Positions 1-64,000 of a stretch of DNA of 64,000 nucleotides are shown here, in pieces. The translations under genes and the position numbers were made by a program. A model generated the notes under the pieces. It did not search any database and was not told the origin of the DNA. It worked only from the letters and a program-made list of their open reading frames with translations. Every line of letters starts with the position of its first letter. Position 1 is the stretch's first letter. This DNA is from Thermodesulfovibrionales bacterium (lineage in GTDB: Bacteria; Nitrospirota; Thermodesulfovibrionia; Thermodesulfovibrionales; SM23-35), in the NCBI GenBank assembly GCA_963715195.1, contig CAVQRT010000007.1, forward strand, positions 379,657 to 443,656, written 5' to 3'.

Positions 1-1
1 G

Positions 2-1021
2 TCTGACAGAAAACATGTTCAGATCGAGCTCGAGTATCCTTCGGGTCAGGAAATTCATCAGATCTGCTGCACGTATGCAGTGCAGGATCATCCCTATTTT
101 CACGCATTGCTCAATGACACGGAAACACGCGGTGATTTTGAATACGAACGCATTACCCAATCGTATATCCTTATCAAGGATCCGCTCAAGAGCAGGCTAT
201 CAAACGATGACCTTAAGCGCTATGCATCCCGCAAGAATGTAAACTCCGTCCTTCTGATCCCTCTCGCGGCAAAGAATGAAATCAATTATTTTCTGGTCTT
301 CTATGCCAAAGACCGCCGGCAGGAATTTACCGAATACGAGATAGACCTCCTCACTTTTTTCGGAAAAGAGATCATGAAGGCACTCAGGATTGAGAAACTG
401 GATGACGTTCTCCATGATTTCAAGAATCCTGCGGTCGCAATCGCGGGATTTGCAAAAAGAACAAAAAAACTATTGGAAAAGGAAGACATCGAAACTGTAA
501 AGGAAAAGCTCTCAGATTATCTGGATATCATTATTCAGGAGAGTGTCAGGATGCAGGAGCTTGCCATTTACCCGAACATAGAGGGGCGTGAACGGGAGGT
601 AGATCTGTCCGAGACGCTCGGAAGACGGTTCAGGATCAACAAGGAATCAATACGGGAGCAGAAAAGGTTGAATATTCATCTCATTGAAGGGGAGCGCGAG
701 CCTGGCCTCAGGATCTATTGTTCCCCACTCGGTCTTGAGCGTGTACTCGACAATCTCCTTGATAACGCCACGAAAGCGATTCCTGAGGAAGGAGGCGAGC
801 TGTCAATAAAAAGCTACCGCAGCGGAGATATGGGGGTGTTTGAGATCCGGAATACCGGGGAAATACCTGAAGAAAATATCGATCAGATCAGAAAAGGAGA
901 AGTAAAAGGACGCGGTCTTAATATTATTTACCGCTTCATACAGGCAAATCGTGGAAAGCTCGATGTTTTCACCGAAGATAATTCAACAACCTTCCGTATC
1001 ATGCTTCCCCTTCGTCCATAA
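2..1021 (+). CDS. GAF-domain sensor histidine kinase, 5' partial
   Basis: Frame is open from base 2 and runs off the window. H-box LHDFKNP, N-box LDNLLDNATKA, G-box GRGL. Confidence 0.85.
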   Translation, partial: SDRKHVQIELEYPSGQEIHQICCTYAVQDHPYFHALLNDTETRGDFEYERITQSYILIKDPLKSRLSNDDLKRYASRKNVNSVLLIPLAAKNEINYFLVFYAKDRRQEFTEYEIDLLTFFGKEIMKALRIEKLDDVLHDFKNPAVAIAGFAKRTKKLLEKEDIETVKEKLSDYLDIIIQESVRMQELAIYPNIEGREREVDLSETLGRRFRINKESIREQKRLNIHLIEGEREPGLRIYCSPLGLERVLDNLLDNATKAIPEEGGELSIKSYRSGDMGVFEIRNTGEIPEENIDQIRKGEVKGRGLNIIYRFIQANRGKLDVFTEDNSTTFRIMLPLRP

Positions 1022-1043
1022 CCTCCCGCAAAGCCGGAAAGAT

Positions 1044-1601
1044 ATGACAATGACTACGGTAATCAATAAGAAAACCCTGTATGAAGGGAAGTTTCTGAAG
1101 TTTGTGGTGGCAACCTATACCGACTCACGCGGCATCCGGAGGGAGTGGGAATTTATCGAGCGCCTCAACTGCAACGGTATCGTTGCTATCGTACCGGTTA
1201 CGGAAGCCCGGGAAGTTCTTCTTATCCGGCAGTTCCGGCCGCCGGTAAACCGTCATGTGATCGAATTCCCAGCCGGTCTCAACGATAAAGGCGATTCAAT
1301 TGTAGAAGCAGCCCGGAGGGAACTCCTCGAAGAAACAGGCTATTATGCGGGGGAAATAATTTTTCTTTCGGAAGGTCCTCTGTCATCAGGGGCTTCAGGA
1401 GAAATTCTCTCGGTCTATCTTGCACGGGATCTTCAGTTCAAAGGCACGATCGAACGGGATGAGACCGAAGATATCGAGGTTCTCAGAATACCGGCCGATG
1501 CGGTGCCTGAGCGTTTGTCCGCTTACCGGTCACAGGGAGATTTGGTGGATTTAAAAATTTTGGGACTGCTCGAACTCGCAGAGGAAGCAATGAGACCGTA
1601 A
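1044..1601 (+). CDS. NUDIX hydrolase (ADP-ribose pyrophosphatase-like)
   Basis: Nudix box GLNDKGDSIVEAARRELLEETG and QFRPPV...EFPAG. Start ATG 1044 or 1050. Confidence 0.9.
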   Translation: MTMTTVINKKTLYEGKFLKFVVATYTDSRGIRREWEFIERLNCNGIVAIVPVTEAREVLLIRQFRPPVNRHVIEFPAGLNDKGDSIVEAARRELLEETGYYAGEIIFLSEGPLSSGASGEILSVYLARDLQFKGTIERDETEDIEVLRIPADAVPERLSAYRSQGDLVDLKILGLLELAEEAMRP

Positions 1602-2816
1602 TCAGCTTCTGGCGGTTACCTTCAGAAACTTCCGTTTGCCGACTTTGAAGAGGTACTCTCCTGCCGGCAGCTTCGCATCCGGGTCATTGAGTTTCTGTTC
1701 ATTGACGGTGACACCTCCCTGCTTGATCAGCCTCATCGCTTCGCCCGTGCTCGGTGTCAGACCTGAAAGCTTCAAAATCTTCGGTACCCACATTTCATGT
1801 GCGTCCCAGAAAAGAGCGACCGAAGGGATGTCTTCAGGAAGGCCTTTCTGCCGGAAAACATGTTCAAACTCATCCCTGACCCGCAGGGCTTCCTCCCTGC
1901 TCCAGTACCGTTCAACGATCTCAAGAGCGAGGTTCTCCTTTGCACGCTTTGGATGAACAGACCCCGCCTTCAGACCTTCCTTCAGGGAAGAAAGCTCTTC
2001 CAATGAAAGATGGCTCAGCAACTCATAATACCTGAGCATGAGATCATCGGAAATCGACATGATCTTGCCGTACATCTCCCCGGGCTGTTCGGTAATACCG
2101 ATGTAATTTCCCAGACTCTTGCTCATTTTTTTCACTCCGTCAAGACCTTCAAGCAGCGGCATGAGCACAACGCATTGCGGCTCCTGCCCGTATTCCTTCT
2201 GGAGTTCCCTGCCAACGATGAGATTAAATTTCTGATCCGTTCCCCCGAGTTCCACATCAGCATGCAGCGCCACGGAATCATATCCCTGGATGAGCGGATA
2301 CATGAATTCGTGAATACCGATAGGATTCTGATTTACCCATCTCATCCTGAAATCCTCGCGTTCGAGCATCCGTGCAACGGTATATGTGCTGGTAAGCTGT
2401 ATCATCTGTGAGGAGGTCATCTGTGACATCCACTCTGAGTTGAAAACCACCCTGGTCTTTTGGGGATCAAGCATTTTCGATATCTGATCCCGGTAGGTCG
2501 CTGCATTCTGAAGAACCTCCCCCCGTGTGAGCGGTTTCCGCATCTCACTCTTACCGCTCGGGTCACCGATCATCCCGGTAAAATCACCGATGAGAAAGAT
2601 CACCTCATGGCCGAGCTCCTGGAACTGCCTCATCTTTTCGAGCAGGACAGTATGACCGAGATGAATGTCCGGTGCGGTTGGATCAAACCCTGCCTTGATT
2701 TTCAGCGGCCTCTTTTCGTGGAATGACTGTTCGAGTTTCCGGAGAAGGTCTGCCTCAACAATGGTTTCGACTGCACCCCTTTTAATGATATCAAGTTGAC
2801 GCTCCGGTTTCAGCAT
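1602..2816 (-). CDS. tyrS: Tyrosine--tRNA ligase
   Basis: [34 protein letters not shown] and a C-terminal S4 domain (VGKRKF). Confidence 0.97.
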
Positions 2817-2861
2817 GACATGTATGTTAAAATTTGTTCCGGCCGCAGGTCAAATGCCTGA

Positions 2862-3308
2862 TCAGGATTTGAGCCTCAGTATTCTAAGAAGAATACCGAG
2901 ATATTTATTGAGCCAATTGCTTCTCTTAAGAAAAGGCAAGACGGGCGAGCTTCTGATGCCGAGTCTATGCAGTTCACCCGCAATTTCATCGTTCGGGCCA
3001 TACCTGAGCCCTTCCCGAAAACTTCGAATTGCTTCCTCCCGGTTCTTCATGAGAAGATAAATCCTCCCAAGATTGAGGTAGTGAACTGAATTCTCAGGTT
3101 CCTTGCGGAGGCTTTCTTCACACCATGCGATGCCCCTAGTCGTCAATCCGCGTTCTTTTGCAATGCAGAATGCCAGATAGGAACGCGCGGACGGGTTGTC
3201 TTCTCGTTCAGCCGCCCTCTCGAAGAAACCAAGTGCCAGGAGGGTATCGCCCTGCCTGAGCGCTTCCGTCCCATTCTTGATGAGGTCTATTCCTTCGCTC
3301 TCCGTCAT
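2862..3308 (-). CDS. Tetratricopeptide repeat protein
   Basis: TPR-like helices (HYLNLGRIYLLMKNREEAIRSFREGL). Confidence 0.8.
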   Translation of the reverse strand: MTESEGIDLIKNGTEALRQGDTLLALGFFERAAEREDNPSARSYLAFCIAKERGLTTRGIAWCEESLRKEPENSVHYLNLGRIYLLMKNREEAIRSFREGLRYGPNDEIAGELHRLGIRSSPVLPFLKRSNWLNKYLGILLRILRLKS

Positions 3309-3423
3309 ATATGATCTATATAATACCCGAAACCTGCTTCAAACTGCAGATATGTTTGCTCTGGTTTATTTTGAGATATGCTAAAATTACAAGAATGCCT
3401 GTTTTCAGCACAAAGAGCAGGAG

Positions 3424-4650
3424 GTGCATACTCTGATACGGTTTTATAATACCCTCGGAAAGAACCTTCAGACATTCCAGCCAGTGAGGAAACGCGTGGT
3501 GACCATATTCACCTGTGGTCCCTCCGTGTACCAAAAATCTCACATCGGCAACTTTAGAACATTCCTGTTCGAAGACATTCTCTCGCGCTATCTTGCCTAT
3601 GCCGGCTTTAAAGTCACGAGAGGCATGAATTTCACCGACATGGAAGATAAGGCAATCATCGAAGCGGCAAAGAAAAAGATTACGGTTCAACGCCTGACAG
3701 AGAACAATATAAAAGAGTTCCTCCGTACAATAAAACGCCTAAGGATGCAATTTCCCGACTATCTGCCGAGGGCCTCTGAACATGTTGATGCTGCGGTCGC
3801 ACTCATTCAAAAGCTGATCGAGCGGGGTATTGCTTATTGGCACAACGGAAATGTGTACTATAATCCGTTAACATTTCCGGGATTCGGGAAACTCTATGGT
3901 CTCGATATGTCCCGTTGGCCGTTACAGAGAAAAAGATTCCACAAGGATACCTATCCCGGCCTGCAATGGAATAAAGGGGATTTCATTCTCTGGCACGGAT
4001 ACAAAAATGGCGACACCTGTTACCGGGATACAGAGATCGGCAGGGGCCGTCCATCATGGAACATTCAGGATCCGGCCATGGTCAGTCACTGCTTCCATGA
4101 GACCCTCTCGATCTATTGCGGAGGGATAGACAACCTCTATCGTCACCATGACTACACAAAGGCAATCCTTGAATCAGTGAGACCCTACCCGATGGCAAAA
4201 TTCTGGCTTCACTGCAATCATTTATATGTGAACGGAGAGAAGATGTCGAAAAGCAAGGGCAATGTCATCCATGTTGATACGCTCATCAAGAGGGGTTTTA
4301 GCATGGATGAAATTCGGTTCTTTCTCATATACGGACATTACCGGCAGAAGCAGGACTACACGGACAGACTGATGAACCTGACGGCAATAAAACTGAGAAT
4401 ATTCAAGGAACTGGTTAAGAACATCAAAACAAAGGCCGGGCACAATTGGGATTCTGCTGACAGGGTTCAGGGAATGTTCAGAAGGACTTTTGCTGAACAT
4501 ATGGATAATGACTTGCACGTCCAGGATGCTTTTGATGGGTTATTGCAACTATTGTCCGATATAAAGCTTCATTCATTAACCCCGGCAACTGCGAAGGGGA
4601 TCATCAAGACCCTCAGAGAAATCGACAAAGTATTACAGGTTATTTTTTAA
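3424..4650 (+). CDS. Cysteine--tRNA ligase-like paralog (divergent, C-terminally short)
   Basis: YNTL, CGPSVY, HIGN, NFTD, PRASEH, GRPSW, KMSKSKGN and HYR motifs. Two Zn-ligand positions are altered; 408 aa. Confidence 0.85.
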   Translation: MHTLIRFYNTLGKNLQTFQPVRKRVVTIFTCGPSVYQKSHIGNFRTFLFEDILSRYLAYAGFKVTRGMNFTDMEDKAIIEAAKKKITVQRLTENNIKEFLRTIKRLRMQFPDYLPRASEHVDAAVALIQKLIERGIAYWHNGNVYYNPLTFPGFGKLYGLDMSRWPLQRKRFHKDTYPGLQWNKGDFILWHGYKNGDTCYRDTEIGRGRPSWNIQDPAMVSHCFHETLSIYCGGIDNLYRHHDYTKAILESVRPYPMAKFWLHCNHLYVNGEKMSKSKGNVIHVDTLIKRGFSMDEIRFFLIYGHYRQKQDYTDRLMNLTAIKLRIFKELVKNIKTKAGHNWDSADRVQGMFRRTFAEHMDNDLHVQDAFDGLLQLLSDIKLHSLTPATAKGIIKTLREIDKVLQVIF

Positions 4651-4990
4651 TCGAAAACAGGGGTTCCTGTATTGACTCACTGCGACAGACCGGACATTTC
4701 CCGGGTTTTTTGAGCCGGTCCCGTTTCCGGAAAATGAACTTGCATTTTCTGCATACTGCAGGGATAACGACAAAACTCCGGCCGCCTTTGCTTATTGTCT
4801 GTTGGATATGTTCAAGATGATCATAGACATCTTTTTCAGAAATGCCCGTCTCGACGGATAGCTCTTTTGCAGAAAGCGTATTCCCGTTCAGAATCGATGA
4901 GATTTTTTGGCGGACCGTCTCCTGGCATGCTACCGGAACTGAAGGCTCCAGGTTTTTTTTCTTTGCGTATTTACGCAGAAAGCGCTGCAT
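4640..4990 (-). CDS. HTH + Zn-ribbon transcriptional regulator
   Basis: HTH (LSAKELSVETGISEKDVYDHLEHI) plus CRKC...CPVC. Start uncertain. Confidence 0.8.
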   Translation of the reverse strand: MQRFLRKYAKKKNLEPSVPVACQETVRQKISSILNGNTLSAKELSVETGISEKDVYDHLEHIQQTISKGGRSFVVIPAVCRKCKFIFRKRDRLKKPGKCPVCRSESIQEPLFSIKK

Positions 4991-6086
4991 GCATCGACCG
5001 CATAAAATTATTCAGCAGAACCGGGTTGAACGCACCTCCCGCATCGCGTTTCATTAACGAGAGCACTTCCCTGATTTCCAGCGCCTTCCGGTATGGCCTG
5101 CGGCTCCTGAGCGCATCAAAATAATCTGAGATTGCGACGGTCTGGCTGCACAGATGCTGATTCTTGTTCCGAAGGGCAGAGTCAGGATATCCTTTCCCGT
5201 CGAACCTCCGATGATGTTCAAACGCAACAACAGCCGCAAGGTGCGGAAGACCGTCCATCGTTGAAAGATATTTCGCCCCATAGACCGGATGCATGCGTAT
5301 TTCATCCCAGTCATTCTCGTCGAGAGCTTCTTTCTTTTCGAGCAACTCCTTTGCAATAAATAATTTCCCCACATCATGCAACAATGCAGATATCCCGATG
5401 TCACGAAGCAGGTCATCGCGCACCCCCAGCGTCTCTGCCTGGAACATCGAAAGCACTGCGACATTTGTAGCATGTGTATAGGTATATTCGCTGAAAGACT
5501 TCACAGGGCTTATCATCCTTAGGATATTCGCCTCCCTCCTGAAAGTGAGGATAAAATTCACAACAATCTCCTCAAGTCCCGCGATGTTGAGCTTCTTGAA
5601 CGGTGTAAGGCCGCGGTAGACATCCTTGACCATTTCAACCTGTCCTGATGTAAACCCTGAGAGGCTTTCCATATCAAAGTCGACGCCGTCCACTCCGAAT
5701 CCACCCAGGCGGACATCGACGACACCGGTCCTGATATGGGCATATGTTTTCGGTTCTTGCGTAGATGCGGAGACATCTGCAACAAACAGGATGAGTTCTG
5801 AAAATGTAATTCCCTTCAGAAAATCGACGCGGGAAAGGCCTTTCCTCTTCAATCGCTTCATGAGATTGATCCCCTGCGTTCCGGGTTCCCTAAACGGTGA
5901 ATTGTTCACGATAAGATCATCCCCGACGATCATAAGCTCAAGGCTGTCTGTCTCCTGCAAAAATTCATTGAGCTGTGAAAGGGCCTTCTGGGTCAAATCA
6001 TGAACGGAGGCGTGCTCCTTTGAATAAAGCGTGCAGTTCGAAACCGCCGACATGAATGTTGACAAAAATGCCTTTACGTTTTCCAT
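4971..6086 (-). CDS. HD-GYP domain phosphodiesterase
   Basis: YTYTH, LLHDVGK, EHH...DGKGYP, D.FDAL...RPYR. Confidence 0.92.
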   Translation of the reverse strand: MENVKAFLSTFMSAVSNCTLYSKEHASVHDLTQKALSQLNEFLQETDSLELMIVGDDLIVNNSPFREPGTQGINLMKRLKRKGLSRVDFLKGITFSELILFVADVSASTQEPKTYAHIRTGVVDVRLGGFGVDGVDFDMESLSGFTSGQVEMVKDVYRGLTPFKKLNIAGLEEIVVNFILTFRREANILRMISPVKSFSEYTYTHATNVAVLSMFQAETLGVRDDLLRDIGISALLHDVGKLFIAKELLEKKEALDENDWDEIRMHPVYGAKYLSTMDGLPHLAAVVAFEHHRRFDGKGYPDSALRNKNQHLCSQTVAISDYFDALRSRRPYRKALEIREVLSLMKRDAGGAFNPVLLNNFMRSMHAALSA

Positions 6087-8243
6087 TTAGTCTGTCAGCG
6101 TCCTGCCTAACCGTAATGATTCCGAGCGTATGTAATCATTTTTTGATTTCGCACCTTCTTCGACGAAATCTCTGATATCCCCTGAAGGGTAATTTTTCAG
6201 TGTCCGGTATATCTCCTCCTTCAGTTTCTCGGTGACCCCTTTAAACAGGATGCTTTTCCCTGAAATAATTTCTCTGAGCGCATCAAGGGCACGGGGATCA
6301 CCGATCTCGCCGAGGGCTTTCACGACGGGAATCTTATCATACAAGTCTGCTCCGCCGATACCCCGCTTCCGTAACATCTGTATCAATTCAGGGACCACTT
6401 CTCTCACCCGGTAAGTTCCTGCGAGGGCTATCCCCTGTTCAACCGTCTCTCTGAATTCCGACCCAAGATAGTCCCTGACCGCTGCAATGCCGTATCCGTC
6501 TCCTGCATTCAGCAGATACTTGACGGCCTCATAACTGACTTTGCGGTTTTCATGACGGCAGTACGACCGTATATATGGTAATACTTCTTCACTGCTGCAC
6601 TCCCCGAGAATATACAGCATATTTCTCTTCACAAACCATCTGCTGTCCCCGAGTCTCTTTACCGCTTCCGGAATGATCCTGTTACCGAACTGCTTCAAAA
6701 TACCGACGATGAATCTCCTGATAATCTGTGAATCCTCAGTGATTAGCGCGTCAACAAGCGGCGATATGATCCTGTCTCCATAATATTCGCAGAGGTTCCA
6801 GGCCTCTTCCCTCATCTGCCTTCCGAGTATTTTGAATGACTCTATAAGGGTTCCGATAAACTCCGGGGTATCATAACTCCTGATCGCCTCCGAAGTTATA
6901 TCCAAAAATACGTTCTTCTCTGCATTCAATTTCAGGACACGCAGTATCTGAAGAACCTGTTCGTATTGTCCGGTCCAGAGAAATTGGTCAACCTGTTCTT
7001 TAATCATCCCGATGAGCAATTGGTATTCTTCCACGGTAAGGATAGGCAGGGAAAGCAGTTCCAGGATTGTCCGATTGAAATCCTTCTCAATAATATCATC
7101 ACTATATTCCCTCTCCAACTCCTTCATTCCGATCGGGGCAACATCAGATTTGAAGTTGAGCAACTTTTGGATATCGCTCTGATAGGACTTGTCGATGTAA
7201 GACTCCAAGTCCCCTGCTCCCAGGAGATTGACGATATCCGGGGACAGAAAAATGTCGTCAACCAGCATACTATCACCAAACATAACGTTTTCCAGACCGG
7301 TCTGGGGAAGATCCGACAGTTTATCGAGCAGGTTTTTTAACGCATCGGGGATGATCATTTTCTGTTCATTGATCGTGCCGAGAAGCTGAATGATTTCGTC
7401 AACCGAAACAGCGCTCAATGCCTTGTACGCTGAATCCATATCGCTTGAAACAGTCCTGACCGTCGAGGAAAGAAACTGCTTCTTGAGATCTGGCTTTAGC
7501 CCGTTGATAAAATCGAGAAGCCGTCTGAGATCGCCGCTCGAAAAAACACTGTCAGATGACCTTCTGATATAGGAGGTAATAACCCGGTCGTATGATTCTT
7601 CCTTCAAATCAACGGACGGATTTTTGTTCAGGAACCGGGCGAGCATTTCAGGCGGAATCTCCCTGATATCCTCTGATATGCCGTCGGGCTGCAATGTTCC
7701 TTCGAGCATTCCGTAGACATATCGTTCCCAGATTTCTTCCTTCGGAGGTTCCTTCTGTGTTTTCCCTTCTTCAAAAGCAAAGGCCCCATAATCGATGAAT
7801 ACCGTCCTGATGTGGATCAGATTGAGTTTTCGCAACTGCTCCTGAACCGGCTCCTGAGGCAAATCACCGACTTTCGCGGAAATAAACCGGTGAAATTCGT
7901 ACAGTTCTTCTTTGGTAAGCCCTGTGATAAAGGAAACGGACGCAATATTCAGACCGCTCAGCTGAAGTGCAAACTCCCGGTAAACGGGATTCTTTTTTTC
8001 CAGATAATAATCATCAATAATCAGCGTATCCTTGGCAACAGCGAGTGTGATCTCCGGCCTCAATTCGAAGAGCTTCTGCATCAATTCAAAGGCGCGGCTT
8101 AACGATCTGTCGACAGAAGGGTGATTTGGCGGATAGATTGAAACATTCCGCCGGGAGATGTTCAACTCGATAATCGCATCACTGAGCAACCTGGCATCGA
8201 TAGGAACTTTTTCACTCTGCTCTGACATACTATAAATTACCAC
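6087..8243 (-). CDS. HEAT-repeat protein
   Basis: C-terminal HEAT/PBS repeats (DSRWFVKRNMLYILGE, ALGEIGDPRALDAL). Abuts the HD-GYP gene. Confidence 0.85.
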   Translation of the reverse strand: MVIYSMSEQSEKVPIDARLLSDAIIELNISRRNVSIYPPNHPSVDRSLSRAFELMQKLFELRPEITLAVAKDTLIIDDYYLEKKNPVYREFALQLSGLNIASVSFITGLTKEELYEFHRFISAKVGDLPQEPVQEQLRKLNLIHIRTVFIDYGAFAFEEGKTQKEPPKEEIWERYVYGMLEGTLQPDGISEDIREIPPEMLARFLNKNPSVDLKEESYDRVITSYIRRSSDSVFSSGDLRRLLDFINGLKPDLKKQFLSSTVRTVSSDMDSAYKALSAVSVDEIIQLLGTINEQKMIIPDALKNLLDKLSDLPQTGLENVMFGDSMLVDDIFLSPDIVNLLGAGDLESYIDKSYQSDIQKLLNFKSDVAPIGMKELEREYSDDIIEKDFNRTILELLSLPILTVEEYQLLIGMIKEQVDQFLWTGQYEQVLQILRVLKLNAEKNVFLDITSEAIRSYDTPEFIGTLIESFKILGRQMREEAWNLCEYYGDRIISPLVDALITEDSQIIRRFIVGILKQFGNRIIPEAVKRLGDSRWFVKRNMLYILGECSSEEVLPYIRSYCRHENRKVSYEAVKYLLNAGDGYGIAAVRDYLGSEFRETVEQGIALAGTYRVREVVPELIQMLRKRGIGGADLYDKIPVVKALGEIGDPRALDALREIISGKSILFKGVTEKLKEEIYRTLKNYPSGDIRDFVEEGAKSKNDYIRSESLRLGRTLTD

Positions 8244-8301
8244 AGAACAGCGTGAAAATAAATGATTCCTCCGCAGTATCCCCCAGTTGTGGGAATAGCT
8301 T

Positions 8302-9381
<1,080 letters not shown>

Positions 9382-9396
9382 TCATACTGTTACGGT

Positions 9397-9657
9397 TTAT
9401 TGCGACACAGGATAAACGCTTACCTGCAGTCTCGCCCTGTCTTTCCGTTCAAAATTCACCACACCGTCAATCAGAGAAAAAAGGGTATCATCAGAGCCTT
9501 TCCCCACATTCACGCCGGGATGGAATTTTGTGCCACGCTGTCTGACCAAAATATTGCCGGCACGGACAATCTGCCCGCCGAATCTTTTGACACCAAGGCG
9601 CTTTGACTCACTGTCCCTGCCGTTCCGTGAACTGCCTACACCTTTCTTATGTGCCAT
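9397..9657 (-). CDS. rpmA: 50S ribosomal protein L27
   Basis: [24 protein letters not shown]. Confidence 0.98.
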
Positions 9658-9976
9658 TGCTGTCCTCCAAAACTATTTCCCTAATTTTTAAGGCAGTATA
9701 GGGTTGCCTGTGTCCGTTTGTCTTCCGGTACACTTTGCGGGGCCTCTGCTTGTGGACCATCACTTTCCGCGCCCTGTCATTCTTCTCGACCGTCGCGATC
9801 ACTTTTGCACCCGGTATATAGGGAGAACCATAGATACTTTTATCGTCCCGGTTGACCATGAGAACAGTATCGATGGCAACATCTTCACCCGCCTCGCGAG
9901 AGAGCCTTTCAACAGTCACCAAATCACCGGGAGAGACCCTGTATTGCTTCCCCCCGTTCTCAATTATTGCGTACAT
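9647..9976 (-). CDS. rplU: 50S ribosomal protein L21
   Basis: [14 protein letters not shown]...GHRQPYT; GGAGG RBS before ATG 9976. Confidence 0.97.
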
Positions 9977-10112
9977 TTCCACCTCCAGAATCAAAATTAT
10001 AATATAAAATGCATCTGAAAAACAATAAGCAATTCAGGAGATTGTCGTCGCTTCTGATTTCTGTCACGGACCCTCTGATATAACATCCCCGCATCAGAAA
10101 GAATGAAGCATG

Positions 10113-10916
10113 TCATCTCAGAACGATACCCGCATAGCCGACGACATGATCATAATCGCCGCTCACCTCTGCCGATGTGGCATATTTCACCAGACGGGCA
10201 GACCGGGCACCGAGAGCCTTTGCGGCAAAGAGAAGGGTGGTTACGGCCAAATATCCGCACATGGATATCTGCTCCTTCAGAACTACCTCATATAGTCCCT
10301 CCGGATCAAGGGCCAAGATTCTGTCGATAGCCTTTTTGTCCTTCTGTTTCGCAACGCTGTCTGGCACATAATGGCTCATGTCGGAGCTTGCTATCAGAAC
10401 TACCGGATATCCGGCAGTCTTAACCGCCTGTGCTATTCCCTCACCAAGTATTCTGCAGTCTTCAACTGATGCGGAAAGAATGGTGATGGGTACAATCTTT
10501 GTCTGCTGCGAGAAATATGCAATGAAGGGCAACTGCACCTCGAGAGAATGTTCAAACATGTGTGCCTTTGCATCCTTTGTTACGAGGGGAACGTTCATCG
10601 CAATTCTGTGGGAAATCTTCTCATCGATCTGAAATGTCGCTGTCGGAATCTCCCATTCGCCCGACTCCATGAGGGAAATCCGTGCCCCCAAACCGGTATG
10701 ATTCGGTCCCATGAGGATAAATGTCTCGGGAAAGTCGATTGCAGAATATACTGCTCCTGCAACAGATCCCGAATACATCAGGCCGGCGTGAGGACAGACC
10801 GCACCGATAACCCTCTCCTTTTTTGCCGATACATCAATGTATTCATTGACCTGCTGTGTCAGCTTCGGTACCGTGCCGTAATAAAACTGTCCCGCAACAG
10901 ACGGTGCCCTTTTCAA
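10113..10916 (-). CDS. amrB: AmmeMemoRadiSam system protein B (MEMO1 family)
   Basis: VAGQFY, PHAG, GPNH, EHSLEVQLPF, SSDMSHY, SMCG, VVGY. Confidence 0.92.
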   Translation of the reverse strand: MKRAPSVAGQFYYGTVPKLTQQVNEYIDVSAKKERVIGAVCPHAGLMYSGSVAGAVYSAIDFPETFILMGPNHTGLGARISLMESGEWEIPTATFQIDEKISHRIAMNVPLVTKDAKAHMFEHSLEVQLPFIAYFSQQTKIVPITILSASVEDCRILGEGIAQAVKTAGYPVVLIASSDMSHYVPDSVAKQKDKKAIDRILALDPEGLYEVVLKEQISMCGYLAVTTLLFAAKALGARSARLVKYATSAEVSGDYDHVVGYAGIVLR

Positions 10917-12277
10917 AATGCCTCCTCCCCGCTCTCTTCCATATCCCTGTCGAAGATATTCAGAAATCTCGTGCAGCTTGACATGAAAGCAAGGTTGACT
11001 GTTCCGGTCGGTCCGTTCCTCTGTTTTGCAATGATGACTTCCGCGTGTCCCTTTTTCGACTCCTTGTTATACACCTCATCCCGGTAGAGAAAAAGAATCA
11101 CGTCCGCATCCTGCTCAATTGCTCCGGATTCCCTGAGGTCCGCCAATATCGGCTTCGGGGGACGCCGCTGCTCAACACTCCTGTTGAGCTGGCTCACGGC
11201 TATGACCGGAACGCTTAACTCTTTCGACAATGCCTTCAGGGAACGGGATATATCCGATATCTCTTGTTCACGCCTTTCAAAAGATCCCTTCCCCCTCATA
11301 AGCTGCAGATAATCAACGATGACGAGGCTGAGGCCATGCTCGATCTTAAGTCGTCTCGCCTTTGCCCTGAGCTCAAGGACCGTAATGCCTGAGGTGTCAT
11401 CGATAAAAACTGGCGCTCCGGTGAGATTGCTGGCTGCGCTGGTCAATTTATGCCAGTCCTCTTTCTTGATAAACCCTTTCCTGATACTGTTGGAATTCAC
11501 CATTGCCTCTGCACACAACATCCGGATTGCGAGTTGTTCCTTTGCCATCTCGAGACTGAATATCGCAACCGGCTCTCTGAGTTCGAGCCCGACATGCTGA
11601 GCGATATTCAGGGCAAAGGCTGTTTTTCCCATGGAGGGTCTCCCTCCAACGACAATGAGGTCGCCTTTCTGAAAACCGGTCGTCAGGTCGTCAAGATCCC
11701 TAAACCCCGAGGGCACACCCGTTATGGTCTCTTTCTTATCATAGAGATGCTCGATCATCTCGAAACTGTCGCGGATAACCTCTCTCAATGTCACGAACGA
11801 CGCCTTGACCCGTTTGTCGGAAATCCTGAAGATCGATCGTTCGGCATAGTCCACGAGGTCTTCCGCGTCAAGATTATCCTCGTACACCTTGCCAGCGATC
11901 TCGTTTGCTGAAAGCAGGAGTCCTCTGAGGAGAGCCTTCTCCCGTACAATGTGCGAATGGTACTTCACATTCGCAGCGGTAGGAACCATATTCACCATCA
12001 GGGAAAGATAGGCTATGCCGCCAACAGCCTCCAATTCATCATTCTTCTTCAGCTCGTCTGTGAGGGTGATAAGGTCTATCGGCTCATTCTTATCAAAGAG
12101 CTCGGTCATGGCAAAGAAGATTTTCCGGTGTGACATCTTGTAAAAGTCTTCCGGATCGAGGATCTCCAGAGCTCTCGTCAGCGCATTGTTGTCGATCAGA
12201 ATGGCGCCGAGAACAGACTGCTCGGCGTCGAGGTTCTGAGGCGGTAATTTATCGAGATGCAGATCGGTATTCCGCAT
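10913..12277 (-). CDS. dnaB: Replicative DNA helicase
   Basis: GRPSMGKT, FSLEM, VDYLQL, LRESGAIEQDAD, KQRNGP. No intein. Confidence 0.98.
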   Translation of the reverse strand: MRNTDLHLDKLPPQNLDAEQSVLGAILIDNNALTRALEILDPEDFYKMSHRKIFFAMTELFDKNEPIDLITLTDELKKNDELEAVGGIAYLSLMVNMVPTAANVKYHSHIVREKALLRGLLLSANEIAGKVYEDNLDAEDLVDYAERSIFRISDKRVKASFVTLREVIRDSFEMIEHLYDKKETITGVPSGFRDLDDLTTGFQKGDLIVVGGRPSMGKTAFALNIAQHVGLELREPVAIFSLEMAKEQLAIRMLCAEAMVNSNSIRKGFIKKEDWHKLTSAASNLTGAPVFIDDTSGITVLELRAKARRLKIEHGLSLVIVDYLQLMRGKGSFERREQEISDISRSLKALSKELSVPVIAVSQLNRSVEQRRPPKPILADLRESGAIEQDADVILFLYRDEVYNKESKKGHAEVIIAKQRNGPTGTVNLAFMSSCTRFLNIFDRDMEESGEEAF

Positions 12278-12297
12278 TCCTTTATGACCTGAAAACG

Positions 12298-12741
12298 TTA
12301 TTCTTCAACAACCTGCAGGGTAATCTGTGTATTGATCTCCGGGTGTAAATGGATACTGACCGTGTGGGTTCCGAGTCTCTTGATCGGTTCCTCAAGGGAT
12401 ATTTTTTTCCTGTCTATTTCGATTCCCTCGCTTTTGAGTTTTTCAGCGATATCCATACTCGTTACCGAACCGAACAGCTTGCCCTCTTCCCCGGACTTAG
12501 CCTGCAGCACGAGTGTAATCTTCGAAAGCCTGTCAGCGAAGTCCTGCAATGATTCCTTCACTTTCTTTGCCTTTTCCTGTATCACCCGCTGTGCATGTTC
12601 CAGTGATTTCATGTTCTTGCTGCTTGCCTCAACAGCGAGCCCCCTTGGTACCAGATAGTTCCGTGCAAATCCGTCGGCGACAGTAACGATCTGTCCCATA
12701 CTCCCCAGCTTTTTTACATCTTCCTTCAGGATAACTCTCAT
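12298..12741 (-). CDS. rplI: 50S ribosomal protein L9
   Basis: GFARNYLVP, GKLFGSVT. Confidence 0.97.
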   Translation of the reverse strand: MRVILKEDVKKLGSMGQIVTVADGFARNYLVPRGLAVEASSKNMKSLEHAQRVIQEKAKKVKESLQDFADRLSKITLVLQAKSGEEGKLFGSVTSMDIAEKLKSEGIEIDRKKISLEEPIKRLGTHTVSIHLHPEINTQITLQVVEE

Positions 12742-12813
12742 GTATCGTCTCCTTTTATCAACTATATTGGGAACGGTTCATCCCGCAAAAAGAGCTCTTT
12801 GGTGCCGAGTCTA

Positions 12814-12897
12814 TCATTCCCGCTCGGCGGGAACCCTTCTGAATATAAACACATTGAACTAAAAAACAGGGAGAGATTCCGGATAATCCGGAATGAC
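12814..12897. repeat. Palindromic REP/RS3-like element
   Basis: Inverted pair of hairpin halves: TCATTCCCGCTCGGCGGGAACC ... GATTCCGGATAATCCGGAATGAC. Confidence 0.55.
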
Positions 12898-12993
12898 ACC
12901 TCAATATTACAAATAACCTAGGAAATTATTCCCAAAAACCTATTTTTCCTTCGAGAAGGTAGCATTAGTATACCACATCACCAGTTTATATAA

Positions 12994-13827
12994 TTATATG
13001 ATCCTGAACGGAACCGGTATAAAGGTGATGATAAAAATCAGGAACGCGATCCAGCCGGTTAGCTTTCTCCTCCCGTCAAGGGCGTTCTCCCAGTAAATAA
13101 CCGGCGGATGTCTGAGTCCGAGGACCAACAGCAACACAGCCCATACGACCCACCCTTCCCACAGGAAAAACCCGAGTAAACTCATCATGAGAACAAGGAT
13201 AAATGACAGGCCAGTATGTTTTTCCCCGAGAAATGCGTATGCGATATGGCCACCGTCAAGCTGTCCGACTGGTATGAGATTGATGGAAGTCACAAAAAGG
13301 CCGATCCATCCCGCAAATGCGATAGGATTTAAAAGAATATCGGCATCTGCAGGCGTAACACCTATAACAGCATTGGAAAGCAGAGAAAACAGGATTGAAT
13401 CCCCCAGATTCAGTGCGCCTTTGGTCTGTGCAACCGGTACAACCTCTGATACACGAAGTCCGATTGCTGAGGCGGCAACTGAAACAACGAATCCGGCTAT
13501 CGGTCCTGAAGCGCCGATATCGATCAGGGCCTTCCTGGTGACAATCGGGGATTTCATCTTGATGAATGCCCCGAATGTTCCGATAATGGTCGGAGCCGGA
13601 ATAAAATATGGGAGCGTGGCCTTGACCCCGTGTCTCTTCGATGCAAAATAATGGGACAATTCATGGGTCAGGAGAATGATCATCAACGACAGGGCAAATG
13701 GAAGGCCCCGGTAAATCTGCCCCGGATCTTTCAGGAGGTCTGCCCCTGTCTGCATGGCCCCCACAAACAGCGTCGAGAACAGCGTAAGGATGAAAAGAAT
13801 GATATGCAGAAAAGGTATTTTTTTCAT
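12994..13827 (-). CDS. Site-2 protease (peptidase M50)
   Basis: HELSH, NLIPVGQLDGGH; multi-pass membrane protein. Confidence 0.93.
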   Translation of the reverse strand: MKKIPFLHIILFILTLFSTLFVGAMQTGADLLKDPGQIYRGLPFALSLMIILLTHELSHYFASKRHGVKATLPYFIPAPTIIGTFGAFIKMKSPIVTRKALIDIGASGPIAGFVVSVAASAIGLRVSEVVPVAQTKGALNLGDSILFSLLSNAVIGVTPADADILLNPIAFAGWIGLFVTSINLIPVGQLDGGHIAYAFLGEKHTGLSFILVLMMSLLGFFLWEGWVVWAVLLLVLGLRHPPVIYWENALDGRRKLTGWIAFLIFIITFIPVPFRII

Positions 13828-13863
13828 GCACGTATTATATCAATTTCCCTGCAGGTGCACGAT

Positions 13864-15006
13864 CTATTCATCCGCACGGACAAGGTCGATAACCGTTACT
13901 TCCGGAGGTGAAAGAAAACGTATCGGCGGCCCCCAGGTGCCCGAACCCCTGCTGACGTATAGTGAGGATCCGTCCGACAGTTGCGCAAGACCGGACTGCG
14001 TTTCATAGTAAAGCCCGGTTATGATGCTGAAGGGGAATATCTGGCCCCGGTGAACATGCCCGGAGAGCTGCAGATCAAAGAGACCCCGCGAGGATTCATC
14101 AATCAGCGGCCTGTGTTTCAGAAGCAGGACAAACCTGTTATCCGGCAGATCAGCAAGCACCTCTTTCTCAGTTCCGCCCCGGTAAAGGCCAAAAGAATTT
14201 GCCTGTGGATCATCAACACCGGCAATGGTAAGAATGTTCTGTATATCAACCCGTTCCCCCCGAAGCATGGTGAATCCTGCTTGCTCGGTAAACCACATCG
14301 ACTGCTCGAGTCCGGCGTAAAATTCGTGGTTGCCTGTTATTGCATACTTGCCGAACCGGGGGTTGATCTCCCGGAACATTGCTGCAAGTCCCGAGAGGTT
14401 GTCGATTTGCCCGTCAACGAGATCTCCGGTCGAAACGAGGATGTCCGGTTCTGCTCTTTCGATTTCCGACAGGATGCGTTCCAGTCGGCTTTCCCGCACG
14501 ATCAGCCCAAGGTGGACATCCGAAATCTGTGCTATGCGCACCCTGTTGACGTCAGGGGGAATTTTATGAGACCATATCGTGAGCTTTTCAGTGCGGATGT
14601 TCACAGCCTCGAAAAAACCGTATAGAGCAATCATGATCGAAATCACAAGGGGAAGAAGAACGGCATACCGCCCTGTAAAGGACAGATACGTCAGGTCTTT
14701 CCCCAGAACAGAACCTCCTGCAGCAACGCACAACCGGTACACGTCAATCAGGATGGAAAAGGAAACAAAGAGAAATATGATCCCCATCCATGTATATCCA
14801 ACATATGACATCAGGCGTGCAAAAAGTTCGGAGCCGGCTTTCTCGGAGAAGCGAATAATGATCGGGGAAATAGTCATCACCAGCATCAACCCGGCAATAA
14901 AAATGCCGGTCGTCGTGCTGAAGGCAAACGCTGCCCGCGCCCGCAGAAACGCATACAGATGAAGGCTTCCGTAGAGCAGGAAGAATGTCAGCAGAAAGAG
15001 CGTCAA
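13864..15006 (-). CDS. Membrane-anchored metallophosphoesterase
   Basis: SDVHLG, TGDLVD, GNHE, LSGHVH.GQ; N-terminal TM helices. Confidence 0.93.
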   Translation of the reverse strand: MTLFLLTFFLLYGSLHLYAFLRARAAFAFSTTTGIFIAGLMLVMTISPIIIRFSEKAGSELFARLMSYVGYTWMGIIFLFVSFSILIDVYRLCVAAGGSVLGKDLTYLSFTGRYAVLLPLVISIMIALYGFFEAVNIRTEKLTIWSHKIPPDVNRVRIAQISDVHLGLIVRESRLERILSEIERAEPDILVSTGDLVDGQIDNLSGLAAMFREINPRFGKYAITGNHEFYAGLEQSMWFTEQAGFTMLRGERVDIQNILTIAGVDDPQANSFGLYRGGTEKEVLADLPDNRFVLLLKHRPLIDESSRGLFDLQLSGHVHRGQIFPFSIITGLYYETQSGLAQLSDGSSLYVSRGSGTWGPPIRFLSPPEVTVIDLVRADE

Positions 15007-15007
15007 C

Positions 15008-16537
15008 TCAGTGCATCCCCGGCGGCAGGCCCTGTTTTCCCATTTTCATAAAAAAAACAAACGGCAGAACACATACCATTATTATATAGACAACGAAGAA
15101 TGCGTCGTTGAATGCCATCATCGTTGCCTGTCTAAGGAGTCCCTTGTAGATCATTCCGAGCCCACCATAGATAGAAGTGAAATCGTCAAGCCCGCGATAT
15201 TGCAACAACTGAGAACTTTTCTCGGAGAACATACGATAGGCTGTATCAAAAGGTGTGAGATTTTCAACAAGATGATTCTGATGGAACTGCGCCCGGCGTG
15301 ATAGCACGGTGGTCACAAAGGCGACCCCAAAACTCCCACCGAGATTTCTGAGCAGGTTGTATATTGCTGAGGCGTTGCCCATATCCTCTCTTTTAATTCC
15401 GGACATGGTCATAGTTGTGAGCGGGATGAAGAAAAAGCCCATCCCGATACCGAGGACAACTCTTGGCCATATTATCGTGCTGAAATCGGCAAACAGATTG
15501 AAATTTGACATGAGATACGTGGCGTAGGCGTTCACAATAATCCCGAATGCCAGAAGATACTTCGGATTTATTCTGTTCACTAAATTCCCCGCGATAGGCA
15601 TGGCGATCATGGTTGCGATACCCCCAGGCCCCAGAACGAGTCCTGCAAGATATGCAGTATATCCCATAAGCGTCTGGAGATAGATGGGAAGGAGAACAAT
15701 GCTTGCGAAAAGGTTAAAAAATCCGAGAAACATGATGATATTCCCGGTGCTGAAGGTTATGTTCCTGAATGCCCTCAGGTTTACTATGGGATGTTCGGTA
15801 AAAAACTCTACAAAAATAAAGGAAATCAGTGAGACAGAGGAGATAATGCTTAACCAGAAAATAAAACTCGATGAGAACCAGTTTTCCTGTTGTCCTTTAT
15901 CGAGGACAATCTGCAGGCATCCTAAGCCGAGTACGAGAAACGACAGTCCCCAGTAGTCTATCTTCATCCTCATCCTCTTCATATATGGTGGATCTGTAAT
16001 GAACAGCATTGTGAGAAGAACGGATAGGATTCCGATAGGAACATTAATGAAGAATATCCAGTGCCATGACCAATTGTCGGTAATCCATCCACCAAGGAGC
16101 GGGCCTACAATAGGGCCGAACATAATCCCGACCCCGAAGATAGCCATCGCTATCCCGTGCTGACGGGGTGGGAACGTCTCAAGGAGGATCGACTGAGAAA
16201 TAGGTTGGAGTGCTCCGCCACCCATCCCCTGGAGGATCCTGAAAATAATCAGACTCTGGAGATTCCATGCCGAACCGCAGAGAAAGGAGCTTACCGTAAA
16301 TATTACAATGGAAATTATCAAATAGCGTTTTCTGCCAAAAAACCTGCTTAACCATCCTGTCATGGGAATGATGATAGCATTCGATACGAGGTATGAAGTA
16401 ATGGTCCATGTCGATTCATCGATGCCTGCCGATAGGCTTCCACGGATATGATCAAGTGCAACATTGACAATGGATATGTCGATAATCTCGATGAGCGTGG
16501 GAACCATAACGGTGAGTGCAACGAGCCATTTATTCAT
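15008..16537 (-). CDS. emrB: DHA2 MFS efflux permease (EmrB-like)
   Basis: DISIVNVAL, WTITSY, RFFGRKR, GPIVGPLLGG, WIFFINVPIG. Confidence 0.92.
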   Translation of the reverse strand: MNKWLVALTVMVPTLIEIIDISIVNVALDHIRGSLSAGIDESTWTITSYLVSNAIIIPMTGWLSRFFGRKRYLIISIVIFTVSSFLCGSAWNLQSLIIFRILQGMGGGALQPISQSILLETFPPRQHGIAMAIFGVGIMFGPIVGPLLGGWITDNWSWHWIFFINVPIGILSVLLTMLFITDPPYMKRMRMKIDYWGLSFLVLGLGCLQIVLDKGQQENWFSSSFIFWLSIISSVSLISFIFVEFFTEHPIVNLRAFRNITFSTGNIIMFLGFFNLFASIVLLPIYLQTLMGYTAYLAGLVLGPGGIATMIAMPIAGNLVNRINPKYLLAFGIIVNAYATYLMSNFNLFADFSTIIWPRVVLGIGMGFFFIPLTTMTMSGIKREDMGNASAIYNLLRNLGGSFGVAFVTTVLSRRAQFHQNHLVENLTPFDTAYRMFSEKSSQLLQYRGLDDFTSIYGGLGMIYKGLLRQATMMAFNDAFFVVYIIMVCVLPFVFFMKMGKQGLPPGMH

Positions 16538-16797
16538 AAGATGTAAAAACGGTCTAAGGGGTCAAGGGTTCAAGGGTCATACCCATAAGATAACTACCCA
16601 TCAAAATACGTGCAGACAGATACGCGCATAATTCATTTTCAAAAGGTTCTTGATTGTCCTGTCAAACCGGACAATGACAAAATGCGATTTTATGGACCAA
16701 CACGAAATAATTTTTCTCACAACATCTGCACTTTTACAATGTATTTTCTATGTTCATCTAATGATTTTGTATGACCACTTGGACCCTCGGCACCTTT

Positions 16798-17916
16798 TTA
16801 CTCTTTAATGAGTATTGTCGGGACAACAGACATGCCGATCCTGAGAAGATGTTCAATATCAGTCTCTTTATCAATAGTAATCTTGACCGGTATTCTCTGG
16901 ACGACCTTCACATAATTCCCCGATGCATTTTCCGGGGGAAAGAGCGAAAACATCGCACCTGTGCCAGACATGATGCTCTCAACCTTTCCGGTAAAATCTC
17001 TCCCGGAATAGGTATCAACCTTAAATCTGACCGTTTGGCCGGGACGAACCTTCTCAAGCTGAGTCTCTTTATAGTTTGCGGTGATCCATAAATCATCTAA
17101 TGAAACAACTGCCATGAGTGGTTGCGCAACTTCTACCTGGTTACCGACTTCGACAGCTTTCTTGGTTATATAGCCATCCGCAGGAGCATAAATCTTTGTG
17201 TATCCGTAATTGAGTTGGGCAGCATCCAATCGAGCTTCCCTTTCCCTGATCATAGAAAGCTGCGATGCCCGCAAAGCCTGGGCTTGCTTGACGACAGACG
17301 TCTGCGTCTCAAGAGCTTTTTCTGCCTGCTTCAATTGTTCCCGAGCCGCCTTTGACTGAGCAAGAACCACCGTATGGGCTGTCTGTGTCTTTTCGAACCT
17401 GTCCTTCGAAATCGTCCCGAGCTTGAAGAGATTCTCTGCACGGAGAGCATCCTTCTCAGCCTGCTGAAGTTGTGCCTCCTGGAGCTCAAGATTCGCCCTT
17501 GCTGTCTCAATCGAAGCCTTCATTTCAGCCATCTGCATCTTTGCAACCTGTATCCGTGCTTCCACTTCTGTAAGCCGTGATTTTTCCGCATGCACTCCCG
17601 ATTGAGCCTCGCTCACCTTCAGATCATAATCCGCAGGGTCAATCTCGACGAGCATGTCTCCCCTTTTCACCTGCTGGTTGTCCTGTACATAAATGTTGTT
17701 CACAGACCCCTTAATCCTCGCCGAGATCGTGTGAATTCGTCCATCAACATACGCGTCGTCTGTCGTAATATGGGTTGCCTTATACCTGAGGTAGAAAAAA
17801 AGAATGACAACACCGATGATTCCGATTAAACCAAAAACGAGGATAGCAAGTTTCTTTTTTTTTCTGTTGTTTTGTTTTTTTACATCGTCACTTTTTCCTT
17901 TTTCATTCTGCTCCAT
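16798..17916 (-). CDS. emrA: HlyD/EmrA family adaptor
   Basis: TTDDAYV, ANYKETQL, FSLFPPENASGNYVKVVQRIPV. Confidence 0.92.
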   Translation of the reverse strand: MEQNEKGKSDDVKKQNNRKKKKLAILVFGLIGIIGVVILFFYLRYKATHITTDDAYVDGRIHTISARIKGSVNNIYVQDNQQVKRGDMLVEIDPADYDLKVSEAQSGVHAEKSRLTEVEARIQVAKMQMAEMKASIETARANLELQEAQLQQAEKDALRAENLFKLGTISKDRFEKTQTAHTVVLAQSKAAREQLKQAEKALETQTSVVKQAQALRASQLSMIREREARLDAAQLNYGYTKIYAPADGYITKKAVEVGNQVEVAQPLMAVVSLDDLWITANYKETQLEKVRPGQTVRFKVDTYSGRDFTGKVESIMSGTGAMFSLFPPENASGNYVKVVQRIPVKITIDKETDIEHLLRIGMSVVPTILIKE

Positions 17917-17945
17917 CAGCGAACTCCCTTATCATGAATCTAAGA

Positions 17946-20900
17946 TTATTGTTTCTCTGCATCGGCATCGTTAACCGCAGTTTCTCCACTTTTGTTCGTG
18001 GTTCGCTTCTCCATGCCGATAAAAAAGAGCAGGAGAGACGGAATGACAAATACGGTAAAAATTGTCGATACCGCTATTCCACCGAGGATGACGCTCCCAA
18101 GTCCACGGTACAATTCAGACCCGGGGCCCGGTGCTATAACGAGAGGCAGCATACCGAATATACTGGTGGAGGCGCTCATGTAGATCGGACGCAGACGTGT
18201 CCGGACCGATTCAAGAACCGCATCGCGATAATCCATACCTTGGTAACGGATGTTGTTGAGCGATTGATGAACAATGAGAATTGCATTATTGACAATGATG
18301 CCGACCAAAATCACAAACCCGAGCATGGTAAGTATATCCAGTGGTTGTGTCGTGAGAAAAACATTCACAAGTGCAAGCCCAATAAATCCACCGGCAGCCC
18401 CGAGTGGAAGGGTAAACATGATGACAAAAGGATATATGAAATTCCCGAAGAGCGCTGCCATGAGCAGGTAAGCAATAACAGCTGCGAGCAGGAAATCCCA
18501 CTGGAGCACCTTTCTCGTTTCAGTAAGTTTATCGGCCACACCACTCTGGTTAACATCGACAGCGGAGAGAAGACCGCTCTTCTTCAGCTGTCCAATTACA
18601 TTTGCATTTATCTGATCCATGGCTTGTTCCATAGGGACCGCAAACGGAGGGGTCACCTGGAGTGTTATCGTGCGCTTTCTCTCAAGATGACGTATTTCTG
18701 TTACACCGGTAGTCCTCACAAGTTCTGTAAAAGACGATATAGGAACACCTTTTCCCTCTGGAGTCACAATGATGGTCCGATAAAGTTCCTCGGGACTTGT
18801 GACATCATTTTCTGATGCCTTCAGCACAAGGTCTACCTTTTTTTCTCCTTCTTCCTTGAAATCGCCGATTTTCCTCCCGTCCATAAGCACATCAAGGGTA
18901 ATGCCAAGTTCTGCTGCACTCATCCCTGCCGCCTTTATCCGGTCTCTTTCAGGGATAAGCCTTACCTCGGGGTACAGGACCTCAAGGGAAGGGAGAGGCC
19001 TGATCTGCGATCCCGGAATCTCTTGCATGATTTTTCCAAAAAGCATCTGCGCCACCTCTATCGTGCGGTTTAGGTCGTCTCCGCTGACGTCTACATCGAT
19101 TGTCCTTCCCCTGCCGAGTCTTGTTTGAAATATCCCGGCCTGGTTGCTGACGCCGAAGATCCCAGGGATGCTGTTAATATATCCCATAAACAGCGGGACG
19201 AGCTCGCCGGCCATTTGTTCATGAGTACTGATCGCTCCGGAAATCATGATCTGTTCGGCGCCAACATAAAACATATTCTTGATTCCCGGAAATCCCTCTT
19301 TGTCCTTTCCCATGTGAGGTTCAAGAGTCTCAAATAAACGATCTCCTATCTCTTTCCGCTCTTCGTATGAAAGGCCAGGCGGAGGTACAAACAGGTTAAT
19401 AACAAGATTCCGATTCCCCTGGGGAAGGTATTCCATCTTCGGGAATAACAGTACCGCTGTCACAAGAGCAAATGCAGTAAGTGAAATTATTGTTACGAAA
19501 CGAGTCATGCGATTCCTCGTTGCTACCCTGACAAGGCCCATGATGAAATCCGACATTCTCTTCCCCATGAAAACAAGCCTAGACCTCCTTTGCTGCAAAG
19601 GTTTTTCTTTCATAAAACTGAACAGCTTCTCGGAAAGCATAGGGATAACCGACACGGACACGAACAGACTGAGCGAAACAGCACAGGTGACAGCGATTGC
19701 TATATCACGGAAAAGCTGCCCTGCTTCTTCCTGCACAAAAACAACCGGAAGGAATACCGCAATGGTTGTGAGAGTAGAGGCGAGAACAGCTCCCCATACC
19801 TCGCGTGCACCGTCATAGGCAGCATCGAAAGGAGGTTTTCCCATTTTCCTGTGGCGATCGATATTTTCAAGGACAACGATGGCATTATCGACAAGCATTC
19901 CCACGGCAAAGGCGATTCCGGCGAGGCTGATGACATTGAGATTCCTGCCTAAGGCATTCATGATGATGAAGGTACCGATGACGCTGATCGGAATCGCGGT
20001 TGAGACGACTATGGTTGACGATATGCTCCGGAGAAAAATAAGGAGGACAACGACTGCCAGTGTACTGCCGATAAAGATGTTGCGCTTGACGAGATCAATA
20101 GCGCCCCTGATGTAAGGCCTTTGATCATAGACCCATTCGAGACTAACTTTGAGTGGATTCAACTTTTCATCATTTAATGATTTCACCACCTGTTCCAGAT
20201 TGTCGGAGAGGTTCAGGATATTCGTGCCCGGTTCGGGTTTTACTCCGATCGCAATTCCTTCCTGCCCGTTATGGATCATCGCTACCGTCCGTTTTTCGTA
20301 TCCAAACTGTATCTGTGCAACATCTGAGACGGTGATGCGCCGCTGTCCAGTTGAAGCAATGACGATCTTCCCGATATCCTGAGGTGACCTGAATTCTGCA
20401 ATGGTTCGTATGCGATAATCTCTCCTTCCCACTCCGACATTGCCGGCCGATACATTGATATTTTCTGCCCTGAGAATAGTTACGAGATCGCTGACCGAAA
20501 GTTTGTGCGCTGCCAGCTTCTCTGGTTTGACGATAATATGCATCTGCTTTTCCGTACCACCTCCGATGAAGAGGTCAGCTACCCCCTCAACGCGTTCAAG
20601 ATACTGCCGTATTTCATTCTCAAAATATGTTTTATACGTACTCGCAGATTTATCATTGCCGGGGTCTGTCTTGAGGATCATCCATATCACTGGTGATGTC
20701 GCTGCTCCTGTTGCATTGATGACCGGTTTTTCAACATTTTCCGGATATGACGGGACTTCATTCATTTTGTTTGAGACCCTGAGAAGGGCATCATCCACGT
20801 CTGTATCAATCTTGAACCTGAGGGTAACCGTACCCTGTCCGTTAAAGGATGAACTTTCCATTTCGATCAGCCCGGGTATGCCCTTCAGTACTTTTTCCTG

Positions 20901-21098
20901 TTCCTCGATGACATCCCGTTCAATCTCATACGGTGAAGCTCCGGGCCAGTTGGTCGTGACGGTAATCTCCGGCTCTGTGACATCAGGACTGAGCTGATAG
21001 GGCATGCTGATAAGACCGATTACTCCGAAGAGAACAACGAGGATGACACCGACAAAAACTGTAACAGGTTTGTTGATCGAGAATTTAATAATATCCAT
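17946..21098 (-). CDS. RND efflux permease (AcrB family)
   Basis: 1050 aa; GMLVDNAIVVLEN, VNNAIL, RLRPI.MS. Confidence 0.95.
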   Translation of the reverse strand: MDIIKFSINKPVTVFVGVILVVLFGVIGLISMPYQLSPDVTEPEITVTTNWPGASPYEIERDVIEEQEKVLKGIPGLIEMESSSFNGQGTVTLRFKIDTDVDDALLRVSNKMNEVPSYPENVEKPVINATGAATSPVIWMILKTDPGNDKSASTYKTYFENEIRQYLERVEGVADLFIGGGTEKQMHIIVKPEKLAAHKLSVSDLVTILRAENINVSAGNVGVGRRDYRIRTIAEFRSPQDIGKIVIASTGQRRITVSDVAQIQFGYEKRTVAMIHNGQEGIAIGVKPEPGTNILNLSDNLEQVVKSLNDEKLNPLKVSLEWVYDQRPYIRGAIDLVKRNIFIGSTLAVVVLLIFLRSISSTIVVSTAIPISVIGTFIIMNALGRNLNVISLAGIAFAVGMLVDNAIVVLENIDRHRKMGKPPFDAAYDGAREVWGAVLASTLTTIAVFLPVVFVQEEAGQLFRDIAIAVTCAVSLSLFVSVSVIPMLSEKLFSFMKEKPLQQRRSRLVFMGKRMSDFIMGLVRVATRNRMTRFVTIISLTAFALVTAVLLFPKMEYLPQGNRNLVINLFVPPPGLSYEERKEIGDRLFETLEPHMGKDKEGFPGIKNMFYVGAEQIMISGAISTHEQMAGELVPLFMGYINSIPGIFGVSNQAGIFQTRLGRGRTIDVDVSGDDLNRTIEVAQMLFGKIMQEIPGSQIRPLPSLEVLYPEVRLIPERDRIKAAGMSAAELGITLDVLMDGRKIGDFKEEGEKKVDLVLKASENDVTSPEELYRTIIVTPEGKGVPISSFTELVRTTGVTEIRHLERKRTITLQVTPPFAVPMEQAMDQINANVIGQLKKSGLLSAVDVNQSGVADKLTETRKVLQWDFLLAAVIAYLLMAALFGNFIYPFVIMFTLPLGAAGGFIGLALVNVFLTTQPLDILTMLGFVILVGIIVNNAILIVHQSLNNIRYQGMDYRDAVLESVRTRLRPIYMSASTSIFGMLPLVIAPGPGSELYRGLGSVILGGIAVSTIFTVFVIPSLLLFFIGMEKRTTNKSGETAVNDADAEKQ

Positions 21099-21109
21099 GG
21101 TTCTTCAGG

Positions 21110-22216
21110 TTACCTCATTTTGCCTGTACCTGTAATGTGAACAGGCTGTCCATTCATGAGCCGCTCATTCCCTTTGATAACGATCTTCATCCCTTCCTGC
21201 AAAGCTTCTGAAGAGATTCCGATATTTTTTCCACTGTATCCGGTAACATCCACCGGTATCATAACTGCCTTTGAATCGTCAACACTGAACAGAAACGTCA
21301 TGCCTGATTTTCGAATGAGTGCGTCCCTCGAGACCAGAAGCGTTTTTTGCTGTTTGTCGCTGGGAAGCCTCACCCTCGCCTCCATACCGCCCATCAGAGA
21401 ACCGGCCTTATGTACCCTGACCTTGACGGGAAACGTCCGTGTTGCAATATCGCCACTGGGAATAATGGCAAAGACCTTTCCGGATTCGGTCTTCCCTCCT
21501 GCTTCAACAGACACGCTCATGCCCGGCTTCACATGTGCAAGCACGTCTTCAGGAACTTCAACGATAATATCGAACACTTCATCTCTTGCAACGGTTGCAA
21601 CAGCTGCACCTGAAGCAATCCACTCACCTCTCTGCACATGCTTCTTGATGATTACACCGTTGAATGGTGCAATGACATTCTTTTTCTGCAGTTCAAGCTC
21701 CAAGCGCTCAACTTCAGCCTTCAGGGAATCAGCTTTTTTTTCAAGGGACAATGCCCTGAATCGATAATCGTCGTAAGTCTTATCAGAGATGAGCTGCTCT
21801 GCATGAAGTTTTTCTGCTCTTTCGAGATCACGCTGTGCACTCGTCTGTTCTGTCAGAACCTGTTCGTGGGAAGCCTTCATTGCCTGCAGTGTTTTTTCAA
21901 GGAGATCTGATGCGATAGTAATGAGAACATCACCTTTCCTAACCCGTTTCCCTTCTTCAAACGTTATACTCTCTGCAAGTCCGCCGACCTCAGACGCGAT
22001 ATCGGATATTTCCTGATAATAAACGGTCCCTATGAATTCCGTCTGGGGTGACATCGTGCCTGAACGGAGTTCTTCAACAACCACATTTGCTGGAGGCATC
22101 CCCTGGGCATCGAGAACTCGCGATGAGACCAGTAATACAAAAAACACGCCTACAATCAATTGGATAAATCGCGCCATAGTCTTTTTCCCTCCTGCCTGTC
22201 CCTTATGCCAGGACAT
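21110..22216 (-). CDS. RND periplasmic adaptor (MFP)
   Basis: Lipoyl/hairpin pattern (IAPFNGVI, TRTFPVKV). Confidence 0.92.
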   Translation of the reverse strand: MSWHKGQAGGKKTMARFIQLIVGVFFVLLVSSRVLDAQGMPPANVVVEELRSGTMSPQTEFIGTVYYQEISDIASEVGGLAESITFEEGKRVRKGDVLITIASDLLEKTLQAMKASHEQVLTEQTSAQRDLERAEKLHAEQLISDKTYDDYRFRALSLEKKADSLKAEVERLELELQKKNVIAPFNGVIIKKHVQRGEWIASGAAVATVARDEVFDIIVEVPEDVLAHVKPGMSVSVEAGGKTESGKVFAIIPSGDIATRTFPVKVRVHKAGSLMGGMEARVRLPSDKQQKTLLVSRDALIRKSGMTFLFSVDDSKAVMIPVDVTGYSGKNIGISSEALQEGMKIVIKGNERLMNGQPVHITGTGKMR

Positions 22217-22218
22217 AG

Positions 22219-23583
22219 CTATTCCTTGAAAATTTCGGATTCGATCCTCCTGGTTACGGTCTCCAGCAGGCTTCCAGTCGCGCGCTGCAACTGGAGAAGG
22301 GCGAACTGGTAATCGTACTGAGATCTGAAGAGATCCAGTTCTGAAGTAACAAGGAGCGTATTTGCATCCAGTACATCCAGGCTGCTGGCCAGCCCGTACT
22401 GAAACTGTTTCTCGACCATATAAAAATTCTCACGTGCAAACGTAAACTGGTCCTTAAGTGACTGCAGGACACCTGCCTGAGTTTTCAGATTCAAATATGC
22501 CTCTTCGACCTCTAATCTTATGGTCTTTTTGAGATCCGATAGAGCAAGTTCAGCTTGTCTTTTTTTCGCTTCCGTCTCTCTTACCTCTGCTTTTCTCAAT
22601 CCTCCTTCAAAGAACGGGAAGTCGAGCCTGAGTGCACCGTATATGCTCTCCTCGTTGAAAAAAGGCGAAGAAGGTTCTTCATCCATGCGGACATATACGC
22701 CCTCGAGAATGAGTGTCGGCCAATATGCTCCCTTGGCGAACTTCACCTGGTCTTCAGCTATGCTCCTCTGAACAGCACCCGCCTTCATCTCTGCCCTTTT
22801 TAAAAATGCACTGTTCTGAAGGGACTCCAGATCCTTGCGTTCAAGCTGGCTGATCCAATGCAGGTCTGATTCCCTTATTTGAGAGTCTTCACCAAGCCCT
22901 ACAAAACGTGCGAGACTCGCTTTGGTAAACTTGAGAAGGTTTTCAGCCTTTACGAGATCTGCTTTAGAACCCGATAATTCAGCCTCAGCCCTCAGGAGAA
23001 GGGTTTTTGTCGTCTCACCGATTCTTAATTTTATCTCTGCATCGTCCCGGTATTTCTGCAACCGTTCAACGTTGGCATTTGCTATTTCGACCGCCTTCTG
23101 TGCCTTGAGAACATTAAAATATCTCAGCGAAACTCCGAGGAGATATTCCTCTCTGACAGTCGCGAAATCAAGCGCACTTTGTTCGATCCCTTTCCTGGAT
23201 ATCCTGTACGAAGTAATTTCTCTTCCTCCGAGGGATAACGACTGATCAAGCCGAAGCCCCCACATAGTTGATCTTTCTGGCTGAATCGAAAATCTTCCGA
23301 AAGAACTTGAAATCTCTTTCTCATCACTGTAACGGGTATAATCCCAGAAGGCGGATACCCTGGGAACGAGCGCCGAGCGGGCCTTATCTTTCTTCCGTTC
23401 GGCAATAACCACATCCTCTTCTGATATTTTGATCTTTTCCGACCGTTCAAGAGCAATCGTGAAAAGATCTGCAAGGGTATATTCTGTGGGAACAGTGCCC
23501 GCAGCAGAATCACCCGCAAGTTGTGCCGATGCGGGATGGAAAAGCAATAAAATCAGAACCGGAACGATACCGATCTTTTTCAT
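22219..23583 (-). CDS. TolC family outer membrane protein
   Basis: Signal peptide and OEP repeats (PFFEGG, GLASSLDVLDA). Confidence 0.93.
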   Translation of the reverse strand: MKKIGIVPVLILLLFHPASAQLAGDSAAGTVPTEYTLADLFTIALERSEKIKISEEDVVIAERKKDKARSALVPRVSAFWDYTRYSDEKEISSSFGRFSIQPERSTMWGLRLDQSLSLGGREITSYRISRKGIEQSALDFATVREEYLLGVSLRYFNVLKAQKAVEIANANVERLQKYRDDAEIKLRIGETTKTLLLRAEAELSGSKADLVKAENLLKFTKASLARFVGLGEDSQIRESDLHWISQLERKDLESLQNSAFLKRAEMKAGAVQRSIAEDQVKFAKGAYWPTLILEGVYVRMDEEPSSPFFNEESIYGALRLDFPFFEGGLRKAEVRETEAKKRQAELALSDLKKTIRLEVEEAYLNLKTQAGVLQSLKDQFTFARENFYMVEKQFQYGLASSLDVLDANTLLVTSELDLFRSQYDYQFALLQLQRATGSLLETVTRRIESEIFKE

Positions 23584-24170
23584 GGAACTGCTCCTTTCCC
23601 TCTTTTTCCAATACCATACAGTATGAAATCATTCAGTGTCGCTGGTGCGAGATGTACATCCCCATCCAATGCCATCGAGAGAATGACCCCTCTGAGCGAC
23701 CCCATGATAACCTTAGCCATATCATCTGCATTGCATTTCCTGAATTCGCCGGTACGAATCCCTTTTTGAATTATCTGTTCTATGAGCTCTCTCTGCTTCT
23801 TGAAGAATTTCCTTTTTTCCTGGATACCAAATGTAAACCCGTGCTCCCTGATATGAAGCAGAATAAATTCCTTGTGCTTGAAGGCATTCTCCATATGCAC
23901 GCATAAAAAATGTGATAACGCTCCAGAAGCAGACAGGGTCTCTCCGACAATCATTTCGGTCTTGCTTCCGATATCCAGCATCCTTTCACTGATAAGGCTT
24001 CGGTAAAGTTCCTCCTTGTTCCGAAAATACAGGTAAATGCCGCCTATGCTGATCCCGGCAGTCTGTGCTATCTCCCTCATGTTTGCTTTCGCATATCCTT
24101 TGCGAGAGAAGACATCCATCGCAGCCTTCATAATTTTCTGCTTCGACTCTATTCCTGAACGTTTGTTCAT
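23580..24170 (-). CDS. TetR/AcrR family regulator
   Basis: HTH IAQTAGISIGGIYLYFRNKEEL; first gene of the efflux operon. Confidence 0.95.
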   Translation of the reverse strand: MNKRSGIESKQKIMKAAMDVFSRKGYAKANMREIAQTAGISIGGIYLYFRNKEELYRSLISERMLDIGSKTEMIVGETLSASGALSHFLCVHMENAFKHKEFILLHIREHGFTFGIQEKRKFFKKQRELIEQIIQKGIRTGEFRKCNADDMAKVIMGSLRGVILSMALDGDVHLAPATLNDFILYGIGKRGKGAVP

Positions 24171-24213
24171 GTGAACCTATGTTCAGTATAAAGGGTCGCG
24201 TGGACCCTGTCAA
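24156..24213 (-). promoter_or_regulatory. Sigma70 promoter with tandem TetR operators
   Basis: Minus strand: TTGACA (24213-24208), 17 bp, TATACT (24190-24185). Palindromes TGAAC-N4-GTTCA at 24156-24169 and 24172-24185. Confidence 0.8.
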
Positions 24214-24345
24214 GTATACGGAAAATCTCACCGCATTTCATCCATACTGATTCCTGCCGGTCGCCGTTATTCCCGTCCTGTTGTTCAAATCACAGAACCC
24301 CGACACACCATTCTGGTAATATGTATGCACCGTGTGGTACCGGAA

Positions 24346-24510
24346 ATGAAAATATCGAAAAAGACAAAACTGATGAAGCGTCTCCCCCTTGAAGCAGTAC
24401 TCCGGCTCACGAGCTTTCCGGTCACGACTCAAAAGGGAGAAAAAGGATACAACAGGAAGAAATTACAAGAACAGAACAGAAAGAATGCAAGAGATGATAT
24501 CCAGCAATAA
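24346..24510 (+). CDS. Small basic protein, ArfA-like motif
   Basis: 54 aa, Lys/Arg-rich, contains KGEKGYNRKK; fills the gap before scpB. Confidence 0.5.
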   Translation: MKISKKTKLMKRLPLEAVLRLTSFPVTTQKGEKGYNRKKLQEQNRKNARDDIQQ

Positions 24511-24555
24511 AATTCTTGATATTATTACCAATTTCTGATATCTTTATCTCTATTT

Positions 24556-25089
24556 ATGGATCAGAACAGCGAGTATAAATCAATTTTTGAAGCAATGCTC
24601 TTTCTTTCCGGAGACGTTTTGCCGGTCCAGTCTTTCAGGGAAATCGTTGGAATATCCGAAGCTGATATGAAGCTTCTCATGAACGACCTCATTGCGGAGT
24701 ATCGTGACAGGAATAGGGGATTGCTCATTGTCGAGATTGCCAACGGCTATCAAATGGTAACAAATCCGGAATATGCCGGGTGGGTAAAGAAATTCAGGAC
24801 TATCCATACTTCAAGCAGATTGTCCATGCCAGCGCTCGAAACGCTCGCGATTATCGCCTACAAGCAGCCGATTATTAAAGCCGAGATTGAGCAGATTCGC
24901 GGGGTGAACTCCGACAGCGCAATCAGAACCCTGTATGACAAGCGGCTGATCAAGATCATGGGCCGCAAAGAGGCTCCCGGTAGGCCTTTCCTCTATGGTA
25001 CTACAAGAGAATTCCTCCAGTATTTCGGACTGAAGGATCTCACGGAGTTGCCTACCCTCAAGGATCTGAACCGGGAGGAAGCAGCATGA
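24556..25089 (+). CDS. scpB: SMC-Scp complex subunit ScpB
   Basis: LSMPALETLAIIAYKQP, IRGV, PGRP.LYGTT..FL..FGL. Confidence 0.96.
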   Translation: MDQNSEYKSIFEAMLFLSGDVLPVQSFREIVGISEADMKLLMNDLIAEYRDRNRGLLIVEIANGYQMVTNPEYAGWVKKFRTIHTSSRLSMPALETLAIIAYKQPIIKAEIEQIRGVNSDSAIRTLYDKRLIKIMGRKEAPGRPFLYGTTREFLQYFGLKDLTELPTLKDLNREEAA

Positions 25090-26216
25090 TGAAAGCATCT
25101 AAGAACAGCTTGTATCTGTCTATTACTGCCTCTATTATTGCGGTCCTGATTGCCGGAAGCAGTTATGCTGAGGTTACATACAAGGTGAAAAAAGGTGATA
25201 ATCCCTATAGCATAGCAAAAAAATTCAACGTCAACCATGACGATATCATTAAAATCAATGCAATCGACCCTCATCTTCTCAAGCCCGGCACCAGAATAAC
25301 GATACCTTCCCAAAAGCATGCGAACCCCCAAAAAGCTGACCCTCACCAGGAAACAACTGCTGAAGGTCCGGATCCTGTTCAGGAAAACGGAGATGATCGC
25401 ATCCAAAAGGAAGAGCCTTCTTTTCATATCGTGAAAAAGGGAGATACAATCTCGGCCCTCTCAAAAAAATATTCCATACCGGCACGGAAACTCATGGACA
25501 TAAACAATTTACGATCCACAAGGCTCAGAATCGGACAAAAGATTGCGTTGAAGCGACCGGAGGTTTCAGATTACACCGTGCGCAAGGGCGACACGATCTG
25601 GGATATTGCAGCAAGATTTGACACCAGCCCGGAAAATCTGATGGCCATGAACAGTCTCGAAACAGATTCCCTGAAACCGGGCCAAAAAATTCTCCTGAAG
25701 CGGAAGCCTGAACCGGCGGAACCCAAACCTTATGAGGCGATACTCTCTCAGGGTGAGGAGGAGCATGAAAGCGAACCAATACGAGAAGCACCAGAGGCAC
25801 CGGCGTCCGGATTACACAGCAGACTCATTCTGTTCGCAAAGAAGATGCTGGATATTCCCTACCGTTTCGGCGGTAACAGCCTGATCGGTATTGATTGTTC
25901 TGCTTATGTAAAAAAGGTATACAGCATGATTGGCGTTGTTCTTCCCCGGTCGGCAAGGGAGCAGTTTAATGAAGGCACACCTATTGATGTGGATAACCTT
26001 TCGAGCGGAGATCTCGTCTTTTTCAGAACTTACGCATCATATCCGTCGCACGTGGGGATTTATCTCGGGAACAACCTGTTTATTCATGCCTCGTCAAAGA
26101 AGAAGAAGGTTACCATTGACCGCCTTGATACACCGTTCTATGTCAAGAGATTTATCGGGGCAAAAAGGCTTCTCGACTTGAGTGCAAATAATCAGGAACC
26201 GGGGAAAGAGGGATAA
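25086..26216 (+). CDS. LysM x3 + NlpC/P60 peptidoglycan endopeptidase
   Basis: Three Y/H.V.KGD repeats; PYRFGG, DCSA, HVGIY, FIHAS. Confidence 0.93.
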   Translation: MMKASKNSLYLSITASIIAVLIAGSSYAEVTYKVKKGDNPYSIAKKFNVNHDDIIKINAIDPHLLKPGTRITIPSQKHANPQKADPHQETTAEGPDPVQENGDDRIQKEEPSFHIVKKGDTISALSKKYSIPARKLMDINNLRSTRLRIGQKIALKRPEVSDYTVRKGDTIWDIAARFDTSPENLMAMNSLETDSLKPGQKILLKRKPEPAEPKPYEAILSQGEEEHESEPIREAPEAPASGLHSRLILFAKKMLDIPYRFGGNSLIGIDCSAYVKKVYSMIGVVLPRSAREQFNEGTPIDVDNLSSGDLVFFRTYASYPSHVGIYLGNNLFIHASSKKKKVTIDRLDTPFYVKRFIGAKRLLDLSANNQEPGKEG

Positions 26217-26222
26217 CGGATT

Positions 26223-28220
26223 TCAAGAGACTATTGATCCCATATCCGAGATATCATAACCTCCGAGTCCCGTAACCGTCTCACGAAATTCCCTGTCCCC
26301 GCGAATAAGTGATACCAGACACCTGATCATTTCAGTGTCGAGATATTCTGCAGGGATAGCCAGATCATAGCGCTCCTTCGCAACCGGGATAAAATCGAGA
26401 TCGAGGGCACGTGCAGATGCAAGAATCGCGAGGCCCGTATCAGCAACTCCCGTCAGCACGGCTGAGGCAACACCCATATGGGTATATTCTTCTCTTTCGT
26501 ACCCTTTTACCTGAGCGGGACTGATACCCGATTCCCTCAGACATTTATCCGTCAGAAGCCTCGTCCCGGCGCCTGCCTGTCTGTTCACAAAAATGACGTC
26601 GCTCCTTGTCAGATCCTGAAATCCGGCAATATTTTTTGGATTGCCTTTCGTCACCAGGAGACCCTGCTCCCGGTAGACTAGATTCATGAGGATAATTTTC
26701 CTGTCCGGAAGGAGTCTCCGTATGAACGCGATATTGTATTCACCGGTCTCTTCGTCGAGCAGATGGGTGCCTGCGATATGAGCCTCACCCCGTTTCAGCG
26801 CAACCAGTCCGCCCATCGATCCCACGTGGGCTGAAGAGAGCGAGTATTTCGGGTAGCGCTTCTTCAAAATATTCGCGAGCAGGTCAAGAGTGTTGTCGTG
26901 ACTCCCAATGCAAACGATAGTATTCTCGATATCATGTTTTGACCTCAGGAGTTCAACAGGAATTTCTGTACCGGAACCGATCCCTTCAGACATTGCAGGT
27001 ATGCGGATAAAACCGTCCGCCCGCACCAGCGACATCAGAACTCCGGCCCCGCGGGTTATCGGCGTTGCAATATAGCGATCACCAACCTTCCCGACTTTCA
27101 CGCGCACGAATTCTTCCTGTCCGGGGGTCGAAGCAACCTGCCGTGAAAGCATCGCGCTCAGAATATCAGGTTCTTTGAGCTCGATCCCCTGCATTTTATA
27201 GACAAGAGGCTTCACAAAGAGTGTGAAAGTGATATACGCAGAGACCGGATAGCCGGGAATCCCGAGCACCGGCTTTCCCCTCACCCATCCAAGGATAAGA
27301 GGCTTTCCAGGTTTTATCCCAATGCCATGCAGCAGAACCTCTCCCAGGTCCCTGAGAGCCGCTCCGGTATAATCCTCGGTGCCTGCCGATGAACCTGCAT
27401 TCACAACCACCATATCACCGGCAGCGATTGCGTCCAGAATTGTCTTTTTAAGCTGTCCGGGGTCGTCAGGGACGACGCCGAACCTGACCGGGTCGCCACC
27501 CCATTCAGAGACCAGCCCACTGAGAATCCTTGAATTATATTCGATGATGTCGCCCTTCTTCAGAGGTGACCCGGGCTCTACAATTTCTGTACCGGTCGGC
27601 ACAATGACCACCCGCGGCTTCCTTCTCACCGGCACCTCCGTATGCCCGCCTGCAAGCATTGCACCGATATCGACCGGCCTGATCTTATGATTTTCAGGAA
27701 CAATCAACTCAGTTGCCACAATATCATCGCCGATGACCCTAATATGCTGCCACGGAGGAGCAGACGCGATAATCTCTATGCATTCAGTGTCCTCTTTACG
27801 GTTCGCTGACCGCAACCCTTTATGGACGTCTGCTGATTCAGAAGGACCGGACGGCGGGCTTTGAATCTTCCGGATATTCACATCTTCAATCATAATCACC
27901 GCATTAAAGCCGTCAGGGATGGGATCGCCTGTATCGACAGGGATAGCCTGCCTGCCGACAATAAGGCATTTAGGCGTCCTTTCCGAGGCACCGAATGTTT
28001 CAGGAAAGTTTACAGCATACCCGTCCATCGCTGACGAGTGATAAAAGGGGGAAGAGATCTTTGCGATGACCGCTTCGGCGGTAACCCTACCGAGAGAATC
28101 GATTAGCCTCACGGTCTCGGCGGGAAGAGGCCTGTCAACTGCTTCAGAGGCACACCGTTCAAGCCACTTTCTCAGCGCCTCATCCAGAGGAGTACTTTCA
28201 AGATAGACGTCCCGGGGCAC
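26223..28220 (-). CDS. moeA: Molybdopterin molybdotransferase MoeA fused to a PBP domain
   Basis: SAMDGYAV, IKPGKP, PGYPVS; C-terminal GSHD...GSMGGL...NRQ.G.GTR. Confidence 0.92.
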   Translation of the reverse strand: MPRDVYLESTPLDEALRKWLERCASEAVDRPLPAETVRLIDSLGRVTAEAVIAKISSPFYHSSAMDGYAVNFPETFGASERTPKCLIVGRQAIPVDTGDPIPDGFNAVIMIEDVNIRKIQSPPSGPSESADVHKGLRSANRKEDTECIEIIASAPPWQHIRVIGDDIVATELIVPENHKIRPVDIGAMLAGGHTEVPVRRKPRVVIVPTGTEIVEPGSPLKKGDIIEYNSRILSGLVSEWGGDPVRFGVVPDDPGQLKKTILDAIAAGDMVVVNAGSSAGTEDYTGAALRDLGEVLLHGIGIKPGKPLILGWVRGKPVLGIPGYPVSAYITFTLFVKPLVYKMQGIELKEPDILSAMLSRQVASTPGQEEFVRVKVGKVGDRYIATPITRGAGVLMSLVRADGFIRIPAMSEGIGSGTEIPVELLRSKHDIENTIVCIGSHDNTLDLLANILKKRYPKYSLSSAHVGSMGGLVALKRGEAHIAGTHLLDEETGEYNIAFIRRLLPDRKIILMNLVYREQGLLVTKGNPKNIAGFQDLTRSDVIFVNRQAGAGTRLLTDKCLRESGISPAQVKGYEREEYTHMGVASAVLTGVADTGLAILASARALDLDFIPVAKERYDLAIPAEYLDTEMIRCLVSLIRGDREFRETVTGLGGYDISDMGSIVS

Positions 28221-28222
28221 GT

Positions 28223-28570
28223 TTATTTATTGAGCAAGTTCTTAATCATGTTTTTCAATTCATCGAGGTCCGACGACTTTACAATATAGGCTTCGGATGC
28301 CCAGACGGCAAAATCATCCCGGTAGTCGTATGCGGTGGACATGATGATCGGAACCTTCGGATTCTTTTCCTTCATCTGCCTCAGCAGGCGGATACCGTCT
28401 ATGTCGGGCAGCAGAATGTCGAGTGTTACGATATCAGGTGTTTCCTTCTCGAACATGTCCATTGCCTCCTGCCCGTTCGAGGCAACAACAACCTCGTACC
28501 CCTCATCTTCAAACTCCTCCTTGTACAGCCTCTGAATGTGCAGGTCATCATCAACGACAAGTATTTTCAT
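28223..28570 (-). CDS. Single-domain response regulator
   Basis: KILVVDDD, VTLDILLPDIDG, YIVK. Confidence 0.93.
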   Translation of the reverse strand: MKILVVDDDLHIQRLYKEEFEDEGYEVVVASNGQEAMDMFEKETPDIVTLDILLPDIDGIRLLRQMKEKNPKVPIIMSTAYDYRDDFAVWASEAYIVKSSDLDELKNMIKNLLNK

Positions 28571-28589
28571 ATGCCTCCTCCCTCCCGTA

Positions 28590-31025
28590 TCACTCTTCTT
28601 TTATTGGTATTATCACCCTGAATGTGCTGCCCTCCCCTGCTGTGCTCTCCACTTCAATCCTTCCATCGTGTTCTTCAATAATCCGGTGGGTTATGGTAAG
28701 GCCGAGACCGGTACCGACTTCCTTGGTCGTATAAAATGGATCAAAAATAAACGGCAGGTCTTTTTCTGGAATGCCCGGTCCGGTGTCCCTGATCTCCAGC
28801 ACGCAGGTCCTGTTCTTACGGTAAATTCTGAGCAGAATTGTTCCGTTGTTTCCCAACGCCTGCATGGCATTTTTTACAATATTGAGCAATGCGTCCTTTA
28901 CCCGGTTCGGATCAACATAGAGTTCTACCGGGTCTCCGAAATCCAGTTCGAGGGAGATTCCCCGGTCGTCAATTTCCGAACGGATGAGGGCAATGACTTC
29001 CTCCATGAGTGTCTGAGCCGTAACGGGTTCTTTCCTGACCCGCGTTTCCTTCACAAAACTCAGGATATCATTGAGGATGTCTTCGAGCCTTCCGACTTCT
29101 TTGCCAATGATATCGGCATACTCTTTCTGGCCTCCGGTTAACTGCTTCTCGAGCCGGCGCGCAAAACCTCCGAGGGAAACGAGCGGATTCCGTATTTCAT
29201 GAGCCACCCGTGCAGCTACCTCCCCAAGTGCAGCCATCCTATCTGTCTTGATCACCCGCTCCCTGAGAGTTTTCAGTTCCGTAATATCACTCATGATATT
29301 TACGGTTCCCATAAATCGGCCGTTTACATCAAAGATTGGTGAGCTCGACATGATGAACGTAGCACCCATAAAGGGGTCTTCAAGTTCCTGGACAAATGCC
29401 TCCTTCGTTTCGACCGTCCTGTGATGAGGACACTCAGCCCACGGCTGCTGCATCCCGTGAAATATCTCATAACATTTCTTCCCGATGATCTCCTCAGGGA
29501 GTTTACCCAGCCTTTTGCTGACCGCCTGATTGATGTTCTTCACGACATAATCTTCCGCAACAAAGTAAACCATGTCGGAGATAGACTCAAAAATATTCTC
29601 GAGTTCCTGCTCCGCGAATTTCACCCGCTCGAAGAGCCGCGCGTTTTCGATCGCTGAAGCCACATGGTTTGAAAAGGCCGTCAAAAAGTGCATATCTTCT
29701 TCGATAATAGGCCTGTTGGTGAAATAGTTGTCTACCCAAAGGACCCCGATTACTTTGTTCCGCGAGATGAGGGGAACAGCAGCAAAAGCCCGCGTCCCCA
29801 ACTGCTGTATGAGGATAACATCCGAAAGCGGTTCTTTCCCGACATCATCGATATTGAATTGCTTGTGTTCTTTCACGGCTTTGCTTAGCGACGTCTCCTC
29901 TGCAAGGGGGATCTCTATGCTCTGGCTCAGCTTGTCAAAAAAAGAATCCTTCCTCATCAGTCCGGTATCGATCTCGTCCATCATATCCGGCAAAGTCTTT
30001 TTCTCGAGGGATAACCTTTCCCAGACATGAAATGCCTCCTCATAGCTTGCAGGGCCCACCCCCATCGCTCCCCGCAAGACATTCTTCTCCTCGTCGACGA
30101 GGAAGAGGATTGCACGGTTGAAGCCGAGTCCGTCTCCCATGGTAACCGCGGTGAGGACCATGCGCAGGACCCGGTTGAGATCGAGCGTTCCCCGCATGGC
30201 AGAACTGATGAAGAAAAGCCGCGAAAGTTCCTGGTTTCTCCTTACCAGTTCTTTCTCGACGTTTTTCTTTTCCGAAATGTCGCGCGATATTCCACTGATG
30301 CCGATAATCTCCCCTGCTACATTCTTGATCGGAGAGAGCGTCAGGCTCACCGATATGATGGTGCCGTCTTTCCTCTTCCTGAATGTCTCGACTCTCCTCA
30401 GCACCTCCCCGTTTCTGATCTTCCTGTTGTTTTCCCACTCAGGGTCCATGAGAAATTCAGGGACAAACGGGAGATATTTTCCGATGGCTTCCTCTTTCGT
30501 AAACCCGTACATTCGCTCTGCACCGGTGTTCCAGGAGAGGATAATTCCGTTCAGATCAGAGGTCACAATTGCATCGGCTGAATCTTCAATGATACTTTCG
30601 AGGTATTCCTTTGTCTGGGTAACCTCATTATAGAGTCTGAGAACCTCGTCATGACAGAGCATCCTGTCAGTAATATCCTGGATAAAGACAACACACTCGA
30701 TAACCTCTCCGTTCTCATTTTTTATCGGGTACGCCGACACTTCGGCGTACACCGCGGTATCCTGATTATTCTTCTTTTGGGTCATCGTGATCATCTGCCC
30801 TGTTTCAAATACCCCGACTGCTGCGCAATGAGGGCATATCTTGCCCTGTTCATGAAAAACTTCCCTGCAATCTCTGTTCAGGATTTCATCCGGTGGGTTA
30901 CCGGTCCATTTTGTTAGGGACTCGTTTGCATCCACGATCCTGAAATCCCTGTCAAGGATGACGATTCCGTCTCTGATATTCCTAAAAATCACTTCAGTAA
31001 ATTTCTGGCTATCCTTCATATCCAT
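28590..31025 (-). CDS. PAS/PAS/GAF/PAS histidine kinase
   Basis: AHEIRNPL, NIVKNA, DTGPGI, FDPFYTTK, GTGLGL. Confidence 0.95.
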   Translation of the reverse strand: MDMKDSQKFTEVIFRNIRDGIVILDRDFRIVDANESLTKWTGNPPDEILNRDCREVFHEQGKICPHCAAVGVFETGQMITMTQKKNNQDTAVYAEVSAYPIKNENGEVIECVVFIQDITDRMLCHDEVLRLYNEVTQTKEYLESIIEDSADAIVTSDLNGIILSWNTGAERMYGFTKEEAIGKYLPFVPEFLMDPEWENNRKIRNGEVLRRVETFRKRKDGTIISVSLTLSPIKNVAGEIIGISGISRDISEKKNVEKELVRRNQELSRLFFISSAMRGTLDLNRVLRMVLTAVTMGDGLGFNRAILFLVDEEKNVLRGAMGVGPASYEEAFHVWERLSLEKKTLPDMMDEIDTGLMRKDSFFDKLSQSIEIPLAEETSLSKAVKEHKQFNIDDVGKEPLSDVILIQQLGTRAFAAVPLISRNKVIGVLWVDNYFTNRPIIEEDMHFLTAFSNHVASAIENARLFERVKFAEQELENIFESISDMVYFVAEDYVVKNINQAVSKRLGKLPEEIIGKKCYEIFHGMQQPWAECPHHRTVETKEAFVQELEDPFMGATFIMSSSPIFDVNGRFMGTVNIMSDITELKTLRERVIKTDRMAALGEVAARVAHEIRNPLVSLGGFARRLEKQLTGGQKEYADIIGKEVGRLEDILNDILSFVKETRVRKEPVTAQTLMEEVIALIRSEIDDRGISLELDFGDPVELYVDPNRVKDALLNIVKNAMQALGNNGTILLRIYRKNRTCVLEIRDTGPGIPEKDLPFIFDPFYTTKEVGTGLGLTITHRIIEEHDGRIEVESTAGEGSTFRVIIPIKEE

Positions 31026-31032
31026 AAGAACG

Positions 31033-32490
31033 TTACACCTTCTTTTTCCTGAGAGCGGTTTTATAGAGCTCGAGATACTGCTGGGCTGATCTTTTCCATG
31101 TGAAATTCGCCTTCATTCCGGCCCTGATTATGCTCTGCATCTTTTCCACATCGGTATAAACACAGAAGGCCCGCTTCAGTGCATCGAGCAGAGCAGGAGC
31201 CGTATAGTCGGAAAAAAGAAACCCTGTTCCCCTCCGTGTCAAAGGTTCAAAATCCTGAACCGTATCCACGAGCCCGCCTGTCCTTCTTGCCACAGGGACT
31301 GCGCCGTACCGCAACGCTATGAGCTGACTAAGTCCGCATGGTTCATATTTCGAAGGCATCAGAAAATAGTCTGAACCTGCATAAATCCTGTGGGCAAGGG
31401 TCTCATCAAACCCTACCGTCACCGAGATGTTTTCCCGATATCTTTCCGACATCTCCTGAAAACTGCTCTGGAAGCGGTCTTCCCCCTTTCCGAGAACGAC
31501 GAGCTTCACCCCATAAGACACGATGTCCGGAATCGCCTCTAAAACAATATCCATCCCTTTTTGTTCGGATAAACGGGTGACCATGCCGATGAGGGGAACC
31601 TGGTCGTCCTCGCTGTCGTCTTCTTTTCTGAAGAGCATCCTGAGGAGCTCCCTTTTGCAGAGGGTTTTCCCGGACAGGTCACCGGCATGATAGTTGGCAG
31701 ACAAGTGTTTGTCACTGGCAGGGTCCCACTCACGGTAATCGATTCCGTTTACGATGCCGAAGAGGTCATTTCTTCGCCTGTTCAGGACACCGTCAAGACC
31801 AAACCCTGATTCAGGCTGAAGGATCTCACTGGCATATGTTTGACTGACCGTGCTCAAAAGATCGGAGGCGATCAATCCGCCCTTCAGAAAATTAACCTTT
31901 CCATAAAATTCAATCCCCTCAGGGTTAAACATTTCCCAACCGAGATTTGTCAGAGACATGTGCGATGGAGGGAAAAGACCCTGATAGCCAATGTTGTGAA
32001 TTGTCAGAAGGGTAGCAGTCTTCCTGAAAAAGGAATCTTTTCCGTAAAGGGTCCTCAGGTAGAGTGGTATCAGTGCAGTCTGCCAGTCATTGCAATGGAT
32101 GATATCCGGTTTGTAAGAGATCGCCCTGCACATTTCAGGGACACTCTTCGCAAAGAGTGCAAATCTCGATGCATTGTCGCTGTAATCGCCTGCTGCTGTT
32201 CCGTAAGGCTCTGGCCGGTCAAAAAATTCATCGCACGCAATAAAATATGCGGCCTGTTTATGCTCTAATACCCTGCAGTTGAGCACCCTGTCTCCGACCT
32301 GTATGTCCAGCGAAACCCCGGTATCAGCAAGACGGATTTTGCTGTCCCTGATCCTTTTATAAAGCGGCAGCACAAGGACGGCGTCTTCTTTCAACTTCCG
32401 GAATTCTTTCAGCAGGGCACCGACGACATCGGCAAGTCCGCCGGTTTTTATATAGGGGACAGCCTCCGGCGAGGCAATCAGAATCTTCAT
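31033..32490 (-). CDS. glgA: Glycogen synthase
   Basis: KTGGLADV, HCNDWQT, TIHN, PSKYEPCGLSQL. Confidence 0.96.
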   Translation of the reverse strand: MKILIASPEAVPYIKTGGLADVVGALLKEFRKLKEDAVLVLPLYKRIRDSKIRLADTGVSLDIQVGDRVLNCRVLEHKQAAYFIACDEFFDRPEPYGTAAGDYSDNASRFALFAKSVPEMCRAISYKPDIIHCNDWQTALIPLYLRTLYGKDSFFRKTATLLTIHNIGYQGLFPPSHMSLTNLGWEMFNPEGIEFYGKVNFLKGGLIASDLLSTVSQTYASEILQPESGFGLDGVLNRRRNDLFGIVNGIDYREWDPASDKHLSANYHAGDLSGKTLCKRELLRMLFRKEDDSEDDQVPLIGMVTRLSEQKGMDIVLEAIPDIVSYGVKLVVLGKGEDRFQSSFQEMSERYRENISVTVGFDETLAHRIYAGSDYFLMPSKYEPCGLSQLIALRYGAVPVARRTGGLVDTVQDFEPLTRRGTGFLFSDYTAPALLDALKRAFCVYTDVEKMQSIIRAGMKANFTWKRSAQQYLELYKTALRKKKV

Positions 32491-33482
32491 ATCTTTGCTT
32501 CCCGCATAAATCGTGCTGACTCTTCAGGTGGTGTGGGGTTGATATAAAAACCTGATCCCCATTCAAACCCTGCTATTTTTGTCAGTTTCGGCACCAGTTC
32601 TATATGCCAGTGATAGTAATCGTTTATCTCCTCAACAAATGGAGAGGTATGGAGCACAAAATTATATGGCGGGATATCCAGAATCCGGTCTATCTGCTTC
32701 AGGGTAACCCGGAGTATTTCCGCCAGCTGAAGGAAAGTGTTTTCCGGGGGATAAAAACTTGATTCATGCTTCTTGGGTAATATCCATGTCTCGAATGGAG
32801 CACTCGGAGCAAAGGGGGCGAGAGCAACATATAGAGCGTTTTCGTAGATTACCCTCTTTTTGGATTCGAGTTCCTGGCTGATAACATCGCAGAAGATGCA
32901 CCGCTCTTTGAGATCGTAGTAACGCTTTGCCGAGTCCATCTCTTCTTTGACCAGCTTCGGTATGATCGGAAGGGCAATAAGCTGGGTATGCGAATGCTCA
33001 AGAGAGGCGCCTGCAGCATCTCCCTCATTCTTGAAAATCAGGACATATTTGAACCTACGATCTCTCCTGAGATCAGTCAGCCGCATATAGTAGGCCCATA
33101 GGGCATCCTCAACCCCTTTCAGAGGCATCGTTGCGAGCGACTGCATGTGATCAGGGGTTTCGACAATAACCTCATGGGCTCCGATACCGTTCATCTTGTC
33201 AAAAATACCCTCTCCCAATTTGTTTAGTTCGCCGAAAACATTCAGAGCGGGGAATTTGTTTGACATTGCCCTGAGGGTCCATCCGGGAGAATTCGGTTTT
33301 GTGTCGGCGGGCCTGAATGCCATGATTTCTGCAGGTGTGGTATACTCGTTGCCGGGACAGAACGGACAGAATCCGCCCCGTTTCTTCTGGGAAGGTGAGA
33401 CAAAATCAGTTGGCCTTTTCCCCCGTTCGACAGAGATAATCACCCAGCGTCCGGATATGGGATCTTTCCTCAGCTCCGACAT
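32487..33482 (-). CDS. galT: Galactose-1-phosphate uridylyltransferase family
   Basis: ELRKDP, CPFCPGNE, GASLEHSHTQ; GGAGG RBS before ATG 33482. Confidence 0.9.
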   Translation of the reverse strand: MSELRKDPISGRWVIISVERGKRPTDFVSPSQKKRGGFCPFCPGNEYTTPAEIMAFRPADTKPNSPGWTLRAMSNKFPALNVFGELNKLGEGIFDKMNGIGAHEVIVETPDHMQSLATMPLKGVEDALWAYYMRLTDLRRDRRFKYVLIFKNEGDAAGASLEHSHTQLIALPIIPKLVKEEMDSAKRYYDLKERCIFCDVISQELESKKRVIYENALYVALAPFAPSAPFETWILPKKHESSFYPPENTFLQLAEILRVTLKQIDRILDIPPYNFVLHTSPFVEEINDYYHWHIELVPKLTKIAGFEWGSGFYINPTPPEESARFMREAKI

Positions 33483-33627
33483 AGCACCTCCGTGGAAAGG
33501 CATGAAGCACAAACCCACCGGCATGATCCCAGGCTGTTTAGATTGTTCGCCGGATGCCCGTCAGGCTTTATCTTCAGCCGGTCCTGCATTTTTGGTAGTA
33601 TTATATCACAATGATCTATAATCACTT

Positions 33628-34596
33628 ATGAAACCCTCATTCATGCACAGAATGGTCAATACCCCTTTTGATGACCCCGGTTTGTTCGTCAGAATATTCA
33701 GGGAAAAAAGGGCTTTGCTCTTCGATGCTGGAGATATTTCCCGGTTAAAATCCGGCGACCTGCAGAAGATAACGGACGTATTCATAACACATACCCACAT
33801 CGATCATTTCATAGGATTTGATACGCTCGTCAGAGCGCTCTTGAGAAGGTCCGTTCCTCTTCATGTCTACGGCCCGGCCAACATAGACGATTGCATAGAG
33901 GGAAAGCTGAAAGGATACACATGGAATCTCATCACGGAATACCCGCTTAAGATAGAAGTCTACGGTATCGACGGCAATACCATATGCCATTCAAGTTTTC
34001 ATGCCGAAAACAGGTTTCAGCGGAGAATACACCGTATCCGCAAAATGAGCGGTGTTCTCTTCAGGGAACCGCTCTTCACGGTCAAAGCGCTCCAGCTCGA
34101 TCATCAAATCCCGTGCCTTGCGTATTCGCTTGAAGAGGATTTCCATATCAATATTAATAAAGCATTGTTACGGGAAATGGCCCTCCCGGTAGGTCCCTGG
34201 CTGTCAGAACTGAAAGATGCAATCAGGGTTCGGATGCCGGGGAATACCGAATTTGTCGTATCAGGCAGACAGTACAGGCTTGATGAGCTGCAGGCAATCG
34301 CAACCATCACGAAAGGCCAGAAGATATCCTATGTGACTGACGTATCATTAACGGATGACAATATCCGGAGGATCATTGAATTCGTGAGGGATTCCGATAC
34401 CCTCTATTGTGAGGCCTATTTTATGGACAAGGATATCGATATGGCGAGAAAAAGATTTCATCTCACCGCAAAGATTACCGGAAGCATCGCGCGCCGGGCT
34501 GGAGTAAAACACCTCGTCGTCATGCATTTCTCTCCCCGGTACCGGAACCTGCCCGAAAGTCCTGGGGAGGAGGCAATGCGGGAATTCATGAAGTAA
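33628..34596 (+). CDS. Ribonuclease Z-like MBL-fold hydrolase
   Basis: THTHIDHF, exosite PVGPWL, FHLT, HFSPRY. Confidence 0.85.
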   Translation: MKPSFMHRMVNTPFDDPGLFVRIFREKRALLFDAGDISRLKSGDLQKITDVFITHTHIDHFIGFDTLVRALLRRSVPLHVYGPANIDDCIEGKLKGYTWNLITEYPLKIEVYGIDGNTICHSSFHAENRFQRRIHRIRKMSGVLFREPLFTVKALQLDHQIPCLAYSLEEDFHININKALLREMALPVGPWLSELKDAIRVRMPGNTEFVVSGRQYRLDELQAIATITKGQKISYVTDVSLTDDNIRRIIEFVRDSDTLYCEAYFMDKDIDMARKRFHLTAKITGSIARRAGVKHLVVMHFSPRYRNLPESPGEEAMREFMK

Positions 34597-35818
34597 ACTT
34601 CCTGAAAACCAGCACAGCGTTTAATCCCCCGAAACCGAACGATTGACAAAGCGCAGTGTGCGGATGAGCGTGCCTGCATTCCGTAACATACTCAAGATCA
34701 CATTCCGGGTCCCTCTCCAGCAAATTGATGGTCGGGAAGATAACACCATCCCTCAAACTCAACAAAGTAAGGGCTGCTTCGAGAGCACCCGATGCGGCAA
34801 GCATATGGCCTGTGAGAGATTTCAGAGCCGTGACCGGTATTAAATATGCATCCTTTCCGAACACCCGTTTGATCGCTTCGGTTTCTGTTTTGTCTCCGAG
34901 ACGGGTAGATGTCCCGTGGGCGCTTATAAAATGAATATCGCCCGGCTTCAACCGTGCTTCGTCGAGGGCTGACTGCATTGCCCGGGCTTCTCCCTGCGCA
35001 GAGGGAATTGTCTGGTGGAATGAGTCCGTTGTATTCCCATAGCCGATGACCTCACCATAGATTCCAACTCCCCTTCTTATTGCGCTTTCATATGGTTCAA
35101 GGACAAGGATGCACGCACCCTCCGACAGAATAAATCCGTCCCGGTTTCTGTCGAACGGCCTGCTCGCGAAGGAACCGGTTTTCCTTGAGAGAGCACCCGA
35201 TACCCCATATCCTTCTATGCAGGTTCTGCAGACAGGAGCTTCGGTACCGCCGCATATTACTGGATGGCGGTAACCTGATTTCACCAACCGGTAAGCTTCC
35301 CCGATTGCACTCGATCCCGAAGCGCACGCGTTTGATATGCCGAGACAATACCCGGTAATCCCAAGTTTTTGAGCAACGTATGACGATGCCATGCTGACCG
35401 TTGTAGAAGGCATAAGAAAAGCAGACATGCGCGAGGGATATGCTGTATGGTGTGACAGGTATTTTTTCCGGAGCGCCTTCTCTATCGTTCCAATCCCACC
35501 GCGGCTTGAACCGATAATGACACCGGCGGACTGCAGGGAATCTGTTCCTGTAAGGCCGGCGTCTGCTGTGGCCATGACTGCTGCAGCGACTGCATAATGA
35601 ACAAACGGATCAAGACGGATTATTTCCTTGGGATTGAGATATGCTTCCGCATGGAAATCCTTCACGGTTCCAGCTGCTTTCCAGGGGATATCAGCAACAT
35701 CGAATCCGGTAATCGCCTCTATTCCTGATTTTCCCGCCCTTGCCCGGGACCAGGTTTCCTCCAGGGAATTCCCGATAGGGCTGACTGCCCCTGCGCCTGT
35801 CACAACGACTCGATTCAT
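34586..35818 (-). CDS. fabF: Beta-ketoacyl-ACP synthase II family
   Basis: NACASG, SEGA, AHGTST, KSLTGH, SFGFGG. Confidence 0.88.
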   Translation of the reverse strand: MNRVVVTGAGAVSPIGNSLEETWSRARAGKSGIEAITGFDVADIPWKAAGTVKDFHAEAYLNPKEIIRLDPFVHYAVAAAVMATADAGLTGTDSLQSAGVIIGSSRGGIGTIEKALRKKYLSHHTAYPSRMSAFLMPSTTVSMASSYVAQKLGITGYCLGISNACASGSSAIGEAYRLVKSGYRHPVICGGTEAPVCRTCIEGYGVSGALSRKTGSFASRPFDRNRDGFILSEGACILVLEPYESAIRRGVGIYGEVIGYGNTTDSFHQTIPSAQGEARAMQSALDEARLKPGDIHFISAHGTSTRLGDKTETEAIKRVFGKDAYLIPVTALKSLTGHMLAASGALEAALTLLSLRDGVIFPTINLLERDPECDLEYVTECRHAHPHTALCQSFGFGGLNAVLVFRKFTS

Positions 35819-35969
35819 GCTCAGGGTATAATAGCACAATGATCGAAGACCCTCTGTTTCATTGCCCTTCCCGGCGGCATAATGGTATCATGAATGGAAT
35901 TCGGCGGTACGGAATTGCTTGTTTCACCGTTGAACGGAAAATGGACGTGGGATGAGATAATAGGGAATC

Positions 35970-36737
35970 ATGATAAGAAATACCTTCAGCATTCTGAACG
36001 GAATCGGCGATAAACTGGAACGGAAGCTCTGGGGTGCAGGCATCCTCACATGGGATAAATTTATCGGTGCCCCGGATATCACCTTCATAAGCGCACATAA
36101 GAAAACGTTTTTTGATGAATCTCTCTCGTCTGCCCTGAACGCACTGGACCATGCAGACGCAGCCTATTTCGCCCGCGCTATCAAGAGGAGGGATCACTGG
36201 CGGCTATATGACATCTTCAAAGAAGAGTCGGCGTGTCTTGACATAGAAACAAATGGTTTCATGCCGGGAGGCGGAGGTGTTGTCACCGTAATCGGAATTT
36301 ACGACGGGTTCGATTACAAGTGCTTTATACGGGATGAAAACCTCACGGCAGAAAGCGTGATGGAAGAGATCTCGAGATATAAATACCTCATAACGTTCTA
36401 CGGTTCGGGTTTTGACATTCCGTATCTCCTAAGAGCAATCCCCGGCCTGAAATTCGACATCCCGCATTTCGACGTCTGCTTCGGTACAAGGAGGCTTGGA
36501 TTCCGGGGTGGGCTGAAAAGACTGGAATCGGAACTGGGAATTGCCAGAGATGAAATCGTGAAGGATATGAATGGATATGATGCGGTAAAGCTGTGGGAGC
36601 ACGCGCAAAGGGGAAGCAGTGATGCCCTGAAAATCCTCAAATTATACAATAAAGAAGATACTGTCAACCTTTACGCGATAGCTGGAATCGTCTATCAGCG
36701 GCTTCGGACACAGACAGGAATAGAGCATTACCTGTAA
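35970..36737 (+). CDS. RNase H-like exonuclease (YprB family)
   Basis: LDIETNG, TFYGSGFDIPYL, GGLKRLE, YNKEDTVNL. Confidence 0.9.
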   Translation: MIRNTFSILNGIGDKLERKLWGAGILTWDKFIGAPDITFISAHKKTFFDESLSSALNALDHADAAYFARAIKRRDHWRLYDIFKEESACLDIETNGFMPGGGGVVTVIGIYDGFDYKCFIRDENLTAESVMEEISRYKYLITFYGSGFDIPYLLRAIPGLKFDIPHFDVCFGTRRLGFRGGLKRLESELGIARDEIVKDMNGYDAVKLWEHAQRGSSDALKILKLYNKEDTVNLYAIAGIVYQRLRTQTGIEHYL

Positions 36738-36866
36738 AACTCCCCGTTCATCCTGAAGATCTATCACACGCCGCCATCAATCTGTTTTAATCTCTATAAA
36801 TACTTTTGAATGGGGCGGCGGTTGTGAGAGAAGTTATTTTTTGAGCTGCCGTCTGCACTTCTTGGT

Positions 36867-37178
36867 TCAAACAAATTCCAATCCCACTTTGTAAAAAAAT
36901 GAATCGTATCGTTCGACCCAGCGAACAGCTGCTTTTTTGTACAGACGGGGCTCATCGCTTTTCAGAATCAATTCCTGCCCTGATTTCAGTGCTGCACTGG
37001 TATGAATGCACATACCCGTATCACTGATGTTGAAAGTATACCCGACAAAAATTTCGTATGCCGTATCAGGATGCAGCACGAATTCCAAAACGACATAGGA
37101 AAAATCCTTCCGTTCGTCTTTCCGCCGGTTTTCCGTCAGGTTATGGCTGTTTTTTTCATCTGAATATTCTATTGCCAT
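36867..37178 (-). CDS. PilZ domain protein
   Basis: RRKDER (RxxxR), NISDTG (N/DxSxxG), VRW, VGLEF. Confidence 0.85.
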   Translation of the reverse strand: MAIEYSDEKNSHNLTENRRKDERKDFSYVVLEFVLHPDTAYEIFVGYTFNISDTGMCIHTSAALKSGQELILKSDEPRLYKKAAVRWVERYDSFFYKVGLEFV

Positions 37179-37393
37179 TGTGCTGTAAAGGTATTACGAA
37201 CCTTTCTATAGAGTCTCTCTATAAATTAAGCACATTTTATGCCAGTGTACGTTACCTTTAAGTTGCTGATATAACGCTAAATACGCGAATCGTGACAGAG
37301 AGATTTTTCTGTTCTGCGGAAATTTGTCAGCACTTTGAAGAGAAATGTCAGCAAAGTCAGTGGTTACCGTGAGATGAAACGTTCAATGATGGA

Positions 37394-37445
37394 TGGTGCG
37401 AGAGAGGGGAGTCGAACCCCACGGAGTTACCCACTGGATCCTAAG
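37394..37445 (-). repeat. Duplicated 3' half of tRNA-Leu (att site)
   Basis: Direct repeat of 60279-60330; identity ends in the anticodon loop (CTAAG); differences only around the variable arm. Confidence 0.92.
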
Positions 37446-37762
37446 AGCGAAAATAGCTATTTCGACTGATTATTTTAAGCCCCTGAATCTATGTAATTAT
37501 CCTTTATATTCATGGGCTTTTCTTATTATTGAATGTTGGCAGGAATTGTGTACATCTTCAGCAATGACTGGACAAAATTAGCAAAAAAGAAGTTTGCAGG
37601 TTAAGGTGCTGGTCTGGGCATAAGGGGAAATCCATACAATACTCCCTGCTACTTATCGAGAACACTATTCCGCTTTATTGAGGATAAAAGTTATGCGGAT
37701 AACAGAAAGAAAAATTGCTCCGCCATAAGTCCCTTCAACAAAACGAGATCATTTCAATCAAA

Positions 37763-37963
37763 TTACAGTTTAACTACATTGACCGCCTTGGGACCTTTGT
37801 CGCCTTTTTCCATATCAAAACTAACTTTGTCACCTTCAGCAAGGCTCTTAAAACCACTGCCTTGGATGGACGTGTGGTGGACAAAAACATCAGTGCCGTC
37901 TTCAGCAGTAATAAATCCGAAACCTTTACTCTCGTTAAACCATTTCACAGTTCCTTGCGCCAT
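37763..37963 (-). CDS. cspA: Cold-shock protein
   Basis: [28 protein letters not shown]. Confidence 0.96.
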
Positions 37964-38117
37964 TTCACTTGTCTCCTTTTTTTATAAAACTAAAATTACA
38001 CCATATTATGCAGGTGTCTCCATCAAATGTGAATTGTCATTTCAAATAAGCATAATTATATCAGGTTTAAGCGGTCTAAAGGAAGAAAGGGGATACTACA
38101 TATGTGATTATCAATAA

Positions 38118-38294
38118 TTAGGTGTCAACAACTCTTATATGCAAATCTTGTTCTCTTTCATACTCCTTAATAAGCCCTTCATAATACTTTGTCAGTCTTG
38201 ATAGCAAGGAAAGCCGTTCCTTAACAGATAGGGTGAAATAAAATGGCAGTTCCATCAATAGTGAAATAAATGCTCTCTCTACGCTATTACTCAT
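38118..38294 (-). CDS. Small hypothetical protein
   Basis: MSNSVERAFISLLMELPFYFTLSVKERL with a purine-rich upstream; no motif recognised. Confidence 0.45.
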   Translation of the reverse strand: MSNSVERAFISLLMELPFYFTLSVKERLSLLSRLTKYYEGLIKEYEREQDLHIRVVDT

Positions 38295-38399
38295 AGTGAA
38301 TACTTTCCTTACTCCTATTGTAAAGTTACTAACGGGAAAATGAACCCTACCTACGTAGGATTGACACATATGATGCTATGAATAAAATACATATAGGCT

Positions 38400-39020
38400 A
38401 TGAATCAAACATTAGAAAACATTCAAAGCTATCAAAGCAGCACACCCCACACACAGGAAACTGTTTATAAAGGTAAGGTTCTCATCGTTGACGATGATAT
38501 TGATGTAGTCAATGCTATGCAAGAATATCTTACAGCGTGTGGCTATATGGCAGTTGGATGCACATCGGGCAGGGAGGCTATTGAGAAATTAAAAACCTAT
38601 GACTTTGAAATCATCCTTACAGACCTTATGATGCCAGAAATGAACGGCGTTGAATTGTTGAAGGCTGCACGGGATATAGACCCTCATCTTATGGGAATCA
38701 TTCTAACTGGCAAGGGGACACTTGAAACCACCACTGAAATGATGAAAGAAGCGGCTTTCCTTTGTTCTTTGAAACCCTTTAATTTTAAAATGATGCAGCT
38801 GATACTGTCTTGCGCAATAAAATCAAGACGGCTCAAGAAACTGGAAGAGAAATACCATCTCCTTACTGATAAACTTACATACGACCCAGCAGGACTTCAG
38901 AACTATAATGAGGAAACAACAACCAAGGAACTTGAACTTGTTGAACTGAAGAGGGAAATAGACAATATGAAAGAAGAATCACGGTGCTATGAATATCTTG
39001 AGAAACATTGGAAGCAATGA
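38400..39020 (+). CDS. Response regulator (REC + coiled coil)
   Basis: VLIVDDD, TDLMMPEMNG, LTG, KPF. Confidence 0.85.
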   Translation: MNQTLENIQSYQSSTPHTQETVYKGKVLIVDDDIDVVNAMQEYLTACGYMAVGCTSGREAIEKLKTYDFEIILTDLMMPEMNGVELLKAARDIDPHLMGIILTGKGTLETTTEMMKEAAFLCSLKPFNFKMMQLILSCAIKSRRLKKLEEKYHLLTDKLTYDPAGLQNYNEETTTKELELVELKREIDNMKEESRCYEYLEKHWKQ

Positions 39021-39535
39021 TGTGCATATTATTTGTAGTTTTTATTTGTGTTTGAACTGAATAGCATTTGAGTTAATTTTTTAGTGCGTGCTTCAGGAAG
39101 ACATCTTCCCTGCATGCTTCCAAAGGTAGTTTTGATCACTCAAAAAAGCAATCGAGTATGCTTGTTTGAACAGAAAATACACGGTTTCGAAAAAATCTAA
39201 ATACACAATACTATGTGCAGTCATCGAAAAAGCTAGGTTCAGTTGGGGTTAAAGACTCACAATGCCAGATCAGATGCACGAAAGCAAAACTGCTGAAGTT
39301 GGGATTTTTGAAGCCATCCTTCCAATGTATGTTATTCCTCATAATCATCGTAATTCTTGTTGTAATTTCAATCACCGATAATATTCCTTGTGGAGCCTAA
39401 ACTGTTTATTAAACTGGCAGTATCCTTTATGGGTAACCACATCGGAAAAATGGACTCAACACAGTATTCCTGCCAGAAAACCGCACGGGAAGGGGGTGAA
39501 TCAATCTTTTTCTAAATTCTCAGAGTTATGAAAAA

Positions 39536-39613
39536 ATAGTGGCGGCATTGAAACCATCTGCCTATCTGGGCACCAAGGTAGGTGGTGGAGCCAGTGGTGC
39601 AACCAGCCAACTT
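39536..39613 (+). ncRNA. c-di-GMP-II-type riboswitch aptamer (variant)
   Basis: Stem ACCATCTGCCT/AGGTAGGTGGT with loop TGGGCAC; kink-turn TGAA/GGAG closed by GGC/GCC; pseudoknot GCAC/GTGC; 3' AGTGGTGCAACC. Lies 38 nt before the ATG. Confidence 0.8.
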
Positions 39614-39650
39614 ACTCTCATACCACAAACAAAAGTAAGGAGGCTCACCA

Positions 39651-40550
39651 ATGAGAAAGGCAGTCATATTAATTTTTGCAGTTATTGCTATCTTTGTTTT
39701 CTTCGTCGCATCACTTCCGTGCTTCGCAGCCAAAAAATCGAATACCCAGGTAATTTATCCAGTAGATGATGACGGCGTAATCAATGGGTGCTATAAGAAG
39801 GTAAATGGTCAACTGAGAGTCATAGATAGCACCGATTTCTGTGGACCGTCAGAAGGATCAATTTCGTGGAACCAAGCAGGGCAATCAGGAATGATCGATC
39901 TTGGAAATACTTATGTTAAAACATGCCCAAGCCCAAACGCGGGCGTTTGTTTTTGTGATGATGGTTGGGTACTACAGGGTTATGCAGAATGTCCCACTGG
40001 AACAGTCCTAACAAGTATGGGAACACCGATCGATGCTGCAGATTATGGTTTCCATGCAATATGCGTGACATTAGACGGTTCAGTTACCACAGTAGATCCT
40101 CTTTCTATTTCAATACGCTGTGTAGGTACACCTCAAGAGAATAATTGTAGTGACGGCGTTGATAACGATGTTGACGGAGCAATCGACTGCAGCGACGCTG
40201 ACTGTGCAACTGACCCTGCCTGTTCGCCTATGGAGACAAACTGTTCCGACGGAATAGACAATGATGGAGACACTGCGATAGACTGCGACGATTCAGACTG
40301 CTCGATTGACCCTGCTTGTTTACCTATTGAAACGGATTGTTCCGATGGAATAGACAACGATGGAGACACTACTATAGACTGCGACGATTCAGATTGCTCA
40401 ACTGATCCTGCCTGTCTGCCTGGTTTGGTTCCTGTCCCTGTGGAGACAAATTGTTCAGACGGACAAGATAATGACGGAAATGGTAAGATTGACTGCAAAG
40501 ACAAGAATTGTAAAAACGATCCCAACTGCACAAAAAAGAAGGCACCCTAA
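39651..40550 (+). CDS. Secreted Cys/Asp-rich repeat protein
   Basis: AAGGAGG RBS, signal peptide, four ExxCSDGxDNDxDxxIDCxDxxC repeats. Confidence 0.85.
   Translation: MRKAVILIFAVIAIFVFFVASLPCFAAKKSNTQVIYPVDDDGVINGCYKKVNGQLRVIDSTDFCGPSEGSISWNQAGQSGMIDLGNTYVKTCPSPNAGVCFCDDGWVLQGYAECPTGTVLTSMGTPIDAADYGFHAICVTLDGSVTTVDPLSISIRCVGTPQENNCSDGVDNDVDGAIDCSDADCATDPACSPMETNCSDGIDNDGDTAIDCDDSDCSIDPACLPIETDCSDGIDNDGDTTIDCDDSDCSTDPACLPGLVPVPVETNCSDGQDNDGNGKIDCKDKNCKNDPNCTKKKAP
40137..40529 (+). repeat. Four tandem ~96-bp coding repeats
   Basis: Units start at 40137, 40233, 40329 and 40443. Confidence 0.9.
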
Positions 40551-40576
40551 AAATAAATATCAATATCTTATCCATC

Positions 40577-40609
40577 AAAGGCAGAGTGTGCAATTCCTCT
40601 GCCTTTTTT
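40577..40609 (+). terminator. Intrinsic terminator
   Basis: AAAGGCAGAG...CTCTGCCTTTTTT after the stop at 40550. Confidence 0.75.
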
Positions 40610-40717
40610 ATTACATATTTCTACTGATAATGAGTAATCTTTATCCTTTTTTCAGGTGCAACAGTTGATAATCATATAGAGTGTTTAGATCTCGCCCACT
40701 TGATTCATTCCTGTATT

Positions 40718-41293
40718 TTAGAACTTTACTTCGGGAGTCGCTGCTTCTCCTTCTGGAATATCATAATACTCAGCAGTTGAGACACCAGCAATGCTGGCAA
40801 AAAATCTCCCAAATACTGTTCTCGTATAGGTATTAAGTACCCTTACTGCTTCATTGTATCTTTTCCTCTCAACAGCAATTCTATTCTCTGTCCCTTCGAG
40901 ACTATCTTGGAGTTTAAGGAAAGACTCATTTGCCTTTAATTGAGGATAGGCTTCTCGTAACAAAAGAAGTCTTGACAATACTCCTTCAAGTTGATTCGAT
41001 GCTGATATTTTTCCTTTTATATCTTTTGCCTGGAAATAACGGGTTCTCATCTCTGCAATATTCTCAAAAAGCTCTTTCTCATGTTTTGCATACCCTTTAA
41101 CTGTCTCAATAAGATTTGGAATCAAATCATATCTTCTTTTTAACTGGTTTTCAACTTGTGCCCAACTCGCAGATATATTTTCATCCATGGCTATTACTTT
41201 GTTATATTCTTTTATACCCCATCCTACAAACCCTGCTCCTATTAATACGATAATCCCTAAAACTATTAAAGTTATTTTCAATCCTTTGCCCAT
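40718..41293 (-). CDS. lemA: LemA family protein
   Basis: WAQVENQLKRRYDLIPNL, YPQLKANESF, TENRIAVERKRYN. Confidence 0.95.
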   Translation of the reverse strand: MGKGLKITLIVLGIIVLIGAGFVGWGIKEYNKVIAMDENISASWAQVENQLKRRYDLIPNLIETVKGYAKHEKELFENIAEMRTRYFQAKDIKGKISASNQLEGVLSRLLLLREAYPQLKANESFLKLQDSLEGTENRIAVERKRYNEAVRVLNTYTRTVFGRFFASIAGVSTAEYYDIPEGEAATPEVKF

Positions 41294-41342
41294 GAAATCC
41301 TCCTTTATGCTACAGATTATTCTATTTTATACTATTACTCAA

Positions 41343-42113
41343 TCACCAGCCCCCTGAAGCTCCACCACCGCCAAAACCACCGCCACCGCCACCGAAACCT
41401 CCACCACTACTCCATCCGCCTCTTCTGCCACCGCCAAGCGATGATGCCAACAGGAGGAATAAAAATAATCGCGGGTTTTTGATAAACAATATTATCGCTC
41501 CAAACAAGAATAAAAGAGCAAATATGGTTTGTATAGTATTGCCGCCTTTTCTTGTTCTTTTAGTGTAAATATCCGTATTGAGCTTTGGCATTCCCGTAAT
41601 CTTCACACCGCTGTCTGATGCTATCTTGTTTGCTACAGCCAGTGTAGTAGCATATATTCCCGTGGAATAGTCTCCCTTTTGAAAATATGGCACAAGAAAT
41701 TTACGTCCAATACTCCCTACAAGGCTATCTGGGAGTATTCCTTCAAGCCCATATCCTATTTCGAACCTGTACTGCTTATCTTGTAGTGAAATTACAATTA
41801 ATACTCCATTGTCTTTATCTTTTTGGCCTATTTTCCATCTGTCATGAGCAGTTGAGATCGAGAAATCCTCTAATGATTCGCCCTCGAGTGATAATATCGT
41901 GAGGATAACTACTTGCGCGGTTGTCTTTTGCTCAAGTTCCCGTAAGTATGTATTGAGGTTCAGTTCAATATTGTTATCTATGATATCGGCTAAATCAACT
42001 ACGTATTGTGTTGGCTTTGATGGAACAGGTGGAAGGACTGCATAGGCAATTGAACCAAATAGAAGGCAAAGACTAATTCCAAAAACAACTATAATTTTAA
42101 ATTTGATGTCCAT
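41343..42113 (-). CDS. TPM domain protein (YgcG-like)
   Basis: VVDLADII, KDNGVL, EIGYGLEGILPD, tail GGFGGGGASGGW. Confidence 0.92.
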   Translation of the reverse strand: MDIKFKIIVVFGISLCLLFGSIAYAVLPPVPSKPTQYVVDLADIIDNNIELNLNTYLRELEQKTTAQVVILTILSLEGESLEDFSISTAHDRWKIGQKDKDNGVLIVISLQDKQYRFEIGYGLEGILPDSLVGSIGRKFLVPYFQKGDYSTGIYATTLAVANKIASDSGVKITGMPKLNTDIYTKRTRKGGNTIQTIFALLFLFGAIILFIKNPRLFLFLLLASSLGGGRRGGWSSGGGFGGGGGGFGGGGASGGW

Positions 42114-42843
42114 CGATTTTTTTTGAAATTTCCTCTGTTGTTTTGTAATACTCCTCAAAAACAGTATCAATCTCATGTTTGCTAAGTTTCAATGCACCTT
42201 TTTTCATATCAAAGACTTTCTTCAAAATATCCATATTAATCCCCGTATTCGCTGAAAGATCTGTCAAAACTTCTCGTTTTTTTACTGGTGGTTCCTTTCC
42301 CATAAGAAAGATGATGCCTCGGAAAAGAGGAATATAACCCGTTATATAACTCATTATGTTTTCAGCAATAATCTTTTTATCTCCTTCAGAAGAGATATAA
42401 CCCTGTCTCAATCCAATAAGTTTAGTTTTTATTTCTCTCTCACATTGATGCCTAAGGTCTGATAAATCAATTTCGATATCATTCAGAATATCTTCACCAT
42501 AAACTGTTTCGTGGATCATTTTAAAATTCAGGAATTCCACCGGGAAAACATCAAGTGATCGTTGGATATAGTCAGGAGTCATGATCAGTGGTGCTGCTAT
42601 TCCCTGTTTTTTGTATCTTTTGCCAAATGGTGCAATAAGTTCAACAAACTTCAAATCCATTTGTTTTAATACAACTATGCTGTTTATATCTGAGCTCTTT
42701 TCATCAAAGTCCTCGGTTATTGCACTACCCACGATATGAATTGAGTGCAAATTGCTAGGATACTGATTAATGATTTCTTCTATAAAAGGCTTTATTTTTT
42801 GAGCAACCTTTGGCTTGAGATTATCTATTTTTATATCAGACAT
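42097..42843 (-). CDS. Nucleotidyltransferase-fold protein
   Basis: hGS..x..DIN motif (IVGSAITEDFDEKSSDINS), SLDVFPVEF. Confidence 0.75.
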   Translation of the reverse strand: MSDIKIDNLKPKVAQKIKPFIEEIINQYPSNLHSIHIVGSAITEDFDEKSSDINSIVVLKQMDLKFVELIAPFGKRYKKQGIAAPLIMTPDYIQRSLDVFPVEFLNFKMIHETVYGEDILNDIEIDLSDLRHQCEREIKTKLIGLRQGYISSEGDKKIIAENIMSYITGYIPLFRGIIFLMGKEPPVKKREVLTDLSANTGINMDILKKVFDMKKGALKLSKHEIDTVFEEYYKTTEEISKKIDGHQI

Positions 42844-42965
42844 TTTTAAACCCTCCGTCCTTTGAACTAGTAAAAGTAATTAATTATGCTCAGAAGTCGT
42901 TATTATTCTAACAGATCATAAATTTGATTATTCCAGGAAGTTGTCGAGAGGGTGACCTTTATTAC

Positions 42966-43427
42966 CTACATCTTCTCATCCCATTGCTTCTGAGCCCTGA
43001 TCAACGTGGCATCGCCTATTTTCTTTTTTATGCACTCCTCAAGGGCAAACAGAGTGTCTATCTCGCCGCCTGCGATATCCTGTAGATTACACAACAAGTT
43101 GTGCGGAAGAACATCACTCAGTCTTTGACAAACGAAATTCACACAGATCACGTGCCGCGCCCTCAGGGCACATCCCTGTTTCGTCAGAAAATGACAGAGA
43201 TGTGTATCGGCTGGCTCAGGAGGAAGGGTTCTGCCCAGCAGTAGATTGATCAAGAGAAGAACGCTGCCGCACTTATATCCGGTGCGAACTCCGCAACACG
43301 TCCCTTCGCCGTTCATCGCGCAGTCGGCGCACTCCTTCACTATTCCAGCCCTGACCATCGCGCTCTGGGTCGCTTCAATGTGCAGATCGAGCCCACTCAA
43401 GAGCGCGCAAACCTCTCTGTCTTGCAT
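42966..43427 (-). CDS. Cys-rich hypothetical protein (possible Fe-S/Zn binding)
   Basis: CADC...CC...CHFL...GCAL...CVNFVC. The frame stays open upstream, so the start is uncertain. Confidence 0.7.
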   Translation of the reverse strand: MQDREVCALLSGLDLHIEATQSAMVRAGIVKECADCAMNGEGTCCGVRTGYKCGSVLLLINLLLGRTLPPEPADTHLCHFLTKQGCALRARHVICVNFVCQRLSDVLPHNLLCNLQDIAGGEIDTLFALEECIKKKIGDATLIRAQKQWDEKM

Positions 43428-43480
43428 CAGCGACTGCCCGTACAGCTTCCGAAGGTGTAGGGCTGTGCCTATCTGATCGG

Positions 43481-43628
43481 CTATTGTCCTCTCATCGTGT
43501 GTGACGGTATTGATAGAAACTCCTCGATGCCGGTCTGCGCTCTCAACCGCTCATAAATGATTTCAGCGATGTCAAAGAGATTCACCGTATCTTTCTATTA
43601 TACCTTTTGATCAGTTCGAGTGTCTCTC
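43481..43628 (-). pseudogene. 3' fragment of a second YprB-like exonuclease
   Basis: ETLELIKRYNR/(fs)DTVNLFDIAEIIYERLRAQTGIEEFL matches the C-terminus of 35970-36737. Confidence 0.8.
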
Positions 43629-44274
43629 CGGAGGGTTGTGCGGAGTCGGATCTTTACTTTTGCTATCCATAAAGACAAACTACCCTCCGACAATAATTGT
43701 TATTACCAGAACCCAACATTCCTGAAGATATGTCCGTGGTGAGGGTTATTTCAGGTGTATTAGAAATTTCAGATGCTGTTGTGTGCATCTCAACTATGGG
43801 AAGAACTATGCTGGTTCTTTGAGGATTAATATTTTGCGGATAACAGGAAGACAGCTTGCCTCTGAAAGACCATTTGAAGGTCTTGCGCCCTTCGCCCCAT
43901 AGGAAACACCCCATTTTTCTCAAAGTCACATAGAAATCCTTAGTACTGACAATTTTGTATATTGCGTATTTTCTCTTCAAACATGTAGAACACATTTTTC
44001 CTGAAATTGTCATACATCGTGCAATACGAAAATTAGTTGATAATAAAATCATTTGGATAATCAACAGTAATGAATTGTTTTCTGTAAAATATCTTGAGTA
44101 TCATAATGATAATTTCATTCAGCAATAAAATACAGAATTGTTTCTATTATTGTCACTGTTGTCTGTATTTTTCCCGCTTCCCCTTTGCCTATGCAACTCG
44201 AAGGCAACTTTGTGATCTGGAGGAAAAAATGCAGGACAGATCTTGACTGAAAAAAATTGAAAAAAGGAGATACG

Positions 44275-45152
44275 ATGTTAAGAAGCTTAAGTAGAAGGAT
44301 AATACTATGTACACTTTTTATGTGCATTTTGGTTGGGACAAGCTTTGCTGAAAGTGTGAAAAAAAATATCACAATTGCTGTTCTACCCTGTTCTGACGTG
44401 GAAATGACCTTTAAAAAATTCCATCAATTGATCACATATTTAAGACAGCAGACTGGAATTGATTTAAAGATAATGGTTCCAAAGGACTACGCTGAATTTG
44501 AATGGGCTATTAAGAATGGTGATATAGATTTTGCTCTCCAGGATCCCCATACTTACGTGCGGTTGTCCAGATTCTATCAAAAGAGATGCTCTTCTCAGGT
44601 CTCTAACCTGGGAAGGAAAAACGTTTCCAAGCTGGCTTAATCATTGCAAAAAAAGGCAGTGGCATAAAAAATGTGAAGGATTTAAGAGGAAAGACCGTTA
44701 TGTTTGGTCCTAAGCTTTCTGCGGCTAAATGGATTGCAGCGAAAGAGTCTTTTAAAGAAACGGGTATAGACATTGATAAAGATTTAAGGGCTTATTCCAA
44801 TGGGGGGTGCTGCGAAGACATTGCCTTTAATGTCTATCTGAAAGCAGTTGATGCGGGAGTCGTATGCGATCATTTCTTTGAGGAACATTCGGAAGACAGG
44901 AATGAACTTGGTATGGACCCTAAACAGCTTATTGTTATTGGAAGAACCAAAACAGTCCCAACAAGAGTATTTACTGCCCGGAAAGAATTGAGTAATAGTA
45001 TCGTAAACAAAATAAATCAAGCACTGCTCGATCTCGACAAAAAGAATCCTGAGCATGCCAAAATTTTATACCCAGCTGAGCTTGGAGGATTTCAGAAGGC
45101 AAAGGACAAAGATTATGACAGGATAAGAAGCCTTCTAGGAGCAAACCGTTAG
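44275..45152 (+). pseudogene. PhnD-like periplasmic binding protein, two frameshifts near 44575-44630
   Basis: Three consecutive frames join into one signal-peptide binding protein (...GDIDFALQDPHTYV / DALLRSLTWEGK / GLIIAKKGSGIKNVKDLRGK...). Confidence 0.8.
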
Positions 45153-45191
45153 ATTGCAGGAAACCTTGTTGAAAAAGTTATACAAAAGAAT

Positions 45192-47660
45192 TTGCGAATG
45201 AAGCTATTTCACAAGCGGATAAATTTGAGCCTCAGGGCGAAACTGACTTTGTTGATCGAAGGTTTTGTAATAATTCTTGTATTTGTCACAGGGTTCATCA
45301 CCACGATGCGTGAAAAAGAAACTTTGGAAAACGAACTTCACAAGAGAGGGCTATCGTTAACTTCTGACCTATCTAAGTTTATGACAAGACCGATACTTAG
45401 TCATGATCTCCCGACTCTCCGTCGGTTTGTTAATCATTCGATGGAACAGGATTATGTCCTTTACGTTATTGTATTAGATCCCGAAGGTAAAGTCCTTATG
45501 CATAGTGACCTATCCCAGGTTGGCAAGACTTACAAGGATACTCTAACTTTAGCTGCCATGAATTCTACAGTGCCTGGTTTTACAGACGTTCATGCCTCAA
45601 AATCCGAAGAATTATATTGTGATATGTTTACGCCAATCCAGGTTTCGGGCGTTCGGTTGGGAACTGTCAGGTTAGGTTATTCCCACATGGCCGTTGCAAA
45701 GGAAATAGCCGATGCCCAAAAACAAATTTTATTCATTGGCCTACTGACGACGATAAGCGGAGGAGTTGCTGCCTATCTTTTGGCATTTCTTATTGCGTCG
45801 CCGATCAAGCGAATAACTGACGCAACTGAAAAAGTGTCCAATGGACATCTTGATACGCAGCTTATGATTAAAAGAAATGATGAGATAGGTACCTTGGCCA
45901 CCACATTTAATAAGATGACCGAAGATTTGCGCAGGACGACTGTCTCCAAGGATTATTTTGATAACATTATTAAGAGCATGAACGACACGCTCATCGTTAT
46001 TGATCTCGATGCAAAAATTAGAAGTGTTAATAGGGCAACATGTGATCTCTTAGAATATAAAGAAGACGAACTTATTGGAAGAAATATGAGTCTCGTTGTT
46101 CAGCGGGAAGATATCTTCGGTAGCGCAGGATTTCAATCGCTGATGGTAGAGCCTCCTATAGTGAATGAAGGGATAGATTATATAACAAAGAGTGGAAAGC
46201 GGATTCCGATGCTCTTTTCGGCAGCAGTTTTGAAAAATAAGGAAGGTACGGCAGAGGGAATTGTTTGTATCGCGAGAGATGTAACAGAACGAAAGCAGGC
46301 AGAGGAGGCACTCCGGGAATCAGAGAAAGAGCTTAATTATTTATCTTCCCAATTACTTACTGCACAGGAAAAAGAACGGAGGAGGCTTTCTATTGAACTG
46401 CATGATGAACTGGGACAATCCCTCATGGTATTGAAACTTAAACTTAGATCTATTCGGGAGGGGTTGCCGACTGATCAGGCAAGGCTGGAAGCAGAATGTG
46501 ATGACATGATCAGATACATAAATGAAGTTGCTGAAAATGTACGCCGGATTTCCCATGACCTGAGCCCGTCCATCCTGGAAGACCTTGGCCTTTCGGCTGC
46601 CATTCGACGGCTTGTTGATGCCTTTACCAAACATTCTGACATTGGATGCTCTCTTGAAATGATGGAAATAGACGATCTGTTTTCCCAGGAAGGGCAAATT
46701 ATCATATATAGGATTATTCAGGAGTGCCTGACAAACATAGCAAAGCATGCACAGGCCACCATTGTGTCCATCATTATCAAAAAACAAGATAACCGGATTG
46801 TCTTTTGTGTAGAAGATAACGGAAACGGTTTTAATGTGCAAGAAGCCTTCAGAAAGCAAACCAGTAAGAAAGGGTTGGGATTGGCTGCTATGTATCAGCG
46901 CACACGTATGCTGGGAGGGGAACTTGACATATGGAGTCAAGAGGGGTCAGGTACAAGGATTACCTTTACGGTCCCACTTGAACAACGGGGTATATCGACA
47001 GTGATTCCTTATCGAATTATACTGGCTGATGATCATGTTTTGTTTCGTCAGGGCATAAAAAATATTCTTGAAAAAGACAAACAGATCGAAGTTATTGGAG
47101 AAGCGGGAGATGGGCTCGAACTCCTTGAACTCTTAAAGAGGGTAACCCCTGATATGGTTATCCTGGATATATGCATGCCAAACCTTCGTGGGCTTGAAGC
47201 AACAAGGGAGATTAAGATGATTTTGCCGGATGTGAAGGTGCTCATCCTGAGCATGCACAAGGACAAGGAATACATGTATTCTGCCATCTCAGCGGGTGCT
47301 GAAGGGTATCTTCTTAAACAAGATGCGGACACAAATCTCTTTGCTGCCATACAAGAGATTCGAAAGGATGGTCATTATATATCACCCCTGTTATTGGGGG
47401 AATTAACAAACGAATTATTCCAGGCGCATCTGTCAGGGCAGCCGCCATCGCAGTATGCACCTCTGACAACACGCGAACGGGAAATCTTAAAGCTTATCGC
47501 CGAGGGAAATTCAAACAAAGAGATTGCCGATCTCCTGTTTATTAGCATCCGTACCGTTGAAAATCATCGTGCCAGTATAATGAGAAAATTGAACATTAAG
47601 AGTACAGCCAATTTGATCAAATATGCGATCCGCGAGGGTTACACCTCGTCCTCTTCATAA
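45192..47660 (+). CDS. HAMP/PAS HisKA_3 kinase in frame with a NarL/LuxR response regulator
   Basis: ELHDELGQSL, QECLTNIAKHA, GLGL; then ILADDH, LDI.MP, LTTREREIL...TVENHR. Confidence 0.88.
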   Translation: MRMKLFHKRINLSLRAKLTLLIEGFVIILVFVTGFITTMREKETLENELHKRGLSLTSDLSKFMTRPILSHDLPTLRRFVNHSMEQDYVLYVIVLDPEGKVLMHSDLSQVGKTYKDTLTLAAMNSTVPGFTDVHASKSEELYCDMFTPIQVSGVRLGTVRLGYSHMAVAKEIADAQKQILFIGLLTTISGGVAAYLLAFLIASPIKRITDATEKVSNGHLDTQLMIKRNDEIGTLATTFNKMTEDLRRTTVSKDYFDNIIKSMNDTLIVIDLDAKIRSVNRATCDLLEYKEDELIGRNMSLVVQREDIFGSAGFQSLMVEPPIVNEGIDYITKSGKRIPMLFSAAVLKNKEGTAEGIVCIARDVTERKQAEEALRESEKELNYLSSQLLTAQEKERRRLSIELHDELGQSLMVLKLKLRSIREGLPTDQARLEAECDDMIRYINEVAENVRRISHDLSPSILEDLGLSAAIRRLVDAFTKHSDIGCSLEMMEIDDLFSQEGQIIIYRIIQECLTNIAKHAQATIVSIIIKKQDNRIVFCVEDNGNGFNVQEAFRKQTSKKGLGLAAMYQRTRMLGGELDIWSQEGSGTRITFTVPLEQRGISTVIPYRIILADDHVLFRQGIKNILEKDKQIEVIGEAGDGLELLELLKRVTPDMVILDICMPNLRGLEATREIKMILPDVKVLILSMHKDKEYMYSAISAGAEGYLLKQDADTNLFAAIQEIRKDGHYISPLLLGELTNELFQAHLSGQPPSQYAPLTTREREILKLIAEGNSNKEIADLLFISIRTVENHRASIMRKLNIKSTANLIKYAIREGYTSSSS

Positions 47661-47697
47661 ATCCTCTCTCTTAAAAAGTTTCATATATATTCTATAA

Positions 47698-47741
47698 ATA
47701 TGAGTAGTAATACTCATATGTAAATGAGTAGTTAGGCTCAT
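47698..47741. promoter_or_regulatory. Tandem inverted-repeat operators (NarL-like heptamers)
   Basis: ATGAGTA-GTAA-TACTCAT (47700-47717) and ATGAGTA-GTTA-GGCTCAT (47724-47741). Confidence 0.7.
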
Positions 47742-47809
47742 TGTTCCTTCAATTTTCCTATGGTACTTTAAAGACAAGAGAAAGTTTCCTAAATACAAAG
47801 GAGGATATT

Positions 47810-48241
47810 ATGTCAAGAAGAATGATGTTGTTTTGTGTAGGTTTGTTTTCTTTTGTTGTTTTATCAATCTTTGCTGTTGTAGCACCAACGCCGTCCCATG
47901 GTTTCGACATTACGATTCAGGTATCACCCAGTACCCTGAATATCCAGAGCTGTGGCGAAGTGGTTACAGTACACACCAGCATCGCCTATAGTAGCGTTGT
48001 AGGGGCGAGTGTGACTTTGAATAATTTACCCATAAGCTGGTGGAAGGCAGATAACCAAGGTAATTTTGTAGCAAAATTCGTGATGAGTGAGGTAAAGGCA
48101 CTTGCGGACACTGGTGACCTTGAAGTTCCGGGAGAAAATGAAATCACTCTGGTAGGTACCACTACAGATGGAGCAACCTTCACAGGAACACAAACAATAA
48201 CGGTTATTAATGTCCAGCCTTCTGGGTCTGGAAGAAAATAG
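47810..48241 (+). CDS. Secreted beta-rich hypothetical protein
   Basis: AAGGAGG RBS, signal peptide, Thr/Val-rich Ig-like pattern. Confidence 0.8.
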   Translation: MSRRMMLFCVGLFSFVVLSIFAVVAPTPSHGFDITIQVSPSTLNIQSCGEVVTVHTSIAYSSVVGASVTLNNLPISWWKADNQGNFVAKFVMSEVKALADTGDLEVPGENEITLVGTTTDGATFTGTQTITVINVQPSGSGRK

Positions 48242-48504
48242 AGGTGTTCTCAGTTGACTGCTGATGAGAAAGAAGTATTGTCGAATTTTACATAGTTCAT
48301 TAACTAAGGCATACAGATTTTTCAGATTTTTGATCACAGGAGACTTGATGGAATAACAAAAACGTATCAACAATTATTTCATTCCGGGGAGAGAATAATT
48401 CTCGCAAGAATGGCATAAGAAATGAATTAAGGAGGATAATTTATTTGATCTGTAAACTGCGATATGTAAACCAAAACGTAAAAACCTAAAACATAGGAGA
48501 TGTT

Positions 48505-49072
48505 ATGAAATCAAAAAAAAGTTTTCCTTTGCTATTACTGATACTTTTCACATTTTGTATCGGTATCTTTTCTGTCAATGATGCCAGTGCAGCGCAACGA
48601 AATCGGAAAGGTAGTGGTATTGGATCACTTACCGATAGCGAGAAGGCAACTATGATGTATATACGGGAAGAAGAGAAAGTCGCCCGTGATGTATACATTG
48701 CGATGTACGAATTATGGGGGGCCGCGGTTTTCTCAAACATTTCTATATCCGAACAGAGACATATGGATGCTGTATTGAATCTACTTGTCAAATATGGCGT
48801 CCCTGATCCAGTTGCAGACAAAGGGATAGGGGAATTCACAGAAACGTTTTCAGCAGATTTACGATGATCTCGTGCTGCAAGGTCAGCGATCGCTTCTTGA
48901 TGCCTTCATAGTTGGGAAGGCTATTGAAGAAATGGATATTGATGATCTCGAGGCAGCCAAGGCTGAAACGTCTAATAAGGCAGACCTCGACAATGTCTAT
49001 GGCAATCTTCTGAATGGATCCTACAATCACCTAGATGCTTTTAACGCTCATATTGCAAGCTTAACACAATAA
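48505..49072 (+). pseudogene. DUF2202 ferritin-like protein, frameshift near 48850
   Basis: REEEKVARDVY, SEQRHMDA / IEEMDIDDL, NLLNGSYNHLDAF. Confidence 0.85.
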
Positions 49073-49141
49073 CTAGATTGTGATTTCATCTGTCAAGTAA
49101 CGATGGTTTAAAATTCAAAAGTGCGGAAGGTGGTGATAGAT

Positions 49142-49297
49142 ATGAAGCGATTCATTAGCCTCATGCTTTTTCTTCTGTTAACTTGCGGGATTGCAGTTGC
49201 GTCTGGAGGTCAAAATCAGGGCACTACAGGTCAGGGGACAACTTCTACCGGCACTACTTCTCAGGGGACTGGAACGCAGGATCGTACTGGAAGATAA
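49142..49297 (+). CDS. 51-aa secreted Gly/Thr/Gln-rich peptide (not in the ORF track)
   Basis: AAGGTGG RBS; MKRFISLMLFLLLTCGIAVA-SGGQNQGTTGQGTTSTGTTSQGTGTQDRTGR; followed by a terminator. Confidence 0.7.
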   Translation: MKRFISLMLFLLLTCGIAVASGGQNQGTTGQGTTSTGTTSQGTGTQDRTGR

Positions 49298-49349
49298 CTC
49301 GCGGAGAATTTATCTCAGATTAATTGTCCGACCGCAGACTGTTATCATT

Positions 49350-49379
49350 AAAGACAGAGTCATCGTGACTCTGTCTTTT
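49350..49379 (+). terminator. Intrinsic terminator
   Basis: AAAGACAGAGTCA-TCG-TGACTCTGTCTTTT. Confidence 0.8.
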
Positions 49380-49649
49380 CTTATCTAGAGTCTTTAATGC
49401 TATACGAAATGAAAGGTCTGAGAGCAAACTTAGAGCTGATACCTCCAAGATATCAGATCAACAGTTATTTTTTTCTTTGTAAAGTATCATTTTTTGTCGA
49501 ATTAAACTGTGTGCCGATTGTCCCTTCGAAGGCTGATGAATGTGAAGCTGTCAGGAGGATGAAGAAAGAGGAAAAAATGGAAAAGACAGTTACCCTCTTT
49601 GCAAAGGCATTCATTGCTCCCCCCCTACTATTGAAGACTTATCTAATGA

Positions 49650-50390
49650 TTAAAACATTCCCGCTATTTGCACAGCTAATCTATCAGTTATGCGAATGGT
49701 TGCCTCGTTGTGGTCATATTGGTTTGCTTCGCTTGGACGACTATGCGCGTTCTGTACTCTTGATGCGATGACTTGACATCCCTCTCAGTCGTCAAGTATG
49801 TTGCAGAGCCTTGCTTTGCATCCGTCTGCATGGTGCCTGTGACTCCTCCTTCCCCCACCAGCTCCTTGACCTGGACATCAACCGTTGCCTAAATAGGTAT
49901 CGACATGGACCATGGAACCTACGAGTCCACCAACTGTACGGGCCGCACTTCTCCTGCAAGGCCACCAGCGGCCGCTTCCCTTCCCAGTCACCGCCCATAG
50001 CAGCACCCGCTAATCCACCACCAAAGCCACCCGCAAGCATGCCGTCAGCGGTTAACCCTTTTTTCTCTTCCCCCATATAGAGCAGATTTGCCTGGACAAT
50101 GTATCCAGCTTGAGATGGGTCAGTAGTTACTGAATATCCCTTAGCTGCAAGTTTGCCTTTAATACCTCACCAAAATCTATTTCTTGGAAATCAGATGTAT
50201 TGGTGACTCTAACGAAGATGTTCCTGTTCTTCATGAGAGTCTCTGGATCAAGAAATATCGTATCCGACATCTTCGCCGACATGGACATCTCTCTGTGCTC
50301 AATTGCCTGCATTGTGCCTGCGCGACCGAAAGAATACATACGGAAAGTAGCAAGACGGACAATAGAACAGAAATCTGAAGAAGTCTTCAT
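49650..50390 (-). pseudogene. traT: TraT family lipoprotein, multiple frameshifts
   Basis: MSDTIFLDP, VRVTNTSD, TTDPSQAGYIVQANLL, glycine zipper, YRTRIVVQAKQTN, IAGMF* spread over several frames. Confidence 0.75.
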
Positions 50391-50801
50391 TCGCTTCCCC
50401 CTTTTTTGGAATTAGTGGAAAAGGAATTCCCTTTGACCCAATAATTTTTACTTAATTCCACATAGCAATGTCAATAGGAATTCAGTTTCTAAGGGATAAT
50501 ATTGTAGTAAGCTCTTAGAGGGTCAGCAATTAGCTATGCAATGCATTCAAAACTGTATATTTCTCCTGACTAAATACATTTTTCAAATGTCTTTAATCGG
50601 TTGTTTTTAGGAAGAACTGCAAAGTAGACCATTGTAACCTCTGTAGCCTTTGTAACCCCTTTTTCGCATAAGATATACTTTTATGACATTAAGGAAGGGC
50701 TGCTCCTGATCAGGCCTCAAGGAGAAAAATGCTGCTATCTCCGCATGGGTTTTGTGACGTTTTTATGACACTAAATGGTATAATTAACCGCAAACCCTTG
50801 T

Positions 50802-50877
50802 GCCCCCTTAGCTCAGTAGGATAGAGCACAGGTTTCCTAAACCTGGTGTCGCAGGTTGATTCCTGCAGGGGGTACCA
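50802..50877 (+). tRNA. tRNA-Arg(CCT), T-loop one base short
   Basis: Acceptor GCCCCCT/AGGGGGT plus ACCA; anticodon arm CAGGT-TTCCTAA-ACCTG; T-arm GCAGG-TTGATT-CCTGC; TGGTATAAT upstream. Confidence 0.88.
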
Positions 50878-51562
50878 TTTTACTTATTTTTCAGGTACTT
50901 TTTGTTAGTCTTCTGGTGACTGATCGTGACTGATTCTAAAGGCGGGTATTTTTCAAGCCCTTAATTTAAAAGAATAATAATAGAATCGACACCAGGTTAA
51001 CTGGTTCCAGTGTCAATATCTTCTTCGGTGTAGTGCTAATCACGGATCCTCTTAAGGCAGTCTGTCAAGAAGGATGACAAGGATTTCCGTTAGTTTGTTT
51101 TGGAACATAGCCCTCCGTGAGTTCTTATATCAGCGTGATGTTCGCATAGTAATCCTCATTGGATGATTTTTTCGATATCGTGTATTTCCCTTCCAAACAT
51201 GCATGGGTGATTGCTTTTTTGCGTGGTCAAGACTACCTTTGGAAACAATCAGAGAAAAATTCTTCCTATAATGTTGCCGGGAGGGGCTATCTTTTCCGGT
51301 CAATAGTGCACCTACAACCAGAGATGTTTCAATAAAATGCAACTACGAGATATCCCCTTGAATTAAACAGATTGATGTTACAGTTCAAGGCTACAGAGTA
51401 CAATTGCAAATTAACGCTGAAAGACAATTTTCCCATGATATACCAACTTGGTTTTTAGTCCTCATTACCACAAAATGCAAAGCATTTCAAAATTGCTCTT
51501 TTTGAGCTAAAAGAAAGAATGTCTTTCTGAAACCATATTTTGAAGTGTGATATATTACCGTC

Positions 51563-52705
51563 ATGAAACATAGGATTTTTCTGCTCGTCATTGTTGGTCT
51601 CTTTCTTCTACAGTCAATGTCGGCCTACGGTGCTGTAGAGGTGACCCTCGATTCCCTCGACCCTGCAATCCAGAATGCAAACCCTTGGTTTACGGTCAGG
51701 ACCGGTTATACTCGCCACGACATCCACAGGATCCACGGCCACAGCGTAGATATGCGGGTAGTAGAAGCTGGCGTAACTACGAAAGATACCGGTAAATTTC
51801 TTCAACCCCTTTTTCTTCTACAAGACCAATGTACAGCTATACCACCCGGCCTACCTTGCCATCGGTGACAGTGCAGAGAAGATGCCCACAATTTTTCGCA
51901 CTGTCTCTTTCGGCCCCTTCGAGCTTAAAAGCTGGCGCTCCGTGATGGATTCGAAGATTCCTATTGTAAAATCTGGCCCTAAGATTCACGTTCAGACTGT
52001 CGTCGACCATATATTTATGTTTGTTGACACCTACATCTACGAGATGGACAGAGCGGGCAAGAAGGTTGACCTTTCCGTATACCTGCCGTTATTGAAGGAG
52101 CTCATCGCCTATACGAAAGAGACCTCTCCTTCACAGAGCTACTCATCAAAGTTGATAGAGGATCTGATAAAGAAGGACCCGACTTACGCCGCTCGCCTCA
52201 AGGCGGATATAGATGGGAAATTCAAGAGGCCGATTCCTATATAGCCGAGGCGGAGGCCCTGCTCCAGCTTACTCCAGAGGAGAGGCTCAAGCTCCGTTAC
52301 CGTCAGGAGCATATCTTCAAGACGAAGGTGTATCTACTACGATACGATGGATGATTCGGACAGGGAGAACCTGCTTGAATTTGTAGAGGGTCAGTTTGCC
52401 GTCGCGATCTCGCCGGAAACCCAGTAGCAAAGCTCATTGAAGGGAGTTGGTCTTGGTTGAATCCGAAGACGGGTATCTCCTATTCTGTAAGTTACAGTCA
52501 GACATATACGATGAGGATTGGCAAGACAGATGAGTATTTGCCATGCATGAGCTTCGGCCTCTCTGTCGACCTCTCCACCTCCGTACCTGTAGAGATACCG
52601 ACGATTTGGGGGAAGAAGTCCAAGATGGGGAATAGTGTATCTGCGAAGTTTTGCGATTATGACGGGGTTAAGAAGCTTAAGCTCATAGGGGCCGAAGCTT
52701 GGTAA
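51563..52705 (+). pseudogene. Fragmented secreted hypothetical protein(s)
   Basis: Signal-peptide ORF 51563-51868 followed by same-strand fragments 51882-52244 and 52457-52705. Confidence 0.5.
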
Positions 52706-52719
52706 GCTGTTCTGCACAG

Positions 52720-52770
52720 TTCGAATAAGCGTCATTCTTCAACTTCGCAGCAGAATGACACTTATTCGAA
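52720..52770. repeat. 19-bp inverted repeat, 13-nt spacer
   Basis: TTCGAATAAGCGTCATTCT ... AGAATGACACTTATTCGAA (one mismatch). Confidence 0.85.
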
Positions 52771-53044
52771 AGATTCTGCTCTATCGGTACTTTATGAGGT
52801 GTTTGTAACAGGAAGGCATCCTCTTTGTCTGAGAAATTCAAGTCTGTTGACTTGTGGGTATACCCCTCAAAAATCCTATGTTGCCTTCGGGGTGAAAGGC
52901 GCAATCCTTCTCAAGGGTCTTTCGATGGCAACCCTCCTTCCTCCTGCACCGCAACGGTTTGAATATTTGATGACACGGTCTTTCGCTTCATAACCCGCAC
53001 CAGTGTACCAAAAGATATTCTAAAGCTTATCAAAAGAAATTAGT

Positions 53045-53103
53045 ATATAACAAAAAGTACACCAGAGGAGCGTTACGCGATTCGGTGGAACGATAAGTTA
53101 TGC
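53045..53103 (-). other. attC-like integron recombination site (59 bp)
   Basis: Minus strand GCATAAC-TTATCG-TTCCACCGA...TCTGGTGTAC-TTTTT-GTTATAT, 6 nt after the stop of 53110-53619. Confidence 0.7.
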
Positions 53104-53109
53104 GGCCCT

Positions 53110-54097
53110 CTATGGCCTTATCTCAACAATCGTGCCATTTGGCACTAACTTGTCAATTTCCTCTATTTCTTCGTCTGTAACGGCAATACACCCTTTCGTC
53201 CAGTCAACCTCTGTGTGACGATCACCAGCCCATGAGAAACCATTCTTAATGCCGTGGATCATGATGTCTCCGCCCGGAGAAACACCAAGTTCTTTTGCTC
53301 GCTTTTTGTCTTTCTCGTTTGGATAGGAAATATGAAGAGATAGGTGATAACGGCTGTCCTTGTTTCTTGAATCGATAACGTAGGTTCCCTCCGGGGTTTT
53401 GTTATCGCCTTGCCTTTCTTTTGGACCATTCGGGTTTCCCCCCAAGGCTATCTTGTAGGTCTTGAGCACCTTGCCCTTTGAGAACAACGTCAATCGTCGG
53501 TCTTTCTTTTCTATCAGAATCTTATCTGCCGGTTCCTTCTGGAGTGCAAAAACCTCTTTTTGCAGTGTAATAATCTCATTCTCTTTGCTCTTAACCTCTT
53601 GTTCAAGCGCCTCAATCATTTTTTGCAGAGTAATAATCTCATTCCTTTGCTTTTAACCTCTTGTTGGAGAGTCTCAATCTGTGTTTGCTGCGTAGCAATC
53701 GTCTTATCCTTGATAGTGACATTATTGATCTGAAATATCATCATCTCACTGTCCTTCCTGTACTCACTCTCCGGGTAATCCTTTATGAGTTTCTGAAAAC
53801 ATTCCAGAGATTTCTGATAATCTTTTTGCTCATTCCCGAGGATAGGCATAAATAATACCCATCTCGAAAAGAACTCTGTCTCCCGCCGTGGGATATTTTT
53901 CAATAATCTGCTCATATTTGCTCAGAGAGGCCTTGTAGTTTCCCTGGCTGAAAAAATCATTCGCTTCTTTGAAGGTTGACTTGGCCTGTCAATCTCTCAT
54001 TAAAGTGACTGCATCCGCATATGAGAATCGGCGTTATTACGATGCAGACAAAGAAGAAGTTTAGATGCTCACCTATCCTACTTTGCTTTTTACCCAT
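53110..54097 (-). pseudogene. Lipoprotein TPR + coiled coil + YkuD L,D-transpeptidase, frameshifted
   Basis: Lipobox ICGC, TPR helices, GDNKTPEG, IMIHG...TKGCIAV. The YkuD part (53110-53619) is open. Confidence 0.82.
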
Positions 54098-54200
54098 ATC
54101 GCCTTCGTGTTCGTTAATAATATGTTTGATGGTTGTAGTACTATTCCTCTTCCTGCTTTATCCAAAACATGGTCCAGACAGCCTTGAACGGTGGAAGCAT

Positions 54201-54238
54201 AAGGAAGTGGCAGAGTCTCAAAACCCTGCCACTTCCTT
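54201..54238. terminator. Hairpin downstream of the Lpp-like gene
   Basis: AAGGAAGTGGCAG...CTGCCACTTCCTT. Confidence 0.6.
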
Positions 54239-54275
54239 GCCAGTGGCAAAGTTAACAGCTCCCCATAAAATTGAC

Positions 54276-54610
54276 TTACTTCTTCATTGATCTTTTGAAA
54301 AGCTCTTCAGTCTTCTTCGCCTTTTCCTCTGCTATCTTCGCCTTTTCATCTGCTGCCCTAGCCCTTTCCTCTGCCGCCATCTTGCCCTTTCTACAGCATT
54401 TTCGGCACGGGCTGCGGCTTCATTTGCCTTTATCGTGGCCGCATCGGCTGCTGCCTTGGCTGTCTGCGCATCCTGCGCTGCCTGATCAGCTTTCGCACCA
54501 GTCAGCATTTGCTCCGACTGAACTTTCTCGAGGTCACCTCTTGTTGCACAGCCCACCACAGTAATAGCAAGAACAAGCATCATTGAGATCACCAAAAGAC
54601 TCTTCTTCAT
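54276..54610 (-). pseudogene. Lpp/OprI-like alanine-zipper lipoprotein, one frameshift
   Basis: AAGGAGG RBS, lipobox VVGC, Ala zipper; second frame ends ...EELFKRSMKK*. Confidence 0.85.
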
Positions 54611-54635
54611 CGTTTAATCACCTCCTTTCTCTCGA

Positions 54636-55974
54636 CTATCTCTTCTTGACAGGTTCAATCAATATACCATCTATTTCCAAATCAATTTTCAAGCGTTTGA
54701 CTGCATCTTTGGCCTCTCTGATATCATTGAAAGGGCCAGCGATAACACGGTAGCTATCGTTCTTTGATAACACCCTTGCCGGGATTTGTGGACCCTGGTG
54801 GTTGATAATGGCGGCAAGCCTCAGAGCATCAATCTCGTCACGCACATCAGCAGCCAAAACAGACCACGCCTCTGTTTTCAGTTCTGGTATTTCTGGTCTG
54901 CCATATAATTCGCCTGGGTGCTTGACTTCTATGGTTTCCGCAACCCCTTTTCCACTTCCTTGCCTGATCTCGAATATGGGGACAGGAATCCCGCGGGCCT
55001 CGGCCAATACTTTCTTAACTTTGCTCCAGTCAAGCGTGCGCCCTGATTCCTTTTCAATATTTCTCAATTTTGTATATATCTTATCAAACTCAACAGCGTC
55101 CAAGTCTTCCGGGGGCGCATGAACTTCCATGTAAATTACTCCATTACGTTGACCTACGAGATATGGCTGGTTAACGATGTTTACAGGTGTTTTAACCGGG
55201 GTGTTCTCATAGAGTTTCTTCACGTCTTCCGGATAGAGTCTTATGCAGCCATTGGTTGCCCTAAGACCAATGCTGGCCGGTTTATTAGTGCCATGGATCA
55301 AATAACTCGACTTACTTAAATATAGCGCGTATTCTCCCAGGGGATTTTGAGGCCCCGGCGGAACTTTAGCGGGCAGAGGATCTCCTTTTTTTCGATGATC
55401 CTCAGCAATTGAGGCAGGCACATGCCAGGTCGGCCGGATTACCTTGCGCTCCACATGCATTTGACCTATGGGCGAGGGTCGCTCTTCGGTACCGACACCG
55501 ACCGGGTAGGTCAACACCGCCAGTGACTCACTATCTCCTTTAAATTGAAAAAGCCTCATTGCGGCTAAGTTGATCACGATGCCTTTTCTGGGAGCGTCCG
55601 GCAGGATAAAACTCAGCGGCAACATGATACGTTCTCCGGCCTTGGGCACCCATACATCTACCCCTGGATTAGCTGCACTGATTCCATTGAGTCCCAGGCT
55701 GAAGTGTCTTGCAATATCCGGCAGCGTATCCCCCTTTTCAAGCACTGATGAACTGCCAACCGGCCAATGACGTCATCTCCTTTTGCAACCGAAAACTCAT
55801 TTCGTTCGAAATATTCTTTCAGGATAGCTTGGAAAAGGCGAGGGTGTCTCTTGAACGCTTTTCACTAAAGCACATCCCTGAAGAGATAAGATGAATATAG
55901 ACAGAACTATAAGACGACGCCAATTGAATAAGAGTGGTAGGTCAATGATTCGGCACATAAATTAAATTTAGCAT
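54636..55974 (-). CDS. ErfK/SrfK L,D-transpeptidase with LysM and SPOR domains; 5' end frameshifted
   Basis: GDTLPDIARHF, INLAAMRL, PTWHVP, GPQNPLG, IHGTN...TNGCIRL, SPOR YRVIAGPF. Open 54636-55745. Confidence 0.88.
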
Positions 55975-56843
55975 ATCAATAGTAAACCTTTCATGAAGAA
56001 AACTTAATAAATCATTTTTCCGTAAAGCATCGATGAAATATTTCATTTTAAAATGGTATTTCCTGATATTAAGGACTAAATACCATCATGGTAAAAACCG
56101 GTAATTTTGTCAGGCAATGCTAATTCCCATATGTACCCTCCAAAAGTTTAATATGTTCTGAAGGCCTTCATTACAAAAGGAATTGTGTAATAGATTCATT
56201 TTCTGATCACTACGGAGTTGCAGGTAGTCCCGACACCCTAAAAAGTATTAAGCCCTCAAAATCTAATTTTCCTCAAAAGAAGAGTCAATATCGCTGAATT
56301 GCATTTGTAAGTCTCACCTATCGAAAATCATGTGTGGTGTTGACTTGAAGACATCCGTATTATTTGAGAAACCTCAAGACTGTTGAGTATTAGGTGAAAT
56401 CGCAATCCTGATTGCCTTTGAGGATGCGTGTTTGTAATTGTAATCCTCACCTAATGAATATCATCAGAAATAAACACCTTTTTAGGGCTGAAGAAGATTC
56501 TCAGATTCTTCCTATTATCCGCATTATTCCGGGCACGTTGACGAACCGCATATCACATAGGAACGATTACCCCTCCAGCTTTCACATATTATTCATTTCC
56601 ATTTCAAAGAAGCACGCCTGATGGGTTGGTTCAAGAGTAATTTTCGAAGCACGCAGGGAAGATACCTTCCGCATCATTATGAGGAACCCCAAATAGTGCC
56701 AGTTCACAGAGAAAGTAAGATTTTGAATCTGTACAAAATTGCTCTCAATACGATCTATGATGATTAACGGTAAACTGCCTTTGCCCTCATGTTAATATTC
56801 TCAATAGACACAAGAAGGGGTGTTTAGAGATAGATGTGTAATC

Positions 56844-57719
56844 CTATATTTTTTTGAATGCCTCCTCAACTACAATGCCCTTATTATTCGCATATCCGGA
56901 AACCATATATTCCGTTGTATGCAATATCGTAAAAAACCCTTTCCTGTTAATCAGGATTATTCCTGCCTGCCCCCCCAGTTTAACGAGCCGTTTAAGGGGC
57001 TGCGACGCCGCTTTGTATGGAGGCTTGTCTCTCAAGTTCATGCATATTTCCTTTGCGAGAGATAGCCTGATGATATATTCGCCGACACCCGTGCATGACA
57101 CTGCACCGAGGGAGTTTTCCGCATAAATGCCTGCTCCTATAATTGGGGTGTCGCCGACCCTACCGGGTAACATGGCTCTGATTCCGCCGGTTGATGCACC
57201 TGCAGCAAAGTCGCCGTGCACATCGACTGCCACGGCCCCTACGGTCGAGAAATAACGTCCGTATGACTGCAGAAAGACTTTTTCTTTTTGCAAATTCTTA
57301 TGGAGCATTTCCATGTCTTTCTTGCCAACCGAGGGCAAAATGGGTATGTTCTCTTTAGCTGAGATCTTCTGTGCTCCTATGTTGGTCAGCATGATATTGG
57401 GCAAGTTCATGACTACTCTAGCCGCAACGACCGGATTCCTTATTTCCTCAAGACCTATTACCGATCCGGCCTGCAGGTTTCTACCTTCCATGACTGACGC
57501 GTCCAATCGTCTTACTCCATCAGTCTGAAGGTTCGCTCCCAATCCGGCGTTAAATATACCTGAGTCTTCAAGAAACCTTATAGCTTCAGTCACTGCATCG
57601 AGAGCTGTACCGCCATTCTTCAATATCGAGTAGCCGTATGAAAGAGATTCACACAATTTTTTGAGGGCCCTATTTGTTGGCTTTTTTCGCCCGGCACCCC
57701 CGTGAACGAGCAGAATCAT
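56844..57719 (-). CDS. iaaA: Isoaspartyl peptidase/L-asparaginase (Ntn hydrolase)
   Basis: VHGGAG, FNAG.G, TVGAVA, STGG, GRVGD, TGVGE. Confidence 0.93.
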   Translation of the reverse strand: MILLVHGGAGRKKPTNRALKKLCESLSYGYSILKNGGTALDAVTEAIRFLEDSGIFNAGLGANLQTDGVRRLDASVMEGRNLQAGSVIGLEEIRNPVVAARVVMNLPNIMLTNIGAQKISAKENIPILPSVGKKDMEMLHKNLQKEKVFLQSYGRYFSTVGAVAVDVHGDFAAGASTGGIRAMLPGRVGDTPIIGAGIYAENSLGAVSCTGVGEYIIRLSLAKEICMNLRDKPPYKAASQPLKRLVKLGGQAGIILINRKGFFTILHTTEYMVSGYANNKGIVVEEAFKKI

Positions 57720-58205
57720 ATATCCAGAATTATATCAGACTGAGATGGTGCATAATATTGGAAAGAATTTTGTATCTAATAACCCAGGATAGCCTTTTGC
57801 ATCTTTCGCCCCGACGGTAACATGCCTTATTTGCTAATGTCACATAGAACTACTTACCTCTCCAACTTTTGCATATCATTTATTTCCCATGCAAACATTC
57901 GCGGCTTTTTGTTTCTTTGAACAGGAAAGACTACCTTTGAAAATATTGAGGGAAGATGCCTTCCTGATATCCGCACCTGTGATATGCTTTCCAAAACTAC
58001 AGAGTACAAGCAGAATTAATGAATGCAGAAGGTAAGGGCTGATAACAAGAGGTCGGTATGATGGTCCTCAGAAGCAAAGAAGGCATAACGGCATGTCGAT
58101 TGATGTCTTTAAAAGGAAGAAATACATACTATAAAGCTTTTTTTGAGGAACAAGTTCTCGTTTAATAGATATCAATGTTATGCCTGCTTTATAATATAGG
58201 CACAG

Positions 58206-58943
58206 ATGTCTAAAGATCAGAAATCAGAAAAAGAAAATAGTGTAGGGGATTCTATATCTGCTCCAAATGCTCGATGGACATTCAGCTGTGGAGTTGCCGA
58301 GCACTTCGACAGTCATGTCAAACGGTCTATCCCATTTTTTCAAGATGGCCATGAGTTAATTCTTAAGCTTTCTGATTTTTTTATATATAATGGATCCCTC
58401 GTTTACGATCTCGGGTGCTCGACTGGTTCTCTAATCGGCCAGCTTGCGATACGAAGTGCAGGTAAAAACGTTAGGATTGTTGGTATAGACAACGAACCTG
58501 AAATGGTCAAGAAAGCCCAGAAAGCCTGCTTGAATTTCCCCAACGTCATTATTCAGGAAGGTGATATCGTTGATTTTCCTTTTGAACCAACAGACCTGAT
58601 TATATCTTTTTACACTATCCAGTTCGTGCGTCCGCGTTACCGTCAACAGCTCTTCAATGAGATTTACAATACCTTAAACTGGGGGGGAGGATTCATATTA
58701 TTTGAGAAAGTCCGTGCACCAGATGCGCGCTTTCAAGACATGATGACTTCTCTTTACTCAGACTATAAAATCGATCAAGGATTTAGCGAGGTCGAGATCG
58801 TTAACAAAGCTAGAAGTCTCAAAGGGATTCTGGAACCTTTTTCGACTCAGGGCAACATAGATCTGCTTAAGAGAGCCGGCTTCCTTGATATCATGACTGT
58901 GTTTAAATATGTATGCTTCGAAGGATTCCTGGCGATTAAGTAG
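58206..58943 (+). CDS. CmoA-like SAM-dependent enzyme
   Basis: WTF...VAEHFDSHVKRSIP, YDLGCSTG, GIDN, TIQF, EK, K.RSL. Confidence 0.8.
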   Translation: MSKDQKSEKENSVGDSISAPNARWTFSCGVAEHFDSHVKRSIPFFQDGHELILKLSDFFIYNGSLVYDLGCSTGSLIGQLAIRSAGKNVRIVGIDNEPEMVKKAQKACLNFPNVIIQEGDIVDFPFEPTDLIISFYTIQFVRPRYRQQLFNEIYNTLNWGGGFILFEKVRAPDARFQDMMTSLYSDYKIDQGFSEVEIVNKARSLKGILEPFSTQGNIDLLKRAGFLDIMTVFKYVCFEGFLAIK

Positions 58944-58962
58944 AACAGTTTGAAATATATAT

Positions 58963-59739
58963 GTGAATTCATTGGACAAACTGGGAAAGATATACCATCC
59001 GCGATATCATGACATAAAGAATATCGGTTCTTTTAATGCTGCCAGAAAGATTCTGCCAATTCTGTTCCATGCTTTTAAGATTCAGTCAGTCGTTGATTTC
59101 GGTTGTGCCGCCGGCACCTGGTTAGCTGCTGCCAAAGAGCTGGGAGCCACAGATCTTACTGGCATTGAGGGATCATGGGCTGACAACTGGGTTAATGATA
59201 CCATTATTTCGAGAAACGATTTCTCCTTAGTTCTGCAGAATCTGGAAGAACCAGTTCGAGTTACAAAGGAGTATGATCTGGCAGTTTCACTTGAAACAGC
59301 AGAGCATCTTAGACCTAGGCGAGCAGAGACCTTCGTTGAAGACCTTTGTGCTGCCTCAAAAAAGATTCTCTTCAGTGCGGCGATACCTGGCCAAGGCGGA
59401 AACAACCATTTCAATGAGCAATGGCCCAGTTACTGGACGGCAATTTTTTTACGTTTTTGTTACGTGCCCGTCGACTGCATCCGTCCAAGGATCTGGAGCG
59501 ATGACACTATACCTTGGTGGTATCGTCAGAATTGTCTGCTATATGTGAAGGAGAGTGATCTGGAGAGAGTTCGTTTGGAGATAAATAGTTCACTTCCCCC
59601 TTTGTCAGGGCCGTTAGATATTGTCCATCCCGAACTCTTCTTGCAAACTCAAACAAGTTGCATTAGATCTCTAAAAGCAAATAGATTTCCTATTTCTCTT
59701 TTCCGCGCTTTATGGCGGCGCTTAAGAATGCGGCAATAA
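58963..59739 (+). CDS. Class I SAM methyltransferase
   Basis: VVDFGCAAGTWL, SLETAEHL, FSAAIPGQGG..HFNEQ, WWYRQN. Confidence 0.88.
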   Translation: MNSLDKLGKIYHPRYHDIKNIGSFNAARKILPILFHAFKIQSVVDFGCAAGTWLAAAKELGATDLTGIEGSWADNWVNDTIISRNDFSLVLQNLEEPVRVTKEYDLAVSLETAEHLRPRRAETFVEDLCAASKKILFSAAIPGQGGNNHFNEQWPSYWTAIFLRFCYVPVDCIRPRIWSDDTIPWWYRQNCLLYVKESDLERVRLEINSSLPPLSGPLDIVHPELFLQTQTSCIRSLKANRFPISLFRALWRRLRMRQ

Positions 59740-60278
59740 GCATATTTCTCCTAAAAATCTTCAGTTGCTGTAATTTCCTGAAAGTGTGGTGTAGTGGGTG
59801 GACCCGACACCCCGCAAAGCATCTATTCGCCAGCAGACGTTTTTCGTTTCAAGAAGTATCTTTCTTATTGATTTGCATTTGAACAGCGCATCCCACCAAA
59901 AATAGCCTCAATGCGTCTTTGATGTAGATATCTTTCCTGAAAAGTTCGCTTTGTAGCAACCACTTGATTGAAGTGCCTCGCGCTTCAGACTTAATGAAGT
60001 CATGGAAAACTCTGGTAAAAGCCTCTCAATCACTGAGGACTATTTGAGGCAGATTTCTATACGGTCTCACTCCTTATTCTTTAGGGCGAAGAGCCGGTGA
60101 AAGATCCACGCCCAAAATTAACTGAGTTTATACTTCAAAAACTGAGTCACACTTCACTTTCGGACATGGCACGTTTAAAGCGTCATACCGTGAAAAAGTG
60201 TTAGCAATACGTTAGCAATTTATCTCTCAGCAAAATAATTAAAGTCCTTCGCACTTCGAAACCCATTGCTATTATTGA

Positions 60279-60362
60279 TGGTGCGAGAGAGGGGAGTCGA
60301 ACCCCTACGGAATATCCACTGGATCCTAAGTCCAGCGCGTCTGCCAGTTCCGCCACTCTCGC
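60279..60362 (-). tRNA. tRNA-Leu(TAG)
   Basis: GCGAGAG/CTCTCGC plus ACCA, anticodon arm CTGGA-CTTAGGA-TCCAG, long variable arm, GGTTCGACTCC; promoter TTGACC-18-TAAAAT just upstream. Confidence 0.96.
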
Positions 60363-60444
60363 ATAGTTGATTTTAAAGGATTTTTTGAGATACGGTCAAC
60401 GCGCCCTACCCTCACCGTGACCAAAACGTGACCAACTCTGACAC

Positions 60445-60942
60445 GAGTCTAACACTTCTATACTCGATCTCAGACTTTCCGTGTAGTGATGTGCATAATG
60501 TGCCGTCATCGCCAACGTCTTATGTCCGAGAAGCTCTTTCACCTTGTAGAGGTCAACTCCGCTCTGGACGAGTCTCGTCGCAAAGGTCTCAGATCATGAA
60601 AATGAAAATCTTCTATTCCTGACTTCCTGAGTGCTTTTTCAAAGGCCTCTCTCAGGCTTCTCACAGAGATGGGAAACACCCGGTTTGAGATATCCACTAC
60701 CTTACTCATTTCTCTGAAGGCGTTATAGACCGCCTGAGACATAGGGATACTCCTCTTCTCATTCCCGTGTGAAGAGCAAAGATAAGGAACGGTCTTAACA
60801 AGGGTAGATTCTTGGCACAACCAAGCAGTGTATCTTCCTCTTCGATACACAACCACCTGTCCCTTGCATTCTTGTTTCCTACAGCAAATGAGAGATCAGA
60901 AACCGGATTATCCCTTGTCCACTTCCATTCTCTCCGCGCCAA
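60445..60942 (-). pseudogene. Tyrosine integrase remnant
   Basis: FALHTGMRRG, NEKRSIPM, DFHFHDLR, GVDLYKVKELLGHKTLAMTAHYAH across three frames; N-terminus missing. Confidence 0.88.
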
Positions 60943-60950
60943 ACTACGTC

Positions 60951-61226
60951 TTACTTATTTACTGCGTCCTTGAAAGCCTTCCCAGCTGAGAACTTAGGGA
61001 CTTTCCGTGCAGCAATTTTAATAGTTGCGCCTGTCTGAGGATTCCTGCCTGTCCGTGCTTTCCTTTTCGAGACTGAGAATGTGCCGAAACCTACGAGAGC
61101 AACCTTGTCTCCCTTTTTGACCGCTTTGGTGATTGCCTCAATCGCTCCGTCAAGCGCCTTGCCAGCGCAGGCCTTGGTACACCCCGATGCAGCTGCCATC
61201 TTTTCGATCAGATCTGCCTTTGTCAT
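60951..61226 (-). CDS. hup: DNA-binding protein HU
   Basis: [29 protein letters not shown]. Confidence 0.96.
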
Positions 61227-61385
61227 GTTTCCCTCCTATGAAAATTTAAATTACACGAGTATATAAAATCGGGAATAATTGACAATCCCAAAGACTCAGC
61301 AAATGACAATATTCCGATGCATTCAGATACTTCACAATATTCCCCAAAAAACCTGAGAGTTTATTAACAGCCATTCTGTGGTTTT

Positions 61386-62425
61386 ATGTCATCTCGAAAG
61401 TTTATAATTAATTCTTATGGAAAAACGGAGCAAAATATCCCTTTTGCTCTTAGGGCTATTAGGAATAGTGATCGTCTTTCTCATCGTCCTTTTTTTTCCG
61501 TCCCTGCCTACATAAATTCGGGAGTTGTAAAGAAAAAAGTGAATGCCTATTTCTTTCAGAAAACAGGCGGGAGCATAGCAGTCGAGGAATCAGTCATTCA
61601 CCTCTTTCCCCTCCCTCACATCGATATCCGGCAAGTACGTATCTCGGTGCCCAAAAAGGCAGATGGTCTTATCCAATCTCTCGATATATATCCCGCGCTA
61701 TGGCCGCTTCTCAGGGGCAATGTGCAGTTTTCCAAACTTAGTCTTGAATCACCACGTTTTACTATTGCCCTCTCTGAAGATAAGGAAAAGACTTCCCTTG
61801 ATGAAATCGAAGCAAAAATCAATCTCGATGATAAGGCGGAGTTCGAAATCACCGACGGACAGATGAGAATATCTGCTGATGAAATATACCCCTGGATCAC
61901 CTCATTCGAAAATATCAAACCGGTCCTCAAGGATTAATCGTCAATGAAAGGCTTGGTTGTGGTTTCCTGCTTGAACCTGAAGGGCCCTCTCTATCAGCCA
62001 AAACCGAAAACATAAAGGGGAAATTGCCTGACCTGAACAAGACGATGATAGACTATCGTGCTTTCATTGCGAGCGGCACGATAAAAGAACATATGATAGA
62101 TGTGGAGCAGGCAACCCTCGATGCTTCAACCTTCGGAATACTTGCCCAGGGACAAGTTGACCTGTATAATTAGACCCTTGATCTGAACGCTCTTGTGGCT
62201 CCGTTGAACTTCGGTCAAAGTTTCGTGGGTAAAATTCCTGTAGTGGGACATCTCATGGGCAGCAACATAGTCTCTGTCCCTGTAAAGATCAGCGGGAATC
62301 TGTCCGATCCGCAGGTTACCTTCTTATCACCTGCGGCCATAGGGTCGACATTCATCGGCATTATAGAAAGAACCATCAAACTGCCAATAACGATAATAGA
62401 ACCAGTGCTGCCCGAGAAAAAATAA
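61386..62425 (+). pseudogene. AsmA-like protein remnant with large internal deletions
   Basis: N-terminal AsmA-like segment (LWPLLRGNVQFSKLSLESP) and C-terminal KIPVVGHLM...VKISGNLSDPQV, separated by stops and frameshifts. Confidence 0.65.
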
Positions 62426-62456
62426 GAGTAACCCCCGTCTTTTCTACAAACTCTAA

Positions 62457-63951
62457 TTACTTGCCTCTTTCTACTTCATCCTTTGCTGTACGGGAAAGTT
62501 TCACCAGCTCCCAGTATGGAGGAGCGTACCCGTGATCTGCCTTGAACTGATCGGCCTTGAGAGAAAGCCGTTCCGAGATGGCTTTGTGTCGTTTATCATA
62601 ATATTGTGAACGCAATGCCGCGGTCGCAGACATGCCTTCCGGGATTAGCCCCGGTCTACCGAAAAGATTCATGACAGCACTAAAGGCCTTTACCACGCGC
62701 GCCAGGGGAAGAAGATACCACTGATAGGAAAGCTCATCTCCTTCCTCGGCACCTTCCAGCATAACTTCTGTAACCGCATTATCCATGCGGTCTTTTCGCA
62801 GAGTTTCCGGGTCGCGCCACTCTGCGACAACGATCAATTGAGGATCGTACTCAAGGTCGGATGGTTCCTGCGTCTCAAAATGCCTGACTCCGAATCCGGC
62901 AAGCCATTTCCTGAGACCGGAGGAAGAAATATGAGAGATACCTGACCATAGGTTAATACCAAATTTCTCATATGCCTCAGAAGCCACTTCCGAGCAGAAG
63001 AGTTTTGTATGGTCTTTATAATCCATCGCAAAATCATACGGGATATGTCCTTCCTTTGCCCGTTTATAAGCGAACTCTGCTGCCTTGTGCGGGAGCATCG
63101 GGTCATTCACAATTTGAGGGAGGTCTGCCCTGGGGCGCAGGAGCATTACGCGCAATTTCTCATCCTTCAGATACTGCTCAACCGTTGACACTACAACGCC
63201 GATTTCGATATGCGACTCAACAATTTTCGCCTCATGCGCTCCAGGATCGACGTAAACGAATGCAATGTGGGAGAAATTCCCGGGATAGTCGTTCCCTCGT
63301 GCGATAAGTGCAGATGTAGGAGCTCCGCCCCTTGAAACGAGGATGTCACCACTATGAATCAGTACATTTCCGATTTCACTTGACGGCGTTTGAGACGGTT
63401 CATCCGTCCCTCTGATCAGTCCGGGCAATGAACCGGCAGGGGCCTGCGACATAATCTCCTCGGCGGCAGTGCGCCCTCCATAAAGCAGCCTGTAGAGCGC
63501 AATCCTCGCCGCATCGGAATTCATGTCCCAGTGCTCCGACTGATCTTTAACGAACCCTCGAAGATCTGTTATGAATTGGACATACTGTGCCGCATTCGTT
63601 TCACAGCCGGCGACATCCGGGGCAATTGCGAACATCTTCTGTTCAAGACGGCTGAATTCTGGCGAGTCCGGCTGAAGCTTTTTTTGTGCAATCTGCCCAA
63701 GAAGAATGTATGTCTCTTCTATTTGTGATGCAATTACCGTTTCGCTGTTTTGACATCCGCCTATCCGGGCATCCTTGTACTTTGCCTCTAAGGAATTCCA
63801 GTAATCATCCTGATTCCATGCAAAGGGTTGTTTTTGGGAAGCAACCGACGTTGAGACTTCGTGAGAGACATCATGCTCGGGGATGAGCAACAGTGCATAA
63901 ACGATAATTATCACAGCCAGAAGAGCTACGATGAGTTTCTTTTTTTTTCAT
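62457..63951 (-). CDS. YiiX/YebB-like permuted NlpC/P60 hydrolase
   Basis: GDILVSRG, FSHIA, YDF, LFCSE (His before Cys). Likely ATG 63951 is out of frame by one base in an A9 run. Confidence 0.82.
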
Positions 63952-64000
63952 ACCTATATCCAATATATAAAGCCTTTTATTCTCCACCTCATCATTACGA

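Follow-up and report, generated by a model that had tools for sequence, protein, structure and literature searches.

A conserved paralogue of cysteinyl-tRNA synthetase in anaerobes, with a rebuilt metal site and a recurrent MATE exporter neighbour

Within the 64,000-nucleotide stretch analysed here (the window) of a Thermodesulfovibrionales genome (GCA_963715195.1, contig CAVQRT010000007.1), an open reading frame at 3424..4650 (+) resembles cysteinyl-tRNA synthetase (CysRS), has no anticodon-binding domain, and is altered at the motifs that bind zinc. The question it raises is whether such a protein serves translation at all and, if not, what it ligates. Synthetase paralogues of known job are few, and for CysRS the accessible text of PMC9437257 lists MshC and CysRS* alone. 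No account of this family was found in the literature covered (including the accessible parts of PMC8762117, PMC5424206, and PMC9437257), which took in few subscription papers and main texts without supplements; CysRS alignments in the supplements to PMC5389517 and PMC5660078 could be relevant. The family is conserved and apparently unstudied, and belongs to oxygen-avoiding microbes.

The reading frame has 408 codons from a GTG at 3424, which sits within a Shine-Dalgarno-like AGGAGGT (3419-3425); a CTG at 3433 comes 7 nt after. The codon matching this CTG is ATG, TTG, or GTG in 70 of the 79 homologous loci scored, and a length of 405 aa is shared by 87 of 119 homologues. Because the GTG is buried in AGGAGGT and the homologues begin at the codon of the CTG, the protein probably starts at CTG (3433-3435) and has 405 aa, with the ribosome-binding motif, 7-nt spacer, and start codon spanning 3419..3435 (+). 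Residue numbers below nevertheless count from the GTG at 3424. The frame is not a chance one, given its PF01406 match in a profile search (E = 1.8e-72) and its TIGR00435 (cysS) score of 314 bits (313.9, below the curated cut-off of 340). An RNA-library contig of 192 nt matches 4096-4287 with one difference, which is no demonstration of transcription; three sequencing runs with small shares were returned by an expression look-up, and promoter and terminator scans around the gene were at chance level.

The alignment with E. coli CysRS (1LI5 chain) reaches no further than residue 392 of that 461-residue protein, which leaves the paralogue without an anticodon domain, and no stand-alone anticodon-binding domain occurs in the genome, which argues against a split enzyme. 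The AlphaFold model (pLDDT 93.7, from a 120-row alignment) ends in helices at 346-360, 366-378, and 387-404; together with the E. coli alignment these mark a DALR-like C-terminal helical bundle (4363..4635, +), after which the protein stops. The preliminary description had the protein ending at 408 aa after a DALR-like helix: the absence of the anticodon domain and the terminal helices stand, while the length is probably 405 aa and Pfam DALR has no match at E<=0.001. In structure the model comes closest to CysRS chains (8qhp, TM 0.89), against TM 0.83 for MshC (3c8z).

The genome (97.8% complete) holds a full-length cysS on another contig (C36), with GRPGWHIEC, FPHHENE, and the anticodon domain, and the window's protein is 30% identical to it. 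The window's gene is therefore an accessory one and not the cell's working CysRS. A canonical-scoring cysS was likewise found in 20 of the 21 further carrier genomes checked (12/13, 4/4, and 4/4), the exception being G018, whose assembly is fragmented (about 280 contigs). The proposal that the gene is a CysRS paralogue, with a canonical cysS to be sought elsewhere, is borne out by these counts. In two genomes, a third CysRS-type match lies in frames of 782 and 816 aa (G419:C3:21076-21987 and G492:C1:4520558-4521469).

Conservation was scored over the query and its 119 top homologues, with the window's own cluster (P0002) excluded. C31, G32, S34, Y36, H40, N43, T71, W212, N213, Q215, D216, R240, H241, H242, D243, Y244, H263, and KMSKS are invariant (120/120), and T245 is present in 112/120. 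At position 245, the window and 79 of 80 genome loci (one was dropped by a frame filter) read T in 48, S in 28, N in 3, and I in 1; since the position varies in this way, a ligand has been lost there and not replaced by a new one. With a median dN/dS of 0.17 across 72 pairs with dS<1.5, the pocket changes are under purifying selection. The proposed check on conservation of the D and T substitutions finds D216 invariant and position 245 mostly T or S; overall, the substitutions form family-wide motifs and are not random.

These signatures occur in 17 of 150 representatives clustered at 50% identity. In a quick tree of 79 rows, unrooted and without MshC, the 14 family rows form a single group (SH-aLRT 100); the tree check called for earlier therefore identifies one clade among CysRS relatives, with MshC absent from the comparison. 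In the same tree the own cysS lies far away, and the family's neighbours are four CysRS-like, anticodon-less proteins (P0137, P0139, P0148, and P0158; 405-413 aa) whose pocket is near-canonical; they may represent further paralogue families or the ancestral condition. The arrangement suggests that the anticodon domain was lost before the pocket changed, the tree being unrooted.

Of 201 genomes of its own order, 40 gave a match to the paralogue and 161 gave none; a sample of 301 genomes of the phylum yielded it solely in this order (21 genomes). Among the best 80 of at least 595 matching stretches, the closest named homologues belong to Thermodesulfovibrionales, Nitrospiraceae, Syntrophales, and other delta-type anaerobes, with one from Chloroflexota and one from Leptospirales. 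Family members carry the database label 'cysteinyl-tRNA synthetase', and an Atlas search returned solely clusters named for CysRS and MshC. A plasmids collection yielded about 500 Klebsiella plasmid records with a gene annotated cysS at about 30% identity to the query, which were ruled out as family members by score; among the matches listed (60 rows in each of two listings) there was no MshC sequence. Two distant members (L147:2125-3411 and L148:242-1528) have two in-frame stop codons in common (TAA and TGA in L147), and a third (L149:5974-7220) is frameshifted, possibly by sequencing error; the gene can decay.

The frequent loss of the gene, its breakage at those distant loci, and the lack of a canonical cysS in the fragmented G018 would fit a duplicate in decay, or an oddly shaped CysRS that serves the cell. 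Either is most improbable for the window's gene: the canonical cysS in its own genome, its distance from that gene in identity and in the tree, the low dN/dS, and the invariance of the new motifs largely refute this reading.

The motifs named in the preliminary description are present as claimed: HIGN (40-43) and the KMSKS ATP-binding loop (273-277; 4240..4254, +) are intact, GRPSWNIQD occupies residues 208-216, and YRHHDYT residues 239-245. H-x-G-N is also read by many full-length CysRS relatives, and HIGN is no novelty of the paralogue. In the 1LI5 alignment C31 corresponds to C28, D216 to C209, H241 to H234, and T245 to E238, which confirms that two of the four named Zn ligands are changed (C>D and E>T). 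Further changes relative to E. coli CysRS are H206>N, E208>Q, S210>P, H224>Y, P233>R, E236>D, and N237>Y, while C31, W212, H241, H242, and H263, equivalent to the C28/W205/H234/H235/H256 set of canonical CysRS, are kept. By comparison with E. coli CysRS and MshC, the C31-G-P-S-V-Y36 loop and HIGN (3514..3552, +) would provide the first Zn ligand, the amino-group binders, and a lid Tyr, and T71-D-M-E-D-K76 (3634..3651, +) an amino-binding Thr and the first Lys of KIIK, the second not being conserved. W212-N-I-Q-D216 (4057..4071, +) stands for the canonical WHIEC, with the Zn-ligand Cys209 become Asp, and R240-H-H-D-Y-T245 (4141..4158, +) for the canonical PHHENE, which in MshC is PHHEYS.

Comparison with MshC is informative on the substrate. 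The MshC sequence PHHEYSAAHAES aligns with that of the paralogue RHHDYTKAILES. MshC binds Zn through C43, C231, and H256 together with the substrate thiol, and holds the amino group by G44, T46, and T83 beneath the Y48 lid (PMC9736012, accessible text). G44, T46, T83, and Y48 are all matched in the paralogue, by G32, S34, T71, and Y36, and the substrate is thus very likely an L-alpha-amino acid. The MshC HHEYS has Ser at the E238 position with Tyr before it, and 28 of 80 family members read HHDYS. Because MshC holds Zn with three residues while reading HHEYS, the E238>T change is no sign of a new substrate, and it is uninformative on the substrate side chain. The argument made earlier, that two of four changed ligands imply another substrate, is in this respect unsupported, as MshC activates cysteine with Ser at that position.

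The single weighty pocket change is C209>D. In E. coli CysRS, Cys-to-Asp mutants (C28D and C28/209D) lose most of their translation activity and keep persulfide synthesis (PMC5660078, accessible text), and the single C209D impairs translation according to the available parts of two reviews (PMC10655014 and PMC7563103). WHIED together with an anticodon domain occurs in six full-length relatives (P0160, P0221, P0238, P0249, P0267, and P0270), which may not be their cells' only CysRS; five of the six cluster together in the tree. A changed substrate of the paralogue is possible. The same ligase and exporter module (the exporter is described below) might act on an oxidised or modified cysteine (sulfinate, sulfonate, or S-sulfo), homocysteine, or a hydroxy amino acid; its harder Cys/Asp/His site, with an Arg newly gained, would serve either disposal or the making of a new metabolite. 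We consider this somewhat unlikely. The invariance or near-invariance of N213, Q215, D216, R240, and D243, the weakened cysteine charging of C209D, the redox-defence neighbours, and the exporter partner speak for it; the MshC-like change at T245, the Asp at 209 in those six relatives (with the reservation on sole function), and the retention of C31, W212, H241, H242, and H263 speak against. R240 and Y244, moreover, presumably lie on the acceptor side and not at the pocket bottom, by an analogy with MetRS that we assume.

The mutant results also open a further reading, in which the protein is a dedicated, PLP-dependent cysteine persulfide (CysSSH) synthase, the natural counterpart of the Cys-to-Asp mutants, with MATE exporting excess persulfide species. 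Persulfide synthesis is retained in C28D and C28/209D (PMC5660078) and, per the review PMC10655014, in single C209D, each as given in the accessible text; of the lysines of KIIK and KMSK, K76 (equivalent to K73), K273, and K276 are present in 120/120; and the neighbouring genes include NifS/NifU, SufBD, thioredoxin, and peroxiredoxin. The second lysine of KIIK, required in E. coli, is however Lys in just 38/120 and Ile in the query, and the retained lysines double as ATP-site residues. An ATP-independent enzyme would have no need of an invariant HIGN, a ribose-binding Asp, or a rebuilt and conserved lid, and this reading is quite improbable.

The lid in question, W165-P-x-x-K/R-K/R-R-F-H-K-D-T-Y-P-G-x-x-W-N-x-G-D-F187 (3916..3984, +), lies in the connective peptide and is specific to the family. 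It replaces the small-residue loop, MSGA in CysRS, through which the first base pair of tRNA-Cys is recognised (PMC5389517, accessible text), with x-x-K-R in place of MSGA inside an aromatic, basic surround. The family is also basic overall: the median pI is 9.5 (119 proteins), against 6.1 for full-length relatives (n=108) and 5.6 for the first 395 residues of the own cysS.

A basic protein with R45, R171, the HYR motif, and the helical bundle kept might act as an anticodon-blind tRNA ligase, charging tRNA-Cys or non-cognate tRNAs through the acceptor stem, like CysRS*, and perhaps maintaining or raising cysteine incorporation under oxidative stress. An anticodon-less CysRS variant did charge selC* tRNA in a reporter assay (PMC5389517, accessible text), and the nearest tree neighbours are anticodon-less proteins with a canonical pocket. 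Nonetheless, no dedicated tRNA accompanies the gene: ARAGORN, which may miss 8/4 tRNAs, finds neither tRNA-Cys nor tRNA-Sec in the 80 loci, and the own genome has one tRNA-Cys, one tRNA-Sec, and one selB above cut-off. Bulky basic residues replace the loop that reads the first base pair, the linkage to MATE would be left unexplained, and one carrier (G304, 98% complete) has no selA match. Taken together, tRNA charging of this kind is unlikely. A selenocysteine link through selA was set aside as uninformative, as selA occurs in 187 of 201 genomes.

Examination of the neighbourhood in homologues, as the preliminary description proposed, revealed that 46 of 80 loci have one orthologous MATE exporter directly upstream of the paralogue and in the same orientation, with a gap <=110 nt in 36 of the 44 measured. 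These exporters (50-93% identity among 42) score above the TIGR00797 cut-off, have Aq128 as the nearest solved chain, and are linked to the paralogue in Nitrospirota, Syntrophales-type, and Chloroflexota records. In the own order (201 genomes), with a threshold of E<1e-100 for MATE that removed two weaker matches, 32 have both genes, 8 the paralogue only, 6 MATE only, and 155 neither, and the two are adjacent in 28 of the 32; within the three main carrier families alone, the figures are 31, 8, 2, and 42. In the order of G419 (151 genomes; one 40%-identity match dropped), 17 have both, 6 the paralogue only, 9 MATE only, and 119 neither, with adjacency in 16 of 17. Related genomes are not independent, so these counts overstate the link; the pattern nevertheless recurs in two phyla, and the control genes phosphomutase (153/201) and selA do not track the paralogue. 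Evolutionary distances of paralogue and MATE correlate (r=0.78, 41 pairs), which is expected from shared ancestry and was not counted as support.

The link is not obligatory. MATE is missing at 34/80 loci, in 14/63 carrier genomes, the own genome included, and at 7/7 distant metagenome loci, and it occurs without the paralogue in 15 genomes. The own genome has no MATE orthologue (its one PF01554 match is weak, E=4.5e-9): MATE has been lost there, and the intact paralogue is an orphan. The homologues' MATE place is taken in the window by a divergent TPR gene (2862..3308, -), and on the other side lies a convergent PF0610-like gene (4640..4990, -), host synteny seen in 12/80 loci; neither is part of the system. 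Two genes from the paralogue is tyrS (1602-2816, -), which is not a recurring neighbour in 12 related loci. The seven distant metagenome loci are archaeal by their neighbours, and three have a peroxiredoxin directly upstream of the paralogue. No common replacement enzyme was found in the MATE-only genomes; in L150, L155, L157, and L158 the paralogue is simply absent between MATE and the next gene, and it is present in L166. In these relatives of G419 (L150-L158 and L166), MATE stands in a stress island with a ribosome hibernation factor, a CoA-binding protein, and an SRAP-type protein and, by look, a flavodiiron protein, superoxide dismutase, and copper ATPase.

Redox and Fe-S genes (thioredoxin, superoxide dismutase, rubrerythrin, peroxiredoxin, NifU, SufBD, TrxB, and flavodoxin) lie <=5 kb from the paralogue in 27/80 loci, against 3.5% of same-sized random windows of the own genome, a contrast inflated by the choice of markers from the same 80 loci and by a background of one genome; several unrelated arrangements contribute to the count. 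No acceptor-making enzyme is conserved beside the paralogue. The mycothiol and bacillithiol pathways were rejected, there being no MshA (TIGR03449) match at E<=1e-20 in the own genome and BshA matches below cut-off only. Two family-4-type glycosyltransferases and the genome's single PIG-L deacetylase lie together at G000:C31:1118-6175, an arrangement that suggests a surface-polysaccharide cluster, not a thiol pathway. A phosphomutase lies directly downstream of the paralogue in 8 to 9 loci; given its presence in most genomes of the order and its absence here, it was dismissed as host synteny. Three proteins without Pfam or NCBIfam match (L094:4527-5507, 327 aa; L101:6736-7800, 355 aa; and L117:9233-9460, 76 aa) each stand beside the paralogue in about three related loci.

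From sequence and model together, the class I fold, the ATP motifs, the pocket for an L-alpha-amino group, and the thiol-stacking Trp are kept, the anticodon domain is lost, and the acceptor-side loop is rebuilt. The reading we favour, tentatively and short of even confidence, is an MshC-like ligase that acts on cysteine or a close thiol independently of tRNA and is coupled to export. We propose that the family arose from CysRS in its own right and works in the style of MshC. The metal would be bound by C31, D216, and H241, and this Cys/Asp/His site would activate cysteine, or a thiol amino acid close to it, as the adenylate; the aminoacyl group may then be transferred to a small, non-tRNA acceptor, probably anionic, under the rebuilt basic aromatic lid with R240 and Y244, and the partner MATE might export the product or its conjugates in the redox defence of anaerobes. 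Counting against this ligase, besides the missing acceptor-making enzyme and the loci without MATE, the high pI of the family also fits RNA binding, C209D impairs aminoacylation by E. coli CysRS, and H206N, E208Q, and S210P alter the metal shell. In its fuller form the proposal is a two-gene make-and-export module of strict anaerobes, in which the ligase builds a novel aminoacylated small molecule (a low-molecular-weight thiol or an oxidised-cysteine conjugate) that MATE exports for oxygen defence; this we regard as possible, though doubtful. The role outside ordinary translation suggested in the preliminary description is likely.

To our knowledge, the thiols of sulfate-reducer-type and syntrophic anaerobes are poorly known, and a thiol product, if such it is, would bear on oxygen buffering in these organisms. 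The family is a third one beside MshC and CysRS*, is widespread, and is a natural test of how Cys209-to-Asp affects cysteine selection; since its metal site is rebuilt and it has a transporter as specific partner, its substrate and product could be named by one enzyme test and one two-gene expression test. New here are the counts of ligase and MATE in two orders, set against control genes, the agreement with MshC at position E238, the parallel with the persulfide mutants, and the probable CTG start.

Compared with known systems, the paralogue resembles canonical CysRS (TIGR00435, PF01406; 8QHP, 1LI5/1U0B), at about 30% identity and nearest the H-x-G-N type, in its fold, ATP motifs, equivalents of C28/W205/H234/H235/H256 and of T68, and helical bundle. 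It differs in the missing anticodon domain, in WNxQD and RHHDY[T/S/N], in its rebuilt lid, basic character, and accessory status, and in having C31, D216, H241, and T245 where canonical CysRS has the Zn ligands Cys28, Cys209, His234, and Glu238. With MshC (TIGR03447; 3C8Z, 8HFM) it shares a length of about 410 aa, the lack of an anticodon domain and of a fourth Glu ligand, the Tyr and hydroxyl residue after HH, and the amino-group binders. MshC, however, retains both Zn cysteines and WHVEC, whereas the second Cys is Asp throughout the paralogue family. The paralogue scores 163.8 bits with TIGR03447 (cut-off 485.1), is less similar to MshC (114 bits) than to canonical CysRS (215 bits), and unlike MshC occurs in anaerobes, with a MATE partner and no MshA in its own genome. 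The persulfide synthase activity of CysRS (PMC5660078, accessible text) offers a likeness in the Cys-to-Asp change at the second Zn ligand and in the retention of three of four lysines; the paralogue does not conserve the second KIIK lysine, and elsewhere the activity is a side activity of full-length CysRS. CysRS* of Desulfobacterales (cysS*, selB*, selC*; PMC5389517, accessible text) is likewise a second, anticodon-less cysS copy with an altered CP1 loop in overlapping host phyla, from which the paralogue is set apart, by description, by its altered metal site, its MATE partner, and the absence of selC* or selB* beside it or in its own genome. The paralogue is neither MshC nor CysRS*; the family is likely a third, non-translational kind derived from CysRS that would work most like MshC.
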